This document shows positions 1 to 64,000 of a DNA stretch of 64,000 bases, piece after piece; position 1 is the stretch's first letter, and every line of letters starts with the position of its first letter. This DNA comes from Podarcis erhardii (Eukaryota). The stretch lies in NCBI GenBank assembly GCA_964252035.1, contig OZ176212.1. One strand, written 5' to 3'. The translations under genes and the position numbers were made by a program. The notes below the pieces were generated by a model. That model did no database searches, had not been told where the DNA came from, and was given only the letters and a program-made list of their open reading frames with translations.

Positions 1-85
1 GAAAAAGGGACATCCTACCATACCCTCCAACATTTCTCCAGTAAAAACAGGGACAGCCTGAAGAAAAGCAAGACATTCCAGAATC

Positions 86-323
86 AAGAAGAAGAGGAGT
101 TTGGATTTGATATCCCACCTTTCACTCCCCTTAAGGAGTCTCAAAGCGGCTAACACTCTCCTTTCCCTTCCTCCCCCACAACAAACACTCTGTGAGGTGA
201 GTGGGGCTGAAGTGTGACTAGCCCAAGGTCACCCAGCAGCTGCATGTGGGGGAGCGGAGACGCAAACCCGGTTCCCCAGATTACGAGACTACCGCTCTTA
301 ACCACTACACCACACTGGCTCTC
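86..323 (-). mobile_element. Squam3/MIR(Ther1)-type tRNA-derived SINE
   Basis: Reverse strand starts gagagccagtgtggtgtagtggttaagagc (A box), has a CORE-like ctgggtgaccttgggctagtcac segment and ends in a TC-rich tail. Confidence 0.75.
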
Positions 324-1490
324 AAATCAGGAACTGGGACGGCTTCTCAAAATTAGGGATGCCCCTGGAAAATAAGGACACTTGGAGCATCTGCAGGTAG
401 GCAGGCAGGTGGGCGCTGCTTGAAGACAGAATCAGGTTGGTGGAGCTGTGCCCCATTTGCACTAATGAGCTATGTTGCACTAGGCATCTTTGGGGGAAAG
501 GGCTGGAGACACTGCTTGTCCAATATGGTATTGTTATTGGAAGAAAATGTCTGGAATGGGGGGGTGCGCACACACACACACACCCACAGCACCCACCCAC
601 AGCATGAGTCCATGACTCTGCTGCTACTGCTACCACAAGAGAAGAGAGAGGAGAAGGAGGAGGCGGAGGCGGAGGCAAGTGGCAGGTGTTTGCAGGTGAC
701 TTTATATTCCCATCCCTATTTTTCCTCTTTCCCTTTTGTAACAGGCAGCAAAAAGGGCAACAGAGTGGTGAGGATCACAGCACAAGCCTCAAGGGGAGAG
801 AAAGTGCTGAAGGGGTAAGCAGCTGTACTACTCCAGACATTTTTCGATTGGGCTGATTATCTAGATCGTAATATTTTATTTTTTTAAGAGGGCACATAGG
901 GGGACTTGGGGACCACAAAAACATTTTCACATAACAATTGTATCAAGGGGAATGCAGGAGTAGTCAGTTTTAAAGTAGACATCTAAAAATAAATTAAAAG
1001 CATTTTTAAAATGGACAAATTAGGGGGTCTCAGAAAATGTTTGGCATCTCAGTGAAGCAGTAAGGTGGAAGAAACATTGTTAAGTTTTTTATATTAATAG
1101 ACAAATGGGGGTTCTTGGAGCGCCAGAAAAAATGTTTGGTGTCACAGTATCAAGGCAAGGAAGCAGACAGCAATATATATTTTTAAAAATGTGGGGAGGG
1201 AACTGAAATAAAATATTTAGGCAGGTTGTGGGTTTGCTGCCCTGATCTAGATCCATTTTAATCTGGGTTCGAGACTAGGTTCCATGCTAAAAAAACACCT
1301 TGATCACCCTGCTGAATGACCAGCACTGGGAGAAGACATGCAGACAGCTGTGATCCAGTCAGTTTTCTTAAGCCTCTCTGCAGATTTCAGAATCACAACC
1401 ACAGTAGCTTTCTCTAGCCTGGCTGTTCAGGATGGGAGCTGAAGCAACTTTGCTGCAGTCGTTCTCATCCTAATTGCTGAAAGACTGTTA

Positions 1491-1495
<5 letters not shown>

Positions 1496-1570
<75 letters not shown>
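1496..1570. repeat. Compound (TG)n(AG)n microsatellite
   Basis: Directly visible dinucleotide runs. Confidence 0.95.
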
Positions 1571-1571
<1 letters not shown>

Positions 1572-1869
1572 CTTAAGTGAGGCTTACATGTCATACGTAG
1601 GTGAAGTGGGTCCTAGTCCATTAAAGCTTATGCCACAATAAATGTGTTGGTCTTCTAGGTACCACAAGACTCATTGCTGTTTTGCAGCAACATATTCTGC
1701 TGCCCCACTGGGAAGTGTTGATATTTCAGTACTGAATAATTTGAATAGCTATTTTAATTCCTCCCAGCAAATGTTTTCTGTAGCAAACAGCAGGCTAAGG
1801 TGCCACTTTTTTCTTTCTTTTTTAACAGAAGCATGTTTTTGTTCCTGTAACAACTGCCCAACAGACAGA

Positions 1870-2030
1870 ATGAAGAAGAAGCCCTGCTGGATCAGACCAA
1901 ATGGCCATTTAATACAGCCTCCTCACAGCGGCCAACCAGATGCCTATAGAACATAAGCACAAAAGCCCTCTCCCCATTTCTGCTCCCTGGCAACTGATAT
2001 TTCGAGAGACCATAAAGAAGAGCCCTGCTT
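1870..2030 (-). mobile_element. CR1-type LINE 3'-end fragment
   Basis: aagaagccctgctggatcagacc...cacagcggccaaccagatgcc core, shared with copies at ~2515-2650 and ~51972-52150. Confidence 0.6.
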
Positions 2031-2119
2031 ATGGATTGAGCCAAAGGGTCTTTGGGTTGCCACACTTTGAAGAGAAAAAAAGAGGACATATTTGCTGACA
2101 TCTACTTTTAACTATTTGA

Positions 2120-2476
2120 GGGACGTGGGTGGCGCTGTGGGTTAAACCACAGAGCCTAGGACTTGCCGATCAGAAGGTCGGCGGTTCGAATCCCCATGAA
2201 GGGGTGAGCTCCCGTTGCTTGGTCCCTGCTCCTGCCCACCTAGCAGTTCAAAAGCACGTCAAAGTGCAAGTAGATAAATAGGTACCGCTCCGGCAGGAAG
2301 GTAAACGGTGTTACCATGCACTGCTCTGGTTCAACAGAAGCAGCTTAGTCATGCTGGCCACATGACCCAGAAGCTGTATGCTGGCTCCCTCGGCCAATAA
2401 AGCGAGATGAGCACCGCAACCCTCAGTCATGACTGGACCTAATGGTCAGGGGTCCCTTTACCCTTTACCTTTACTT
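2120..2476 (+). mobile_element. Full-length Sauria SINE (Squam1)
   Basis: tRNA-like head (gggacgtgggtggcgctgtgg; B box ggttcgaatcc), typical body, (ACCTTT)n tail. 13-bp duplication TACTTTTAACTAT at 2103-2115 and 2472-2484. Confidence 0.9.
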
Positions 2477-2514
2477 TTAACTATGGATCTCTAAGGCGAC
2501 TCTCATAATGAAAA

Positions 2515-2650
2515 AGAGGACCTGTCCTGGAAAAAGAGAGTATATGGCAACCCAGCATCCTGTAATCACAGTGGCCAACCAGATGCCTGTGGGAAGCAGG
2601 GAAGCAGAGCCTGATTGTAGAACATTAGCCACGAATAGCATGCTCCTCCA
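2515..2650 (-). mobile_element. CR1-type LINE 3'-end fragment
   Basis: cagcatcctgtaatcacagtggccaaccagatgcc core, same family as 51972-52150. Confidence 0.5.
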
Positions 2651-2693
2651 TGGATTTGTCCGACTCACTTTTAAATATTGGCTTTTTGCAGTT

Positions 2694-2977
2694 TAGTAGC
2701 GCTGGGGAGACCATGCATTAAAAAGGGACTCAAAAATAACTTAAACAAGGTTTTAATAACAAAAACAAAAACTCCTTATACACTAAATACATCAACAACA
2801 AACCAGACCCAACCACCAACCCATCCCCCAGGGTAATGGGAGAGCTAGGTGCTGCTCCTTATATATTACACCCAATTGCTTACACACAGCTTGATTAACA
2901 CAACTCAGCAGCACCTGCTATGTTTCACAGCTGTAAGACTGGGTCTCGTTATTTGCCCTGGCCCTTAAAGACATACA
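2694..2977 (-). mobile_element. Putative solo LTR
   Basis: Minus strand begins TGT, contains a TATATAA box and ATTAAA, and ends ...gcgctac(t)a. About 285 bp; no clean TSD found. Confidence 0.4.
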
Positions 2978-3106
2978 CAACTTGTGAAACAGTAATGAAC
3001 CTTCACATTTTAAAGTGACCATTCAACATTAAAGCCATCCAGTTTGGTGTTCTCCTGTGGGAGTGAATGCCAAAGTTTAACTATGGTATGCTTTGTTCAA
3101 GAAGTA

Positions 3107-3228
3107 TCATAGAATCCTAGAGTTGCATCTTGTGTAACCCCCTGTGATGCATGAGTCTTTTCCTCAATGGGGGCTGGAACCCACAACCCTGAGATTAAGA
3201 GCCTCAGGCTCTGCTGACTGAGCTAGCC
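3107..3228 (-). mobile_element. tRNA-Lys-derived SINE with CR1-like tail (degenerate)
   Basis: Minus strand ggctagctcagtcagcagag...taatctcagggttgtgggttcc head and ttctatga tail. Confidence 0.7.
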
Positions 3229-3759
3229 TTTTGTTTGCCCCGAATCTTCCAACATCCAGCTTCACATGGACCTACTGTTATGAGATCGGGAGATAAACTT
3301 ATCACTGTCCAGGTTCGCAAGATACATATATTTATATATTTCTACCATGCTCCCCGCACCAGATGCCCTTTCCTCCTAAACTAAGAAGCTCAAAGCACTC
3401 CATTTTGTGTGTGTTTGGGGGGGGACTTTTCAAGCTCTACATCTTGTCTGAGTTGTGGAGACCAGAACTCTACACGGTGTTCCAAGCGAAGCTTTTCCCA
3501 GCATGGAAAGGGGGGGGGGGGCGTTCTGCCCTTAACATCATCAGCGCAGGCGGCCAAGCGACGAGGAGAAACAGAAAGTCTTGGATTTCCACGACAAAGA
3601 GTCCTTTGGCACCCAAAAGACCAGCTGATTTAGTGTGGCGCTATCTGTCATGGAAGAAGACCACAGCTCCTCGGATGCGTGAATCCTCCTCCCAAAGAGG
3701 CGTCGAACTGGAATTGGCACACACGCATCCCCTGTCCCTTTAAAAGAGTTGCATAGAAG

Positions 3760-4450
3760 GGAGCATTCTGTCAGACGCTGTTTCTCCCAGCACTGCAGCG
3801 CTGTGGTGGGAAAAGCCACGTCGAGGGGGGGGGGGAATCTCCGTTCTCTGCAACTCTTAAAGGAACAGGATGCCGACGACGACTCAACACCCCCCCTGCA
3901 CTGAGCAGGCAACCCTGGTTTGGGCTCTCCCGAGTCTTTCCAACCTTCCCCGGGGGGATCTAGGCACTGGCAGGTCGGCGCTGGGACCCAGGAGGCGCTT
4001 CCGACTGGCGCGCTCGCCTTCTCCGCCGGGTCCATCTGCTGGGTCCGTGCGCCTCCCGGATGCCCGGCTCCGACCAGCCCGGCTCTTTTGTTCTGCAGCG
4101 GCCGGGCGGCGAGAGGTTTCCCACCGGACGCTCATCTCCCCACCCACCGCCGGCCCATTGAAACCTTCAGTTGCCGCAGATCACAATGCAAAACAGGTAA
4201 TAGCCGCTGCCTTTGCCTCCTGGTTTGGGTGGGTAGCTCTCTCCCTCGCCCCCCGCTCCCCCTTCCTGCCCAGCCTAGATCACAAATGGGGCGGGCGGGG
4301 AAAGCTTTGCAGCTCCGGGCGCTTCTCTGCAGGCTGGGGGCGCCAGGAGGAAGGGAGGGAGCAGGACCCTCGATCTGCGAGGTGGACGAGAGATGGTTTG
4401 CATTGCAACGGGTCTGCTCCCTTTAAGCGAGACTTGTTTGCGTTTAAAGG
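3760..4450 (+). promoter_or_regulatory. CpG island; probable ZNF524 promoter and non-coding exon 1 (donor CAG|GTAATA at 4197)
   Basis: High GC and CpG density upstream of the ZNF524 coding exon; candidate 5' splice site at 4197-4198. Confidence 0.6.
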
Positions 4451-5660
4451 ATCGGGGTCGAGCCGGGGATTGTTGTGATGAAGATGATTTTAACGCAAAT
4501 GGTTCTTCTAATGCATTCCTTCCCCTCTTACCGTTCCCTATCCAAGGGGAATCCAGCTCCCCTAGAAACCCCTTCTGTTTATTTATTATTATTATTATTT
4601 AAATAATCCCAAATGCCTTCGGGCTGGCTCGTGATGGGAGTGAGGGAAGGGCACTCAGCACATGCCCAGAGGTGCCCTCTTCCCTATAGTCGAGCAAAAT
4701 CAGCCCAAAAACAAAACACAAAAGAGGGGGGCACTCAGGATCGTTCTAGAATCTGTCGCTAGATTCTGGAAGATTCATTGGCCCAAGGCTGCCAAAGTCT
4801 CAGTTCAGATTAAGCAACGAAGCTGGTTCTTATGTTATGGCTGTGACAGGGACTTGGTCACAGGAATTTAGCTGAAAGATTGTGCATGACTCCCTTTTAT
4901 CCAGTGTTAACAATCTGTAGGATTGGTGGAATGTGGAAATGAAATGAATTGGATGTTGCTGATGGGGGAATCTCTTTTCCTAATTCAAACTGACAGCAAC
5001 ATGGTGAATTTATACTCTCCCTATTCATCTTTTCTTTTCCCCCTTAACATTTCCAGTAGTGGATGCTGTTGGACTTTAGCATTTGTTTGTTTAGAAAAGT
5101 GCAAAGGAGCTGGATTTGGCAACTTGATGCATAGCATGATAGCTTTAAAATGAATCAACCAGGGTTGTTTTTTAAAAGTATTTCTCAAAGTTAAATTTTG
5201 AAAGTAGGGTTAGAAAATGGTCAGAATTCAAACGCAATCCACTGAAACATTGCCAAGCTTCAGATCTGTGCAAAATGTAATTGCCGTTCTAGTCGGTTCT
5301 ATTTTGTATTTCAACATATTTCTGTAGAACTGGACGAGCAGCATCTGGAGAAAGTATTTGCAGAGAAGCTGGGAGACTGCTCTTTATCAGCAGATACCAG
5401 TTAAAAATGTATTAATATTCTGCTTAGACTGTTTTCTAGGGCTGTTTGGAAATGGGTTCCAGAGCAGAACAGACTCAACTCTGAGTCCTGCATTATAGCC
5501 GTGCCAAGAGATACCTGCTAGGTTTGTCTCCTGGTAATACAGATCTACATCTAAGTAATGGCAAGAGGTAATTCCCAGCAGATAAGCAAGTGAGTTTCTG
5601 CAGCTGACATCTGCTGTATCTTGGGGATAGATGGCAACCCCCAAGGAGCCCTGGGAATTA

Positions 5661-6029
5661 CCCGTATTTTTCGCTCTATAACACGCACTAGACCATAACA
5701 CGCACGTAGTTTTTAGAGGAGGAAAACAAGAAAAAAAATATTCTAAACGAAATAGTGGATATATGATTTTTGTGGTTCATGCTGTGGCCACAGACATGTG
5801 ATCTGACAGTGAGTTTGGAGTAGCCCAATGCAAAAATCCTGAGGATCCATGTGGATCCATGCTTTGTAACCACGGAGGAGGGAAGGAAGGGGAACCATGG
5901 ATCCTCTGCTCACGACTGCAGCAGACACCCCTCCCCGCCACCTGCAGGCATTCGCTCCATAACACGCACAGACATTTCCCCTTACTTTCTAGGAGGAAAA
6001 AAGTGAGTGTTATGGTGCAAAAAATACGG
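5661..6029. mobile_element. Tc1/mariner (pogo/Tigger-like) MITE
   Basis: TIRs ccgtattttt / aaaaatacgg flanked by TA on both sides; internal repeated ataacacgcac motif. Confidence 0.75.
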
Positions 6030-7297
6030 TACATAGTTTGTGTGAACTATGTTTAGGGTACATATTCAGATGTCCTAAGCGTTCCTCCTGAATGTCTGTA
6101 AACAAATCTGCTCTACTTGCAAAAGTGTGGTGCACATTGCAATAAGGGATATAAGGCAAGGGTCACACATAGAATTGCAGTCTCCTCCTTTCTATCCTTG
6201 CCTCAGAATCAAAGCCCCCACCTCCTATGCACGATCAAACTTGGTTTCTTCTCAGTTATCTGGAATAGCTACCCAATCTGCATCCTTGGAATGGCTAATT
6301 CAGTTTAGAATTCCCACTTCACTCATGAGTGCGTATTGAAAGCTGGAGGAAAACTACACGCTTGATCTGTTCTGGGTATGGCAGGATGGTTAAAATTAGA
6401 TTATTGGTGTTAACAGATCTTAAGTATGAGTAGCGCAGACCCTCTTGCTGATGCAGTGCATGTTCATATATGAAGTTAGCGTGCGCTCGCATGCAAATGT
6501 CATGAATGTACAGTGAATAACTGTACACACAGTTATTCACAGACGTAAAATGCATGTCTTTGTGTATATGTTTTTGCTCACAGATACCTTGTAGACATAT
6601 GCATGTTTGCATTCCCATCCACAAGGGAAGATGTTATCTGCAAGACTCTCTTAAGACCAATTTAGACTGTGCACATGTGCAGACACTGTGCACCATTATA
6701 TCCATGCTCTAGTGCGTAGTCACACCCACAATTCAGTGTATATTTTAAAAGAACTGCACATACAGATTCAGGTAAGTGTGCACAGAGTGCACATATACAG
6801 TTAGGGTTTATTTTAAATGTTTTAGATTTCAGCCCAATTTGGAGGAGGCAGTAACTGGTGAGGAGGCTGGGGAATTGGACTCTCATTCATAGTTTATGTA
6901 ACTTGAGGGTTAACCCTGCTGAGTTCAAAAGGAATCACTTCCGTAAATGTTGCACTCTTGATCTCTAAGGTGCCCCAGTGCTTTTTGCCACTGTAATTTA
7001 AGGCGCCTAGGGTACTAGCCAAATAAGTCACACTCCGAGTAGACCCACAGAAATCAGTGGGCCTACGCTGAGTGTGGCTCAGTTGGCTATCACTCCATGT
7101 CTTTTGGAATGAGTACTTGGATGTATTCTCGGGGTCTGAAATGCAAAGATGGTAGTGGCGCTTATACTTTTGCAGAAGACCAAATGCATTGCTGGGGTGG
7201 CGGGGTCTTCCTGGTGGGCTTCTCTGTGGTTCTCACTGTTCTCCCGTCTCCGCAGCGATGTCCCTGTAGCTGAACGCGCTCTTGTTCCTGGTGCCCA

Positions 7298-8422
7298 ATG
7301 GAGCCATCTCACAGGTGGCATGTCGACAGGGGTGATGGGCATCCAGCGGAGCTGCAGGCAAAGGCTCGGGTGCTGGTGCCAGGCGGGAGTAGTTGGCCAC
7401 GAGCGGAAAACCATGGCAGCGTCGGGCTTGAAAACCAGGTGATAGAAACCTGCCCCCCAGTTCCTTGGGCTCACTATATGCAGACCCCACTCAGCAATGA
7501 CAGCCCCCAGAACCACACGGCCCTAGAGGACAGGCCTTCTCATCCCGAGATCTACAGCATTGCCCTGTGGGGGCCCAAACTGCATTCGGCGCTGACCAGG
7601 CACAGAGGGGGGCGGTCCAATGCACAGGCCTCCCCTCCGGCCTCCAAGCATCTTGATCCGCCAGGAGAGGGAGACGCTGCAGACGAAGGGTCCATGGTGT
7701 TGATTGATGCTGAAGGGGTGCCCCACACTGTGTCCCGCCAAGAGGTCGAGCAGGCTGGGCAGATGCAATCCTCTGAGCCCGAGCTATTGGCATCAGCCCC
7801 GCCGCCCCGGCAGCTGTACTTCTGCCCCATTTGCCTACGGACGTTCCTGTACCAGTCGGACCTGGAGCGCCACAGCATCACCCATTCGGAGAGCAAGCCG
7901 TACGTGTGCCGCGAGTGCGGCAAGGCTTTCAAGCGCTCCTCGCACCTTCAGAGGCACAAGCACATCCACACCGGCGAACGGCCCTTCAGTTGCCCGGTCT
8001 GCCGCAAGGGCTTCCGGGAATCCGGGGAGCTCCTGCGCCACCAGCGAGTCCATACCGGGGAGAAGCCGTACCAGTGCCAGATCTGCCGGTTGCGCTTCAC
8101 GGAGCGCAACACCCTCCGCCGACACGCCAAGCGCAAGCATGCCCGTGAGACCTACTACCAGCGCTCCGTCGAGGAGGGAGGCGGCAGCTGGACAACGGCA
8201 GGAGACTGGGAATCGGAAGTGGTGGCGGGAAGCGGTGACTGGGGGCCAGAGGAACTTGGGAGTGGCTGGACCAACGAATCAGTGGAGGACTGGGTCGGGG
8301 ATGGGAGCCACTGGGGAGAAGCTGCAGAAGGCGGGGCAGGAAGCACTCCGGTAGCTATGTCACAGATACCAGAGACAGAACACAGCAAGGACAAAGACAA
8401 GCCTGGGATCCAGCCCTCATAA
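7298..8422 (+). CDS. ZNF524: Zinc finger protein 524: four C2H2 fingers preceded by a VLIDAEGVPHTV motif; single coding exon
   Basis: Fingers CPICLRTFLYQSDLERHSITH ... CRLRFTERNTLRRHAKRKH match ZNF524 as recalled; acceptor tctccgcag at 7255; expected syntenic position. The true start may be Met 7478 (MQTP..., resembling human MDTP...). Confidence 0.88.
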   Translation: MEPSHRWHVDRGDGHPAELQAKARVLVPGGSSWPRAENHGSVGLENQVIETCPPVPWAHYMQTPLSNDSPQNHTALEDRPSHPEIYSIALWGPKLHSALTRHRGGRSNAQASPPASKHLDPPGEGDAADEGSMVLIDAEGVPHTVSRQEVEQAGQMQSSEPELLASAPPPRQLYFCPICLRTFLYQSDLERHSITHSESKPYVCRECGKAFKRSSHLQRHKHIHTGERPFSCPVCRKGFRESGELLRHQRVHTGEKPYQCQICRLRFTERNTLRRHAKRKHARETYYQRSVEEGGGSWTTAGDWESEVVAGSGDWGPEELGSGWTNESVEDWVGDGSHWGEAAEGGAGSTPVAMSQIPETEHSKDKDKPGIQPS

Positions 8423-11400
8423 ATATGCAAAAACTAGGGGAGGGCGGGGGGCACCAGGGACTGGGACATGTACTCTGCCCTGCAACTGTCTAAAAGGACT
8501 TAAACCTCTGTAACTGCATTGAGACTTTTCCCGCCCCCTCAAGTGAGGGCATGAGACTGAGGATAGGACCGTTTCCTAGAGCTGCTCTAGAATATTATGG
8601 CCTTTGAAGTATCAATGGGTGGGCATCACCAAAGACTGGAGAATGCTACTGGTGGACAGGGAAACATGACTGTCCCCTCCTTCCAACAATTATATCATGA
8701 CATCCGGAGCTGTTGAGGGATTGGAGAAACAGTGTTATGTGTTAAACTCTGTAGCAGAGTATAGCAAATGAAACTGGGGAATTTGCTGTTTCTTGTGGTT
8801 TCCCAGAGGAATGGGCACTGGGTGATGTGTGCTCCTCTCCCGGTTGTACCAAACAAAATGCCGATACACGTTGGTCCTCTGTAAGATTATTTGCCCCATT
8901 CTGAGTTGCTTTCTTGGCTCCTCCATGCGGTGGGGCATTTTCAAGTTTGCAAACTTTTCAATGAATTAACATATGCAAAAGAGCAGTTGTCTCCTTTTTC
9001 CTCCTTCCCCGTTCTTCCCCCGCCCCCATCTTTCCAAAAAGTGTGATCTAAGGTTTGGAGATCTCTCCCTCAGCCCATAATGTGCGTGCTTGAGTCTAGA
9101 GTTTGAGGGAATTGAAAAATCTGGGTACATGTGGAGTTCTATGTCTTTGTGTATATGTGTGTGCACTTCTCAATAGGTGTGAGGCAAAATCCTAATGTGT
9201 AGGCAGAGATCCAATTTGAATACATGTCTGGAAGTGAAGGACTGAAAGGAAGGACAAAGGGAAGGACAACAGGCCCCAATCCCTCCCTTCTACACACTGC
9301 AGCTTTCTCCCGTTTCCCTCTCAACATCCAGAGATGATGTGCGCTTAATACCTCAGTCCTAAGCACATACACTTACAAGTAAATTGCATTCAAATCAGCC
9401 AGAATTACTTTTAAATAAATGTGTTTAGGGCTGAGATGTTAGGCCATCATCTGGTCCAGAGTGCCACATGAAGCAAGATCTTGACAAAGAATGAGCAGGG
9501 CAGATGTGCCGGTGCTACCACTGCACCACAAAGGTTAACTCGTGCTTTCTCTACATAAAGTCTTGAGACATCAATGTTTTGTGAAAAGTGTTGAAAATTC
9601 TGTGAGGAATCTCAAGCCCCCTCACAGAACTTACATTTCCCACTACTGTACTTGTAGACTGTTCAACCCATATACTTTTGGGCTTCTCATCTAAAATTTC
9701 CCCCCTAGCAAATTAAAAGAAGTCGGAGGCAGCAAGTTTACATAAACTCACAATGTTCTCTTTGGGAAAGAACATGGCTGCTTTCAGTGGAGGCCCCCAT
9801 TAGGGCAAATAGGGCAACGCCCCACCAACCTTAGTCTGCTTCCTGCCAGCTGCCAGCCGCCTGCCTTCTTACATACAAGCAGCCTGGGGTGGCTGTAGCA
9901 GCTTCCTCCTCCTTAGTCTCTGTGTTCGCCCTTGTAGAACTCACCAGAGGAAAGGAATAGGGACTAAACTAGAATTGTTTGGCTCTGTCTCTCATTGGCT
10001 CTGGCTCCATCTACTTTTGGGCTCTCTGCTTTCTGCTGTACCAGTTCCAGTGTGCGGCAGTCACCACTGGCTGTTTTAAATGGTTCCAAACAGAGCTAGC
10101 CCTACCATTAGGCAGAGTGGAGCAGCAGATTATGGGGAGATAGAGTGGCATCGAAGTGTTGGAGGTCACATCTCTGTGTGGCATACAACCTGCTCTGCAC
10201 CTTCTAAACTAGCCTACTGACCTCAAGCATGGTAGAGGCTGCCGCCCCGTTAGTTGCCAGTCCACTTAGTGGAATGAGAGGAGGCGCCATCTTGTCCTTC
10301 ACCTCTGGCAGCAAATTGCCTTGGGTTGGACAGTGTCCCAATCAGGATATATTTGGAGGGAAGCAAAAGGGGAATTTGAGCTTTGGCAATGTCTGTCTTA
10401 CATTTTGAAGGCGACTTCCCTAATCAAACACAAGGCATCTCTTACAGGGCAGAACACATGGGAGGAAGAGTATGAGAGAGCATGCTGCAGATGGGAGAGA
10501 AATCAGCATGGTGATTCTCCATGATTTCTGTTTAAAAAGTGTAGGCTTTTGATACAAGTAATGGTTAGAATCCAAAAAGGGGCAATGTCTGCAAAACTGA
10601 GACCACGCTGTAATATTACCGTGACCCGGAGTTTTATAATTATTTTACATATATTTGGCATGTGATGTACATGAGGGTTGGATGTTTTCTCCTGTCTTTA
10701 TGCTGTTGCACTTGATCTGAACTGAGATTTGCCCAGGTGCGTGATTGCACAAGCATTCAATGACCTGCTTACAAGGTCACATCCTTGTACTCTGTGTTAC
10801 GTCAATATGAAAATAGCTAACATTCCCTTTCTTCCTTCCTCACAATCATAACTGCAGATTGAGTCTCCCATTTCATTTATGGCTGCTTCCTTGCAATTCC
10901 TTTCCTAAACCAAGTTCTTTATACACAAGTAACAAGCAGTGTAGAAGCAGCTTGAGAAATTGTTGGCTGCTCAGTCACAACTTATGAATGCACAGTGGCT
11001 CCCCATATGGATCTGCCACTATCAAGTGGTTTTCTTCATGGCACTGCAAAACACTCCTACCAGTGGTTTACAGCAGCTCAGAGAGAAAACGAGTGGAGGT
11101 CCAGTCTGCAAGGTGAGCCACTGCTCACTGTTAATGACATAATTCCCTTACTGATTCAGTTTCAAGTGGTGTGTCTGACAAGGTGCCTGTGCAAGCTGAT
11201 GCTAAATGAGAACTTTATGAACATCCTTGTGGCAGTTGGAGAAAGCAGGGTTGGTTGTATCACTCCATGCTACTGAAAATGATATGGACCCCCACCTTTC
11301 TAAATTGCAGATGATAAGAGGTGACATGGGTTGAACAGTCTGCATGAGATAAGGAGCTATGAGAGCACTCAAAAATTCATTTTTGTAGATACCACTGCTT

Positions 11401-11484
11401 GCATCTCCAGAATTTCTCTTGAAGCCTAATTTCCTGTATCAAAAGCCTAACAGGGAGCAGAGAAGGCTTCATTACAAGTGTGTT

Positions 11485-11488
<4 letters not shown>

Positions 11489-11553
<65 letters not shown>
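11489..11553. repeat. Compound (TG)n(AG)n microsatellite
   Basis: Directly visible dinucleotide runs. Confidence 0.95.
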
Positions 11554-11558
<5 letters not shown>

Positions 11559-11564
11559 ACAGAA

Positions 11565-11703
11565 GCTGGGATAACTCAGTCAGTAAATAATCTCAGGGTC
11601 ATGGGTTTGAGCTACATGTTGGGCAAAATATTCTCGCATTGCAGGGGGTTGGACTAGATGGTCCTTGTGGTCCCTTCCAACTCTACAATTCTATAATTCT
11701 ATG
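11565..11703 (+). mobile_element. tRNA-Lys-derived SINE with CR1-like 3' tail
   Basis: ataactcagtcag...aatctcagggtcatgggtttgagc head; ggggttggactagatgg...ggtcccttccaactctacaattctat tail. Confidence 0.8.
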
Positions 11704-14659
11704 AAATGAGTGGACAAGAGGGTGCATGTATGTGTGAGAGTGCCTATTTTCAGCAGAATGGCAAATTAAAACTAGCAATGTGGCACACGCGCACACACAC
11801 ACACAGTCTCCCATCCCTACTCTATTAGTCACGCCTTTTTAAGCTTTAAAAAGGGAAGCCAATATCTAAAATCTTGCTCATGCTAGCTGTACTGTTATCA
11901 AGGTCATTTCTATTCTCTATAGACAACACTGCAAGAGGCAGGGGAAGAATGTGTAAACACCCGCTCTGAAAATAATAATCATCTCGTCCTCCCTTCCACT
12001 GATGTTGCTGGCCCTGGCAAGCCACTCAAAATTGCAGCTGGTGGATAAGCAAGCAAACTTTGTTTTCCATTTTGCCCCCTGGAACATATGAGAGAGCTTA
12101 CCCACTTAAAGCCCTTTCCCCCAGCTAATTTCCTCCCCCTAGTGCCACCAGAGATGAAGACAGTGTGTTCCAGGTCTGAAACCTGACTAGCATTGTAAAA
12201 TATGGCGCCCTGTCTCGTGGAGGCCTTGCAGCCCATCCAACAAGATTGCCCCTCTTCCCATCAAAGGCTCTCCCTCTCTCTCTCCGCAAACGGCATGTGA
12301 GCTGGAGGAATGGAGCCAAGCTTTTGCCTTGAACTACCTCCAGGGCTGTCTTGTATGCCCAGGCCTCCAAGTTATCTTTGTTGCCATGGAGACCACCTTG
12401 AGCACACAGTTGGGTTGTTACAAGCAGAATCTTTGTTAAGAAGGGCCTCAAGGCCTTGGCTGTCGTGAAGGCTGCAGAAGGATTAAATGGAAACACACTG
12501 TCGCATCACTGTTTTCCTTTTTAGCCACGGGGATATGAAGCTCTTAAAAAAGAGAAACAAAATTATGGAAGCTAGGATTTGGGATTCTCTCAGTGTAATA
12601 CTCCATGCCAGTATTATTTATGCTAGCTGGGTTTTCCCTCCCCTATGGGAGATAGCCAGAGACATCTGTTAAACCACTGGTCCAGTCCACACCACATGGT
12701 GGCTGCTGGTTTGGATTATTTGGGGGTTTTTGTTTTGGGACGCTAATGCCACATTTAAAGATAGACAAATGGCCCTGTGGTGTTCCCTGTGAGGATGGAA
12801 CTGACACCACGAGGACCTTTATCCACACAACATTGTCACTCAAAATGGCAGGCTGCTTGGGAGGAGGTTTGCTCACAAACACCCCAGCCCATTATCTGTT
12901 ATTTAATGGCACTGTGTGAAGTGATATGGAAGTTCTGCCTGTGGTTGTTTGGCTCACTGATTCACACATGCAGAGTTGATGCTCCAGTCCTCAGATGATA
13001 AATAGGCATGTGTGTCAACCACGCCTTAAAGAGAGAGACAAGAGTCTTAAGAGCTGGAGGTGAGGTTATCTGTACCTTTAGTACTCTCTTCCCCCCCCCC
13101 TCCTCCAACCACACGCACAACAAAATCCAAAGAGAACCATTCAAATTAGAGCTATTTAAAACCTAAAGGTTCTGGTCTGTCCCTTTATTATACATTTATT
13201 GTATTTATAACTGTATTTTTATTTAATAAATTATGTAATCTGCCTTGAGGGCCCAGTTTGGGGACTGAACGGTGGGATAAAAAAACAACCCTTAAATAAA
13301 CAGACTAAATAAAATTCCCCTCAGGTTTCCTGAGTTTCTGGATATGGAAGACTGAGTGTTGGTAATACACATATTTAATATAAAAATAGCGGGGTCAGGG
13401 CTCCTTGCTAGATGCCATGCCTGCAGATGCTTTACAAGCAGTTGGAATTTCACTGGGCCAAAATTACATAAGAGTAGGCTATATAACTAGAATTTTTCTT
13501 CCGTGTTTTATCTCCCTGCTACTTTTTAGATAGTTATCTTTCAGAGAAGGGACGCTTCCCCTCACAAGCATCAATGCATTTTTTAAAAAGTACCTCCTTA
13601 CAGTTTCCACATGCTCAAAGTGCTATCAGTAGTGCCAGTATTTCAGAGCAGAAAATTGGGCATCTCTCCTAACCTGAGATAATGGTCACAATTCAGGGAC
13701 CAGTTCTGAGGATATAGTGACAGTGATTACCGAGGTTGAAGGTGGGCTATATCTGTATCATACATAAATGTGAATTGTAAGTTTCTGGAATTTACCAAAC
13801 CTTTGTGGAGTCTCCAATGGAAATCTATTTAGCAACTTTATGGGCCAAAACTTCAAAACGTTTAGCATTGTGAGCCCTTCTTCCATTCTAGCACACAGTG
13901 GCACCTCTTAAGGTGAGGAGAGTAAAGTAGACTGAAATTTACTGTTCTGTGTGATTAAGTCTGCTTTTCTGAGGATGGGGAAATAGTCTGCTCCTCCTTG
14001 GTTCTCCTCTGTGCACATTAGCAGCCCACACTTGGCAGTACTCATCAAACTGAAGTGGAGTTGATGTTGCAGAATGAAAAATCTGTTGGGTGAAGAATTT
14101 GACTCTCCAATTCACTTGCTTGAATGCTGGTTGGTCATTGAGGGCATTAGATTTTATTTTTTTTAAAGAAGTACCGGTAACTGAAGATTACATTTTTTAT
14201 ATACCTGTATTAAGCAGGATGTATCACACTGGTTCATTGTGTGCCTGTTGAAATGTTATTTTGCGTCAGCTGTTGTGGCAAAAGCTCTTAAGGTGCCACA
14301 GGTCCTTTTGCTGTTGTTTTCCATGAAGTGCTCTTAGTAATTTGCAACACCATCCTAACCACGTGTTCTCAGAAGTCAGTCATATTGAATCCAATGGGGC
14401 TTACCGCCTGACAAGTTTCTATTTAGAAAGTATGCAGACATTTACTTTAGAGCCAGTCATGCCCCACAATATTCATTTACTTAAAATATTTGTAGCTAAA
14501 TCAAAAAATTCCAGGATTGTGTCCAGAACTGTGAATAAAACCAATTCACAGGCAACATACAATTAAAAAACTCAAAGAAATAAACATTAAAACTGCAACC
14601 CCATCCTTCCTATCGCTCACCCCAATTCCTGTGCCGGTTGCCTGGCAGGCAGATATATG

Positions 14660-15520
14660 GCAAATACGCGGCTTCTCAGCGCTTCGCCTCCATGTCAGGA
14701 AAAGCTTTTTCCTGCTGATGTTTTCTGCCTGTCAAGCAACCTGCTATAGGCAAACAGCCGCTGCGGGGTCGGGCCACGCGCTGAGGAGCGCCTGACGAGG
14801 CACTATTTCTGCATGGCATTGAATTGCAGCAGCAAAGAGACACGGGGAGCGGGGAGGCGGCAGGATACGACGCTACCCCAGCAGCAGCAGCAGCAGCAGC
14901 AGCGGAGGAGGAAGCCGAAGCCAGCACGCGCTCGCGCTCACTCGCGCGCAAAGGCCTCTGGGCCACGGAACGGAGGGAGGAGAGGTCAGAATGCGGAGAG
15001 GATTGTGGGTAAGAGGGGAGGGCAGGAAACGGCCTTCTTCCTTGGGGAGGGAGGTTTCCGGTTCCGGCCGGGCCTGTGTGAGTTGCAGCCTGGCAGTGCC
15101 CCCTCCACCCCCCACCCCAGTGGGACCAGAAACGCCCCCCGCGTCCGCAGGGGGCAAGGCGAGGGCCAGGGGGCTTCCCCCCAGCACCAATCCTGCCGCA
15201 CAAGGAGCAGCCCCTGCCGGGGGCGCGGAGGAGGCTGGGGCAGCGCCACACACCGGTGAGTGCGCCGTCCTGGAGCCAGGCCCCCTCGCCCCCCCCCGCT
15301 CGGCCGCATAGGTTGGGCCCCGGGGCCTCCCCGCCAGCCCGGCCCCGCTCCCTCGCTTGGGTTAACTTCCGCCCCATGATTCGCCGCCCCCCCGCCCCGC
15401 CCGGCCGGCCAGCCGGCCACTGCGAACTGGGTTCGCCCCCCTCCCGCCCGGTTCGCCTGCGCGACCCGCTCCCTCCGGCCCCTCCCTCTTCTCCTCCTGC
15501 ATCCAGTAGCCTCACAGCTG
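14660..15520 (+). promoter_or_regulatory. CpG island; probable ZNF865 promoter and non-coding exon 1 ending at 15255 (donor CCG|GTGAGT); contains (CAG)8 at 14879-14902
   Basis: Very high GC and CpG; consensus donor gtgagt at 15256-15261; no other gene lies between it and the ZNF865 coding exon. Confidence 0.7.
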
Positions 15521-16040
15521 GCCCCCAACCAGAAACCTGCGTTATGTCACTTTTCTCCCTTCGCTCCCCTCCCCCCCGCCAACTCATATCCACATCCAAC
15601 CTCAAGCTGGAATTGTCATCCCATCCATTGACTTTTATCTTTAACCTTATAACCTAGTACGGATTACTGTTGCCTTCAAACCTCTCGTGTATCCGCTGCT
15701 TTCCCCGTAGATGTAGTCAGATTCCCACCCCATCCTGCATTTTACCTTGGTGGTCAACTCCACATTACTAATCTAGATCGACCCCAATATAAATGGGGGC
15801 TCTTCTACTTACTGCAGGCTTGCAACCCTGCTGCCTTTTGCAAGCACCTTCCCTCACACTGTTTTCTCGTCCTGGTTCTCCCCCCATGCTATTTTATTAA
15901 TGTCTAGGAAACTGCCTGACACCATTTCAGACTATTAGTCTACTTAGGTCACAGTAGTGGTTTGCAGCAACTGCCCAGAGATTCGGATGGGTCTTTCCCA
16001 GACTTCCCTGAATATGGAATAGGTTGATCCTGGGACTTTT

Positions 16041-16101
16041 TCATAGAATTGTAGAGTTGGAAGGGACCTCAAGGATCATCTTGTCCAACCCTTGCAATGC
16101 A
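16041..16101 (-). mobile_element. 3' tail fragment of the CR1-tailed SINE
   Basis: Reverse complement of the 11640-11703 tail (tcatagaattgtagagttggaagggacc). Confidence 0.7.
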
Positions 16102-16568
16102 AAGTATGTTTTCTGTGTCTGAGCCATGACCCTTCTCTTCGGATGCTTTAAAAAAAAATATGGATGAAGAAAGTGTTACTCAAACCTGAGTGATAACCAC
16201 CTTCCCAAACAGATTTATTTCTGGCTCCATCCACAGATTGCAGAGGTATAACCCTCACAGCGTGACTCTTGAACCTCAACACACTATTTTTACCCACCAC
16301 TGACTGGTAAATGTGTTATATTTCTCCTGCCCCTCTGCAGGCCCCAGGTGCATCTTGTACCCTTCCTCATCAGTGTGAGGAATGACTGGACTTCCACAGT
16401 TTCTGTTAGAGCCCTCTCTGCTGCCTCCCACCCATTTCTTGCCCGGGGTTATGCAGTACTTTGCTGCCCTGAACTGTAAACTGGCAGAAGCTCTTCAGGT
16501 TATGAAGAAAAGGTCATTCTCAGGTCTGCTTAACCAGATCCTTCTGTAATGGGAGATGATGTAATTTT

Positions 16569-16569
<1 letters not shown>

Positions 16570-16600
<31 letters not shown>
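16570..16600. repeat. (CA)n microsatellite
   Basis: Directly visible. Confidence 0.9.
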
Positions 16601-16602
<2 letters not shown>

Positions 16603-17320
16603 CAAATTGCTGCACAAAGAGTTTTATCTTGTGCCCCATAGGGATTAAGCAAAATTCCTTATCTGTGCATCTTTTTATGACTAACTCTGTTCCGCTAGTG
16701 ATGAGGAGGGATAAGGATCTATAGAAAACATTGTAGGCTTGATATTGAAATTTTTGCTTGGCCCTCTATTTCTCTCTCTCTGGCTATGTCACTGGGTGTA
16801 GCCCAAACATCTTAACTACATCTGCCTCCTCCCTGATTTGTATGTTTTTCGTACAGGATGCAATTATCATCTGGGAATGTAGCCAATTGAAATATTCTTC
16901 ATTCATTCTTTCCCCTGTGCCACCACTTGAAAAACTTTCAGGTGTCTCTGTCCCTGCAGCACAACTGCTTTGCCTCAGTTATTGTGTGTTTGAATTGACC
17001 CTTTGTGGAGAATTAACAGGCAATTCCTGACTTGGAAAGTGTTCAGGGGAGGGGGATAAAAATGGGGGGGGCTTTCTTGGAGTTAGGGTGTTTCTTAAAG
17101 ATGCCTTCTACATGTGGGGTTTAATGGGAATCCCCCCTCAAAAGAGAGAGGTAGATTCATGACATTTCCAGATGTATAGGGTTAAACCAACAATGGAACT
17201 TGGCTGCCAAGTATCTTAGCAAGCTTAGTTACATAACCCAGAAGTTCTGCCTCCTAATGCTATGGGTTTAAATTGATGCACCAGACTCCCATTTCCTCTC
17301 TCAAGGACAGAGGAACCCTA

Positions 17321-17707
17321 GTTACAGATAGGTAGCCGTGTTGGTCTGCCATAGTCAAAACAAAACAAATTCCTTCCAGTAGCACCTTAAAGACCAACTA
17401 AGTCAGTTCTTGGTATGAGCTTTCGTGTGCATGCACACTTCTTCAGATACACTGAAACAGAAGTTTCCAGACCCTTCTATATAGTGAGAAGGTGGGGAGG
17501 GGTATTACTCAGAAGGGTGGTGGGAATGGGTGATTGGCAGATAGCTGTGATGAGCCTGTTGACGACTCTTAACGACTGCAATAGGTCTTACAGGAAAAAG
17601 CAAGGGGTGAAAAGGTGAAAAATGGCTTTGTCATGTATAATGAGATAAGAATCCAACGTCTTTGTTCAGACCAGGTTTCTCCATGGTTTTAAGTTTGGTG
17701 ATAAGTT
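17321..17707 (-). mobile_element. 5'-truncated Penelope-like retroelement (ORF C-terminus plus 3' pseudo-LTR)
   Basis: Minus strand encodes LITKLKTMEKPGLNKDVGFLSHYT*, resembling the end of a PLE GIY-YIG ORF. 17-bp direct repeat ACAGAGGAACCCTAGTT at 17307-17323 and 17712-17728. Contains a hammerhead motif. Confidence 0.8.
17413..17450 (-). ncRNA. Minimal type-I hammerhead ribozyme motif
   Basis: Minus strand GUAU-CUGAAGA-A-GUGUG(CAUG)CACAC-GAA-AGCU-C/AUAC: core CUGANGA and GAAA, stem I GUAU:AUAC, 5-bp stem II, palindromic stem III AGCU, CUC cleavage triplet. Confidence 0.75.
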
Positions 17708-17918
17708 CCTTACAGAGGAACCCTAGTTCACAGCCCTCCACCCTCAATCTCCTTGGTTTCCTGTCCTGCTGCTATATTCCTCCATTGTTGTCATTCTTTG
17801 AGTCCAGTCCACACCCCTGAAATCCACTAAGGCCCTCGCAGCCCTCTCCTAGATGATCCTGGTCTCACTTTATCCATGCCTCCATTGTTACCTCCTTTTC
17901 TTTACCTCATCCTTGGTA

Positions 17919-18133
17919 CAGTGGTACCTCAGGTGAAATACGCTTCAGGTTACAGACTCCACTAGCCCAGAAATAGTACCTCAGGTTAAGAACTTTGCTC
18001 CAGAAATCGCACTGTGGCGGCGCGGCAGCAGCATGAGGCCCTATTAGCTAAAGTGGTGCTTCAGGTTAAGAACAGTTTCAGGTTAAGAACAGACCTCTGG
18101 AATGAATTAAGTACGTAACCAGAGGTACCACTG
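17919..18133. mobile_element. Tc1/mariner MITE
   Basis: TIRs CAGTGGTACCTC / GAGGTACCACTG with TA TSD; inverted sister copy at 57664-57889. Confidence 0.85.
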
Positions 18134-19345
18134 TATTCCATTGTTCCCAGACCTCTGCTTCATTGCCCCATTTAAGGCAGACACTGCACTGTTACCAAAA
18201 TCCGTATTTTTTAATATAACTCCAGCGATAGGCATTGGGATATGTAAGTGGCTGTAGTAGAATACTCTGCCTCCTTTCAGAGAACTTGGCTTCTATTGTT
18301 TCCTGTTGCAGTGCATTCCACTCCTCATGTATGAGAAACATGGAGACCTGAGGTTGGATCCAGACAAAGTTAGTTGAACTTAAGTTCCATTGTTTTCAGA
18401 GGGAATTAAGCATGTCTGACTATCTTCTCCCATTGATTTCAGTGAGACCTAAGTAGGTTCAGCTAACATAGTCTGCCTCCAACCCCTGGCTTCTAAATCT
18501 TACATCTGCTGCATTATAACCCACCACATTGCCATTTGCCGAATTAGACCAGTTTTCTTTTAAATCTAGGGCAGTTTGTTAATGGAGGGGGTTGGGCTGG
18601 AAATGGGTGGTGATAGCAGTGCTGTGTCCTACACAACTTCTTATCTTTGTCTTGCATGGAAAGAAGGGAGGTGGAGAAAGGGTGGGTATTTGGGATTCTT
18701 ATCTAAGTATTTCCTGATACTTTAAAACTCTGAAAGTTTTCTCTCTGTGTTTAAGTATATATGCAGAAAGTTGGTAAACGCAAGAGGCATTGTAAGTAAC
18801 TACAAAAATGAGGCAAATTGAAGAACCCACAAGAAGGTTTTTATTTTTTTACTTTCTGAAGTGGCTGACTCCCCACCCCTCCCCCTTTTTCTTGCAGGGG
18901 TCTCACGTTTGACTATTCCTTTGTGGAAAGTGCATATTTGGAAGAGAAACTGTGAAGCTTGTGTCCATATAATCAGATGTGGTGATCTTGCATATCACTT
19001 TAATTGTTGGTTGTACATACACTCGAAGGCCATAGCATTCCAGGGTGTGCATATATGTGTGATCATTATACTGGAGGCTATGGTTTCCTGCTGTGTCTGT
19101 ACGAAACAAAACACATCCGTATGTGATCATCATATGTGATGATTTACATCGGGTTTCCTGCTTCCTAAACAGAAGTGCCTTCCAGCCTAATGTGCAAGGC
19201 AGTCCTTGAGACGCCCTCCCCCCAAGGGTAAGTCAGCCAGTGCAGTGGGACCGCTCTAAAAGGCCTACATGGCTTGGCCCCTACATCCTCCGGAGGCTAC
19301 CTGCTTTTCTGTATCCCATTGTGCTCCCCAACATTGGAAGAGGAT

Positions 19346-19500
19346 GGTAACATCCATGCCAGACATTTAAAGCATATGGCTTCCCCCAAAGAATCCTGGG
19401 AACTGTAGTTTGATAATTGTAGCTCTATGGTGTTGAACTACAGTTACCAGGATTCTTTGGAGGAAGCTATGTGCTTTAAATGTATGGTGTGGATGTGACC
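19346..19500. mobile_element. Long-TIR palindromic MITE (~65-bp arms)
   Basis: Left arm ggtaacatcc...caaagaatcctgggaactgtagtt pairs with right arm aactacagttaccaggattctttg...ggatgtgacc. Confidence 0.75.
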
Positions 19501-19910
19501 AATGGTGACAATGATTTACCAAATGGTAACCAAATGGTAACTTACTGCAGTGGGCCTGGGTACATGTGTAGTGTCCACCTACGTGGTCGTGAGACTCTTA
19601 GGACACATTTGAAATCGAAGGGAAGTGGTGAAAAGCTCTTCTGTTCATGGCTAGATGCTGCAGAAGACCATGTGTTCCCCCTCACTGTGGTAAGTTTCTG
19701 CTGGGTAAAATGGTGGCCCATGCTCCCCATCAGTGCCCTCTATTGATGGTCATCAAATGCACCTTTATGGAACTCCCTTTGTAAAGTTACCAGAGACCTA
19801 ACTGGAGCAAATATTGACAACAGTGCAAGGCTTTTCTGTTTGGAGAGACACATGATAGCCAGAGATAGACAAATAAGATGTTACATATGGATGTTCAAAT
19901 GGACCTTTTA

Positions 19911-20035
19911 CAGTAGTAACTCGGTTTTCGAACGTAATCCATTCCGGAAGATTGTTTGAGTTCCAAAACGTTCAAAAACTGAAAACCCAATACGGAAAAC
20001 TCAATACGGAAGCTGCGAAAACTGAGGTACCACTG
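19911..20035. mobile_element. Short Tc1/mariner MITE
   Basis: cagtagtaactc / gaggtaccactg termini flanked by TA. Confidence 0.7.
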
Positions 20036-21784
20036 TACTTACATTTACTTACCTTCCCCTTGTCTTATCAGAAACAGATTGCCGTTATGAAATATAAAAT
20101 ATTCACAACTGGATGAATTTCCATAAGTCATACAGGTTGCAGAATTCTGCATTTAAGGGTGCAGAATACGGGAGGATCTTGAATGCAGAATAGTTTGTAT
20201 TTTATTATTAAGGCACACACTGTTCTAGATAAGATGGGCAAGTAGGAAAGCATTCAGCCAGAAGGGATGAGAAGCCCACTTCCTTGAGGTACAATCTTTG
20301 ACGCATCAACCCTATACACATTTTAGTTTGTATCCCTTCATGACCCCTCAAGCCTACCTTATCTTACTGGGTTGCCATAAAACAGGTGGGGGAACGCTCT
20401 TCAGCTCAACAGTTATGTTCCCTCAAGGGGTGGGGCAGGTAAAAGTGCCATAGGTGTGCCTCATCTTCAAACAGTTGGATTTTTAGGTACCAGCCCTGCA
20501 AAAGCACATCCACCCATCTCTGCATCTAGGCAATTGAGACATTACCACAGTGGCAGAACACCTTTCAGCCAAGCAAAAACCCTTGAGGAGGATACAAATA
20601 AGGACTGGGGAAAGGGGCGTGGCCCCAGGGAAAGGGGTGTGGCTTGGGTAGAATTCCAAGGGCTGGGTGGAGAGGGCAGTGCTTGGTCTCTGAGCCTGAG
20701 TTCCCCCCATGCCTGTTATAAAATGTGACAGCCCCATGTATGTATGCATGCCTAGAGGGGCATGTATGGGACTATGCCATTCTATAACAATCCTGTGAGG
20801 TAGATTAGGCAGAATAAGAGTGGCTGGTTTTAGGCGGCATGAGAAACCTTTTTAGCTGAGTGGGAAGATGGAGTTTTCCATCTTCAAACTTTCTACACTG
20901 GCTTTCAGCCCTGGTAACCTACATTGGCAGAGCCCAGCATGTTCGAGCAAGGAAAGCCACTTTGCAGAGGAGTTTGTTTTAAATACGCAAACCCCAAACT
21001 TCAGGGACAAGCACGGGCTTCTGAACTCCCCAAAGCGAGCCTTGCCTTGGAATGCTTTGTACCTGTGAGTCCCGTTTTTTAACCTCTGTTTAATACCAGG
21101 ACTCCATAAATATTCAAAGAACTAATGCTTTAGCTGCATTGGAGCCAACTAGCACTGAATGGGTATAAACCCTGCTTGCCACTCAAAACCTGGAGGATTG
21201 TCAAGCTTAGGAGATTGAGTCACCTGTGCTCTCATTGAGAGGAGGAACTAAAGCTGAGAGGCAGCACAGGTGGTTTGAGACATATCCTGGTTTATTTTAA
21301 GAATGTTAGAACAGGTAAATGCCATCCATAAAAGGTTTGTGGGGCTAGAGAAACACCCCATGAAGAAAAGTTACAATATTGGGGCCTTTTTAAAAGCAAT
21401 TAAGGACACAATTGAGGTGTGTAAAATGATGCCAGCATAATACTATAACCCAGGGTCTTCCAATGAAACAGAAGGGTAGGAGATTTAGGACAGACAAAAG
21501 GAAGTACTCCTTTACCCCACATGTTCTCTTGGGATTTCCTTGGTGATGATCACAGAGAATAAAGTTCTCCGTGGGTAGCTGTCATGATGACTATATAGTA
21601 TTTTACCACTTCTGGGATCAGAGACATGCCTCTGTATGCCAGTCTCTGATGGACAACAGCAGAGGAAATAGGTCTTGCCTTCAGGTTCTGCTTATGAGCT
21701 CCGCATATGTTTCTGAACAGCCACTACAGAGACTCTATGCTGGACTATTTGGCCTTTAATCTGATGCAGCGAGGTTCTTGTTCT

Positions 21785-21885
21785 TATACCTGAGACCCTG
21801 GAGAGACACAGCCAGTCAGAAGTAGACAATATTAGGTTTGGTGGACAAGTCTGACTGAATATAAGGCAGCACCATGGTTCTTTGC
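21785..21885 (+). mobile_element. 3' half of an old tRNA/CR1-tailed SINE
   Basis: cctgagaccctggagag...cagtcagaagtagacaat...ctgactgaatataaggcagc; same family as 40490-40640. Confidence 0.55.
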
Positions 21886-22094
21886 AATTCATTTTAACAA
21901 CTGGCAACTTTTTCTTTTTTTAAATCAGAAAATTCTTGACCCATCCCATTGTGTAAATGGAACATATCAGATTTATTTTTTTTAATGGAGCCACCACAAC
22001 AAAGAGTGCTGGTGTCCTGGATATGTCTGGCATGTGTCTACATTGGTATCCCGTTTCTCTCCTTTGTCTAGGCAGTGCCCCCTCCCGGGTGGAG

Positions 22095-25034
22095 ATGGAA
22101 GCCAATGCAGCAAGCGACGAGGGTGTGCATTTCCAGAGCTACCCCTTCGACTTCTTGGAGTTCCTGAACCACCAACGCTTTGAACCTATGGAGGCCTACA
22201 ACCACGAGCACGCCAAAGCAGTCGCCGCCCTCCCCTGCCCACAGCCACAGTACGACTACACCCAGCCGCCCGCTGCCGCCCCACCTGCCCACTTTGACCG
22301 TGTCCCCACCGCCGTTGGCACCTCCAAGCCCAAAGCTGAAGGCCCATCCTCCTCCTCTTCCTCGGCTGCCTCTTCTGCCAACGTTCAAGTCAAGAAAGCC
22401 GAACCGGGGGCTCCTGCACCACCACAGCAGCAACAACAGCAGCAGCAACAACAACAGCAACAGCAACCACCCTATACTGGTCCAGCAGTGGTGCCAGCAA
22501 CAGGCCAGCCTCTCTTCGATAGTACAGCAGCGGCTGCAGCCGCTGCCGCTGCCTACAACACTCCTCAGTGGGGCATTGTGGACCTTTCTGGCCACCAGCA
22601 CCTCTTCAGCAGCCTGAAACGTGGGCAGGCCCCGCCCCCAGCTACAGCCACTGTTGCTACTGACAGCCAGGCGGGCAAAGACGACAAGAACTACTTCCGG
22701 CGCTTGAAATATTTCATCGACCGCCGTTTCCCGTGCGGCGTGTGCCAGAAATCCTTCAAGCAGTCGTCCCACCTTGTGCAACACATGTTGGTACATACCG
22801 GCGAGCGGCCCTACGAGTGCACCACCTGCGGCCGCACCTACAACCACATTTCCAGCCTCATCCGGCACCGCCGCTGCCACAAGGACACCGAGGATGCCAC
22901 GGCGGCTGCCAACGCGGCTGCTGCTAACGCAGCCGCGGCAGCAGCCGCTGCTGCAGCCGCTGCCGCAGCTGTTGCCACCAACGCAACTGCTGCTTCTGGT
23001 GCCGAGGGAGCAGCTCAGCCTCCTACTCAGAGCGGCAACCCTCAGGTGGTTCCCGCATCCGCTGGGACGGCAGCCGCCTCCGCCCTCAGTGCTGCCATCG
23101 CTCAGGCTGAAGGCCCGTTCACCTGCTCTCTCTGCTGGAAGGTGTTCAAGAAACCAAGCCACCTGCACCAGCACCAGATCATCCACACGGGCGAGAAGCC
23201 GTTCTCATGCTCCGTCTGCCAGAAGAGCTTCAACCGACGCGAGAGCCTAAAGCGGCACGTGCGGACCCACTCGGATCTCCTGCGAGTGCAGTGCGGGGTT
23301 TGCGGCAAGGAGTTCCGGGACGCTTCCTACCTTCTGAAGCACCAGGCTACCCACGCGCCACCCGGAACCTTGCCGCCACGCCCCGAGTACAAGTGCGACA
23401 TCTGTGGCAAGGGCTATGTGGCTCCCCAGAACCTCCTGCGCCATCGGCAGCTGCAGCACGAGGGAGCCCAGCTGCCCAAGGATGGCACCAACGCCCTGTC
23501 CTACCTGCCGCCGGGAGCTTATCTCCTCCCACAAGACCCGCAGGCGACCGGTTCTGACGGCGACACCAAGCCCACATCCTACGGGCTCTTGGGTCACCCG
23601 CTGCTGGTGGGGACGGCAGCGGGCAAGAACTTTTGCTGCGGGATCTGCGGCCGCGGCTTTGGGCGCCGGGAGACGCTGAAGCGCCACGAGAGGATCCACA
23701 CCGGGGAGAAGCCTCACCAGTGCGCCGTGTGTGGAAAACGCTTCCGCGAGTCATTCCACCTCAGCAAACACCACGTGGTGCACACGCGGGAGAGGCCCTA
23801 CAAGTGCGAGATCTGTGGGAAGGTGTTTGGCTACCCGCAGAGCTTGACCCGCCACAAGCAGATCCACCGGCTGCAGCTGCCTTGCTCTTTGCCACCCATG
23901 GGGCCCTCGCTGGCACCCATGGGTCCTTCGCTGCCGCCGCCTCCCGAAGGGCTGACCTACGGCTGCTCTGACTGTGGAGAGCGCTTCCCCGATCTCTTCC
24001 ACGTCATGAGCCACAAGGAAGTTCACGTGGCCGAGAAGCCATACCCGTGTGACGTCTGCGGCAAGTGCTTTGGCTTCATTGAGAATCTCATGTGGCACAA
24101 GCTGGTTCACCAGGCTGCCCCCGAGCGGCTCCTGCCACCGGACGAGACGGCCGCAGCGGTGGCGCCTCTGGAGAACGGACTGGCCAGTGGCGACAACATG
24201 ACGTCTTTCGAAGACCACCACCCCACCTTGCCCAGCGGGGAGCGCTTTTCCTGCTCCATCTGCGGCCAGACCTTCAAGCATTTCCTGGGCCTTGTGACCC
24301 ACAAGTACGTTCACCTGGTGCGGCGCACGCTGGCCTGTTCAGTCTGCGGGCAGAGCTTCGCGGGGGCCTATGACCTGCTGCTGCACCGCCGCACCCACCT
24401 GCAGAAGCGGCACTTCTCCTGCCCGGTGTGCGGCAAGCGGTTCTGGGAGGCCGCCCTCCTGATGCGCCACCAGCGCTGCCACACCGAGGAGCGCCCTTAC
24501 CGCTGCACGGTCTGCGGGCGCGGCTTCCTGCGCTCCTGGTACCTGCGCCAGCACAAAGTGGTGCACACCGGCGAGCGGGCCTACAAGTGCGCTCTCTGCA
24601 ACAAGCGCTTTGCCCAGTCGTCCAGCCTGGCCGAGCACCAGCGCCTCCATGTGGTGGCTCGGCCCCAGCGCTGCCCCACCTGCGGCAAGACCTTCCGCTA
24701 CCGCAGCAACCTTCTGGAGCACCAGCGGGTGCACCTGGGCGAGAAGGTCTACCGCTGCGACCGCTGCTCCAAGAGCTTCTTCTACCTGTCCTCCATCCTG
24801 CGCCACCAGCGCTCCCACGATGCCAAGCGCGAGCTGCGATGCGGGGCCTGCCTCAAGCTCTTCAAAGACCCCAAGTACTTCAGCAAACACGTCCAGGCCC
24901 ACCAGGGAGGGCGGCCGTTTAAGTGCAGCACCTGTGGAGAAGCCTTCTCCAACACCTATGGCCTCAAGAAACACCGCCACATCCACAAGATGGAGCGCTT
25001 TGCCGCCATGGGAGGCCACAAGGAGCAAGCCTAG
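22095..25034 (+). CDS. ZNF865: Zinc finger protein 865, 979 aa, 20 C2H2 fingers, polyQ and polyA tracts; single coding exon
   Basis: N-terminus MEAN...GVHFQSYPFDFLEFLNHQRFEPME matches ZNF865 as recalled. Acceptor tttgtctag at 22070-22071 puts the ORF-track start (21957) in the intron. 20 C2H2 motifs counted by eye. Confidence 0.95.
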   Translation: MEANAASDEGVHFQSYPFDFLEFLNHQRFEPMEAYNHEHAKAVAALPCPQPQYDYTQPPAAAPPAHFDRVPTAVGTSKPKAEGPSSSSSSAASSANVQVKKAEPGAPAPPQQQQQQQQQQQQQQPPYTGPAVVPATGQPLFDSTAAAAAAAAAYNTPQWGIVDLSGHQHLFSSLKRGQAPPPATATVATDSQAGKDDKNYFRRLKYFIDRRFPCGVCQKSFKQSSHLVQHMLVHTGERPYECTTCGRTYNHISSLIRHRRCHKDTEDATAAANAAAANAAAAAAAAAAAAAAVATNATAASGAEGAAQPPTQSGNPQVVPASAGTAAASALSAAIAQAEGPFTCSLCWKVFKKPSHLHQHQIIHTGEKPFSCSVCQKSFNRRESLKRHVRTHSDLLRVQCGVCGKEFRDASYLLKHQATHAPPGTLPPRPEYKCDICGKGYVAPQNLLRHRQLQHEGAQLPKDGTNALSYLPPGAYLLPQDPQATGSDGDTKPTSYGLLGHPLLVGTAAGKNFCCGICGRGFGRRETLKRHERIHTGEKPHQCAVCGKRFRESFHLSKHHVVHTRERPYKCEICGKVFGYPQSLTRHKQIHRLQLPCSLPPMGPSLAPMGPSLPPPPEGLTYGCSDCGERFPDLFHVMSHKEVHVAEKPYPCDVCGKCFGFIENLMWHKLVHQAAPERLLPPDETAAAVAPLENGLASGDNMTSFEDHHPTLPSGERFSCSICGQTFKHFLGLVTHKYVHLVRRTLACSVCGQSFAGAYDLLLHRRTHLQKRHFSCPVCGKRFWEAALLMRHQRCHTEERPYRCTVCGRGFLRSWYLRQHKVVHTGERAYKCALCNKRFAQSSSLAEHQRLHVVARPQRCPTCGKTFRYRSNLLEHQRVHLGEKVYRCDRCSKSFFYLSSILRHQRSHDAKRELRCGACLKLFKDPKYFSKHVQAHQGGRPFKCSTCGEAFSNTYGLKKHRHIHKMERFAAMGGHKEQA

Positions 25035-28000
25035 CGCTGGGGGCAGGGGAAGAAAATCTGGGCGGTCCTTTATCTTGGTACTTGAGGGTGGGAAGAGGAG
25101 GCTAGTTCCTGTCTGTTGCAAGCCACAAGGGCAGGCGTTTCCCTGTAGTAAAATGGCAGTAAGATCCTATGTTTGGGGAAGGATATGGGAGAGTCCTCAA
25201 GTCACAATTGCATGGGGCAATCCACGGAGAACCAGGGATGCAGCACAGGATTGGTTTACGTAGGTATCCTTCCTGGACCTTGGTTTTCCCCAAACAAATA
25301 GCTGTTGCCCTGTCCATCCTGGATTCCCTAGTCTAAACTGATAGGAGAGGATGGCTGTCATAGAAATTACCTTTCTTACCAAGAACGGATGGACATTTAT
25401 TACCTTTTCCAGGAAGTGGGAGCAGAGGAATGATGTTCTTGTGGAATAATAAGCCTAGATACTGAAAGAGAGAAGACGCCATCTAGGTTCCCATTTACAG
25501 GAAGAGATGGCTCTTCCTTTCCTCCATTTAAGTGTTAGAGCCAATTCATAAATTTCAGTAGAGGGCAGGACATGGTACAGTCCTTCAGGAGCGCTTGCCA
25601 AATTTTACTGTGAACCCAGCCACCTGATCTATGCCATGTAGGTCTTGCTTCCTTTCTGGAGGAAAGACATTGATTTGGGTGCTTCCTTTACCTCTGACAA
25701 TGGGCTGCTTTTCCTCTTTCAAATACCTTAGTTGCCCATGGGACCTGGTTGCTGACAGAAGATAGTGTCCCGTCCCCCACCACCATTTACCTGTGTAGGA
25801 AATTAGAGGAGCTTGCTTGAACTTTGCATATCGTACAATATGATCTAGATGCTGCCACACCATAAAATATCTACCTGTCTTCCCACCTCCAGGACAGTTA
25901 CCACTTCATGATGCAGCTGGAGGATCATAAACCCGAATGCTCCCTCACTTTAAAAACAAAACACTCATAGGAAACAAGCGAGTCTGGAGGAAGGGTTCTA
26001 GCCTAGCCTTCTCCCCGATACCTTCCACATGCAGGGAATACAGTATTGAATATGAAAGAGCATTCAGATAGGTCATTTCCCCCCTTGTGTATCTTGAAGT
26101 GGTGTAGGCCCAGAAAGACTGTACCATGTGGTCTTTTTCCGAATTTTCAAATTGACACACCAGTTAGCTAGTGTGTGTTGCCTTCTTCCTCCTGCCAGAA
26201 CCTCTCATGGTTGTGGTTGCGTATGAAGCTGAGAGAGAGGAAAGCAAACGTACCTGGTGGCTCTGCATCCCACAGTGAGATAAGTTGCTTTGGGTTGCAC
26301 AGCACATCCAGTGCTTCACCCCCAGTTCTTCCGCTCCCACAAGCCCACGCTGTTCTTGGCAACACTTTTGGCGCCCTCACATCAGATAAATGGCAGACTT
26401 AACTAGTCTGTGGCTGGAGTACCCCACGGGGACTTTTTCATCCTCAGTCTTAAATCATGGACCTTCTTTCCCCCCACCCAAACAGGAATATTGGTCAGGT
26501 ATGGTCAAAAAGATTCTTCCAAACTCTCTAGCTCCCTGGCGTGGCTCCCCAGCACCCTCTCTGGGCGCCGCTCATCACCCTCTGGTTCTGAACAGGCAGA
26601 AGAGGAAGCTGAGTTACTACATGCAACCAAAGAGTTCTAAGAGCACGCCCCCTTGTGGACGGTGGACACCAGGTGGTTCGCCTCTCCCTCTCCCTCGTGA
26701 TCCAAGTTGACCTTCTACATCTAATAAGACAGTTGTGACGGGAAACGTTATTGCTTTTCCATGTTGGAGCGTGAAGACTTTCTTTCAGGTGGCAATACCA
26801 AAGGTGCCTCCTTGCCATTTCTGGTCTACATCCCTGCATCTGCATCCATAGTTCCTACTTTGGTGAGATGGACAGTCCAAGGATAGGAGGACCCAAAGAT
26901 GCTTTTATTATTCCAGTGTGGTTGCCCAGTGCCTGGAAGAAGAGGGAAAGGGGGATGTTGCCAAAGTTGCAGAGATGCCTGGGGATAGAGAATCGTGATA
27001 GAAATGGACTCGGCTGTGGGGTGGGGCGTTCCTTTAAAGGAAACCTCGCGGAATTTGGTGACCCAGTGTCCTATTTGACGAAGAGTGTGAAGAACAGAAA
27101 GGAGATGGGAAGAGGGTTCAGCCTGTTATTTTCCAGCCTCGGTTCCACATTTCCTATGTTGGGTCAACTCCAGGGGGAAACTCTTTGTCCATGTTGAGTC
27201 AGGCCCAGTTATCTTAATGTCTCTGACAGACTGAAATACTACTGACTAATGTCCTGCCTCCATAAGTGGCTGATACTGGATGTTCTCTTTCTTGTTTTAT
27301 CTTTATACTAAAGTTTTAAGGCCTGAACGTGTAGCTGAAATTCAGTGGATTCTCCCCATGGTGGTGGATATAACTCTCCCTGCCTTACATGGAAACTTTC
27401 CATATAGAATTTTCCCTCCCTGACTTTGTAATTTGCCAATAGAGCTGAGTTTAATATTAGATTCTCCTCCCTCCTTATGAATACAAGTGTATCTTGTTTA
27501 TACCATACCTGCTTCGTAGGAAGAGCTGCTTCTGCGTTGAGTTGAGCATGGTTTCCACGGAAACCCCACGGAAAGATGTGGTAACCCCAAAACTGATGAC
27601 CTGTTCTCACACTAAAGGCTGTTGTTTATACCATCTACTTTTATTACCCAGGAATAACAAGCGAGTTCACAACAACTAATCTAGTAGATGATTTGTCTGT
27701 CCAATTGTTTTAAGTGTAGGTTCCCAAATGGACGATGGAGCATGACAGGGTGAAACAAGTCTTATGCATTCCCAGGTGACCTAAGACAAAAATACTATGT
27801 ATCGAAACCACAACATAACATTGTTTCACACATAACAGGATTTCCAATGGATTTTTTTCCCTCCAGAATAATTTACAGGCCTAAAATATAGAAGACAAAT
27901 TTCCATACAGCTATGGAATTCCTGTTTCAGTCACAGAATTTATGCTAATATATTCAGCCAGGCCTTTCCTATGAGAATGGTGTTCTGTTTCCTACAGTTG

Positions 28001-29279
28001 ACAAAATGTAGTCTCGACTTTCATCCTAAATTTTTAAAAGTTCTTTAAAAAGAAAAGAAAAAAAGGTTTTAACGTTTTCTGACCTTAGAAGAGCAGCTAC
28101 TCCATCTTAACACCCCTTAATCACCTCCTGTATTCACAATGATTAGAAAGTAGCAAGAGAGAGTTCGCCTCCCCACTCACACTTTTAATTTTTTTATTTA
28201 CAGGTGAAGAGAGGGAGCTGAGGGCAAAATGGCTCTCTTTGCTTCCAGCCAAAATTCTAATGCCAGAGAGCAGAGAACTCTGCTCATCTGCCTGCTGTCA
28301 CTTGTAAGATCAGGTTTGCTTAAGAAATGAAGCTTGTGCCCACTCTTCATTCTAGGAGTGGTTTGATTTTTCCAAGTATGTTTCCCTGTTCTCCGTTGTA
28401 GTTTGGTTTGGATAGTTGGTGCGATGTGAAATTGTCATGCCTCACTCTCGTGTGAAAGATGCTATTTAAAAAAGAGCTGAACAGCACTTCTAATTTTCCT
28501 CTATTAAGAGGTCATGGGATTAGAGAGTAAGAGGTGGCATTCTATGGCTTGAATTCTGTGGGAAAGTTCTGTAGGGACTAAGGTCAAACACAGCTGTTCC
28601 AGGTTTTAATTCTGGTTGGGCAATGGGATCCTTTTGAAGACGCAGTTGGAGTGTGCGATCAAGACTTGCCAACTAACCTTCCCACTTCACTGCTCTGCCT
28701 TTTATATAAATATACCTGGATGGATTCTTAGCTCTGAAGTGTGTGCATCACTAGGATGCTGGCTGTCCTACAGATTCTCATCACCCCTGATGCCTTGCCT
28801 GCTGTGAACGGGAATTGTGAAGATCCTCCTGTCTTTTCCAAGCATCAGACCTGATGTTTTAAGATGCCGCAAGACACACAATCATCTGAACTTCCATCAG
28901 CCCTCCAGTTCATTGGGGAACATGGATTCTCTGGTTCTGACAGCGGGCGATGTTTTCCCATGCTCCCCACTCATCCCAAACTGGGAGATGGACATTTTTG
29001 AGACAGGACTCAAACATTCCCAGACCAGTGACTGTTGCGATCTCTGAAAAGAGTCCTGCCGCAGATAGGATCCAACCCATTGCAATCATGTTAGCAAGAT
29101 GACTTTTTATATTAATACAGATCTATAAATACATACGTTTATATATAAATACTTCTTTTTCTAACTACCCCTTTCTCCCATTGGCCATAGGAAGTGCAGT
29201 ACTTTTGGTGCCAAGATTCAAGTCCCTTATGATAACGTGTACTAAAATATAATATGTATAGGACCCCCTCATTGTCCAT

Positions 29280-29470
29280 GCAGCTGATGGGCCTGGACCG
29301 CTATAACCTGTCCCGTCCTCCTTGGTGGTGCCCCTTTGGGAACTGTACAGCGTGTGTTTTTCTCAGTCGGGGTTAGGGGAATGGGAGCGTGTGTTTGTGT
29401 TTTAAACCAAGCTATTGTTTTAAAGGTGTCTGATTTACGATGTACAGACTAAACAAACATTAAAAAAATA
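29280..29470 (+). terminator. Probable distal end of a long (~4.4 kb) ZNF865 3' UTR, ATTAAA at 29459-29464
   Basis: ATTAAA preceded by a GU/U-rich, UTR-like segment; little obvious repeat content in 25035-29470. Inferred only, no transcript data. Confidence 0.35.
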
Positions 29471-32289
29471 AGAATTGGAAAGCGTATGTCCCATGCATTG
29501 AGGGGGCTCCAGATTTGCTTGTTTTGCTAACTGTTGGTGTGGAGGGAGCTTCACTTTAAGAATCCCAAGTAGCTAGACCACTGAAGTGTTGGGACTATGT
29601 AAAGGGCAGAAGAACATGAGGGCTTGTAGATCCCAAACAACTGCAGCAAAAAAAGGAGATGGATACCCACAGTGGCTAGTATCAGGTTATCAGAGCTTGA
29701 AACTTTGATATGAGCTGGGCTGTGGGAAGAGCAGAATCCTATACCCAGCCGCAGGAGAAAGATCAAGGTGGGTTTGCCAGAAATCTTGCACAGTCTTCTA
29801 TTAGAAGAGGTTTTCTGCCGTCCTGGGGTCCCACCTTCCTCCTTTAGCCAATCAGGGCAGTGGGTAGGGCTTTCTTACTCTTAAGTGAGGTGCCTCGGCT
29901 ACATGAGCCACAGCTCTCCAACAAGTTGGTATGAAGAAGTACGCAAGGCTTGGTGGAATCTCACTGAGATTTAAAAAGAATGTTGAGGTCATCCCTAGAA
30001 ATCAAACATTCGGAAGCAAACTGTTGAGTACCAGCATTTCCAACTCTTCTCTGCCAGTTTCGTATAGGCTACTGGAGATGGAGAAGGCTCGGATGATCCT
30101 TGGAAGCAAACTTGCTGGCAATTTCAACATTGCAGTTTTACACACATTCAAGTGTTGCTGTTGAAATTGATTTTTTTTGTTAAGTCCTAAGGCATTAACA
30201 AGACAAGTATCGGCATACCAAGTAGGATGCTTTTCTCTCCCTTTTTGCATTTCAGGAACAGAGCATTCCAATGGTATCTAGAAGCTGGGTGAATTTAAAT
30301 CAGAATGTTAAACTTTGCAAGCAAATAAAGCGAGGAAGAATTGGTTTTGAGAAACCTTTCCTCCTTCCTTCTTAACTTTACAGGGGAACTGCTTAATGCC
30401 AGATCAAGGTGTTTGTTCATGTAGCCCAGGGCGGCCCAACTTTTCAAACCAAGTAGGCCGCAGGAGTACTTGGACAAGGAACCCATGGACCACAAACTTT
30501 GAGAAGGCAGCGCAAGACCCAGTGGGGAGGGGCATATGTTGCTGAGGGCCATCAAAAACGGTATTGAGGGTTGTGCATTGGACCACCCTGGTGTAGCCTG
30601 TGTTGTCTCCTTTGACTACTAGCAGCAGTTTTCCAGAACCCTCAGGCGAAAAGACTTTCCTCACTTGCTATCCAATCCTTTCACACTAAGATGTCAGTAA
30701 CTGAACCTGGGACCTCTGTGCAAAGTCTCTGCTCTACCACTTGAGCTAGGTTCAATTTTGGCTCATCCCTACGAGGATGGGCAAGTTGGAGAAGCTGGAG
30801 AGCATCTGGCCCAGAAGACTGCGTTTGGCTCTTGCTTCCTTTTTTCTTTTCCTATTATGTATGTGGAAGGGTCCTGGATTAACACCAGGTAAATCTACAT
30901 GATCTTGTGTGACAGACATTTCTGTGATGCTCCATTTTGAAGGAGATACTTAAAATATATCTGCTATCACAAATGGAGCCTAAACACTATGAAGAACATT
31001 GACAATTTAAAGTGGAGGCAAGTAATACTTCCAACATGGAATTTTTTTCTCTTGTGAAATTGGTACAATGCACCCAGCTCAGACAATGAAGCAAAAGTGC
31101 TGCATACAGGAAATGGCTGTTAAAACTCACCCCTGGGAGGAGACCACGTAAACTTCAAATGTTTATACTGCAAGATCTGCCATGAGAAATGCAGAACTGA
31201 GAATGCCTAGTCTCAGGGAAAAGCTAGAAAACAAAAGAATTCATAAAGTGTTTGATGTGCAATAGAGGTCTAAACTGATGATAATATTTGGAATGGATAT
31301 TTAAGGTAGCTGTTTAGTGGAACTATCTTTGGTAACAGCAAGTAGCCTGAGAGGTTGGTTCAACAATTTTTTCTACCTAAATTTTTCCATTGGGGTTATA
31401 TGCAAATTCAACTATGTTTAACAAAATATTTTTTAACTGGCTAGTGCTTGCAAAGCAAAATGTCAAGAATAATTTGGTTTAAAACGTGGCTACAACAACT
31501 TTTCAGAAGATTTTATTTCTACCTTTGGATTTCTGCTTACAACTTTTACAAGACCGGGGGACCTTTCTTCTAAAGACCTTTTCCCCAACTTCTTGTAACA
31601 TGAACAAATCTTGTTTTTCATCTTCTTTATTTACTTATAGCTTTTTTCAAATGCATTTTAAAAAATCATTTCAGATTTGCCCTCCTGAGGGTAAAAACAC
31701 ACATTATAAATTGTGGGTTATGATCGCTATGAACAGGACCATGCATCTGCTTTTTTAAAAAAGCAACAACAACCCAATACTGCATCAGTATACCTAGTGT
31801 TGGTATCTATTAGTACAATCCTATGTCTACTCAGAAGTAAGTCTAATGAGTTCATTGGGCTTTCTTCCAAGAAAACGGATATAGGATTACAGCCCAAACC
31901 ATCTGCACTCTAGCAATTGTGTAATTACACAAATGAAGTAAATGATAACTTGCTTATTTCATATAATACCATTTTTCTTCTGCTAGCAGTGGGAAGGGGC
32001 AGACACCTGTACAAGGCACTGGTTTCTAGAAGTGCTCAGCTACTCCTTGCCCCAATTTCAGAAATGTTACCGACCGTTAGCCATGCACTTTAGGCCTCTC
32101 TCTTCATTAGTTTGGTTCAGATGTAATGCCCAAACCAAGAAAAGTAGTAAGATTTGGTTCACAGGTAATTGCAAACAAACAAACAAACAAAAAGAGCTGC
32201 AAGATCCTAGCCCTCAAGCCTATGGCTACATTTAGATGGAATGCCAAACCACACTTTACATAATCAAGCCTTTAGACTTACTAATACAG

Positions 32290-32365
32290 GGGTGTCAAAC
32301 TCAAATTCATCGGGGGCCGCATCAGCAGTTTGGTCACCCTCAAAGGGCCGGTTGTATCTGTAGGA
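32290..32365 (+). mobile_element. hAT (Charlie-like) terminal fragment
   Basis: caggggtgtcaaactc...gggggccgcatc...aagggccg, typical of a hAT non-autonomous left end. Confidence 0.55.
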
Positions 32366-32599
32366 CTTTATCAAAGTTATTTTTCCTTAGGCACTGGTGT
32401 GTGTTGTCTTGAACCTATACACTATTTAATATACCTATTCCAGTACGATTTTAAATAAGAATAGAAGAAATAATAATGATTTTTTTAAAAGATGACGAGA
32501 TGGGCTTCCAGGCAGACTGGAGCTCCAACGGGGAGGAGACAGGAGCCTGTCCCAACAGAGCAGAGCAGAAGCAAATGTTGCCTCCCGCCGCACTCAGAA

Positions 32600-33700
32600 G
32601 TCGGAGGATACGGAGCTGCAGTTTGGACAGCAGCAGTTTCTTCCTTGCAAGGGAGCCCCAGCGGCACTGCGGGCGCGGGTGGCCACGATGTCCTGCTGGG
32701 GTCCCGAGCTGCTGCAGTTGCTCCCGGGGAGGGGGCTATGCGCCAAGTCCTCCGGCCCGGAGAAAGCCGATGTGTTGGCGTGAGGAGGGGGGCGGTGTTT
32801 CGTAGCCAGGCTGCCGCAGCCAAGTTGCTGGCAGGCTCCCACTTTGCTCCAGCCGCCCAGATGCCGGCGCGGTCCTCTTCGGGGTGGGAGGCGCCCCTGC
32901 TTTGCAGTGTGGCACACCGCCCGCCCGCCAGGCTCCCTCCACCCCACTCTGTGCAGCTGAACCGGCAGCAGCTTCGCCTCTCCCAGCCCAGCCGGGGCGC
33001 GCCGCCTGCGGCAGGACCTGCGTCGGGTCCCCGCTCTCCACTCGCCTCCGCTGTTCCCTTCCCCGCCTGCCGGCCCCGCTACTTACCCACCAGGGCGACC
33101 CCCAGCCAGCCCCTGGCCCCGCCGCCCGCGCCCCCGGCCATCTCCTCGCTAGCTGCAGCGCCGCAGTGGCCTCTTCTTGCAGCCCGAGCGAGTGAGCGAG
33201 CGGCGTCCCAAGCATGGCTCTCGCTCCCTGCCCTCCCTGCCAGCCTCCGCGGCTCCTTCGGGCTCCAAAAGTTGCCCCGCGTGCGACCTGCCCCCTCGAG
33301 CAGCCGCGCCTGGGAGCCTCTGAAGGGCGGGGGCAGCCGGCTCCGAGCTCGGCTTCACGGGACCGCCTCCTCTGCAGCGAGCCCCGGACTGGACCAAGCG
33401 AGCAGAAAGCTTCTTTGCCCGGCCCGCGAGGCAGGCGAAAGTTGTGGGACCGGCCGGTAGGCAGCGCCGACGGGGTGCGTCGGTTGGAGCCTTGTCTGCA
33501 AACAGGCAGGGAAGGCTGTTCACATGGGTCACTTTTTAGAAAGGCAGAGAACCTCCGCCGGAGTACGGACCCTAAAATCTGGGTCGGGACCAGTAAAAAG
33601 GACGAGAAGCTCGCTTCCTCGCCCTTGATGCCACGGCCACATGACGAGGTCTGGCGTGCCGGATTCGGCCCGCGGACCTTGTGTTTGACACCCGTGTACT
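32600..33700. promoter_or_regulatory. Orphan CpG island between the 3' ends of ZNF865 and ZNF784
   Basis: Dense CpG and GC content; minus-strand GTAAGT donor at 33086-33081; not the promoter of any of the five recognised genes. Confidence 0.7.
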
Positions 33701-34240
33701 AATACATCATTGTTATACCTCACCCTTCCAATAGGAGCACAGGGTGGCCTAAAGCTACAAATAAAACAAATGTTGCTGGCGGTGGCAGCAGCAACAGCAG
33801 CATACTACCTTGAGAATTGCAAAACTCAAGTTTGACCCCAAAGCCTGGATAAGTAAAAGTGTTTTCAATTTATGTTAAAAGATTTCTCCTGTAGGGACCA
33901 AACAAATATCCGATGGGGGAGAGTTCCACATAGAGTGTTGCTGCATAAAATACCCTTTCCTGAGTAACTGCACTACCGACTGCTCCCTCCCCGCCCCCTT
34001 GCTCCAATTTCCTCCTGTACTTTGTTAACTTTGATTAAATCAACCCTATTTTACTTGCAAGCCAGAATTAGAAACCATGGTTTGATTATAATCTCTAGGT
34101 CTAGTTTGCAGAAAATCTCTTATTTGCAAAGAACCAGAAAGAACAAGAAGAGGGGGTAAGTAACCCACACCCAAGGCTTGATCATGAAACATATAACCAT
34201 CGTTTGGCATTCTCTCTGAAACACACCTGTGGCTCTAGAA

Positions 34241-34378
34241 CAGGCTTCCTCAACCTCAGTCCTCCAGATGCTTTGAGACTACAATTCCCATCATCCCTGA
34301 CCACTGGGTCTTCTAGCTAAGGATCATGGGAGTTGTAGGCCAAAAAAACATCTGGATGGCCGAGGCTGAGGAAGCCTG
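34241..34378. mobile_element. hAT MITE
   Basis: TIRs CAGGCTTCCTCAACCTC / GAGGCTGAGGAAGCCTG; degenerate 8-bp TSD ctctagaa / ggctagaa. Confidence 0.8.
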
Positions 34379-34530
34379 GGCTAGAAGCTTGCTGTTTTCT
34401 ACAAAGTTAAAAATGAGATTCTCAAAGACGCTGAAATCAGCATCTACTGTTGCAACGGTGCAGAAGTAGATGCAGCTCTGCCAACAGCTACAGTATGCCA
34501 TCTCCCCATGGAGTACTTCCTCCTCAAGAG

Positions 34531-36513
34531 TCACTGTGACTTGGCACTCCATTGGTCTTTCGCCACCCCTTTACCACCAGGCCCAGCACCCTCCTGCCCA
34601 TGAAGCCGGCGATGCTTGGCAAAATTGGAAGAGTTATTGAAGCGCCGGCAGCACACGGCACATTCAAAGGGCTTCTCCCCAGTGTGCAGTCTCCGGTGAG
34701 TGGCCAGGGCTGAGCTCTGCGTGAACCTCTTGCCACAGACAGAACACCCAAAGGGCCGTTCGCCCGTGTGCACCCGCAGGTGCTCCTTCAGATCTGTGGC
34801 ACGACGGAACTGCTTGGGGCATGCAAAGCAGAGGAAAGGCTTGGAATCGAATGCTGACTGAGAGGGCTGATCATAAGGCTCAGGATCTTGGAAAGGAAAG
34901 CAAGGTGCGGAGCCGCCCTCTTCCCAGTGCTGAGTGGTGCTTCTAAACTCCTCTTGTAAGGAGCCATGACCAGGAGATGTGGAAATATCGTAAGGCAGAG
35001 AACATGGCTCAGGGCTCTCCAGTTCCCAGGGAGATACACCAGCAGGCATGTCTAAGGGAGAGCATCCTTCAAATTCCCCCCTTTCGCTTCTTGTCTCCAG
35101 ATCGGTCTCTTCCCAATCAGGACAGGACCAGACAGATACTTTTGCTGTGAAAGCATTAATCTTCCCCGGGGCACACGCTTGAAATGCCACCTCTTTCTGC
35201 TTGTTGCTGCTGCCATCTTGCCTCAGCAATCTGAAGTGGCCAGCACCATTTTGTCTGAGGTCATGGGCAGCGATTCCATGGTGGCCATTTTGTCTTGGTG
35301 CTGAGGTGCTGAGGCGCCTGCTTGGATTCAGTGCGCTGACCGGGCATTCCCCTCTGACATTCTGCTTTATGTGGGCACCAATGGTCTCCCCACTACTATG
35401 CTTTGGGCCCTTGAGGTAGTCTTCATTTGTTCTCCTTACTAAACAGCCCACAACTCCACGCTCTTGACTCAGCTTGTGGCTACCAGCTTCCAAAAGGCCT
35501 TTCCTACAACTGCCGTCGTCTAACAGTAGCTTGCTATTGTGGCTGCCGACATGATGCTTCTGTTCTCCCTGAGTGTGGCTTCCCTCTGCTCTATTTTGCC
35601 TCAGGCCTATCGTGGGATTTTCACCACCAACATATTTTTGGCGTCTGAAACTGTGGCCATTTTGCATCTGTCCCTGGCCGGTGCCACCATTTCCCCCCAG
35701 TCCACCTTTGCTATCACTTGCCTGCCTTAGACCCTTAGAATGGCTACTTTGCCTCAGTTCACGGTTAGGGCCACAACTAGCATTATCTCCCCTTAGTCTA
35801 ATTTGCTTGAAATGGTCCACATCATCACCAGGTTGCCTCAGGCTGCTATCCTGGCTAAAGCCGTTCACATAAGGGCTGTTTGGGTCATAGCCTCTCTTGT
35901 TCTCGCCTTCTCTCAGTTCTTTGACGACCTGGCAGCCATTTTGTCTGGGCGGCAGGCCGGGGCTTATACTGTAGCCACCTTGTCTTTCTGCCAGCTGGCT
36001 CAACTTCTTCTCAGGTAGGAAGGCACAGTCCTTCCCGTCGCCTGCCTTGTCGCTGTAGCCAAACGGTTGCCCGTGGATGCGCTGGTGCTTGCGGAAGTTG
36101 GAGCCGTTGTTGAAGGACTTAAAGCAGACACCACAGCGGAAGGGCCGCTCGCCAGTATGAATGCGCATGTGGCCAGAGAGCACTGAGCTCTGAGTAAAAC
36201 GCTTGCCACAGATGCCACAGCCATATGGCCTTTCGCCTGTATGTACCCGCTCATGGTCGCGTCGGTCTGAGGCCCTCTTGAAGCGCTTGGGGCAGAAGGA
36301 GCAGCTGTAAGGCCTCTCGGCAAGGAAGGACAGGGCCTCTTGGTTGCCAGGCAACCATCCCCGGGGCTCGACCAAGAGGCTTTTGCAGGCCTGGCATTGT
36401 GGAGCCTGCCCTTTGGGCCCAGCAAGACTCGGCAGCTCCTCCTGGCACAGTGGGCAGACGTGGAGCAATCCTGGAGTTGCCTCTTCTTTCACTCTAACCA
36501 GCTGGATTTCCAT
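34531..36513 (-). CDS. ZNF784: Zinc finger protein 784-like, 660 aa, two copies of the three-finger module
   Basis: MEIQLVRV resembles human LIEIQVVKV; fingers RASDRRDH / TQSSVLSGH / NNGSNFRKH match ZNF784 as recalled; syntenic and on the minus strand. Acceptor tatttccag at 36561-36559; an in-frame TGA upstream places the start at ATG 36513. Confidence 0.85.
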
Positions 36514-37099
36514 CAGCGAGTCCACACCAGCAGAATGCCTGCTTCACAGCATCTTCCCCTGGAAATAGCAGGAAAGGCAGAGATGTAAACAGAGCGGGTA
36601 TGGTGGGTGGGCAGATCAAATAGCCAGAGCTTCAATTACACAGGGAGCAGTAGAGGCCTGGTTTCCTTACCTATTGCTTTTAGAAAGCTGAAGAGATAGA
36701 TGATTCGGCTAAATCCTGAAGGAATCAGGGAATGGGGCGCTGTGAATGTACCGTAATTCACCTCTCTTCCCTAACCCAAGACACATGCTGGTTTCATTTA
36801 AGTAAATTTGTACTCAATCTTTCTATCTAAGAATCCCCAACGAGGCTAAAAGCAAAATATAAAAGCAACATCAATGTAACCAAGTTAAGCAGGCCAGTTG
36901 AGAACAATATGAAAACAAGACAGCAGCAGTTAAAATACTGAAGGAAATAAAAATCCTCCAATTAAACAAATGTCAGCTGGAATTGATCTGTCTTAAAGCA
37001 ATGGCAAAAAATTATCAGAGGAAACACCAGAAGGGTCTCCTTGGGCAGACAATTCCCCAGACTCCATGTGGCCACAGAAAGGTTCACTCTTGTGTGATC

Positions 37100-37620
37100 C
37101 TATTGAATCTTTCTTTCTTTCTCTTTGTTTATGCATTTTTACAACTTATATATACACCATAAAATATTCATCATTATTTATTATCCTTGGACTTCTCCAT
37201 GGCGTTCTAGGTAGTCTTTTGTCGGCTGCATAATCTATTATTCCACCCATTTTTGTCACAAATCTTCCTTTATTTAATGTTATCTGCTGCTCTTATGTTC
37301 ATTCCTACTTGTAGGTTAAACTGACTATTATACCCTCTGAGATACTTTTCAAAACACTTCCACTCATCTCTTATCCGTGACTCATCCTTATTTCTTAGTT
37401 TCGCAGTCATGGTTACTAATTTTGTGTATTCTATCAATTTATTCTGCCATATTTCTTTCGTGGGAATCTTTTTTTCTTTCCATTTCTTCACGTATACCAC
37501 TTTAGCTGTGCTGGTTGCATTAAAAAAGAGATTGAGTGCCTTTTTCAGGATATCCTAATAGAAAGGCCTCAGGTCTTTTGGGAAATGTGATCTTAAGGAT
37601 CTTTTTTTAATTCTGTATTA
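37100..37620 (-). mobile_element. L1-clade LINE 3' fragment (end of ORF2 plus 3' UTR)
   Basis: Translates as ...VVYVKKWKEKKIPTKEIWQNKLIEYTKLVTMTAKLRNKDE..RDEWKCFEKYL, resembling the reptile/fish L1 ORF2 C-terminus; A/T-rich tail. Confidence 0.7.
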
Positions 37621-37774
37621 ATCATCTCCCAGAATTCTCTAGCATAGTTCCCATTGAATTTCAGCTAGAAGCAGAACTTACTACGAAGCCTTTACAATGT
37701 GTTTTAATGTGCCTGAGTTGGGCACAAATACTTTAAATGAATAAACAAGCATGTCTGGTAGCCCAAGCTTAAAT

Positions 37775-38031
37775 CAGACCTCACTCAGCAACCTTTTTCA
37801 GCTGTGAGCTGGTTCACAGTCCCACAGACCATGTGGTGGGCCGGACTATATTTGGGGGGGGGGGGAATGAACAAATTCCTATGCCCCACAAATAACCCAG
37901 AGATGCATTGTTAATAAAAGGACACATTCTACCCATGTAAAAACACGCTGATTCCCAGACCATCTGTGGGCCGGATTGAGAAGGTGATTGGGCCGCATCT
38001 GGCCTAACGGGCCTTAGGTTGCCTTCCCCTG
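37775..38031. mobile_element. hAT non-autonomous element
   Basis: Internal gggccgga / gggccgcatctggcc motifs and right end ggttgccttcccctg. Confidence 0.6.
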
Positions 38032-38449
38032 CTCTACACCCAAGGATGCAGAAGTCTCCCCCACAGCCAGTGTGTCCTGAACTTCCCAGATAACTTGTTC
38101 AGCTCTTAGGTCTATCCCAAATCTTTCCCTGGTTTAAATCCTCGCCCAAGGAACCCAGGCTTCCTGGCTGGACTTCACTGTTTTCAATGCTCATCCGAAG
38201 CATCCCAACTCCAAGTCTGCTGCTCCCTTCCCAGACAACCCAGGATCACTGCAGGGAAACTCCATGTGAAAAGGCTGTTTACCTCTGAATCAGAGGTGCG
38301 GGTGGCGGGTGGGAGGTAAACAAGAAACGGGAGGGCCACCATCATCTTTATCCAGCCCCTCCGGATGGATGAGCTTTCGGCCTGGCCCAGAAAATGCCAT
38401 TCTTGACCCAAGCACCCCCCACACCTGCCCCAAATCTTGCTTTCTTACC

Positions 38450-39100
38450 TCCTAGGCCCCTTTCGCTGGAGCCTCTGAACCAATCAAAGAGCCCAGCCCA
38501 GCGTCCCGGCTCCCGAGTCCCCCTCCTGGGCTCTTAACCCGCCCCACTCCTTCCAAGCCTGGCACCCAAGCCGCCTGCCCTCCAAATTTCACCGGCCCCC
38601 TCCCTCCCGGGCATCCTGGCTGCCAGCCAAAAGCGTCCCAACCCCATCTAGATCTCTCTCTCCCCCCCCCCCCCCCGCTGCGATCTCCGAACAGATCCCG
38701 CTCGTCCTCTTCCCTGAACAAGTCCGGCTTCTTGGCGAAGAGAACAATAGCCCGGAGCTGGGCGAGCATGGCCAAAGGGGGAGGGCAGGGGACCCGCCGA
38801 TGGCCAGGGGGCCGCGGGGAGCGCCATCAGCGGCGCCTCTGGGTTGACTTCGAGGTCCCTTTGTCCCTCCCTCTCCCCCCACCCCCGTCTGCCCCCCCCC
38901 CATTGGCACGCGAGTCCCCTACTCATCCTCGAGCATTGCACCCGGCAGCCGCTCCTGGCCGCTGGCATCCCCTCCTCCTGCTCCACAAAGGAATCCCTCA
39001 CCTGTACCTGCTCCATCCAGGCTGGTACCGGGGAAGATTCTGCAGCGCCGCCGCCGTCCCTGTGCAACTTTCCGCCTCCTTCAGGGGGAAGAAACAGTTG
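38450..39100 (-). promoter_or_regulatory. CpG island; probable ZNF784 promoter and exon 1 (minus-strand donor GAG|GTAAGA near 38450)
   Basis: GC and CpG rich; tttcttacct on the plus strand is a minus-strand donor; lies ~2 kb upstream of the ZNF784 coding exon. Confidence 0.6.
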
Positions 39101-40489
39101 GGAAAACTCCCCTCCCCCTTTTCCCTCCTCCCCATCCCGAATGCGCACCTTCCCTTTAAGTGCAACCAAAAAGGAAATTAAAGGGAGCTGGGAGATGGCC
39201 CTCGCTTTCTGTCTGCAGTCAGAAATACAAGCAATACATGACCACTCTCCCCCCCCCTCGCTCCACCTCCTTCCCCTCGTTTAAAGACACAGGCGCCCCG
39301 CTTGCAAAGTAGGGAGAATCAGAAGCTGGTTCTGTAATTTAGCTTAGTTCAAATACGCTTTATTCGCGGTGTAATAAACCAGGATGAATTAGAAAAGGGT
39401 CTGTGCTGCAAAGCACTTTTTGCGATTCCAAATGCTCCAGTTGCAGTTAAAAATCGCCTTTGCATCTTTATTCTCAAGAGAGCATAACCGCGCCCCCCCC
39501 CGTCCATATCCTGTTCTTTCAGTGGTGAACTAGATGCCAATGGGAAGACCACAAGCAAGGCATGAATGAAACAGCCCTCTCCCCTTTTGTGACTGGTATT
39601 CAGAGACTCACTGCCTCCAACACTGGATAGTAGAACACAGCCATTGTGATTAGTAGCTATCTGTAGTTTCATCCTCCACGAATTTGTCTGTCTGGGTTGG
39701 TGGCTAGCACTTCATACTGTAGGAGCAAACTCCACAGTTCAACCAGGCCTTTCTGGAATCTTCTAACCTTCTCAGGATGGCCCTGAGAGAGAGGTTTTTC
39801 CTCTCTGTCCACTTCCCCCACATCACACACAATTCCATACAACTTCCTCATGAAAAAGCAGGTTTAAAAATCTATTTCTAACATATACTATTATACCAGC
39901 ATCTCAGCTGTAACAGCTTTTATCTTTTCTCTCTAGACTGGGGAGCAGGATGTCATCGAACCAGTATGTACACCCTAAAACATATTCTGCACTGATGTCA
40001 GTTTGCTCTGAACAATTCTGTATGCAGTTTTTCAAAGGAGAATTTGCATTTCCAAGCACGCCTGCTTTCATTCCACCTCCCTTCCCCCAAAGCAAGGTTC
40101 TGGACTGCTTGGCCAATGTATGGGTCAAGCTGGGAAAATGAGCATTTACTCTATTCCTTCTTCGACCTCTGCACTCATGTTCCTCTACTGCTTTATCCTA
40201 GTAGGTTAACATACCAGCTTTTAAAACTAAAATAATAAGCATTCCAAATTCTCTGGAAATGCAAATGTTGGGTTCATAATAAAGCATGTAGCTGAGAAAG
40301 CTTATGCAAAACAAGTGAAATACTTACATTTGATTGATTTACATATTTTGAGTACTCAGCTGGCAGATTCTTGACGCATATTTGGTTTTTGTAAAAAAAA
40401 AAAATAATCATAAAAAGGATGCTATGTTCAGTGTGCATCCCACACTTCCTCCTTCAACAAAAACTCTTTAGAGAAAGCCGAGACAGACC

Positions 40490-40640
40490 ACTGAGCCATC
40501 TGTTTTGTCCACTCCACAATGCCAGGCAGCAGCAATCCATGGTTTCAGAGCGGAGTTTTCTCTAAGCCCTACCTGGAGACATCAGGGATTGAACCTAGGA
40601 CCATCTGCAATGGAGAGCAGCTGCTCTACCCCTGAGCTAT
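40490..40640 (-). mobile_element. Old tRNA-derived SINE
   Basis: Minus strand atagctcaggggtagagcag...ggtcctaggttcaatccctg (A and B boxes) followed by ccaggtagggct...ctgaaacc body. Confidence 0.65.
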
Positions 40641-42855
40641 AGCACCCACACCCCTTCTATGTTCAAGGAAATCAACTGATTCTCCACATCTTGAGAAAAG
40701 AGCTTTTGCAAATGTCTAGAGGTTACACAGCTGAAAGGCACTCTTCTCAAACCCAGCAAAGGGCTAAATTCTTGCCAACGGATCTACATCCTCTCAACGA
40801 AATGGAAGCAACACAGCAGAACTTTATTCGTTTAGCACACAAAGATGAACCAAAACCCCAGAGGATTGTTTTTAATTAAAAAAAAAGAGGAAGACACACA
40901 CAGTTTGAAAATTCCACACTAAATATGAAGCAGAGGAAACATGATCCAGGAATCTCCCTGGCAAGCTTTGGAGGTACCAGGCTAGCCGATACCTTGGAAC
41001 ACATGCCTGTATATCGATGTCTCCTGATTGTTTCTCCCTGTCGAGGAAACAGAGATTCTATGTTTGTTAATTATTGTAGGAAACCACAGCAGTCTTATCA
41101 CATACATCCCACAGGCAGTAAGCCTGGGATGAAGACCAACATTTTCTGTTGCTGCATATCTGGGGCTGAAACCCACCCACCCCATAAGTATATAGACCGT
41201 GGCCTGCAACTTTTTGGGAAGCTGGTTGAAATGGTTCTAATTAGGGGGCAGAAGAAAACAAGGCCTGACCAGAGTTGATGGGTCCACACATGGATCTGAT
41301 CTGGAGGCTGGACTACCAGTAGCAGCAGCAGCCGCTGGAAGGAATGTAGAATCACCAACTCTGTTTCCCTGGAAAAATCTGGAGGGTTTGGAAATAAGAG
41401 ACTGTTAAGGCTGGCAAGTTGGGGAATATCCCATATTCCATCCTTCAATACCCATACTCCCCATCTAGATTTTTAAAATAATAATAATAATGCAGAGCCA
41501 CAATTCATTAAAGCAGTGCTTTATAGATGGAAGGGCAGGTTAGGAGGAGCCTTAAGGAAATGCAAAAAAAAAAGCCCAACCCCGGACTCCTAATTTTAGC
41601 CAAATTGTGGTCCCCTGTAGCCTTCAAAAAGCAGTAGCCAAGGGGGCTGCTGCAACAGGTAAAGGGTGCCAGGCCCTCTCTGGCTCTCCTGTAATTTGGG
41701 CACTGCCTTAAAGAAAAGTGACTTTCTTCCTGCACATGGAATTCAGCTGATGTTCCACCCAGCCTTCTCTAGCCTCTTGCTTATGCTCCTTCAATAGGCT
41801 CTTTATTGTAAGTGAAGGAGGGGGAGAAATTTGGGCCCAGGCGTTCTTGAGGTGGAATGTCAGGATTCAAGGCCACAACCTCCTTTGTACACCAAGTAGC
41901 CATGCAGCTGTATGAGACGCTTGCAGGGGACTCAAAGAACCAAAATTGGCCAGATTCGATTTGAACCTCTAGGAAAGTTCTCTTCATGGCTGCTCTTAAT
42001 CTGGAACCAAATTCTGCATGAAAGCAAAGCAGATCTTCCTAAAATAGGCATGCACTAGTTTTCCTGACAGGTTGAGGTCTCCGTACTGTGTCTGTGGGTC
42101 ACAGTGCATACATGAGAGGGGTAGCCCCTAGTAGATTTGAAGGCCAAGTCTGCAGATGAGGAGGTTTTAACAGGCATGCATTGTCATTCTGCATGATAGC
42201 ATACCCTCCAGGCATACGCAGAGGGGACAGTGTCTGTGCCATAATGCAGGTTCTAGGCAGGGTCTGCTGGAATCCTCCCTCCACATATCCCCACTATGCC
42301 ACAATAACTTCTCCCTACGACACTGTGGCAGAAACAGATGCTAGCAGGCAATGCTCTGTGTTGCAGAGCTTGGCCCATGAATCCATGCTGGATGTGAGTG
42401 ACCTACAGGGGTAGTGGAAACTCGGGTGGGGACAAAGCAGGAGGCAAAGAATCCCCCTGCCAGGTTGCGAGGAGCACAGACAGACAGGATAGACAAGGTT
42501 CTACAAAAGGCGGAAGGTAGGCCAGTGTGTCCATACCAAGTCCTTGCGGCCTGAGAAGGCAGGAGGGACCTAAGCTGGGATTTTGCAATCTGGCTATCGC
42601 ATGCCGGATAGTTTGTGGCATAGGTGGGCGAGGTTCCCCATTCCCATTTTCCCCACGCAACAGCTAGTCCTTGGGCCAGCAAATGGAGAAGTATCAGGTC
42701 CGTAAAGACACAGGGAGGCATTTGCAGGCCAGGGTTGCTGTCGCATGGGTGGGGGCTAGCTGCGCCCAGGTGGTAGATGTCTAAGGCCTGGGTGGGCAGC
42801 GAGGTTCTCATGCGATCCTCTCGTGGCACAACTTCAGTCTCGAAAAGGCCGGCCT

Positions 42856-43614
42856 TTACGGCGTCGGGAGGAGCTGCAGGCGGTGCTTCCGGCGGATGTG
42901 CCTCTGGAGGGTGTTGCGCTCCCCAAAGCGCATGTGGCAGGCCTCGCACTGGTAGGGCCGCTCGCCCGTGTGCACCCGCTGGTGGTGTGAGAGCTCCCCC
43001 GAGTCACGGAAGCTGCGCTGGCAAATGGGGCACTGGTGGGGCTTCCGGCCCGAGTGGGTGTACTTGTGGCGCTCCAAGTGGGACGTGCGCTTGAAGGCCT
43101 TGCCGCACGCCCGGCAGACGTGGGGCTTGCTCTCCGAGTGGGTGATGCTGTGGCGCTGCAGGTAAGACAGGTACTCAAATGTCCGCGAGCACACGGGGCA
43201 GCTGTACACCTTGCGCAAGGACCCTCCGCTCCCACCCCCTTCCGGGTCCCCTGCCGCTCCCACCCCCTCTTCCACCAGCACTGTGTACGGCAGCCCCTGG
43301 CTGTCAATCAGCAAGTAGCGCCCCAATCGGGAGGGTTCCCCTTGTTCTGTGCCTCCTGTCCCTCCAGGAACAAGTGCCCGCCTCCCTGCTCCTGGCAGCC
43401 CATTCAATCCCTGAAGGAGGGCGCTACCAGGAGAAGGCAATGGCGGGCGAGAGAGTTTAGGAGGCGATGTTTGGACACCTCCTCCCTCACCCCCCAGCTC
43501 CAGCTTGATGGGTTGTCCCACATGGCTTGCAGGCTCTTGTGGATTGAGGGGTTCCAAGGTTTCTGGTGGTCTTTGGGGGTCTCCTATAGACTTGGAATGT
43601 CTCTGCAGCTCCAT
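42856..43614 (-). CDS. ZNF581: Zinc finger protein 581(/580)-like, 252 aa, four C2H2 fingers; single coding exon
   Basis: [17 protein letters not shown] and [25 protein letters not shown] match ZNF581 as recalled. Acceptor ttattgcag at 43660-43658 places the start at ATG 43614. Confidence 0.85.
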
Positions 43615-43755
43615 AAGTATCTCCTTATGTGTATTCCCTTGGGTTGGAATGCCAAGTCTGCAATAAGAAAGAAAGCACATTAACTGGGGAAAGTGTGAGG
43701 GGGGAATCATATGGGTCACACAACTTTTAGAGCTGCAATTATGTAGGGCTGCCAG

Positions 43756-43983
43756 TAGGGCTGGGCGATATCTGGTTTTCAACACTGTGATATATCACCA
43801 GCTAAACATTGCAAAACATACTGATATATCACAATGTCTGAAATAACGATGGAGCTATATTAGCTGGCATCACAGCTTTTCCCGCATCGTGATTTTTGCA
43901 TAACGCACACACAGAGAGGATTTGTGATATACTGTCAGATCAAAAATTATGAAACGGTTATCATGATATGGACTTCAGCCCTA
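43756..43983. mobile_element. hAT MITE with perfect 8-bp TSD
   Basis: TIRs TAGGGCTG / CAGCCCTA; TSD GCTGCCAG at 43748-43755 and 43984-43991; lies ~95 nt into the intron from the ZNF581 3' splice site. Confidence 0.85.
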
Positions 43984-44305
43984 GCTGCCAGCCAATTAAA
44001 AGAGCTGTACTGCAACTGATTTGTCACCCACTTGTCTTCTTTTTAACGAAACAATTCCATTAATAAATAGCATATAACCAACCCTCAATATAGATGCTTT
44101 TTAGAGAGACTAATATAGCTCTTTAGAGAAGCCAAATATAGCTAGCAGCATAATAAAGAACAGCTACCACTCATTGTTTAGAATTAGAGGCATTTTGAAT
44201 GTTTTCTTATTCATGCATGTTACACCAATATCAGAACCACAATACCTGCACATAATAAATCACTGTGTCCTTACTGTACAACACTATTCAACAACTTTGG
44301 TGTCA

Positions 44306-44465
44306 GTTACAGATAGGTAGCCGTGTTGGTCTGCCATAGTCAAAACAAAACAAATTCCTTCCAGTAGCACCTTAAAGACCAACTAAGTCAGTTCTTGGTA
44401 TGAGCTTTCGTGTGCATGCGTTATCTGAAGAAGTGTGCATGCACACGAAAGCTCATACCAAGAAC
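44306..44465. mobile_element. Mini Penelope insert: 3' end plus inverted duplication
   Basis: 44306-44419 is identical to 17321-17434; 44391-44419 and 44437-44465 are inverted repeats; 12-bp direct repeat AACTTTGGTGTC at 44293-44304 and 44463-44474. Confidence 0.85.
44422..44458 (+). ncRNA. Minimal type-I hammerhead ribozyme motif (3-bp stem I)
   Basis: UAU-CUGAAGA-AGUGUGCAUGCACAC-GAAAGCUC/AUAC. Confidence 0.65.
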
Positions 44466-45075
44466 TTTGGTGTCGACAGCCCAGTGCCACACTTGCGTAC
44501 ATGGAAACAAGACTTTGTTTGATGGGACTTACTCCCGGGCAGGTCTAAGGCTGCAATCCTAAGCACACTTACTTGGCAGTAAATCTACTTGAATTTGGCA
44601 AACAAGCACAGGACTGGACTGCAAAATTTTAGCTGGTTCGTTTATGAAGCTTACAGCCCCAGCAAATAAAGCTACTAACCCTGCAATCCTATACACATTT
44701 AATTAAGTATTGTTCCTATTGGACATTGCGGGACTGACTTCACACTTGCCTGGGCTGCTCCTTCCCTAGATTTGGAGATTTCACACATGTTGAGTTCCAA
44801 GGAAGCTTCCTAGCAAAACCCCTAAAGACACATACTGTACAAAGTAGCATGTGAACGCAACCTTTGTTTTTTACCATCTGTGGAAAGAACCAGATCTTAT
44901 TGAGCTGTAGGCTACAGGTGGGTGATTTAAAGCCCCCCACATTGTTTTATGGGGCTTCCAGCTTCCTCTGAACTCTCATACTTCCATTCCCCCCCCCCCA
45001 GGTTCCTCCTTCCTGCTGGCTTCTTCCTTATTTTTTTCCATCTTTTGTCTCTCCCTCTCTCTCTTCCTCCTCCCC

Positions 45076-45154
45076 TTACAGGAGTGCCTGGCATGCTCTG
45101 GTGCATGGGGTCACAAAGAGTCAGACACAACTAAACGACTAAACAACAACAACA
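45076..45154 (+). mobile_element. Extreme 3' end of BovB
   Basis: ggagtgcctggcatgctctggtgcatggggtcacaaagagtcagacacaactaaacgactaaac(aac)n, same as the tail at 51890-51960. Confidence 0.8.
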
Positions 45155-46610
45155 GAAGGTCAAAGATTTTGAATGATACATATAAACTGGTTTTAATTTT
45201 TTTTTCTGGCTGTATCATCATCATTATCATCATGATCACTTCCTGAATTTATATCCCCCCCTTCCTCCCGAATGAGCCCAGGACGGCAAACAGATATACA
45301 ATTCAAAACTAAAAACAAAGTAGAAACAGATTAAAACATTCTAAAAATAATTGCAATTAAAAGCATACTTCTATCCAATGTTCTAGTATGCCAGTATTCA
45401 GTGTACAGTTTGAGGAAATGCATTCCAGAACATTAACTGTATTGGTTTGTTGTACTGTACAGTACTTTAAAAAAAGTATTTGTATACTTATTTGAGAATA
45501 ACCCTATCAAACCCAGTAATGCTTTTTTCTGAGTAGACCTGTGTAAAGGTGGTAGTTTAATTTGAAGTAAAAGTGGTGAAAAGCAGAGTGATGTTTATTC
45601 CAGATTAGTTAAGCCAGAACAAATATGTCTGTGGCTCTTCCCATCAATTCTGGCTCCATCTACTGCTAGCATTTGGCCACCCTGAAAGATGACCCCTGAA
45701 GGAATGTGGCCCGCAACAGAAAAAAACCCTGCCTACCCCATCTATAGCAGGTATATATAATACCATCAACCATTACAGCAGAGCTAGATGGCAGGGGATC
45801 TTTCTAAATAAATGCTGTCTAAAAGGCCACAGTAGGAAAATGTGATAAGATTTCATCCTCTACTCAGGCAAGGAGGGAGGAGAGGTTACAACATGGAGAA
45901 GGAACCACTAAAAATGGAAAGAACTTAGAAAACATGGAAATGTAGTGCCAGAATCTAGGTCTATAGTATCCATACACCTCTTCACTAACACCTAGAAATT
46001 TGTGAGAATCCCTGACCTGAGGCTGTTGGGGGGAAAGTCATTTTATTACTACACCTCAGCTATACCAAAGTATTGCAAGCAGTTTGTGTTGCAGTGGGAA
46101 TGTGTGGTCAAAGGTGGGGTTGGGGTTCACACGTCTCCTCTGCCTGTCCTCCATTTCTGGTTTTGTCCAACATTCTGCTAAATGCTTCTGGGAAGCTTAC
46201 AAAGCAGGGTGTTTAGAGGCATACTGATACTGAAGATCAAATTAGCTATCATGGTCATTCATATGGTCAAAGCTGGGGTGGAATAAATGGGAATGGCTCT
46301 GGTGGGTGGAGCTGAGGGAAGATATGGTGGGAGAGCTTTGGTGGGGTGGGTGGGACTTGGAGCACTTCCACTTTCTGTAGGCATCAGCTGCCTCCATCCC
46401 CAACTCTGGGGCTCTTCCATCAACATGCTAATATAGGCCACCTGTCATTAGGTTATGCAACAGCTTTCCCAAACTCCTAGTCTTGCAGACTTACACACAG
46501 CCTAAGGACTGGCATCAAAATTCCAAAAGATCTTTCTTGGCAGACACCCAGGTTACTTTCTCTCTCAGTTAGCCCCCTTCCTCCATATGCAGAACTGGAT
46601 CCAAACTTAC

Positions 46611-48150
46611 CCTGCTTGGGTGGCGTTCCAAAGTCTCAACCTCAACTCTCATTTCTGCACCAAAACCTCATGCCAAGGTGAGGCAGGCACCAGAACATGC
46701 CCTTTGCTTCCATCCTGGAGTTAATGTAATGTCCAGGTGGAGAACAGAGGGGTCTTCCAGTCTATGATCCAAGACGGCAGTATTAGCTGGCAGTGGATGG
46801 TACGGATCCGAACGAAACAGTTAGCGACACCAATCCGGGGCGCATGTTGGATCGCAGCCGGCAACAGAACGTGGCCCAGGTCCAAAGTTACCATGAAGAG
46901 GAAGGGATTGAGCAATGCCACCTTGGCACCCGAGGCACGGCAGGCGGACCTAGAAGTAGCAACCCAAGAAGCAGCAAAGTTGCCCGGCAGCAATGATCCA
47001 GAGGAAGCGATATATGGGATCGGTGGCACCTATCCAGCAGGCACGCACGTTCTGGCAAAGGTAAAAGGATCCAAGCCTTCAGGTTTCGGGGAGTTGGCAT
47101 CCGGCTCCAAACGTCAGTTTAGCAACAGCAGCAACAGCAGCCTCCACCCACCAACCCGCCGCCCCGCTTGGTAGCAAAGAGGGATATTAGGCTAAGAGGG
47201 AGGTAAGCCTCCCCAGGTGCCCCTCCGCTCCCCCCAGAAAGCAAAGCCGTGGGCATCCAGAGCCAGGTGCCCTCTTGCCCCGCTGCCTCCCCCTGCAGCT
47301 GCCCACCAGCAGCCCAGGCTCCTCAGGGGAGAGAAGGGGAAACTGAGGACGGGGGGGGGAGACCCCGGGGTGCCCTGAGGAGGGGGGGAGGGTCTCTGTC
47401 AGGGTGGGGCTGAACGAGGGGGGCTTCTACCTCGCTCTTCCTGGGGGGAGGTTGGAGGTGGTGGGGGAGGAGGAGGAGGAGGAGGAGGAGGTGGGTGTCG
47501 CAGCGAAAAGTGTCCTGACGGAAACGCGGCGGCTTCTCCCACCGGCTCACGCCGAAGAGGTTCCCAGATCAACGTTCGTCCTCTCGCGCCCAGGGGGAGC
47601 GGGTCGCGGAGGTGGCTTCTCGCGCACCTTCTGGAGAGCCGAGGGGGATCCTGGCTCACCCCCTCGGGCGAGGGCGCTCGCCTCCGCGACCCACGGAGAC
47701 CCTGCCTCGCCTCCCTTCCCTCCACCGCCTTCTCTCCAGAACTTGGCGCAGCCCCTGAATCTGCGCTCAGCATTTGGGAAGCATTGCAGGAAGCGATGCA
47801 ATTAATGCATGCATGTGTAAATATACGTATGATTTATGTATCTTGTATGCAGGACCCCGCCGACTACATACGAGCCTTTAGTGGAGCCTTTCTCAATCTG
47901 TGGGTCCCCAGATGTTGTTGGACTACAACTCCCATCATCCCTGAGCTCTTCGGGGCGCGAAGGGAGAAGATTGTGGCCCCTCTCTCCTCCCCGAGGACGC
48001 CCTGCTTAGACTGAAACCCTTCGCGTGCTTTTGCTGGACGAAGTTAAGCCCACGGACTTCAGCGGGGCTCAGCTTTCATGAAAACAGACGCGAGTAAAGA
48101 GCTGCACGAAGTTAAGCCAGTCCTGTCCAGCGAACCCAGGACCAGGAACC
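46611..48150 (-). promoter_or_regulatory. CpG island (47100-48150) and probable ZNF581 5' UTR exon(s) ending at 46611 (donor AGG|GTAAGT)
   Basis: GC and CpG rich; acttac at 46605-46610 is a minus-strand consensus donor upstream of the coding exon. Confidence 0.55.
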
Positions 48151-49124
48151 CCGGTTTTTTTCCTGCTCTCCTCCAGGTCCTTCACCACCCGGGCTTAGCC
48201 CCAGCTCTGCCTTCTCCCACCACACAGTGAACCCAGGAGTGATGGGTTCAGCTTCTGCTACCTGTACACTTGCTTCGGGTTATCTAGGTCCTCTCTACAC
48301 ACACACACCCCCCCTCCACTTTCTCCTTTGATGTTTTCTGCCCTGGTGAAGTGTCAAACCCAGCGGCTGAGGAAGAGTGATTTTACATAGATGCAACAGA
48401 TGAAGCTTCTCCCAGAATGGAGAAGGTGTGATGGGGAATGATGAAATTCCTCAAGGAAAGCCATTCCCATCACTGCCTCTTTATTCATGGTGCACATGAA
48501 GAAGGCCTCTTCATGTCATAGCTGTCAACTTTTCGCTTTTCTTGCAAGGAATCCTATTCGGAATAAGGGAATTTCCCTTTAAAAAAGGGAAACGTTGACA
48601 GCTATGCTTCATGTGTTCTTAAGAGGTACATCTTCACTGTTCTCCTAAAAGAGTGTAACATTAAGGCAAGATGTAGCTCAGTTGGTAGATCATTCCAGTG
48701 TTTTGGAGTGCCCACTGAGAAAGGAACACGGCACTGCCAATCTCATCCCCTTCAGGGACAAGCAGCACATCACAATTGTGATGAAACTGTGAGATCCACA
48801 GCTGGGCAGTAAGTTTATTAAAGCTGACCAAAATATCATGAAATACTAGCTAGCACTCTTCTTGAGTTCTTCACTAGGCAAACTATTGCATAAAGCAGAA
48901 GTGAGATTGGGGTGGTCTAGGAAAAGTAAAAGTACAGAAATTAAGTTGGATGTTGTAGAAATCAGATTAGTTTGTAGACTAAATTCCAAGGTGGAGATTG
49001 CACACCAAACTCCAAAATCCACAGTTAGCGATACTTGAAAGCTTGCTGCATTTTGTGATGTTTTGGTCAATAAAGATTGAGACTAACTTGTCACAGAGTT
49101 CTCCAGATCTCTTCATCAGCTACA

Positions 49125-49325
49125 TAGAGTGTTGGACTCGGAGATCACTTCAAATCTCCACTCTGCCATGAAGCTCATTGGGTGACTTTAGGCCAATCCC
49201 TACCTCTCAACCCAGCCTACGTCACAGGGCTGTTGTAGGGATTAACTGGGGAGGGGGGGAGTAACATATATGCCACCCTGAGCTCCTTGAGCAAATAAAA
49301 GTGGGATATAGATGCAATAAGAAAA
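49125..49325 (+). mobile_element. MIR/Squam3-like SINE (older copy)
   Basis: agagtgttggact...ttcaaatctccactctgccatgaagctcattgggtgactttaggcc CORE-type body with an L2-like tail. Confidence 0.65.
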
Positions 49326-51512
49326 TTTAAAACAAAACAAAACACCCAAAGTACAAAAAAAATTCTGCTGACCTCATGGCTCCATCATCTGCTTAACTTT
49401 TGTATTTTTGGGGGTTTTTCTCATCTTACTCACCCCCTGCTTTGTATAACATCTTCCCTGTTGAAGAGTTCTAGAGAACTCAAAATCTTGCCACACTTTG
49501 TGACATGTTGGCTGATTCCATCCTTCTTATTAGATGACCAACATTAAGAAAAAATATGGCAGCAAACAGCATAGAATCAACAAGAAATTTATATTCATAA
49601 AATAAGTGCATCACAAATTGGTAGATCAGGTTAGGACATCAACAGATCTGGATCACCACTCAGGGGAAAGTTGGCTTGTACTAACTGTTCCACAGCAGAA
49701 ATTTCATGTGAATTCTACACACAAACATCCATTCTGATTACCCTGACAAAAATGCACAGATGCAGAGGGAAACACAATGGTGTAAAACAAATACACAGCT
49801 ACTCTCCCCCAACACACTTCCACACAAAGACAAGACAGTAGGTGGATGATAAAGTGGTATGTTTAGGGTGAGGCTTTTCTCTGCCACATGACTTCTCCCA
49901 CCCACTAGGATAATGACCAGGCATTGGGATCCTATTTTTAATCTTAATTATGGGTTTTGGTGTTAAAATCATGCCTGTTCCTGCACATTCTAGGCTCTGT
50001 TCTGGCATGTTGCGGCATTCTCCCCCACTCCAGACTCCCCAACATCCTTCCACAGCCATCTTTATGACATGTCTCCTCTTCCCCCGCTGCCTTGCGGGAT
50101 ATCTTTGGGAGAAGAAAAGCCGAAGGAGTAAACCTTACACAAATCCAGAGTGGAGACCCTAAGACAATTAGATGGCACCTTGTATAGCTCCTTCCAGCAA
50201 CTCCTGCAGCCAAGCTGATGCCAAATGACTTGCTCCGCTTTCCTTTGGACCACATCAGTGAGGCTGAGATGAGGGTCTTGTCATCTGGGTAGCCCAGGAC
50301 CTCCATACACGCTGCCCAGCTTGTTCCCCAGGGAGGTCACTTTTGACTTCGCCCCTTGATGTGCACTCCATTGTCTCTTGAGACAGATGCCAACCATCCA
50401 ACCTCTTCATCCTCCCTCTCAGAAATTTCTCTTTATCGGGCTGGTACTTTATGGGGTAAAGTACTCAGCCCACCCAACTACCTAGATGTTGAGAGGTACA
50501 ATTGTGGCTTGAATGGTTTATTTTGTGGGGGAGAGTGGATGAATTATAGTTATGCTCAAAGTCTAACTGCTGGTCTTGATTTTCGTGACAATTAGCTTGT
50601 GACAGTGGAGACACTGGCTCACATTTCATGTTCAGTTAAGAAATATGTTCTTATATCCAAATCCTTTTAACTGTGTTTGTGTGGGGTGTGTGTCATTTTA
50701 AAAAAAATATAATTTATTTTTGTTCTTGTTTTTATTGCGCATTCAAATTTAATAAATAAGTGATAGTTCCACCTAGGGTTGGCAACATGAAGCCCACAAA
50801 GCCTTTGTGCCTCCTTCTCACCAGCCCCTTTTGTACTGGGGTGGTTTCCTTCCCTGCTCCCCCCCCCCCCCCATTTTAAAAGCACATAGAGGTAAAGGAG
50901 GAAATTGGAAGAGGGATGCTGTTTCCTTGTTCCACCTCCTTGTGTTTTTCAAGGACTCATCTTGGCAACTGAGCAGAAAACGGGAAGGGGGGGGAGGAAA
51001 ATGGAGCATCACAGAAGGCGGGAGAAGAGAGGGGGTGACAGCGGAAGGATAGAAAATGTGAATGGAAACTTAGTCACTTCATTTTCCTGGAGAGAGAGAG
51101 AGAGAGAGAAGATGGATCCAGCAAAACAATTCCTACTGAAATTGCATTTCTTCCCTCACAGATCCCTGCCTCCCTCCCACAACTCACCATCAAATCAAAG
51201 TTCATATCTCTCCTCGGTGACTGAACCATAACCACTAGAGATTCACTGCCTTCCAGGACTGCTACGGACCTTCATCTTTATTTTTTTTACAAGGCATCCC
51301 CCTCAAAAGCACAATCAAATCACAGGTCACCTCTGTATCCACATATGTGTTCTGTTATTTATAGTCATGTGGAAAAATCATGAGGAATTGTACCTTGACG
51401 AATGTTTTTGTGGTACTAGCAAGTACTGGATCTGTATTTTATCAATGGATCAGAGGGAAGGAGGTGCTAGACACAGGTTATGGATATTATTCTGTCCTTT
51501 TATATCTTGAAA

Positions 51513-51963
51513 TATATAATACTTGAAAGTAGTGATGTATGGAAGTGAGAGCTGGACCATAAAGAAGGTTGATCGCCGAAGAATTGATGCTTTTGAATTA
51601 TGGTGCTGGAGGAGTCTCTTGAGAGTCCCATGGACTGCAAGAAGATCAAACCTCTCCATTCTTAAGGAAATCAGCCCTGAGTGCTCACTGGAAGGACAGA
51701 TCCTGAAGCTGGGGCTCCAATACTTTGGCCACCTCATGGGAAGAGAAGACTTCCTGGAAAAGACCCTGATGTTGGGAAAGATGGAGGGCACAAGGAGAAG
51801 GGGACGACAGAGGATGAGATGGTTGGTTAGTGTTCTCGAAGCTACAAGCATGGGTTTGACCAAACTGCGGGAGGCAGTGGAAGACAGAAGTGCCTGGCGT
51901 GCTCTGGTCCATGCGGTCATGAAGAGTCGGACACGACTAAACGACTAAACAACAACAACAAAA
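51513..51963 (+). mobile_element. 5'-truncated BovB (RTE) LINE
   Basis: Open frame VVMYGSESWTIKK..RRIDAFELWCWR..RVPWTARRSN...LKLGLQYFGHLM...LEKTLMLGK..G.RRRGRQRMRW is the BovB ORF C-terminus; (AAC)n tail; 11-bp repeat ATATCTTGAAA at 51502-51512 and 51964-51974. Confidence 0.95.
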
Positions 51964-51971
51964 ATATCTTG

Positions 51972-52150
51972 AAAGAACATAAGAAGGGCACTAAGGGATC
52001 ATGCCAATGATCCATCTAGTCTAGCATCCTGTTCTCACAGCGGCCAACCAGATGCCTGGGGAAAGCTCACGAGCAGGACCTGAGCACAAGAGCAACTCTT
52101 TCCGCCTGTGCTTTCTTTCCTCCAGCAGCTGGTATTCAGAGGCATTAGTG
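51972..52150 (-). mobile_element. CR1-type LINE 3' end
   Basis: aagaacataagaag is the reverse of a (TTCTTATG)-type tail; continues catctagtctagcatcctgttctcacagcggccaaccagatgcc. Confidence 0.7.
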
Positions 52151-53179
52151 CCCCTGACAGCAGACGTTTCTTCTATAGTGGACCTCAAGGTGGCCTCAGA
52201 CCTCCTTCAATTCAGGAAGAGACAGGTGGCAAACACGTCAGTATAGAAGGACAGGGAAGGAGGGAATGATCCAGGAAATTTGAATGGGTATCACCTACAG
52301 CAGAGATGGTGATCTCATGACCCAGAACTTGCCTAAAAACTTTTAACTGAGTGTATAGTAAAACATGGGCCCATAATTCCATTCATAAAAGAGGGGATAT
52401 TTCTAGTTGTAAAAATGTAGTCCATACAATGTAATGTTACATCTCTCTAGCAATTTCATGCCTCACCATGTCCATCAGCTGGCTCTCCCCTGGCAGCCTT
52501 AGATGCCACCTTATGCCCCTTCCAAGTACCATTAGGTACTTTCCCACCAGGCCCCTGATTTGCCAGGCATCACTCCTTAGTTCCCAGGCTCCTCTTGCTG
52601 TCACAGGACCTGAATTTTAGACCAAGCTGCACTACCCACAAGTCACATCTTTCTTTCCTGAAAATCTGGCTCAAATTTTTGGGTTATTAATGTGAGATAA
52701 AACAGGGTAACAGCAAGGGCGCAACAGCCCCCCTAAATCAAGCAAATAAATAAATAAAAATCCTTAAGTAACTGAGGTTCTCCCCCCCACACACACACAT
52801 AAAACCTGTCCCCACTAACATAAATCTTGGCTACACCCATGTGTAACAGTGACTGTGGTGTGGGGAAGGCTCTTGGCACATGCTTAGAGGTCCTGTCATC
52901 CTTGATACTTAACGTTTTCCAAGGCTGGACCAAGGCAGCATGGTAGACTGAGCAACCTCTGAGGCTTACAGAAAGTACTACACATGGTAGAAAAAAAATA
53001 CTGGATTTGTAAGCAAGGCCAATTGTGATTTACGTGTTTGATTGCTGGTTAGAGGGCCAGAAGAGTTGGGAGAGCCTTGTGGAGATAATTCCCTCTACTT
53101 AGCCTCAACATTTTCTCCCGGAGGCTGTTTCACAGGTGCACGTGCTTCACTTGATTTCTGGCAAGCTAGGCAGCTCGAG

Positions 53180-53950
53180 CAGATTCCTGCGCAAAGTATT
53201 GCGCTTGTTAGGAGACATCCGCGGCGTGCATCTGTGCTGCTAGATCCGTGGTGGCTCGTTTAGACGTTCAAACCTGCCCTCCGGGAACGAAGGGATTGCT
53301 GTGAATTATTAGATTATTTTTTTGCCTCTAATCGGCGACGTGCCCCCCCCCCCACTTCAAAGCTGTCTCGCTCCTCCTACTCCCTTTTCCTCGCCACCTC
53401 CTCTCGCTGCACTTTACAGACGCTCCCCTGCTCAGCTGCAGCCCGGAGCTGTTGTTTGGGACGCTCCGGCGTGGATGCGGTTGTGCAAGAGTAAGGTAAG
53501 AACTGCATGTCCTGGCAGGAGCGGGGGGTTGTGAGAGATAGTCTCGGTCCCCTGCACACACCTTGACTTGATCCTTTCCCATCGCTAACCCCGCTGCTGG
53601 TTCTCTGGAGATCTGACCCCCCCCCAAGCATCCCGTGCGTAATGCTCTCCAAGTCTCGGGGCGCAGCGCCGAGGGCGCACGGGGGTCCTTTGGCGTCTCC
53701 AAAGTCTTGGCGCGGGCGTCGCCACCACCGACATTGGGGGACGGGGAGGGAGGAATCCTTCATTACAGGGCAGCAGCCGGGGCCATTTTGGAGTGGTGGT
53801 GGGCTCTGGTTTTCTTTGCCAAAGGCCCGATTTGATGGGGGATAGCGGGTGGGGCGGAGAGGGAGGGTTACAGACCCCCCTCCATCCCAGGCAATTCCTT
53901 GACGTCGTCTCGAGCCGGCCTGCTGTAGGGAGTTTGCGTGGGAGAAGCTT
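53180..53950 (+). promoter_or_regulatory. CpG island; probable CCDC106 promoter and non-coding exon 1 (donor AAG|GTAAGA near 53496)
   Basis: CpG-rich block upstream of the CCDC106 coding exons; consensus donor; YY1-like GCCATTTT near 53782. Confidence 0.6.
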
Positions 53951-53994
53951 GTATCTGGTTACTAGCGAGATTCTAGTAGGATGCAGGGAAATGG

Positions 53995-53999
<5 letters not shown>

Positions 54000-54031
<32 letters not shown>
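54000..54031. repeat. (AG)n microsatellite
   Basis: Directly visible. Confidence 0.9.
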
Positions 54032-54033
<2 letters not shown>

Positions 54034-54756
54034 CCTTGCTGTGGCCAGTTGGTTTGGAGTCGGAGAGAAGGCGAGCAAGTCTGGGCATCATTGAAGGACC
54101 AAGTAATGGCAATGAGGAAACGGGTAGGTGGGCAAAGGTCAATGACTGGCGGGGAAGAAAGGCAAATGCCATGCAGGTGTTAACTGTGGGGCCTGACTAG
54201 GTGGTGATAGTCACCTGTAGGACTCCAAGAGGTGGCTCAGACCAAGATCTTTTGCGGCTGAGACAGCTGCACCTCAGGATCTCAAGAGGTGTGCCCCCAA
54301 ATGCATTGCAATGTCCCAGAGGGTGCAAGGAGGGACACAACACCCTGGTTGCTTCCCTGGCACCCATAAGAATGTTGTGACTTCCCTTCTCTCCACTGGT
54401 TGAGTTACTTGTCAGTTGGCTTTTGCTTCAGATTTTGGTTTCCAGAAGCTGAGCTTTTTGGGTTTTAGGTAAGCATGTTAGAGTCTGTGTGACAAGGAGG
54501 GAGGGGCCAAGCCAAGGAATAGAGAACTGGAGCCTGCAAGTAGCAACTAGGCTTTATTCACCTGGATTGATGACCTACTTTGGCAAACCCCCATGTGCAT
54601 TTGCCTACACACACACACAGAGGCTGGGAGCCTCAATGGAGCTCCTCTGGAGGCTTCACCTGGTGCAAAAAAAACCCCCGTTAACCACCTCCCTGCCCCC
54701 CACCGCCCCCATAGCTATGGATCTGAGGAATGCATTTATTTTATTTATTAAAACAT

Positions 54757-54900
54757 ATAGCTCAGTTGGTAGAACATGAGACTTTAAATCTCAGGGTTGT
54801 GGGTCCAAGCCCCACTTTGTGCAAAAAGATTCCTGCATTGCAGGGGGTTGGACCAGATGACTCTTGCTGTCCCTGCCAGCTCTACAGTTCTATGATTCTC
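54757..54900 (+). mobile_element. tRNA-Lys-derived SINE with CR1-like tail
   Basis: tagctcagttggtagaacatgagact..aatctcagggttgtgggtccaagcccca head; cattgcagggggttggaccagatg...ttctatgattct tail. Confidence 0.85.
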
Positions 54901-56938
54901 TTCTATATTTATGCCACTTCTTTCCATGTAAATATGAAACTCAAGGCAGCTTGCAACAGATGCATCTTTCTATCTATTGATAACTGGTTGTATTGCCAGT
55001 TGCACATTTTAATCCATTTGGGAAAATGCTGTAGCAAATGCAACATACAGAAAGGATTGCAACATCCAGTGGGTTTTTTTATTAGTAATTGGTTATTCAA
55101 CTGCATTAAAAAAAAAAAAAGTAAGCTGCATCAGTGCAATACATAGAGAATGCATTCTGCAGTGTTGGGAGCCGGTTAAGAGTCTAGCTGCTGAAATATT
55201 GGGGGCTGGATCTGATAAGAGATTGTATCCCATCCCTATATAATGGTCTGTTATTAACAGATATGCATTGAATTGTTGACTGAGGCTGGACAAGAGAGGT
55301 GTGTATGTGCATTTGTGCAAGTTAGTGGCAGCATGGGAACTGAACTGAATGGAAGTGGGGTTCTATCTCTCCCCCATCCCCCAAACTTCCACCCACATAC
55401 AATCCATTAACTTTGCAGGCATAGCTAAGCTACAAGAAAATGTGGTTTCCAGCCCTAAACAATTTTTGTACTTGTGTCCAAGTCTAGTTTGTGTGTGGGT
55501 CCCTCTTAGACACATCCCCACCACCCCTTAAGGATTGTTGCACATAACAACACTTCAGGGAGCTTGAGCAGGGTCTCCTCTGACACTTTTAGATACTTCA
55601 AAGGGAGTCGGGGGGGGGGGGAGGAGGCAATGACCTTCAGTGGTTTGCTCTGTTCCAATTCTAGAGAACCAGAGAATGAGTGTGAGCATGTGCACTCATG
55701 ACTCGATTGAAACATCAAGGAGTAACTTGCATAAATGAATGGAGCCATCACAGATATAGCACCATCAGAGACTGAATTTTCACTGCAACTCTGGGTGACG
55801 GATGCTTGAGTAATCAAGGGATGTGATGTACATGCATGTGAAAGCCGAATCCATGAGTTTCACCTGGGTTGAGAGAGAAAAAAAGTTTATCTGAGCAAGA
55901 GAGCTGGCCTTACAACCCCTGTGCCTTTACAGGACTGCTGGAAGCAGCTGCTTTGGGGATCACCTCCTTTTTCATAGGGGGCATCGCTCCACTGCAGTGC
56001 CCCTGCCTGCTTTTGTTGCTGTGGGATCTCCTGGCCTAACCTATTAATTTCCCTGTCTTGCCTCTGTCCAGGTGTTTGGAGCTATTTCCTAAGTGGACAG
56101 GTAGCTGTGTGGAAGATCTTGGATCCCCAAGTGTCACCCTGGCTCAGGTAGAGATCCTCTTGGAAACAGTGCGAGATAGGGGGTACCTGGGAACTTTTTT
56201 GACCTGGTGAGTCAGATCTTTATATCCCTGCAGCCTATAGGTCAACTTTGACAGGTGGGCAGGGCCACCCATCTGTCAGTCAACTGATGTCATTACAGTG
56301 CCAAGTAACCTATCAAAATGGATTGTTGGGGTGGGGTGGGATGGCTTCTGGGGGGATTTGGTAAGGCAGCACCCAGCAGGATGGGAACCTCTTCCTCCCC
56401 ATCATGACGTAGACCCTAGTTTGTTGTCAGGTATTCTCAGTGCTTTTTTCTGGGGGAATGCAGGGGTACACATACCCCTAAACATTTTGTGAATCTTTGT
56501 ACTTTTGTCCATTCACTGTATTTATTTCCCCCAATTTGAACTATAAAATGGTGATTTTCTTGAGTCAAAATGAGAGTACCCCTAAACATTTTTTTAGAAA
56601 AAGAGCACTGGGTATTCAAATATGTTTTAGGAAGAGCTACACCTTATCCCCGCCCCCCCCATCCTGCTGTCAATGTGCATTATTGGAATTATACATTTAT
56701 AGAATGGGAGGACATACCTGAAAGACTGTAATTCAGTGTTCTCTGAAAAGAGCAAAAATTTTCAAAAAAGGGGGCTCCTTGGCTGGGGATTCTTGTCAGG
56801 GTACAAGGGGAGGCTGCTTTGGAGTTTACTCATTAGGAAAATCTAGGGGAGACAGAATATCAGGCAGATCTGCCCAGTTAGATCACCTCTCCTGCTCTCT
56901 AGGTTAGCAGCATCCGTCCCACCTGGGGAGGGAGGACA

Positions 56939-57005
56939 ATGACTGAAAGTAACCACCATCACCAACGGGCAACTAGGGGACGTCGTGGATCGGGAGCAAA
57001 GCCAG
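56939..57005 (+). CDS. CCDC106: CCDC106 coding exon 1 (MTESNHHHQRATRGRRGSGAKP, phase 1)
   Basis: Acceptor ctctag at 56902, ATG with A at -3, donor CAG|GTCAGT; 67 nt gives the phase 1 that the next exon needs. Confidence 0.7.
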
Positions 57006-57309
57006 GTCAGTGTATGTCTGATGGGAGAGGGGTGGGTTTCAAAGGCCCTGAGGGTGGGAGACGGGTGAAACTGCTCCCCTCCTAGTAGTGGGCCAAATTG
57101 ACTGGATTTAGGTTCCATCCTGGATAGCTCAGTTGATGGGAACATGTGTGCCATTGATTTCAGTGGGAACTTAGCTCAAAGTCACGTCCGGTAATATTTT
57201 TGTCTGCCTTGAAACTGTTGATCTTACAAAAGGGGGGATGAGTATTCTTCGGCTCTTACATTTGTTTCCCTGCCTCCCCCTGCAATTCCCCTACTGTTGA
57301 TATTTACAG

Positions 57310-57432
57310 TGAAGGAAGACAATGAAGCTTATAAAACAGCCATACCTTTGGATGAGCCGCACCAAATGGAATCGCAGACTCAAACTCAGCAACAGTTGTA
57401 TTATGGTCTGAGCCCTCCTCAGAATTTTGATG
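57310..57432 (+). CDS. CCDC106: CCDC106 coding exon 2 (VKEDNEAYKTAIPLDEP...YYGLSPPQNFD)
   Basis: AG/GT boundaries, 123 nt, phase 1-1; resembles human KDDETFEISIPFDE...FYSLSP..NFE as recalled. Confidence 0.85.
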
Positions 57433-57663
57433 GTAAGAAAAAATACCCCCGCTTCCTGTCAGTAATATATGAACGAATACTCTTTAACTATGTGCTAGAT
57501 CTCGTTGGGCGACTCGGCACCCAAATAACCCTTTTTTTTGCCATTCCTCAGGTAAATATGCACCTGCTGTCACTTCCACAATCATGGCACTTCTAGAAAG
57601 TGGGGGTGAGGAGAGAAATCAGTTACTGTATGTGTTAATTTGCTCCTGATGAAAATCAGAGTA

Positions 57664-57889
57664 TAGTGGTACCTCAGGTTAAGAACTTAATTCGTTCTGG
57701 AGATCCATTCTTAGCCTGAAACTGTTCTTAACCTGAAGCACCACTTTAGCTAATGGGGCTTCCTGCTGCTGCCATGCCACCGCCGCGTGATTTCTGTTCT
57801 CATCCTGAAGCAAAGTTCTTAACCTGAGGTACTATTTCTGGGTTAGCGGAGTCTGTAACCTGAAGCGTCTGTAACCCGAGGTACCACTG
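57664..57889. mobile_element. Tc1/mariner MITE (inverted sister of 17919-18133)
   Basis: (t)agtggtacctc / gaggtaccactg termini flanked by TA; body is the reverse complement of the 17.9-kb copy. Confidence 0.85.
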
Positions 57890-58027
57890 TATTAGATGCA
57901 AAGAAGGCTATGGCTTTAATAAGGCAGGTGCAAATCTCCCTTGCCCCGTTTGCTTCTCACAGGAAGGGTGAGAAGGGTTAGAAAAGGTTTTTGGGCAGAG
58001 TTGGGTGCGAGACCTTTGGGTGTTTGA

Positions 58028-58306
<279 letters not shown>

Positions 58307-58842
58307 TGAGTGGGTGGGTGGGTGGGTGGTGCTTTGCTGGGAGGGGGCGCCTTTCGGAGTCTCTTGGGAGGAAGGGCCAGGGGAATGTCAGCCAAGGCAC
58401 CTTGGTAGGACGCAGTGCTATTTTTCTAGAAAAAGAACTCACCACGAACCCCTCCCTGGCTCTCTTAGAATGGCAATGGCATCCACCTGAGAGGCGCCTG
58501 AACTGAGTTCCAGTTGGAGGTCCCTGTGTTAGAGAGTCAAGGGCTGTGTTTTTTTGAGGGTTCTCTGATTTGAGGAGTTTGAATCTAGCTGTGCTATGAC
58601 GGGCTTCTGTCTCCCTCTCTGTCTGATGCAGGCCCAGACAGAGTGGGGTGGGGCATATGGGCCACTTGGCCCCCTCGGTCAGCATATTCACAATCGCAGG
58701 GGATGCACTGGGGCGAACGTGGAGGCGCAAAGGCGTCCAGGCCCAGACAGAGGGGCCCCCGCATTATCTACCTGGTCTGGGCCTCTGCCTGGCTCTGCAA
58801 GGCCCTGGTCTGATGCTGCCTGCCCTTTCCCCTCCGCCCTAG

Positions 58843-59043
58843 ATGAGCACTGCCGCAGCAAGCAGCTCCCACGGCGGTCCGAGGTGTCTGACAGCCGGAA
58901 CGGGGATGTGACAGACGATGACAGTATGGGCTCCTGGATGAGTGCCGGCCCCGAGGAAGGAGGCTCCGCAGAGCACAAGAAGCAAAAAGGAGGGGTCAAC
59001 AGACGGCGCTTTGCCAAGCCCAAAGTCCGTGAGAGGCAGAGAG
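58843..59043 (+). CDS. CCDC106: CCDC106 coding exon 4 (basic NLS-like KKQKGGVNRRRFAKPKVRERQR)
   Basis: ccgccctag acceptor, gtgagt donor; 201 nt, phase 1-1. Confidence 0.93.
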
Positions 59044-60670
59044 GTGAGTGGTAAGGGGGGGGGGGTCAAAGTAAGGAACCACTGTTTCAGCCTACAGAGC
59101 TGAAGGCAGAGGGTCCCCACCCCCCTTCCATGGCAGAAATGGGGAGGATCTTACTCCCTTTTGTAAGCAGAGACTGGTGATCTTAAGACTTGAATGTCTT
59201 TCTTTAAAAACACACACACAACCTATTATACATTAAAATAATAGATCACCATACAGAAAAGAGATGCTCTTCCAAGTGACAGATATGAACAGAGCTCATT
59301 CCAGCATATAATCACCAATGCCCTTCTCTATAAGAATTCATTACAATTTCCTCCACCAACAAACAAAATTATGCCACTATTGTGCCCCCATTTAGCAGTT
59401 CCACTGGCTCAGAGACAGCAATGACCAGGCTATTGACCAGCGATGACCCTAGGCATCCCCTGTAGGCATGGATTCAGCCCCGCCCCCATGCTCACCAACC
59501 AGCTCAGAATGCAGTGCTCAAAAGGGGAGGAAGGAAAGCTCACAAAGTGCACAGCCCATCTGGGACAAAGGTTCGAGACCCACCTGAGGTGTGGAAGACA
59601 CTTTTGCTGAGGAAAGGGGCCAGGACATAAACGGTGGTAGCCATAGCCATATATTGGCGGCGGCCGTAACCTCCAGTGGTTCACTCCATAGTGACAGAGT
59701 TGGGAAGAAGATGATGGAGGTGGAAGCATCACCAGAGGGAAATAGGGGAGGGAAATGCCCCTGGGATACCTCCCTCCCTGCAAAGGAATTATATAAGGAA
59801 CAAGAGAAAGGGAGCTTCTGGGACTCCAGCCCACTGAGTCATAGCAGCAAGACAAGTTATGGGGAATTTTGTTTCCTCAGCTCACAAATCTCGTCATAGA
59901 CACCAGGGCTGCAGGAGGAGCCCTGGCCAGGTATCAGGCAGCATCCCTTGAGATGGGGGTTCTGTGTTTCAAATTGAGGAAACGGCAGTGTGCGTTAGGT
60001 TCCCACTCCCAGGCCCAGCTGATCCTCCTGGGAGCAGTTCTGCATGGACTAGTCGCCTGGCTGGGCCTGCCATGCCTTCTGACCCATCCTTTCCCTCTGG
60101 CAGCCCAAAGGAGGTGAGGAGAGGAATCCTGACCCTTGGAGAAACAGGAATGCCTCTTGAAATGCTGGCCTGTGACTCACCCACCCCTCTAGGTTTTCCC
60201 TCACAAAAGCATCAAGTCTTGATAAATTGCTGCAATAATATGTTCTCTCCTTCTTTTTCTTCATTTCTTGTTCAATTCTCACATTTCTCCACCCTCCTCT
60301 CCCGTTGTCCTAATCCTCCACCATTCTTTCCCCCCCTTGCTGTTGCAAACCAACCGGCTGGCCTGCCACACACAATCACTTGCTTCCATTTTTCTCCTCC
60401 ACCTCTTCTTTCTCTCACCTTCCATCCTTTCTCTCTGCATATCCTCCTTTTCTTATCTATGGATGCTGCTCCTGAATGTTCAACACCTGCATTACCTGCT
60501 TGTTTTACTTACTGTTTTTTGCCTGGTCCCTGGGCTGTTCCCTTTCCTTCCCCCTTCCCTGGTGCTGGTATATTTGACTCTAATTTATCCTGCCTTTAAT
60601 TTCTGCTCCCCAAATTTCGGCTTCCATTGGGTCACTGCCTCCTTCTGTCGGTCCTTCCCATTTCCTGTGA

Positions 60671-61237
<567 letters not shown>

Positions 61238-64000
61238 TTCCCCCTCCTGGCTTTGCCTGAACCCACTTTGACAGCCCTCCAGTCTCTTATTTCCGTCTAG
61301 TTATTGAGGAAGCTCCTGCTGTGCTCCCCTGGGGCTCTTCCTTGTCAGCCCCCTTCACCCTTTCCCGCAGTTTCTAGTGCTAAAGGCAAGCTCTGCCTTT
61401 GTAAGGCAAGTGGGATGCTTTTATCCTGGCACAATCATCTTTCTGGGAAGCATCATCTGACCAGGCGCTCCTGTTTATATGTCAGCTGGTTAAAGGCTAT
61501 GGAGAGATGAACTGGATTAAATTCACTCCATTTGCTTCCATCTTAAGAACTGGCAAAATGACTGCCCAGTGGGAGTAGCAGGGGAGCAGGTTAGTGGGAC
61601 AGAGTACATCCCACGCGTAGGTAAGGTGCTGTGGTGGAGAGGTTGCTTCAGACTGGCTGTGCAGGTACAGTAACACCTATAGGACCGCCAAGGCATTCAT
61701 CAGAGACGGTGTCTGCTGCCTTGCAAATAAGCAACTGGGTGACACATTTTTCTTACACAACACTCCCCTGCATACTGCTTATTTGTGGCACGTCAGCAGC
61801 CCCAAAGGGCTGAATAAACATTGGCAGAAATTTCCCTGCCTTGTTGCTCGGAGGCCAGTTGTGTTTGCCGTAGGTAAGTGTGTGTGTTTGTGAGCTTGTT
61901 TTAACAGCTCCAGAACTTGGGGCAGGGATGCTCAAGGTGGCTCGGCCTTCCCCTGAAGGCAATGCCGGTCTCCTTAAGAAGTTAGTGTAGGCAATGGATT
62001 TACCTGCCTCACGTGCCATCTCACTGCTCCCCTCCCCTTTCCAGCCTGCTGTGAAGCAAGACTAGAACTGGAGGGCGATTGCTGAACAGGCTGCAGTGGT
62101 CTTGCCTCTTGGCCACTTCCTTTCTTTTTTATTTTACATCCGATGCTACTGGCACCTTCTTAAGCTTTTCTCTTCCTGTTGCCTTTTTGCTATAACAGTC
62201 CTTAGCCTGGAGGAATGAACTGCAGCATTTGGCTGCCTCTAAATAATTCCCTATAGTCTCCCAAAGAAATTCCCACATCCCAAGGTTTCCTTGCATCTCT
62301 TTACCACCATGGGCACCACCTGCCCTCTCTCATGTTTTCCTGTTACAGGTTCTGAAGCTGGGCTGTGTTTGGTGGCAAGCCACTTGCACTTCCTTTTTCG
62401 CTTCCTGAGACAGAGACTGTGTGTGCCCTCCAACACCTCTGTGGCTTCAAGCTGCCACCTTATGTGTGAGCAAGGGTTTTGTTTGTTCTCTGCTCCTTTG
62501 GGATGTCTCCTCTTTATTCAGTGTAATTAATGGACTGTTTCCACTGTGCCTGTAATTTATCACCCAGTTTTTTCCTCTGTGTTAAAAAAATAATAATTTA
62601 AAAGGAAAATGTAAAAAAACAACAATTTACTAAGAGGATTTAAATTAAAGCATTTTGAATAAAACTCAGCAATGTGTGGTTTTAATTTTTCATGTTTGTA
62701 TAATTGCTGCAAAAATGTGCAAATTTGTGGCTAGTTAAGGATATTCCTGGCTTGGAACTAGGAGAGGAAGAGTTGGATGTTGGCAACCAATTCAAATCCT
62801 CAGCTGTATATTATCTGGGAGTCAGAGTTAAGTTGGGTGTTACTCAGTTTGTTACTAATTTGTAAAATTAATGGCATGCCCTCAGTTTTGTTGTGAGGAT
62901 GAGAGAATTATTGTGAAATGTACACTAAATGGCACAGTAGAATTTTGTATAGAAACACCAGTCCCAGCTAAAGCTAGGCAGGTCTGGGTCTGGGCTGTGT
63001 CTGGATGGCTGACTGCCTGAGAACCACATATACTTTGCCTTGGGCTCCATGATGGAATAAATGTATGTCAGTGACGTGGAGAAGTTGTCTGATGAAATAC
63101 CCTTGCCACAGCATTGGATAAAGTTATCTTGAAGCTGTGGTGCTACTCTCTGGAAAGTGGGAAAAAATGTGCAATAGAAAGCAAAGGAAGTGGGAGAGAA
63201 ACACAGGTGCCCGATTCAGAAAAGGGATTTCCTTCATATTTGGTGAACTTAGCTTTTTGCTAGTGTGGAGTTCTCCTATGAAAGCCCCACTGGAGGAACA
63301 GGAGGGAAAATGTGCTGTTAAAGAACCTCAGTGGGGTGTGTGGAGAGCTTCACAGCGGTTCCCAAATGGTGGTACGCAGACCCCTCAGGGGGTCCATCTA
63401 ACCCACTCTGGGGTCCATGGCATATACCCATCAACTGTCTGAAAATGCATGAGTATGCAGCGCCCAAAGCCACGTGTTTTGGGGTGCTTTGACTCACGGA
63501 GGAGCGCAGCCCAGAATATGCACATCCTGGTTCTGGTAACCACTGATCTAGATCATGAAAGGCATGGGTGTACCTATACTTTGGCAAATGTTGCAGCCAA
63601 CTTTAAAAAAAAAAAAAGTGGTTGTATTCCAGCCATTGTAGGGGGAAACCAGTCATATCTCAAGCCATGAGTGTTGCAGTCATTGAAATTGTGAAACGCA
63701 TAAAGTAAAACAAAAAAACCTGAGAGCCTATCTCTCCTATAGGAATAAGAAAGCAGTATGAATGGAAGCGAATATTAACCTCTGCCTTGTGGGTGAATTA
63801 TGACTCATGGCATAGAATTTGAAAACAATGTCCTGCCCCCTTTTACAGTGCATCTACTATGCAGCTGATGGCTACTCCCTTTGGGAGTCCACATTTAGGT
63901 GGGAGAATGTTGCTGCTGTTGCTGTGCTCGTGTCTTGTTTTTAAGAGTTCCCCGTAGGCATTATTAGAAGAATTTTAAGGTCTCATATATAGAATATTCA

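Follow-up and report, generated by a model that had tools for sequence, protein, structure and literature searches.

A duplicated three-finger module in the long reptilian form of the zinc finger protein ZNF784

How many DNA-binding modules does the zinc finger protein ZNF784 carry, and what might a second one be for? The question is raised by a gene in a 64,000-nucleotide stretch of the genome of the lizard Podarcis erhardii (contig OZ176212.1 of assembly GCA_964252035.1), referred to below as the window. A preliminary description, made from the sequence alone, had recognised here a ZNF784 gene with two similar three-finger modules, stated that the human protein has one, and proposed that the lizard protein is bivalent and a candidate for looping or bridging DNA. 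These proposals were followed up through comparisons with protein and genomic databases, phylogenetics, estimates of selection and structure prediction.

Identity and layout of the gene

Sequence comparison identifies the gene as ZNF784 of a lacertid lizard, orthologous to the placental gene and in the long, reptilian form. The preliminary identification is supported by the names of the best matches, by gene order and by the identity of one module to placental ZNF784 (73-77%). Full-length matches of 588-731 aa were retrieved from every major squamate lineage, many of them named zinc finger protein 784 by NCBI; entries under this name, 588-683 aa in length, come from Anolis sagrei, Tiliqua, Candoia, Paroedura, Pseudonaja, Ahaetulla, Erythrolamprus, Pantherophis and Pogona. 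The best database match is a 660-aa protein of Podarcis raffonei, colinear with the P. erhardii protein and 96% identical to it; the window differs in sequence from P. muralis. The remaining orthologues bear arbitrary 'ZNF-like' names; some are called, for example, 'ZSCAN20-like', despite the lizard protein having no SCAN domain. The first of the two modules, termed module N, has recognition helices of the ZNF784 pattern RxSDxRD/QSSVLSG/NxSNFRK and shares 73-77% identity with the corresponding module of 45 placental ZNF784 clusters, the next-best unrelated finger triplet reaching 59.5%, and module C, the second, is 62-66% identical to the same placental module. The mammalian comparators were non-human placentals, together with one chimpanzee protein cluster that entered the bulk scan only, and included no human sequence.

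The genes in the window follow the order ZNF524-like, ZNF865-like, ZNF784, ZNF581-like and CCDC106-like (Table 1), which is that of the mammalian cluster. In the lizard, two turtles and an alligator, the ZNF784-like gene has ZNF581 3.5-6 kb upstream of it and in the same orientation, and a marsupial shows an order of the ZNF581-CCDC106-U2AF2 type. The lizard gene hence occupies the conserved position within a cluster that includes ZNF580/581, ZNF865, ZNF524 and CCDC106.

Table 1. Features of the ZNF784 locus and neighbouring genes, in positions of the window
Feature	Position	Strand	Basis
ZNF524-like ORF	7298-8422	plus	ORF list
ZNF865-like ORF, 1025 aa	21957-25034	plus	ORF list
ZNF784 coding sequence, one exon, 660 codons and TGA stop	34531-36513	minus	ORF list
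C-terminal tail, 22 residues	34534-34599	minus	comparison of lizard, alligator and turtle tails
Module C, aa 560-638, three canonical C2H2 fingers; helices RATDLKE, QSSALAT, NSSNFAK	34600-34836	minus	alignment, Pfam, tree, model
Linker, 412 aa, rich in G/S/Q/P	34837-36072	minus	alignment, dN/dS, AlphaFold
Module N, aa 69-147, three canonical C2H2 fingers, TGERP linkers; helices RASDRRD, QSSVLSG, NGSNFRK	36073-36309	minus	alignment, Pfam, tree, model
CxxC-x16-CxxC, aa 20-43	36385-36456	minus	squamate alignment
N-terminal 11-residue motif, found in ZNF784 of turtle as LEIQVVRVKEE and of placentals as IEIQVVKV	36481-36513	minus	direct sequence reading
5' leader of coding exon, 45 nt, holding a 2-codon uORF (ATG CTG TGA)	36514-36558	minus	sequence
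Probable non-coding first exon, in a GC-rich block; GT donors at 39007 or 39001	39008-39118	minus	ends inferred
ZNF581-like ORF	42856-43785	minus	ORF list
CCDC106-like exon	60833-61237	plus	ORF list

The open reading frame spans 34531-36525 on the minus strand, and translation from its first ATG, at 36513, gives a protein of 660 aa. Six fingers match the canonical pattern (C-x2-C-x12-H-x3-H) perfectly and fall into two groups of three; every zinc ligand and every TGE(R/K)P linker is intact in both. A Pfam scan detected C2H2 finger families alone (PF00096/PF13465; E = 3e-25 and 5e-31), with no KRAB (PF01352), SCAN (PF02023), BTB or homeodomain at E values up to 0.1 and no oligomerisation or architectural domain.

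Outside the modules, the N-terminal part contains two CxxC pairs, of which C40 and C43 are invariant across squamates and C20 and C23 at least 90% conserved. This arrangement is probably a relic of the N-terminal fingers kept in placental ZNF784, a homology that we infer because the placental fingers occupy the equivalent place, and it is possibly a Cys4 zinc site. Similarly, the C-terminal tail shares a GKG..(D/E)(R/Q)W pattern with alligator and turtles, in which a fourth finger (H-CALCGK[GS]FQE...) still follows module C, and is probably what is left of such a finger in the lizard.

Database annotation at this locus requires some care. A 200-aa model from Podarcis muralis, a 238-aa model from Gopherus and a ZNF581-ZNF784 chimera from Naja join the modules to one another or to the neighbouring gene. 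Several of the short ZNF784 models resemble errors of alignment to which the internal repeat gave rise, and several models, whether jumping between modules or fused to ZNF581, should not be trusted.

Relationship and age of the two modules

The preliminary description had aligned two modules of 237 nt, or 79 aa, without gaps. The alignment is borne out, with 50 of 79 aa identical (63%; 81% positives) and 150 of 237 nt identical. The pairs of recognition helices are exactly those it had given (Table 1), GQ follows each module, and the spacer, put at about 410 aa of non-finger sequence, measures 412 aa. As controls, 1,210 canonical three-finger stretches were taken from approximately 200 non-orthologous C2H2 proteins that were the nearest database matches; their mean identity was 47% to module N and 46% to module C, with maxima of 59.5% and 57%, and 63% was reached by none of them. 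The resemblance between the modules is therefore specific, exceeding the control maximum of 59.5%, and by these comparisons they are true paralogues generated by internal duplication, as had been claimed.

Two other origins for the similarity were considered and rejected. Capture of module C from a neighbouring finger gene finds no source in the window, since no other finger triplet in its six-frame translation is more than 49% identical to module C. Recent gene conversion between the modules is rejected for squamates, in which the differences between them are fixed and dS is saturated: between-module dS is 2.4 in P. erhardii and not computable in the other three squamates analysed. It is lower in the alligator (0.81), and the third fingers of both modules share the sequence CPGCPKSF in turtles, such that some exchange, or convergence through codon bias, is possible in these two groups.

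The preliminary description had suggested dating the duplication by comparison across amniotes and amphibians. The amniote part of this comparison finds the two-module protein to be standard in squamates and crocodilians rather than peculiar to the P. erhardii genome; a Xenopus laevis match considered as a candidate ZNF784 locus proved to be a ZNF524-like neighbourhood and was uninformative. When finger-containing proteins were used as queries, the top matches listed were swamped by poly-finger proteins. The two-module form, 650-730 aa long, was found in all sampled squamates. In Alligator sinensis, a continuous frame downstream of an assembly gap encodes both modules, separated by a linker of 285 aa, with the fourth finger after module C; its module C is 80% identical to that of the lizard and has identical C-type helices. 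Both modules are also present in the turtles Gopherus and Caretta, but there the gene has decayed: module N has a broken or deleted third finger and no longer shares a reading frame with module C, and several zinc ligands are missing in Caretta. Nothing resembling ZNF784 was detected between ZNF581 and ZNF865, which are 2.4 kb apart, in the vulture Sarcoramphus, nor within 10 kb of ZNF581 in the bilby. On sequence evidence, some lineages can do without the two-handed form, since turtles have a decaying gene and one bird has none at the syntenic position.

These comparisons of sequences show the duplication to predate the split between squamates, turtles and crocodilians, making it at least as old as crown reptiles; the second hand is at least about 280 million years old. 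A maximum likelihood tree of the modules (LG+C20+F+G4, 79 columns) placed all ZNF784-type modules in a single clade against eight outgroup triplets (support 98/97), within which module C formed one clade (97/93) and module N grouped with the placental module in another (95/88). From this topology it follows that the duplication preceded the mammal-reptile split and was succeeded by loss in placentals. The tree thereby suggests that mammals lost the second module, with the proviso that it is rooted on arbitrary outgroups and built from 79 columns, and a duplication confined to reptiles was not rejected by an AU test (delta lnL 3.6, p = 0.30). An amniote age is perhaps correct, being the better-supported reading but not proven. 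The short placental protein may accordingly represent a derived state, and placentals carry the N-type hand alone, most likely having lost module C together with the linker. The preliminary description had allowed that the second module might be an ancestral vertebrate state already described. It is indeed ancestral for reptiles, but no description of it, nor any treatment of ZNF784 architecture or evolution, was found among the 25 best-ranked of 54 papers mentioning ZNF784. Long reptile ZNF784 proteins are already in RefSeq, so the sequence itself is known, but apparently neither the duplication and conservation of the second hand nor its age has been described.

Conservation, predicted structure and transcription

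Across squamates, module N is 91-100% and module C 95-100% identical to the lizard copy. Nei-Gojobori estimates from genomic DNA of the Rhineura, Anolis sagrei and Pseudonaja orthologues, all of them uninterrupted ORFs, gave dN/dS of 0.00-0.03 for both modules (0.02 for module C) at dS of 0.3-1.3, against 0.33-0.43 for the linker and 0.15-0.57 for the N-terminus. By this measure, which the preliminary description had proposed applying to each module, both are under very strong purifying selection. Its claim of a bivalent protein hence holds at the level of architecture, with both modules maintained. A decaying second copy, a chance resemblance between C2H2 arrays or an assembly artefact might be suggested by the roughly 47% identity common to all C2H2 triplets and by the decay of the turtle genes. 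Such explanations are exceedingly improbable, and on the sequence data are already contradicted: the identity between the modules beats all 1,210 controls, module C has the low dN/dS and squamate conservation given above as well as its similarity to the alligator copy, and the same architecture recurs in more than 25 independently assembled genomes, the window itself being free of N.

The sequence comparisons show that both modules have been maintained almost unchanged since the reptile split, each with its own fixed recognition helices. These helices are nearly invariant in squamates: those of finger 1 in both modules and of finger 2 in module N are fixed, and variation is confined to position 5 of finger 2 in module C and to position 1 (G/S) and, once, position 4 (F/Y) of finger 3 in module N. 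Between the modules, there are fixed base-contacting differences in finger 1 (S/T at +2 and D/E at +6) and finger 2 (V/A at +3 and G/T at +6), and finger 3 is the same at the usual contact positions (-1, 2, 3 and 6). Because of these fixed contact differences, modules N and C are likely to read sites that are related but not identical.

AlphaFold2, supplied with a 25-sequence alignment, modelled each module as three beta-beta-alpha fingers with block-mean pLDDT of 62-82 (66-82 in module N), and a PDB comparison matches module C to C2H2 arrays in complex with DNA. Residues 149-556 had pLDDT of approximately 29 and almost no secondary structure beyond one three-residue helical turn, and the linker is predicted to be disordered. 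It evolves quickly, being 94% identical to that of P. raffonei and 35-69% identical among squamates outside Podarcis. A short motif, (L)[RKM]Q[NDSP](G), recurs nine times in it, against 1.0 expected, a number reached in none of 5000 shuffles, and the alligator linker bears the same kind of motif. Among 1.84 billion representative proteins, a profile built from the linker without the fingers retrieved squamate proteins only; its similarity to the alligator linker was weak and local.

The preliminary description had noted that its interpretation would fail if transcripts spliced out or terminated before one module. One 665-aa orthologue, whose sequence is skink-like, is encoded by both of two Logan contigs, L011 and L012. 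From a point 48 nt before the ATG onwards the contigs agree at 99.8% of positions, but upstream of this point they are unrelated, L011 having a polypyrimidine tract and CAG there and L012 a different 129-nt sequence. L012 is consequently read as a spliced transcript, with a 5' UTR exon, the whole ORF including both modules and a 1.2 kb 3' UTR, and L011 as retaining the intron. In the window, an AG acceptor with a polypyrimidine tract lies at 36559-36560, just before the 5' leader of the coding exon and at the same position as the L011/L012 junction, and the 5' exon of L012 matches 39031-39118 with 79% identity over 90 nt (E = 8e-14). The transcript support consists of the splice pattern of one assembled contig from another squamate, rather than from P. 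erhardii. This contig keeps both modules, but NCBI-predicted isoforms of the corn snake have a shortened linker (588 aa) or no module C (538 aa), and single-handed products may exist too.

It is conceivable, if rather unlikely, that the modules work separately, through single-module isoforms or because module C has another role involving other targets, RNA or protein, with the linker mainly docking via its LRQNG-like motif. The predicted snake isoforms are consistent with this, as are a Pseudonaja database model that starts in the linker and holds module C only, the fixation of module-specific helices, the enrichment of the linker motif and the ability of placental mammals to manage with a single module. 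Separate use fits less well with the retention of full-length, colinear ORFs in all squamates and the alligator, and with the spliced contig bearing both modules; moreover, several of the short database models resemble artefacts of jumping between modules.

Possible modes of action and related proteins

The reading that we favour, with a probability of about 0.6, is that ZNF784 of reptiles would act as a two-handed factor, made from one mRNA, with both hands binding paired half-sites on one DNA. Both modules would be working DNA-binding domains directed at related, non-identical sites of approximately 9 bp, and the flexible linker would allow them to occupy such a pair of half-sites at varying spacing and orientation. 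Higher affinity and specificity than that of a single hand would be expected to result, as for ZEB1/ZEB2.

ZEB1/ZEB2 (deltaEF1/SIP1, of the zfh-1 type) similarly possess two separated C2H2 clusters with a long, presumably flexible region between them. In ZEB, the N-terminal and the C-terminal cluster are both needed for binding, which takes place at a pair of separated CACCT(G) boxes (PMC8304685), and the variable spacing and orientation of the half-sites has been attributed to the long linker (PMC8304685). By contrast with the 4+3 fingers of ZEB, ZNF784 has 3+3, and there is no homology beyond the finger fold; it also lacks the homeodomain-like domain, the Smad-binding domain and the PxDLS CtBP motifs, no P.DL[ST] motif being found in the lizard protein. 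Since it has neither homeodomain nor CtBP motif, ZNF784 is not a member of the ZEB family, and the comparison is a mechanistic one only.

The preliminary description had instead pictured an architectural factor that loops or bridges DNA, the two modules holding distant or separate segments. Two intact, conserved putative DNA-binding modules are what such a factor would need, and a disordered tether of 412 aa would reach a second duplex. Nevertheless, looping appears unlikely, because the protein is without an oligomerisation or architectural domain, a flexible tether favours the nearest site on the same DNA, and ZEB, as the nearest documented precedent with two clusters, binds neighbouring half-sites on one DNA. 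In addition, with their fixed base-contact differences the two modules would hardly recognise one identical site. A more elaborate proposal, and a more doubtful one still, is that the ancestral amniote protein was two-handed, the second hand being lost in placentals, and that the reptile protein links two DNA sites, possibly far apart or on different molecules, through the near-identical but offset specificities of its hands and its motif-studded tether. Were this true, reptile ZNF784 would be a small, naturally bivalent architectural protein and its one-handed mammalian orthologue a natural control.

The closest relative for comparison remains placental ZNF784 itself, which resembles the lizard protein in its EIQ-V-V N-terminal motif, its neighbourhood, its lack of KRAB, SCAN or BTB domains, and the helices of its module (RSSDMRD/QSSVLSG/NSSNFRK). 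It differs in ending approximately 30-50 aa past this module, without the long linker or module C, and in keeping three divergent N-terminal fingers where the lizard has two CxxC pairs only. The preliminary statement of a single C-terminal module of this type in the mammalian protein was correct for the non-human placentals (283-332 aa), but left these three N-terminal fingers unmentioned. Two distant finger clusters are also found in MECOM/EVI1 and PRDM16, where they are not close paralogues, recognise unrelated motifs and are accompanied by a PR/SET domain; the clusters of ZNF784, by contrast, arose by duplication and have similar helices. Tandem poly-zinc-finger proteins (KZFPs and their relatives) share canonical C2H2 fingers and TGEKP-type linkers with ZNF784, but have one long array with fast turnover rather than two short arrays split by 412 aa, which have changed very little in over 200 million years. 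For human ZNF784, motifs have been obtained by HT-SELEX and ChIP, those from HT-SELEX including canonical and non-canonical forms (PMC8408965).

The outcome is a modest but solid comparative annotation, not a new kind of system. Reptile ZNF784 is twice the length of the placental protein, and its second putative DNA-binding hand is as conserved as the first. ZNF784 is almost unstudied, and the existence of forms with one hand and with two, presumably sharing the same core specificity, provides a clean natural pair. With this pair it could be examined how target choice and affinity change when two short arrays are tethered, an issue usually studied with engineered proteins.

The ZNF784 neighbourhood in Podarcis erhardii

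In its entirety, the window corresponds in reptiles to the ZNF524-ZNF865-ZNF784-ZNF580/581-CCDC106 cluster of mammals. The four neighbouring coding features were assigned by sequence resemblance (see table), and the ZNF865-like ORF contains long poly-Q and poly-A runs. At 51450-51948, ORFs overlap on both strands; one of these resembles the C-terminal portion of a retrotransposon reverse-transcriptase ORF (WCWRSLLRVPWTARRSN...), which we take to be a fragment of an RTE/BovB-type LINE.

On the 3' side of ZNF784, a block resembling the 3' UTR of L012, a spliced transcript contig of the squamate orthologue, is found 2.5 kb past the stop codon. As this block lies beyond the CpG island, viewed from the stop codon, the 3' UTR of ZNF784 may contain the island or end with it. 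Over the 2.5 kb scanned past the stop codon, the sole AATAAA is at about 32425-32430.

Features of the window, turtle ZNF784 loci and short database gene models
Feature	Location or accession	Strand	Remark
ZNF524-like ORF	window 7298-8422	+	sequence resemblance
ZNF865-like ORF	window 21957-25034	+	1025 aa; sequence resemblance
L012 3' UTR-like block/CpG island	window 31917-32034 and 32485-33250		block 73% identical to L012 3' UTR
CPLC-x16-CQAC (aa 20-43)	window 36385-36456	-	cysteines conserved across squamates
Upstream ORF of two codons (ATG CTG TGA)	window 36544-36552	-	inside 45-nt leader of ZNF784 coding exon
ZNF581-like ORF	window 42856-43785	-	sequence resemblance
CCDC106-like exon	window 60833-61237	+	sequence resemblance
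ZNF784, Gopherus evgoodei	L001:10034-11420
ZNF784, Caretta caretta	L002:10239-11562
Gene model, Podarcis muralis	P0121		200 aa
Gene model, Gopherus	P0134		238 aa
Gene model, Naja, named 'ZNF581'	P0222		282 aa
Gene model, Pseudonaja	P0361		236 aa

The N-terminus and linker of ZNF784

The CPLC-x16-CQAC sequence near the N-terminus lacks histidines and looks like a remnant of the N-terminal fingers retained by placental ZNF784; it might still hold zinc as a putative Cys4 site. The linker between the three-finger modules N and C (34837-36072, minus strand) contains nine instances of the motif (L)[RKM]Q[NDSP](G), relative to 1.0 expected, between aa 190 and 435. These include LRQNG, MQNG, LRQDG and similar variants, and the alligator linker contains GLMQDG, GLMQNG and GQRQNG. 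The copies may represent a docking motif that recurs along the linker, or else what is left of a tandem repeat.

ZNF784 in turtles and birds

In turtles, ZNF784 is decaying. Modules N and C are in different frames in both Gopherus evgoodei and Caretta caretta, with the third finger of module N frameshifted in the former and deleted in the latter, and zinc ligands are altered in Caretta (His-to-Pro, Cys-to-Phe/Ser). In turtles, CPGCPKSF occurs in the third finger of module N and of module C alike, a hint that the two copies have exchanged sequence. Based on one bird, the vulture Sarcoramphus papa, the gene may have been lost in birds, as the 2.4 kb between ZNF581 and ZNF865 (L005:11689-14088) holds no ZNF784-like sequence.

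Predicted isoforms and database gene models

Two isoforms are predicted by NCBI in Pantherophis guttatus: P0026 (588 aa) carries an in-frame deletion that shortens the linker by about 75 aa, and P0052 (538 aa) departs from the ORF about 35 codons ahead of module C, at M-E-G-K in the snake protein, where the lizard has W-E-E-G-G. The snake codons at this point are a candidate splice donor, which the lizard may lack. In the four short database gene models, a splice joins either a module N finger to a module C finger, or ZNF581 to module C. These look like artefacts of alignment across the internal repeat, and the models give misleadingly short proteins.
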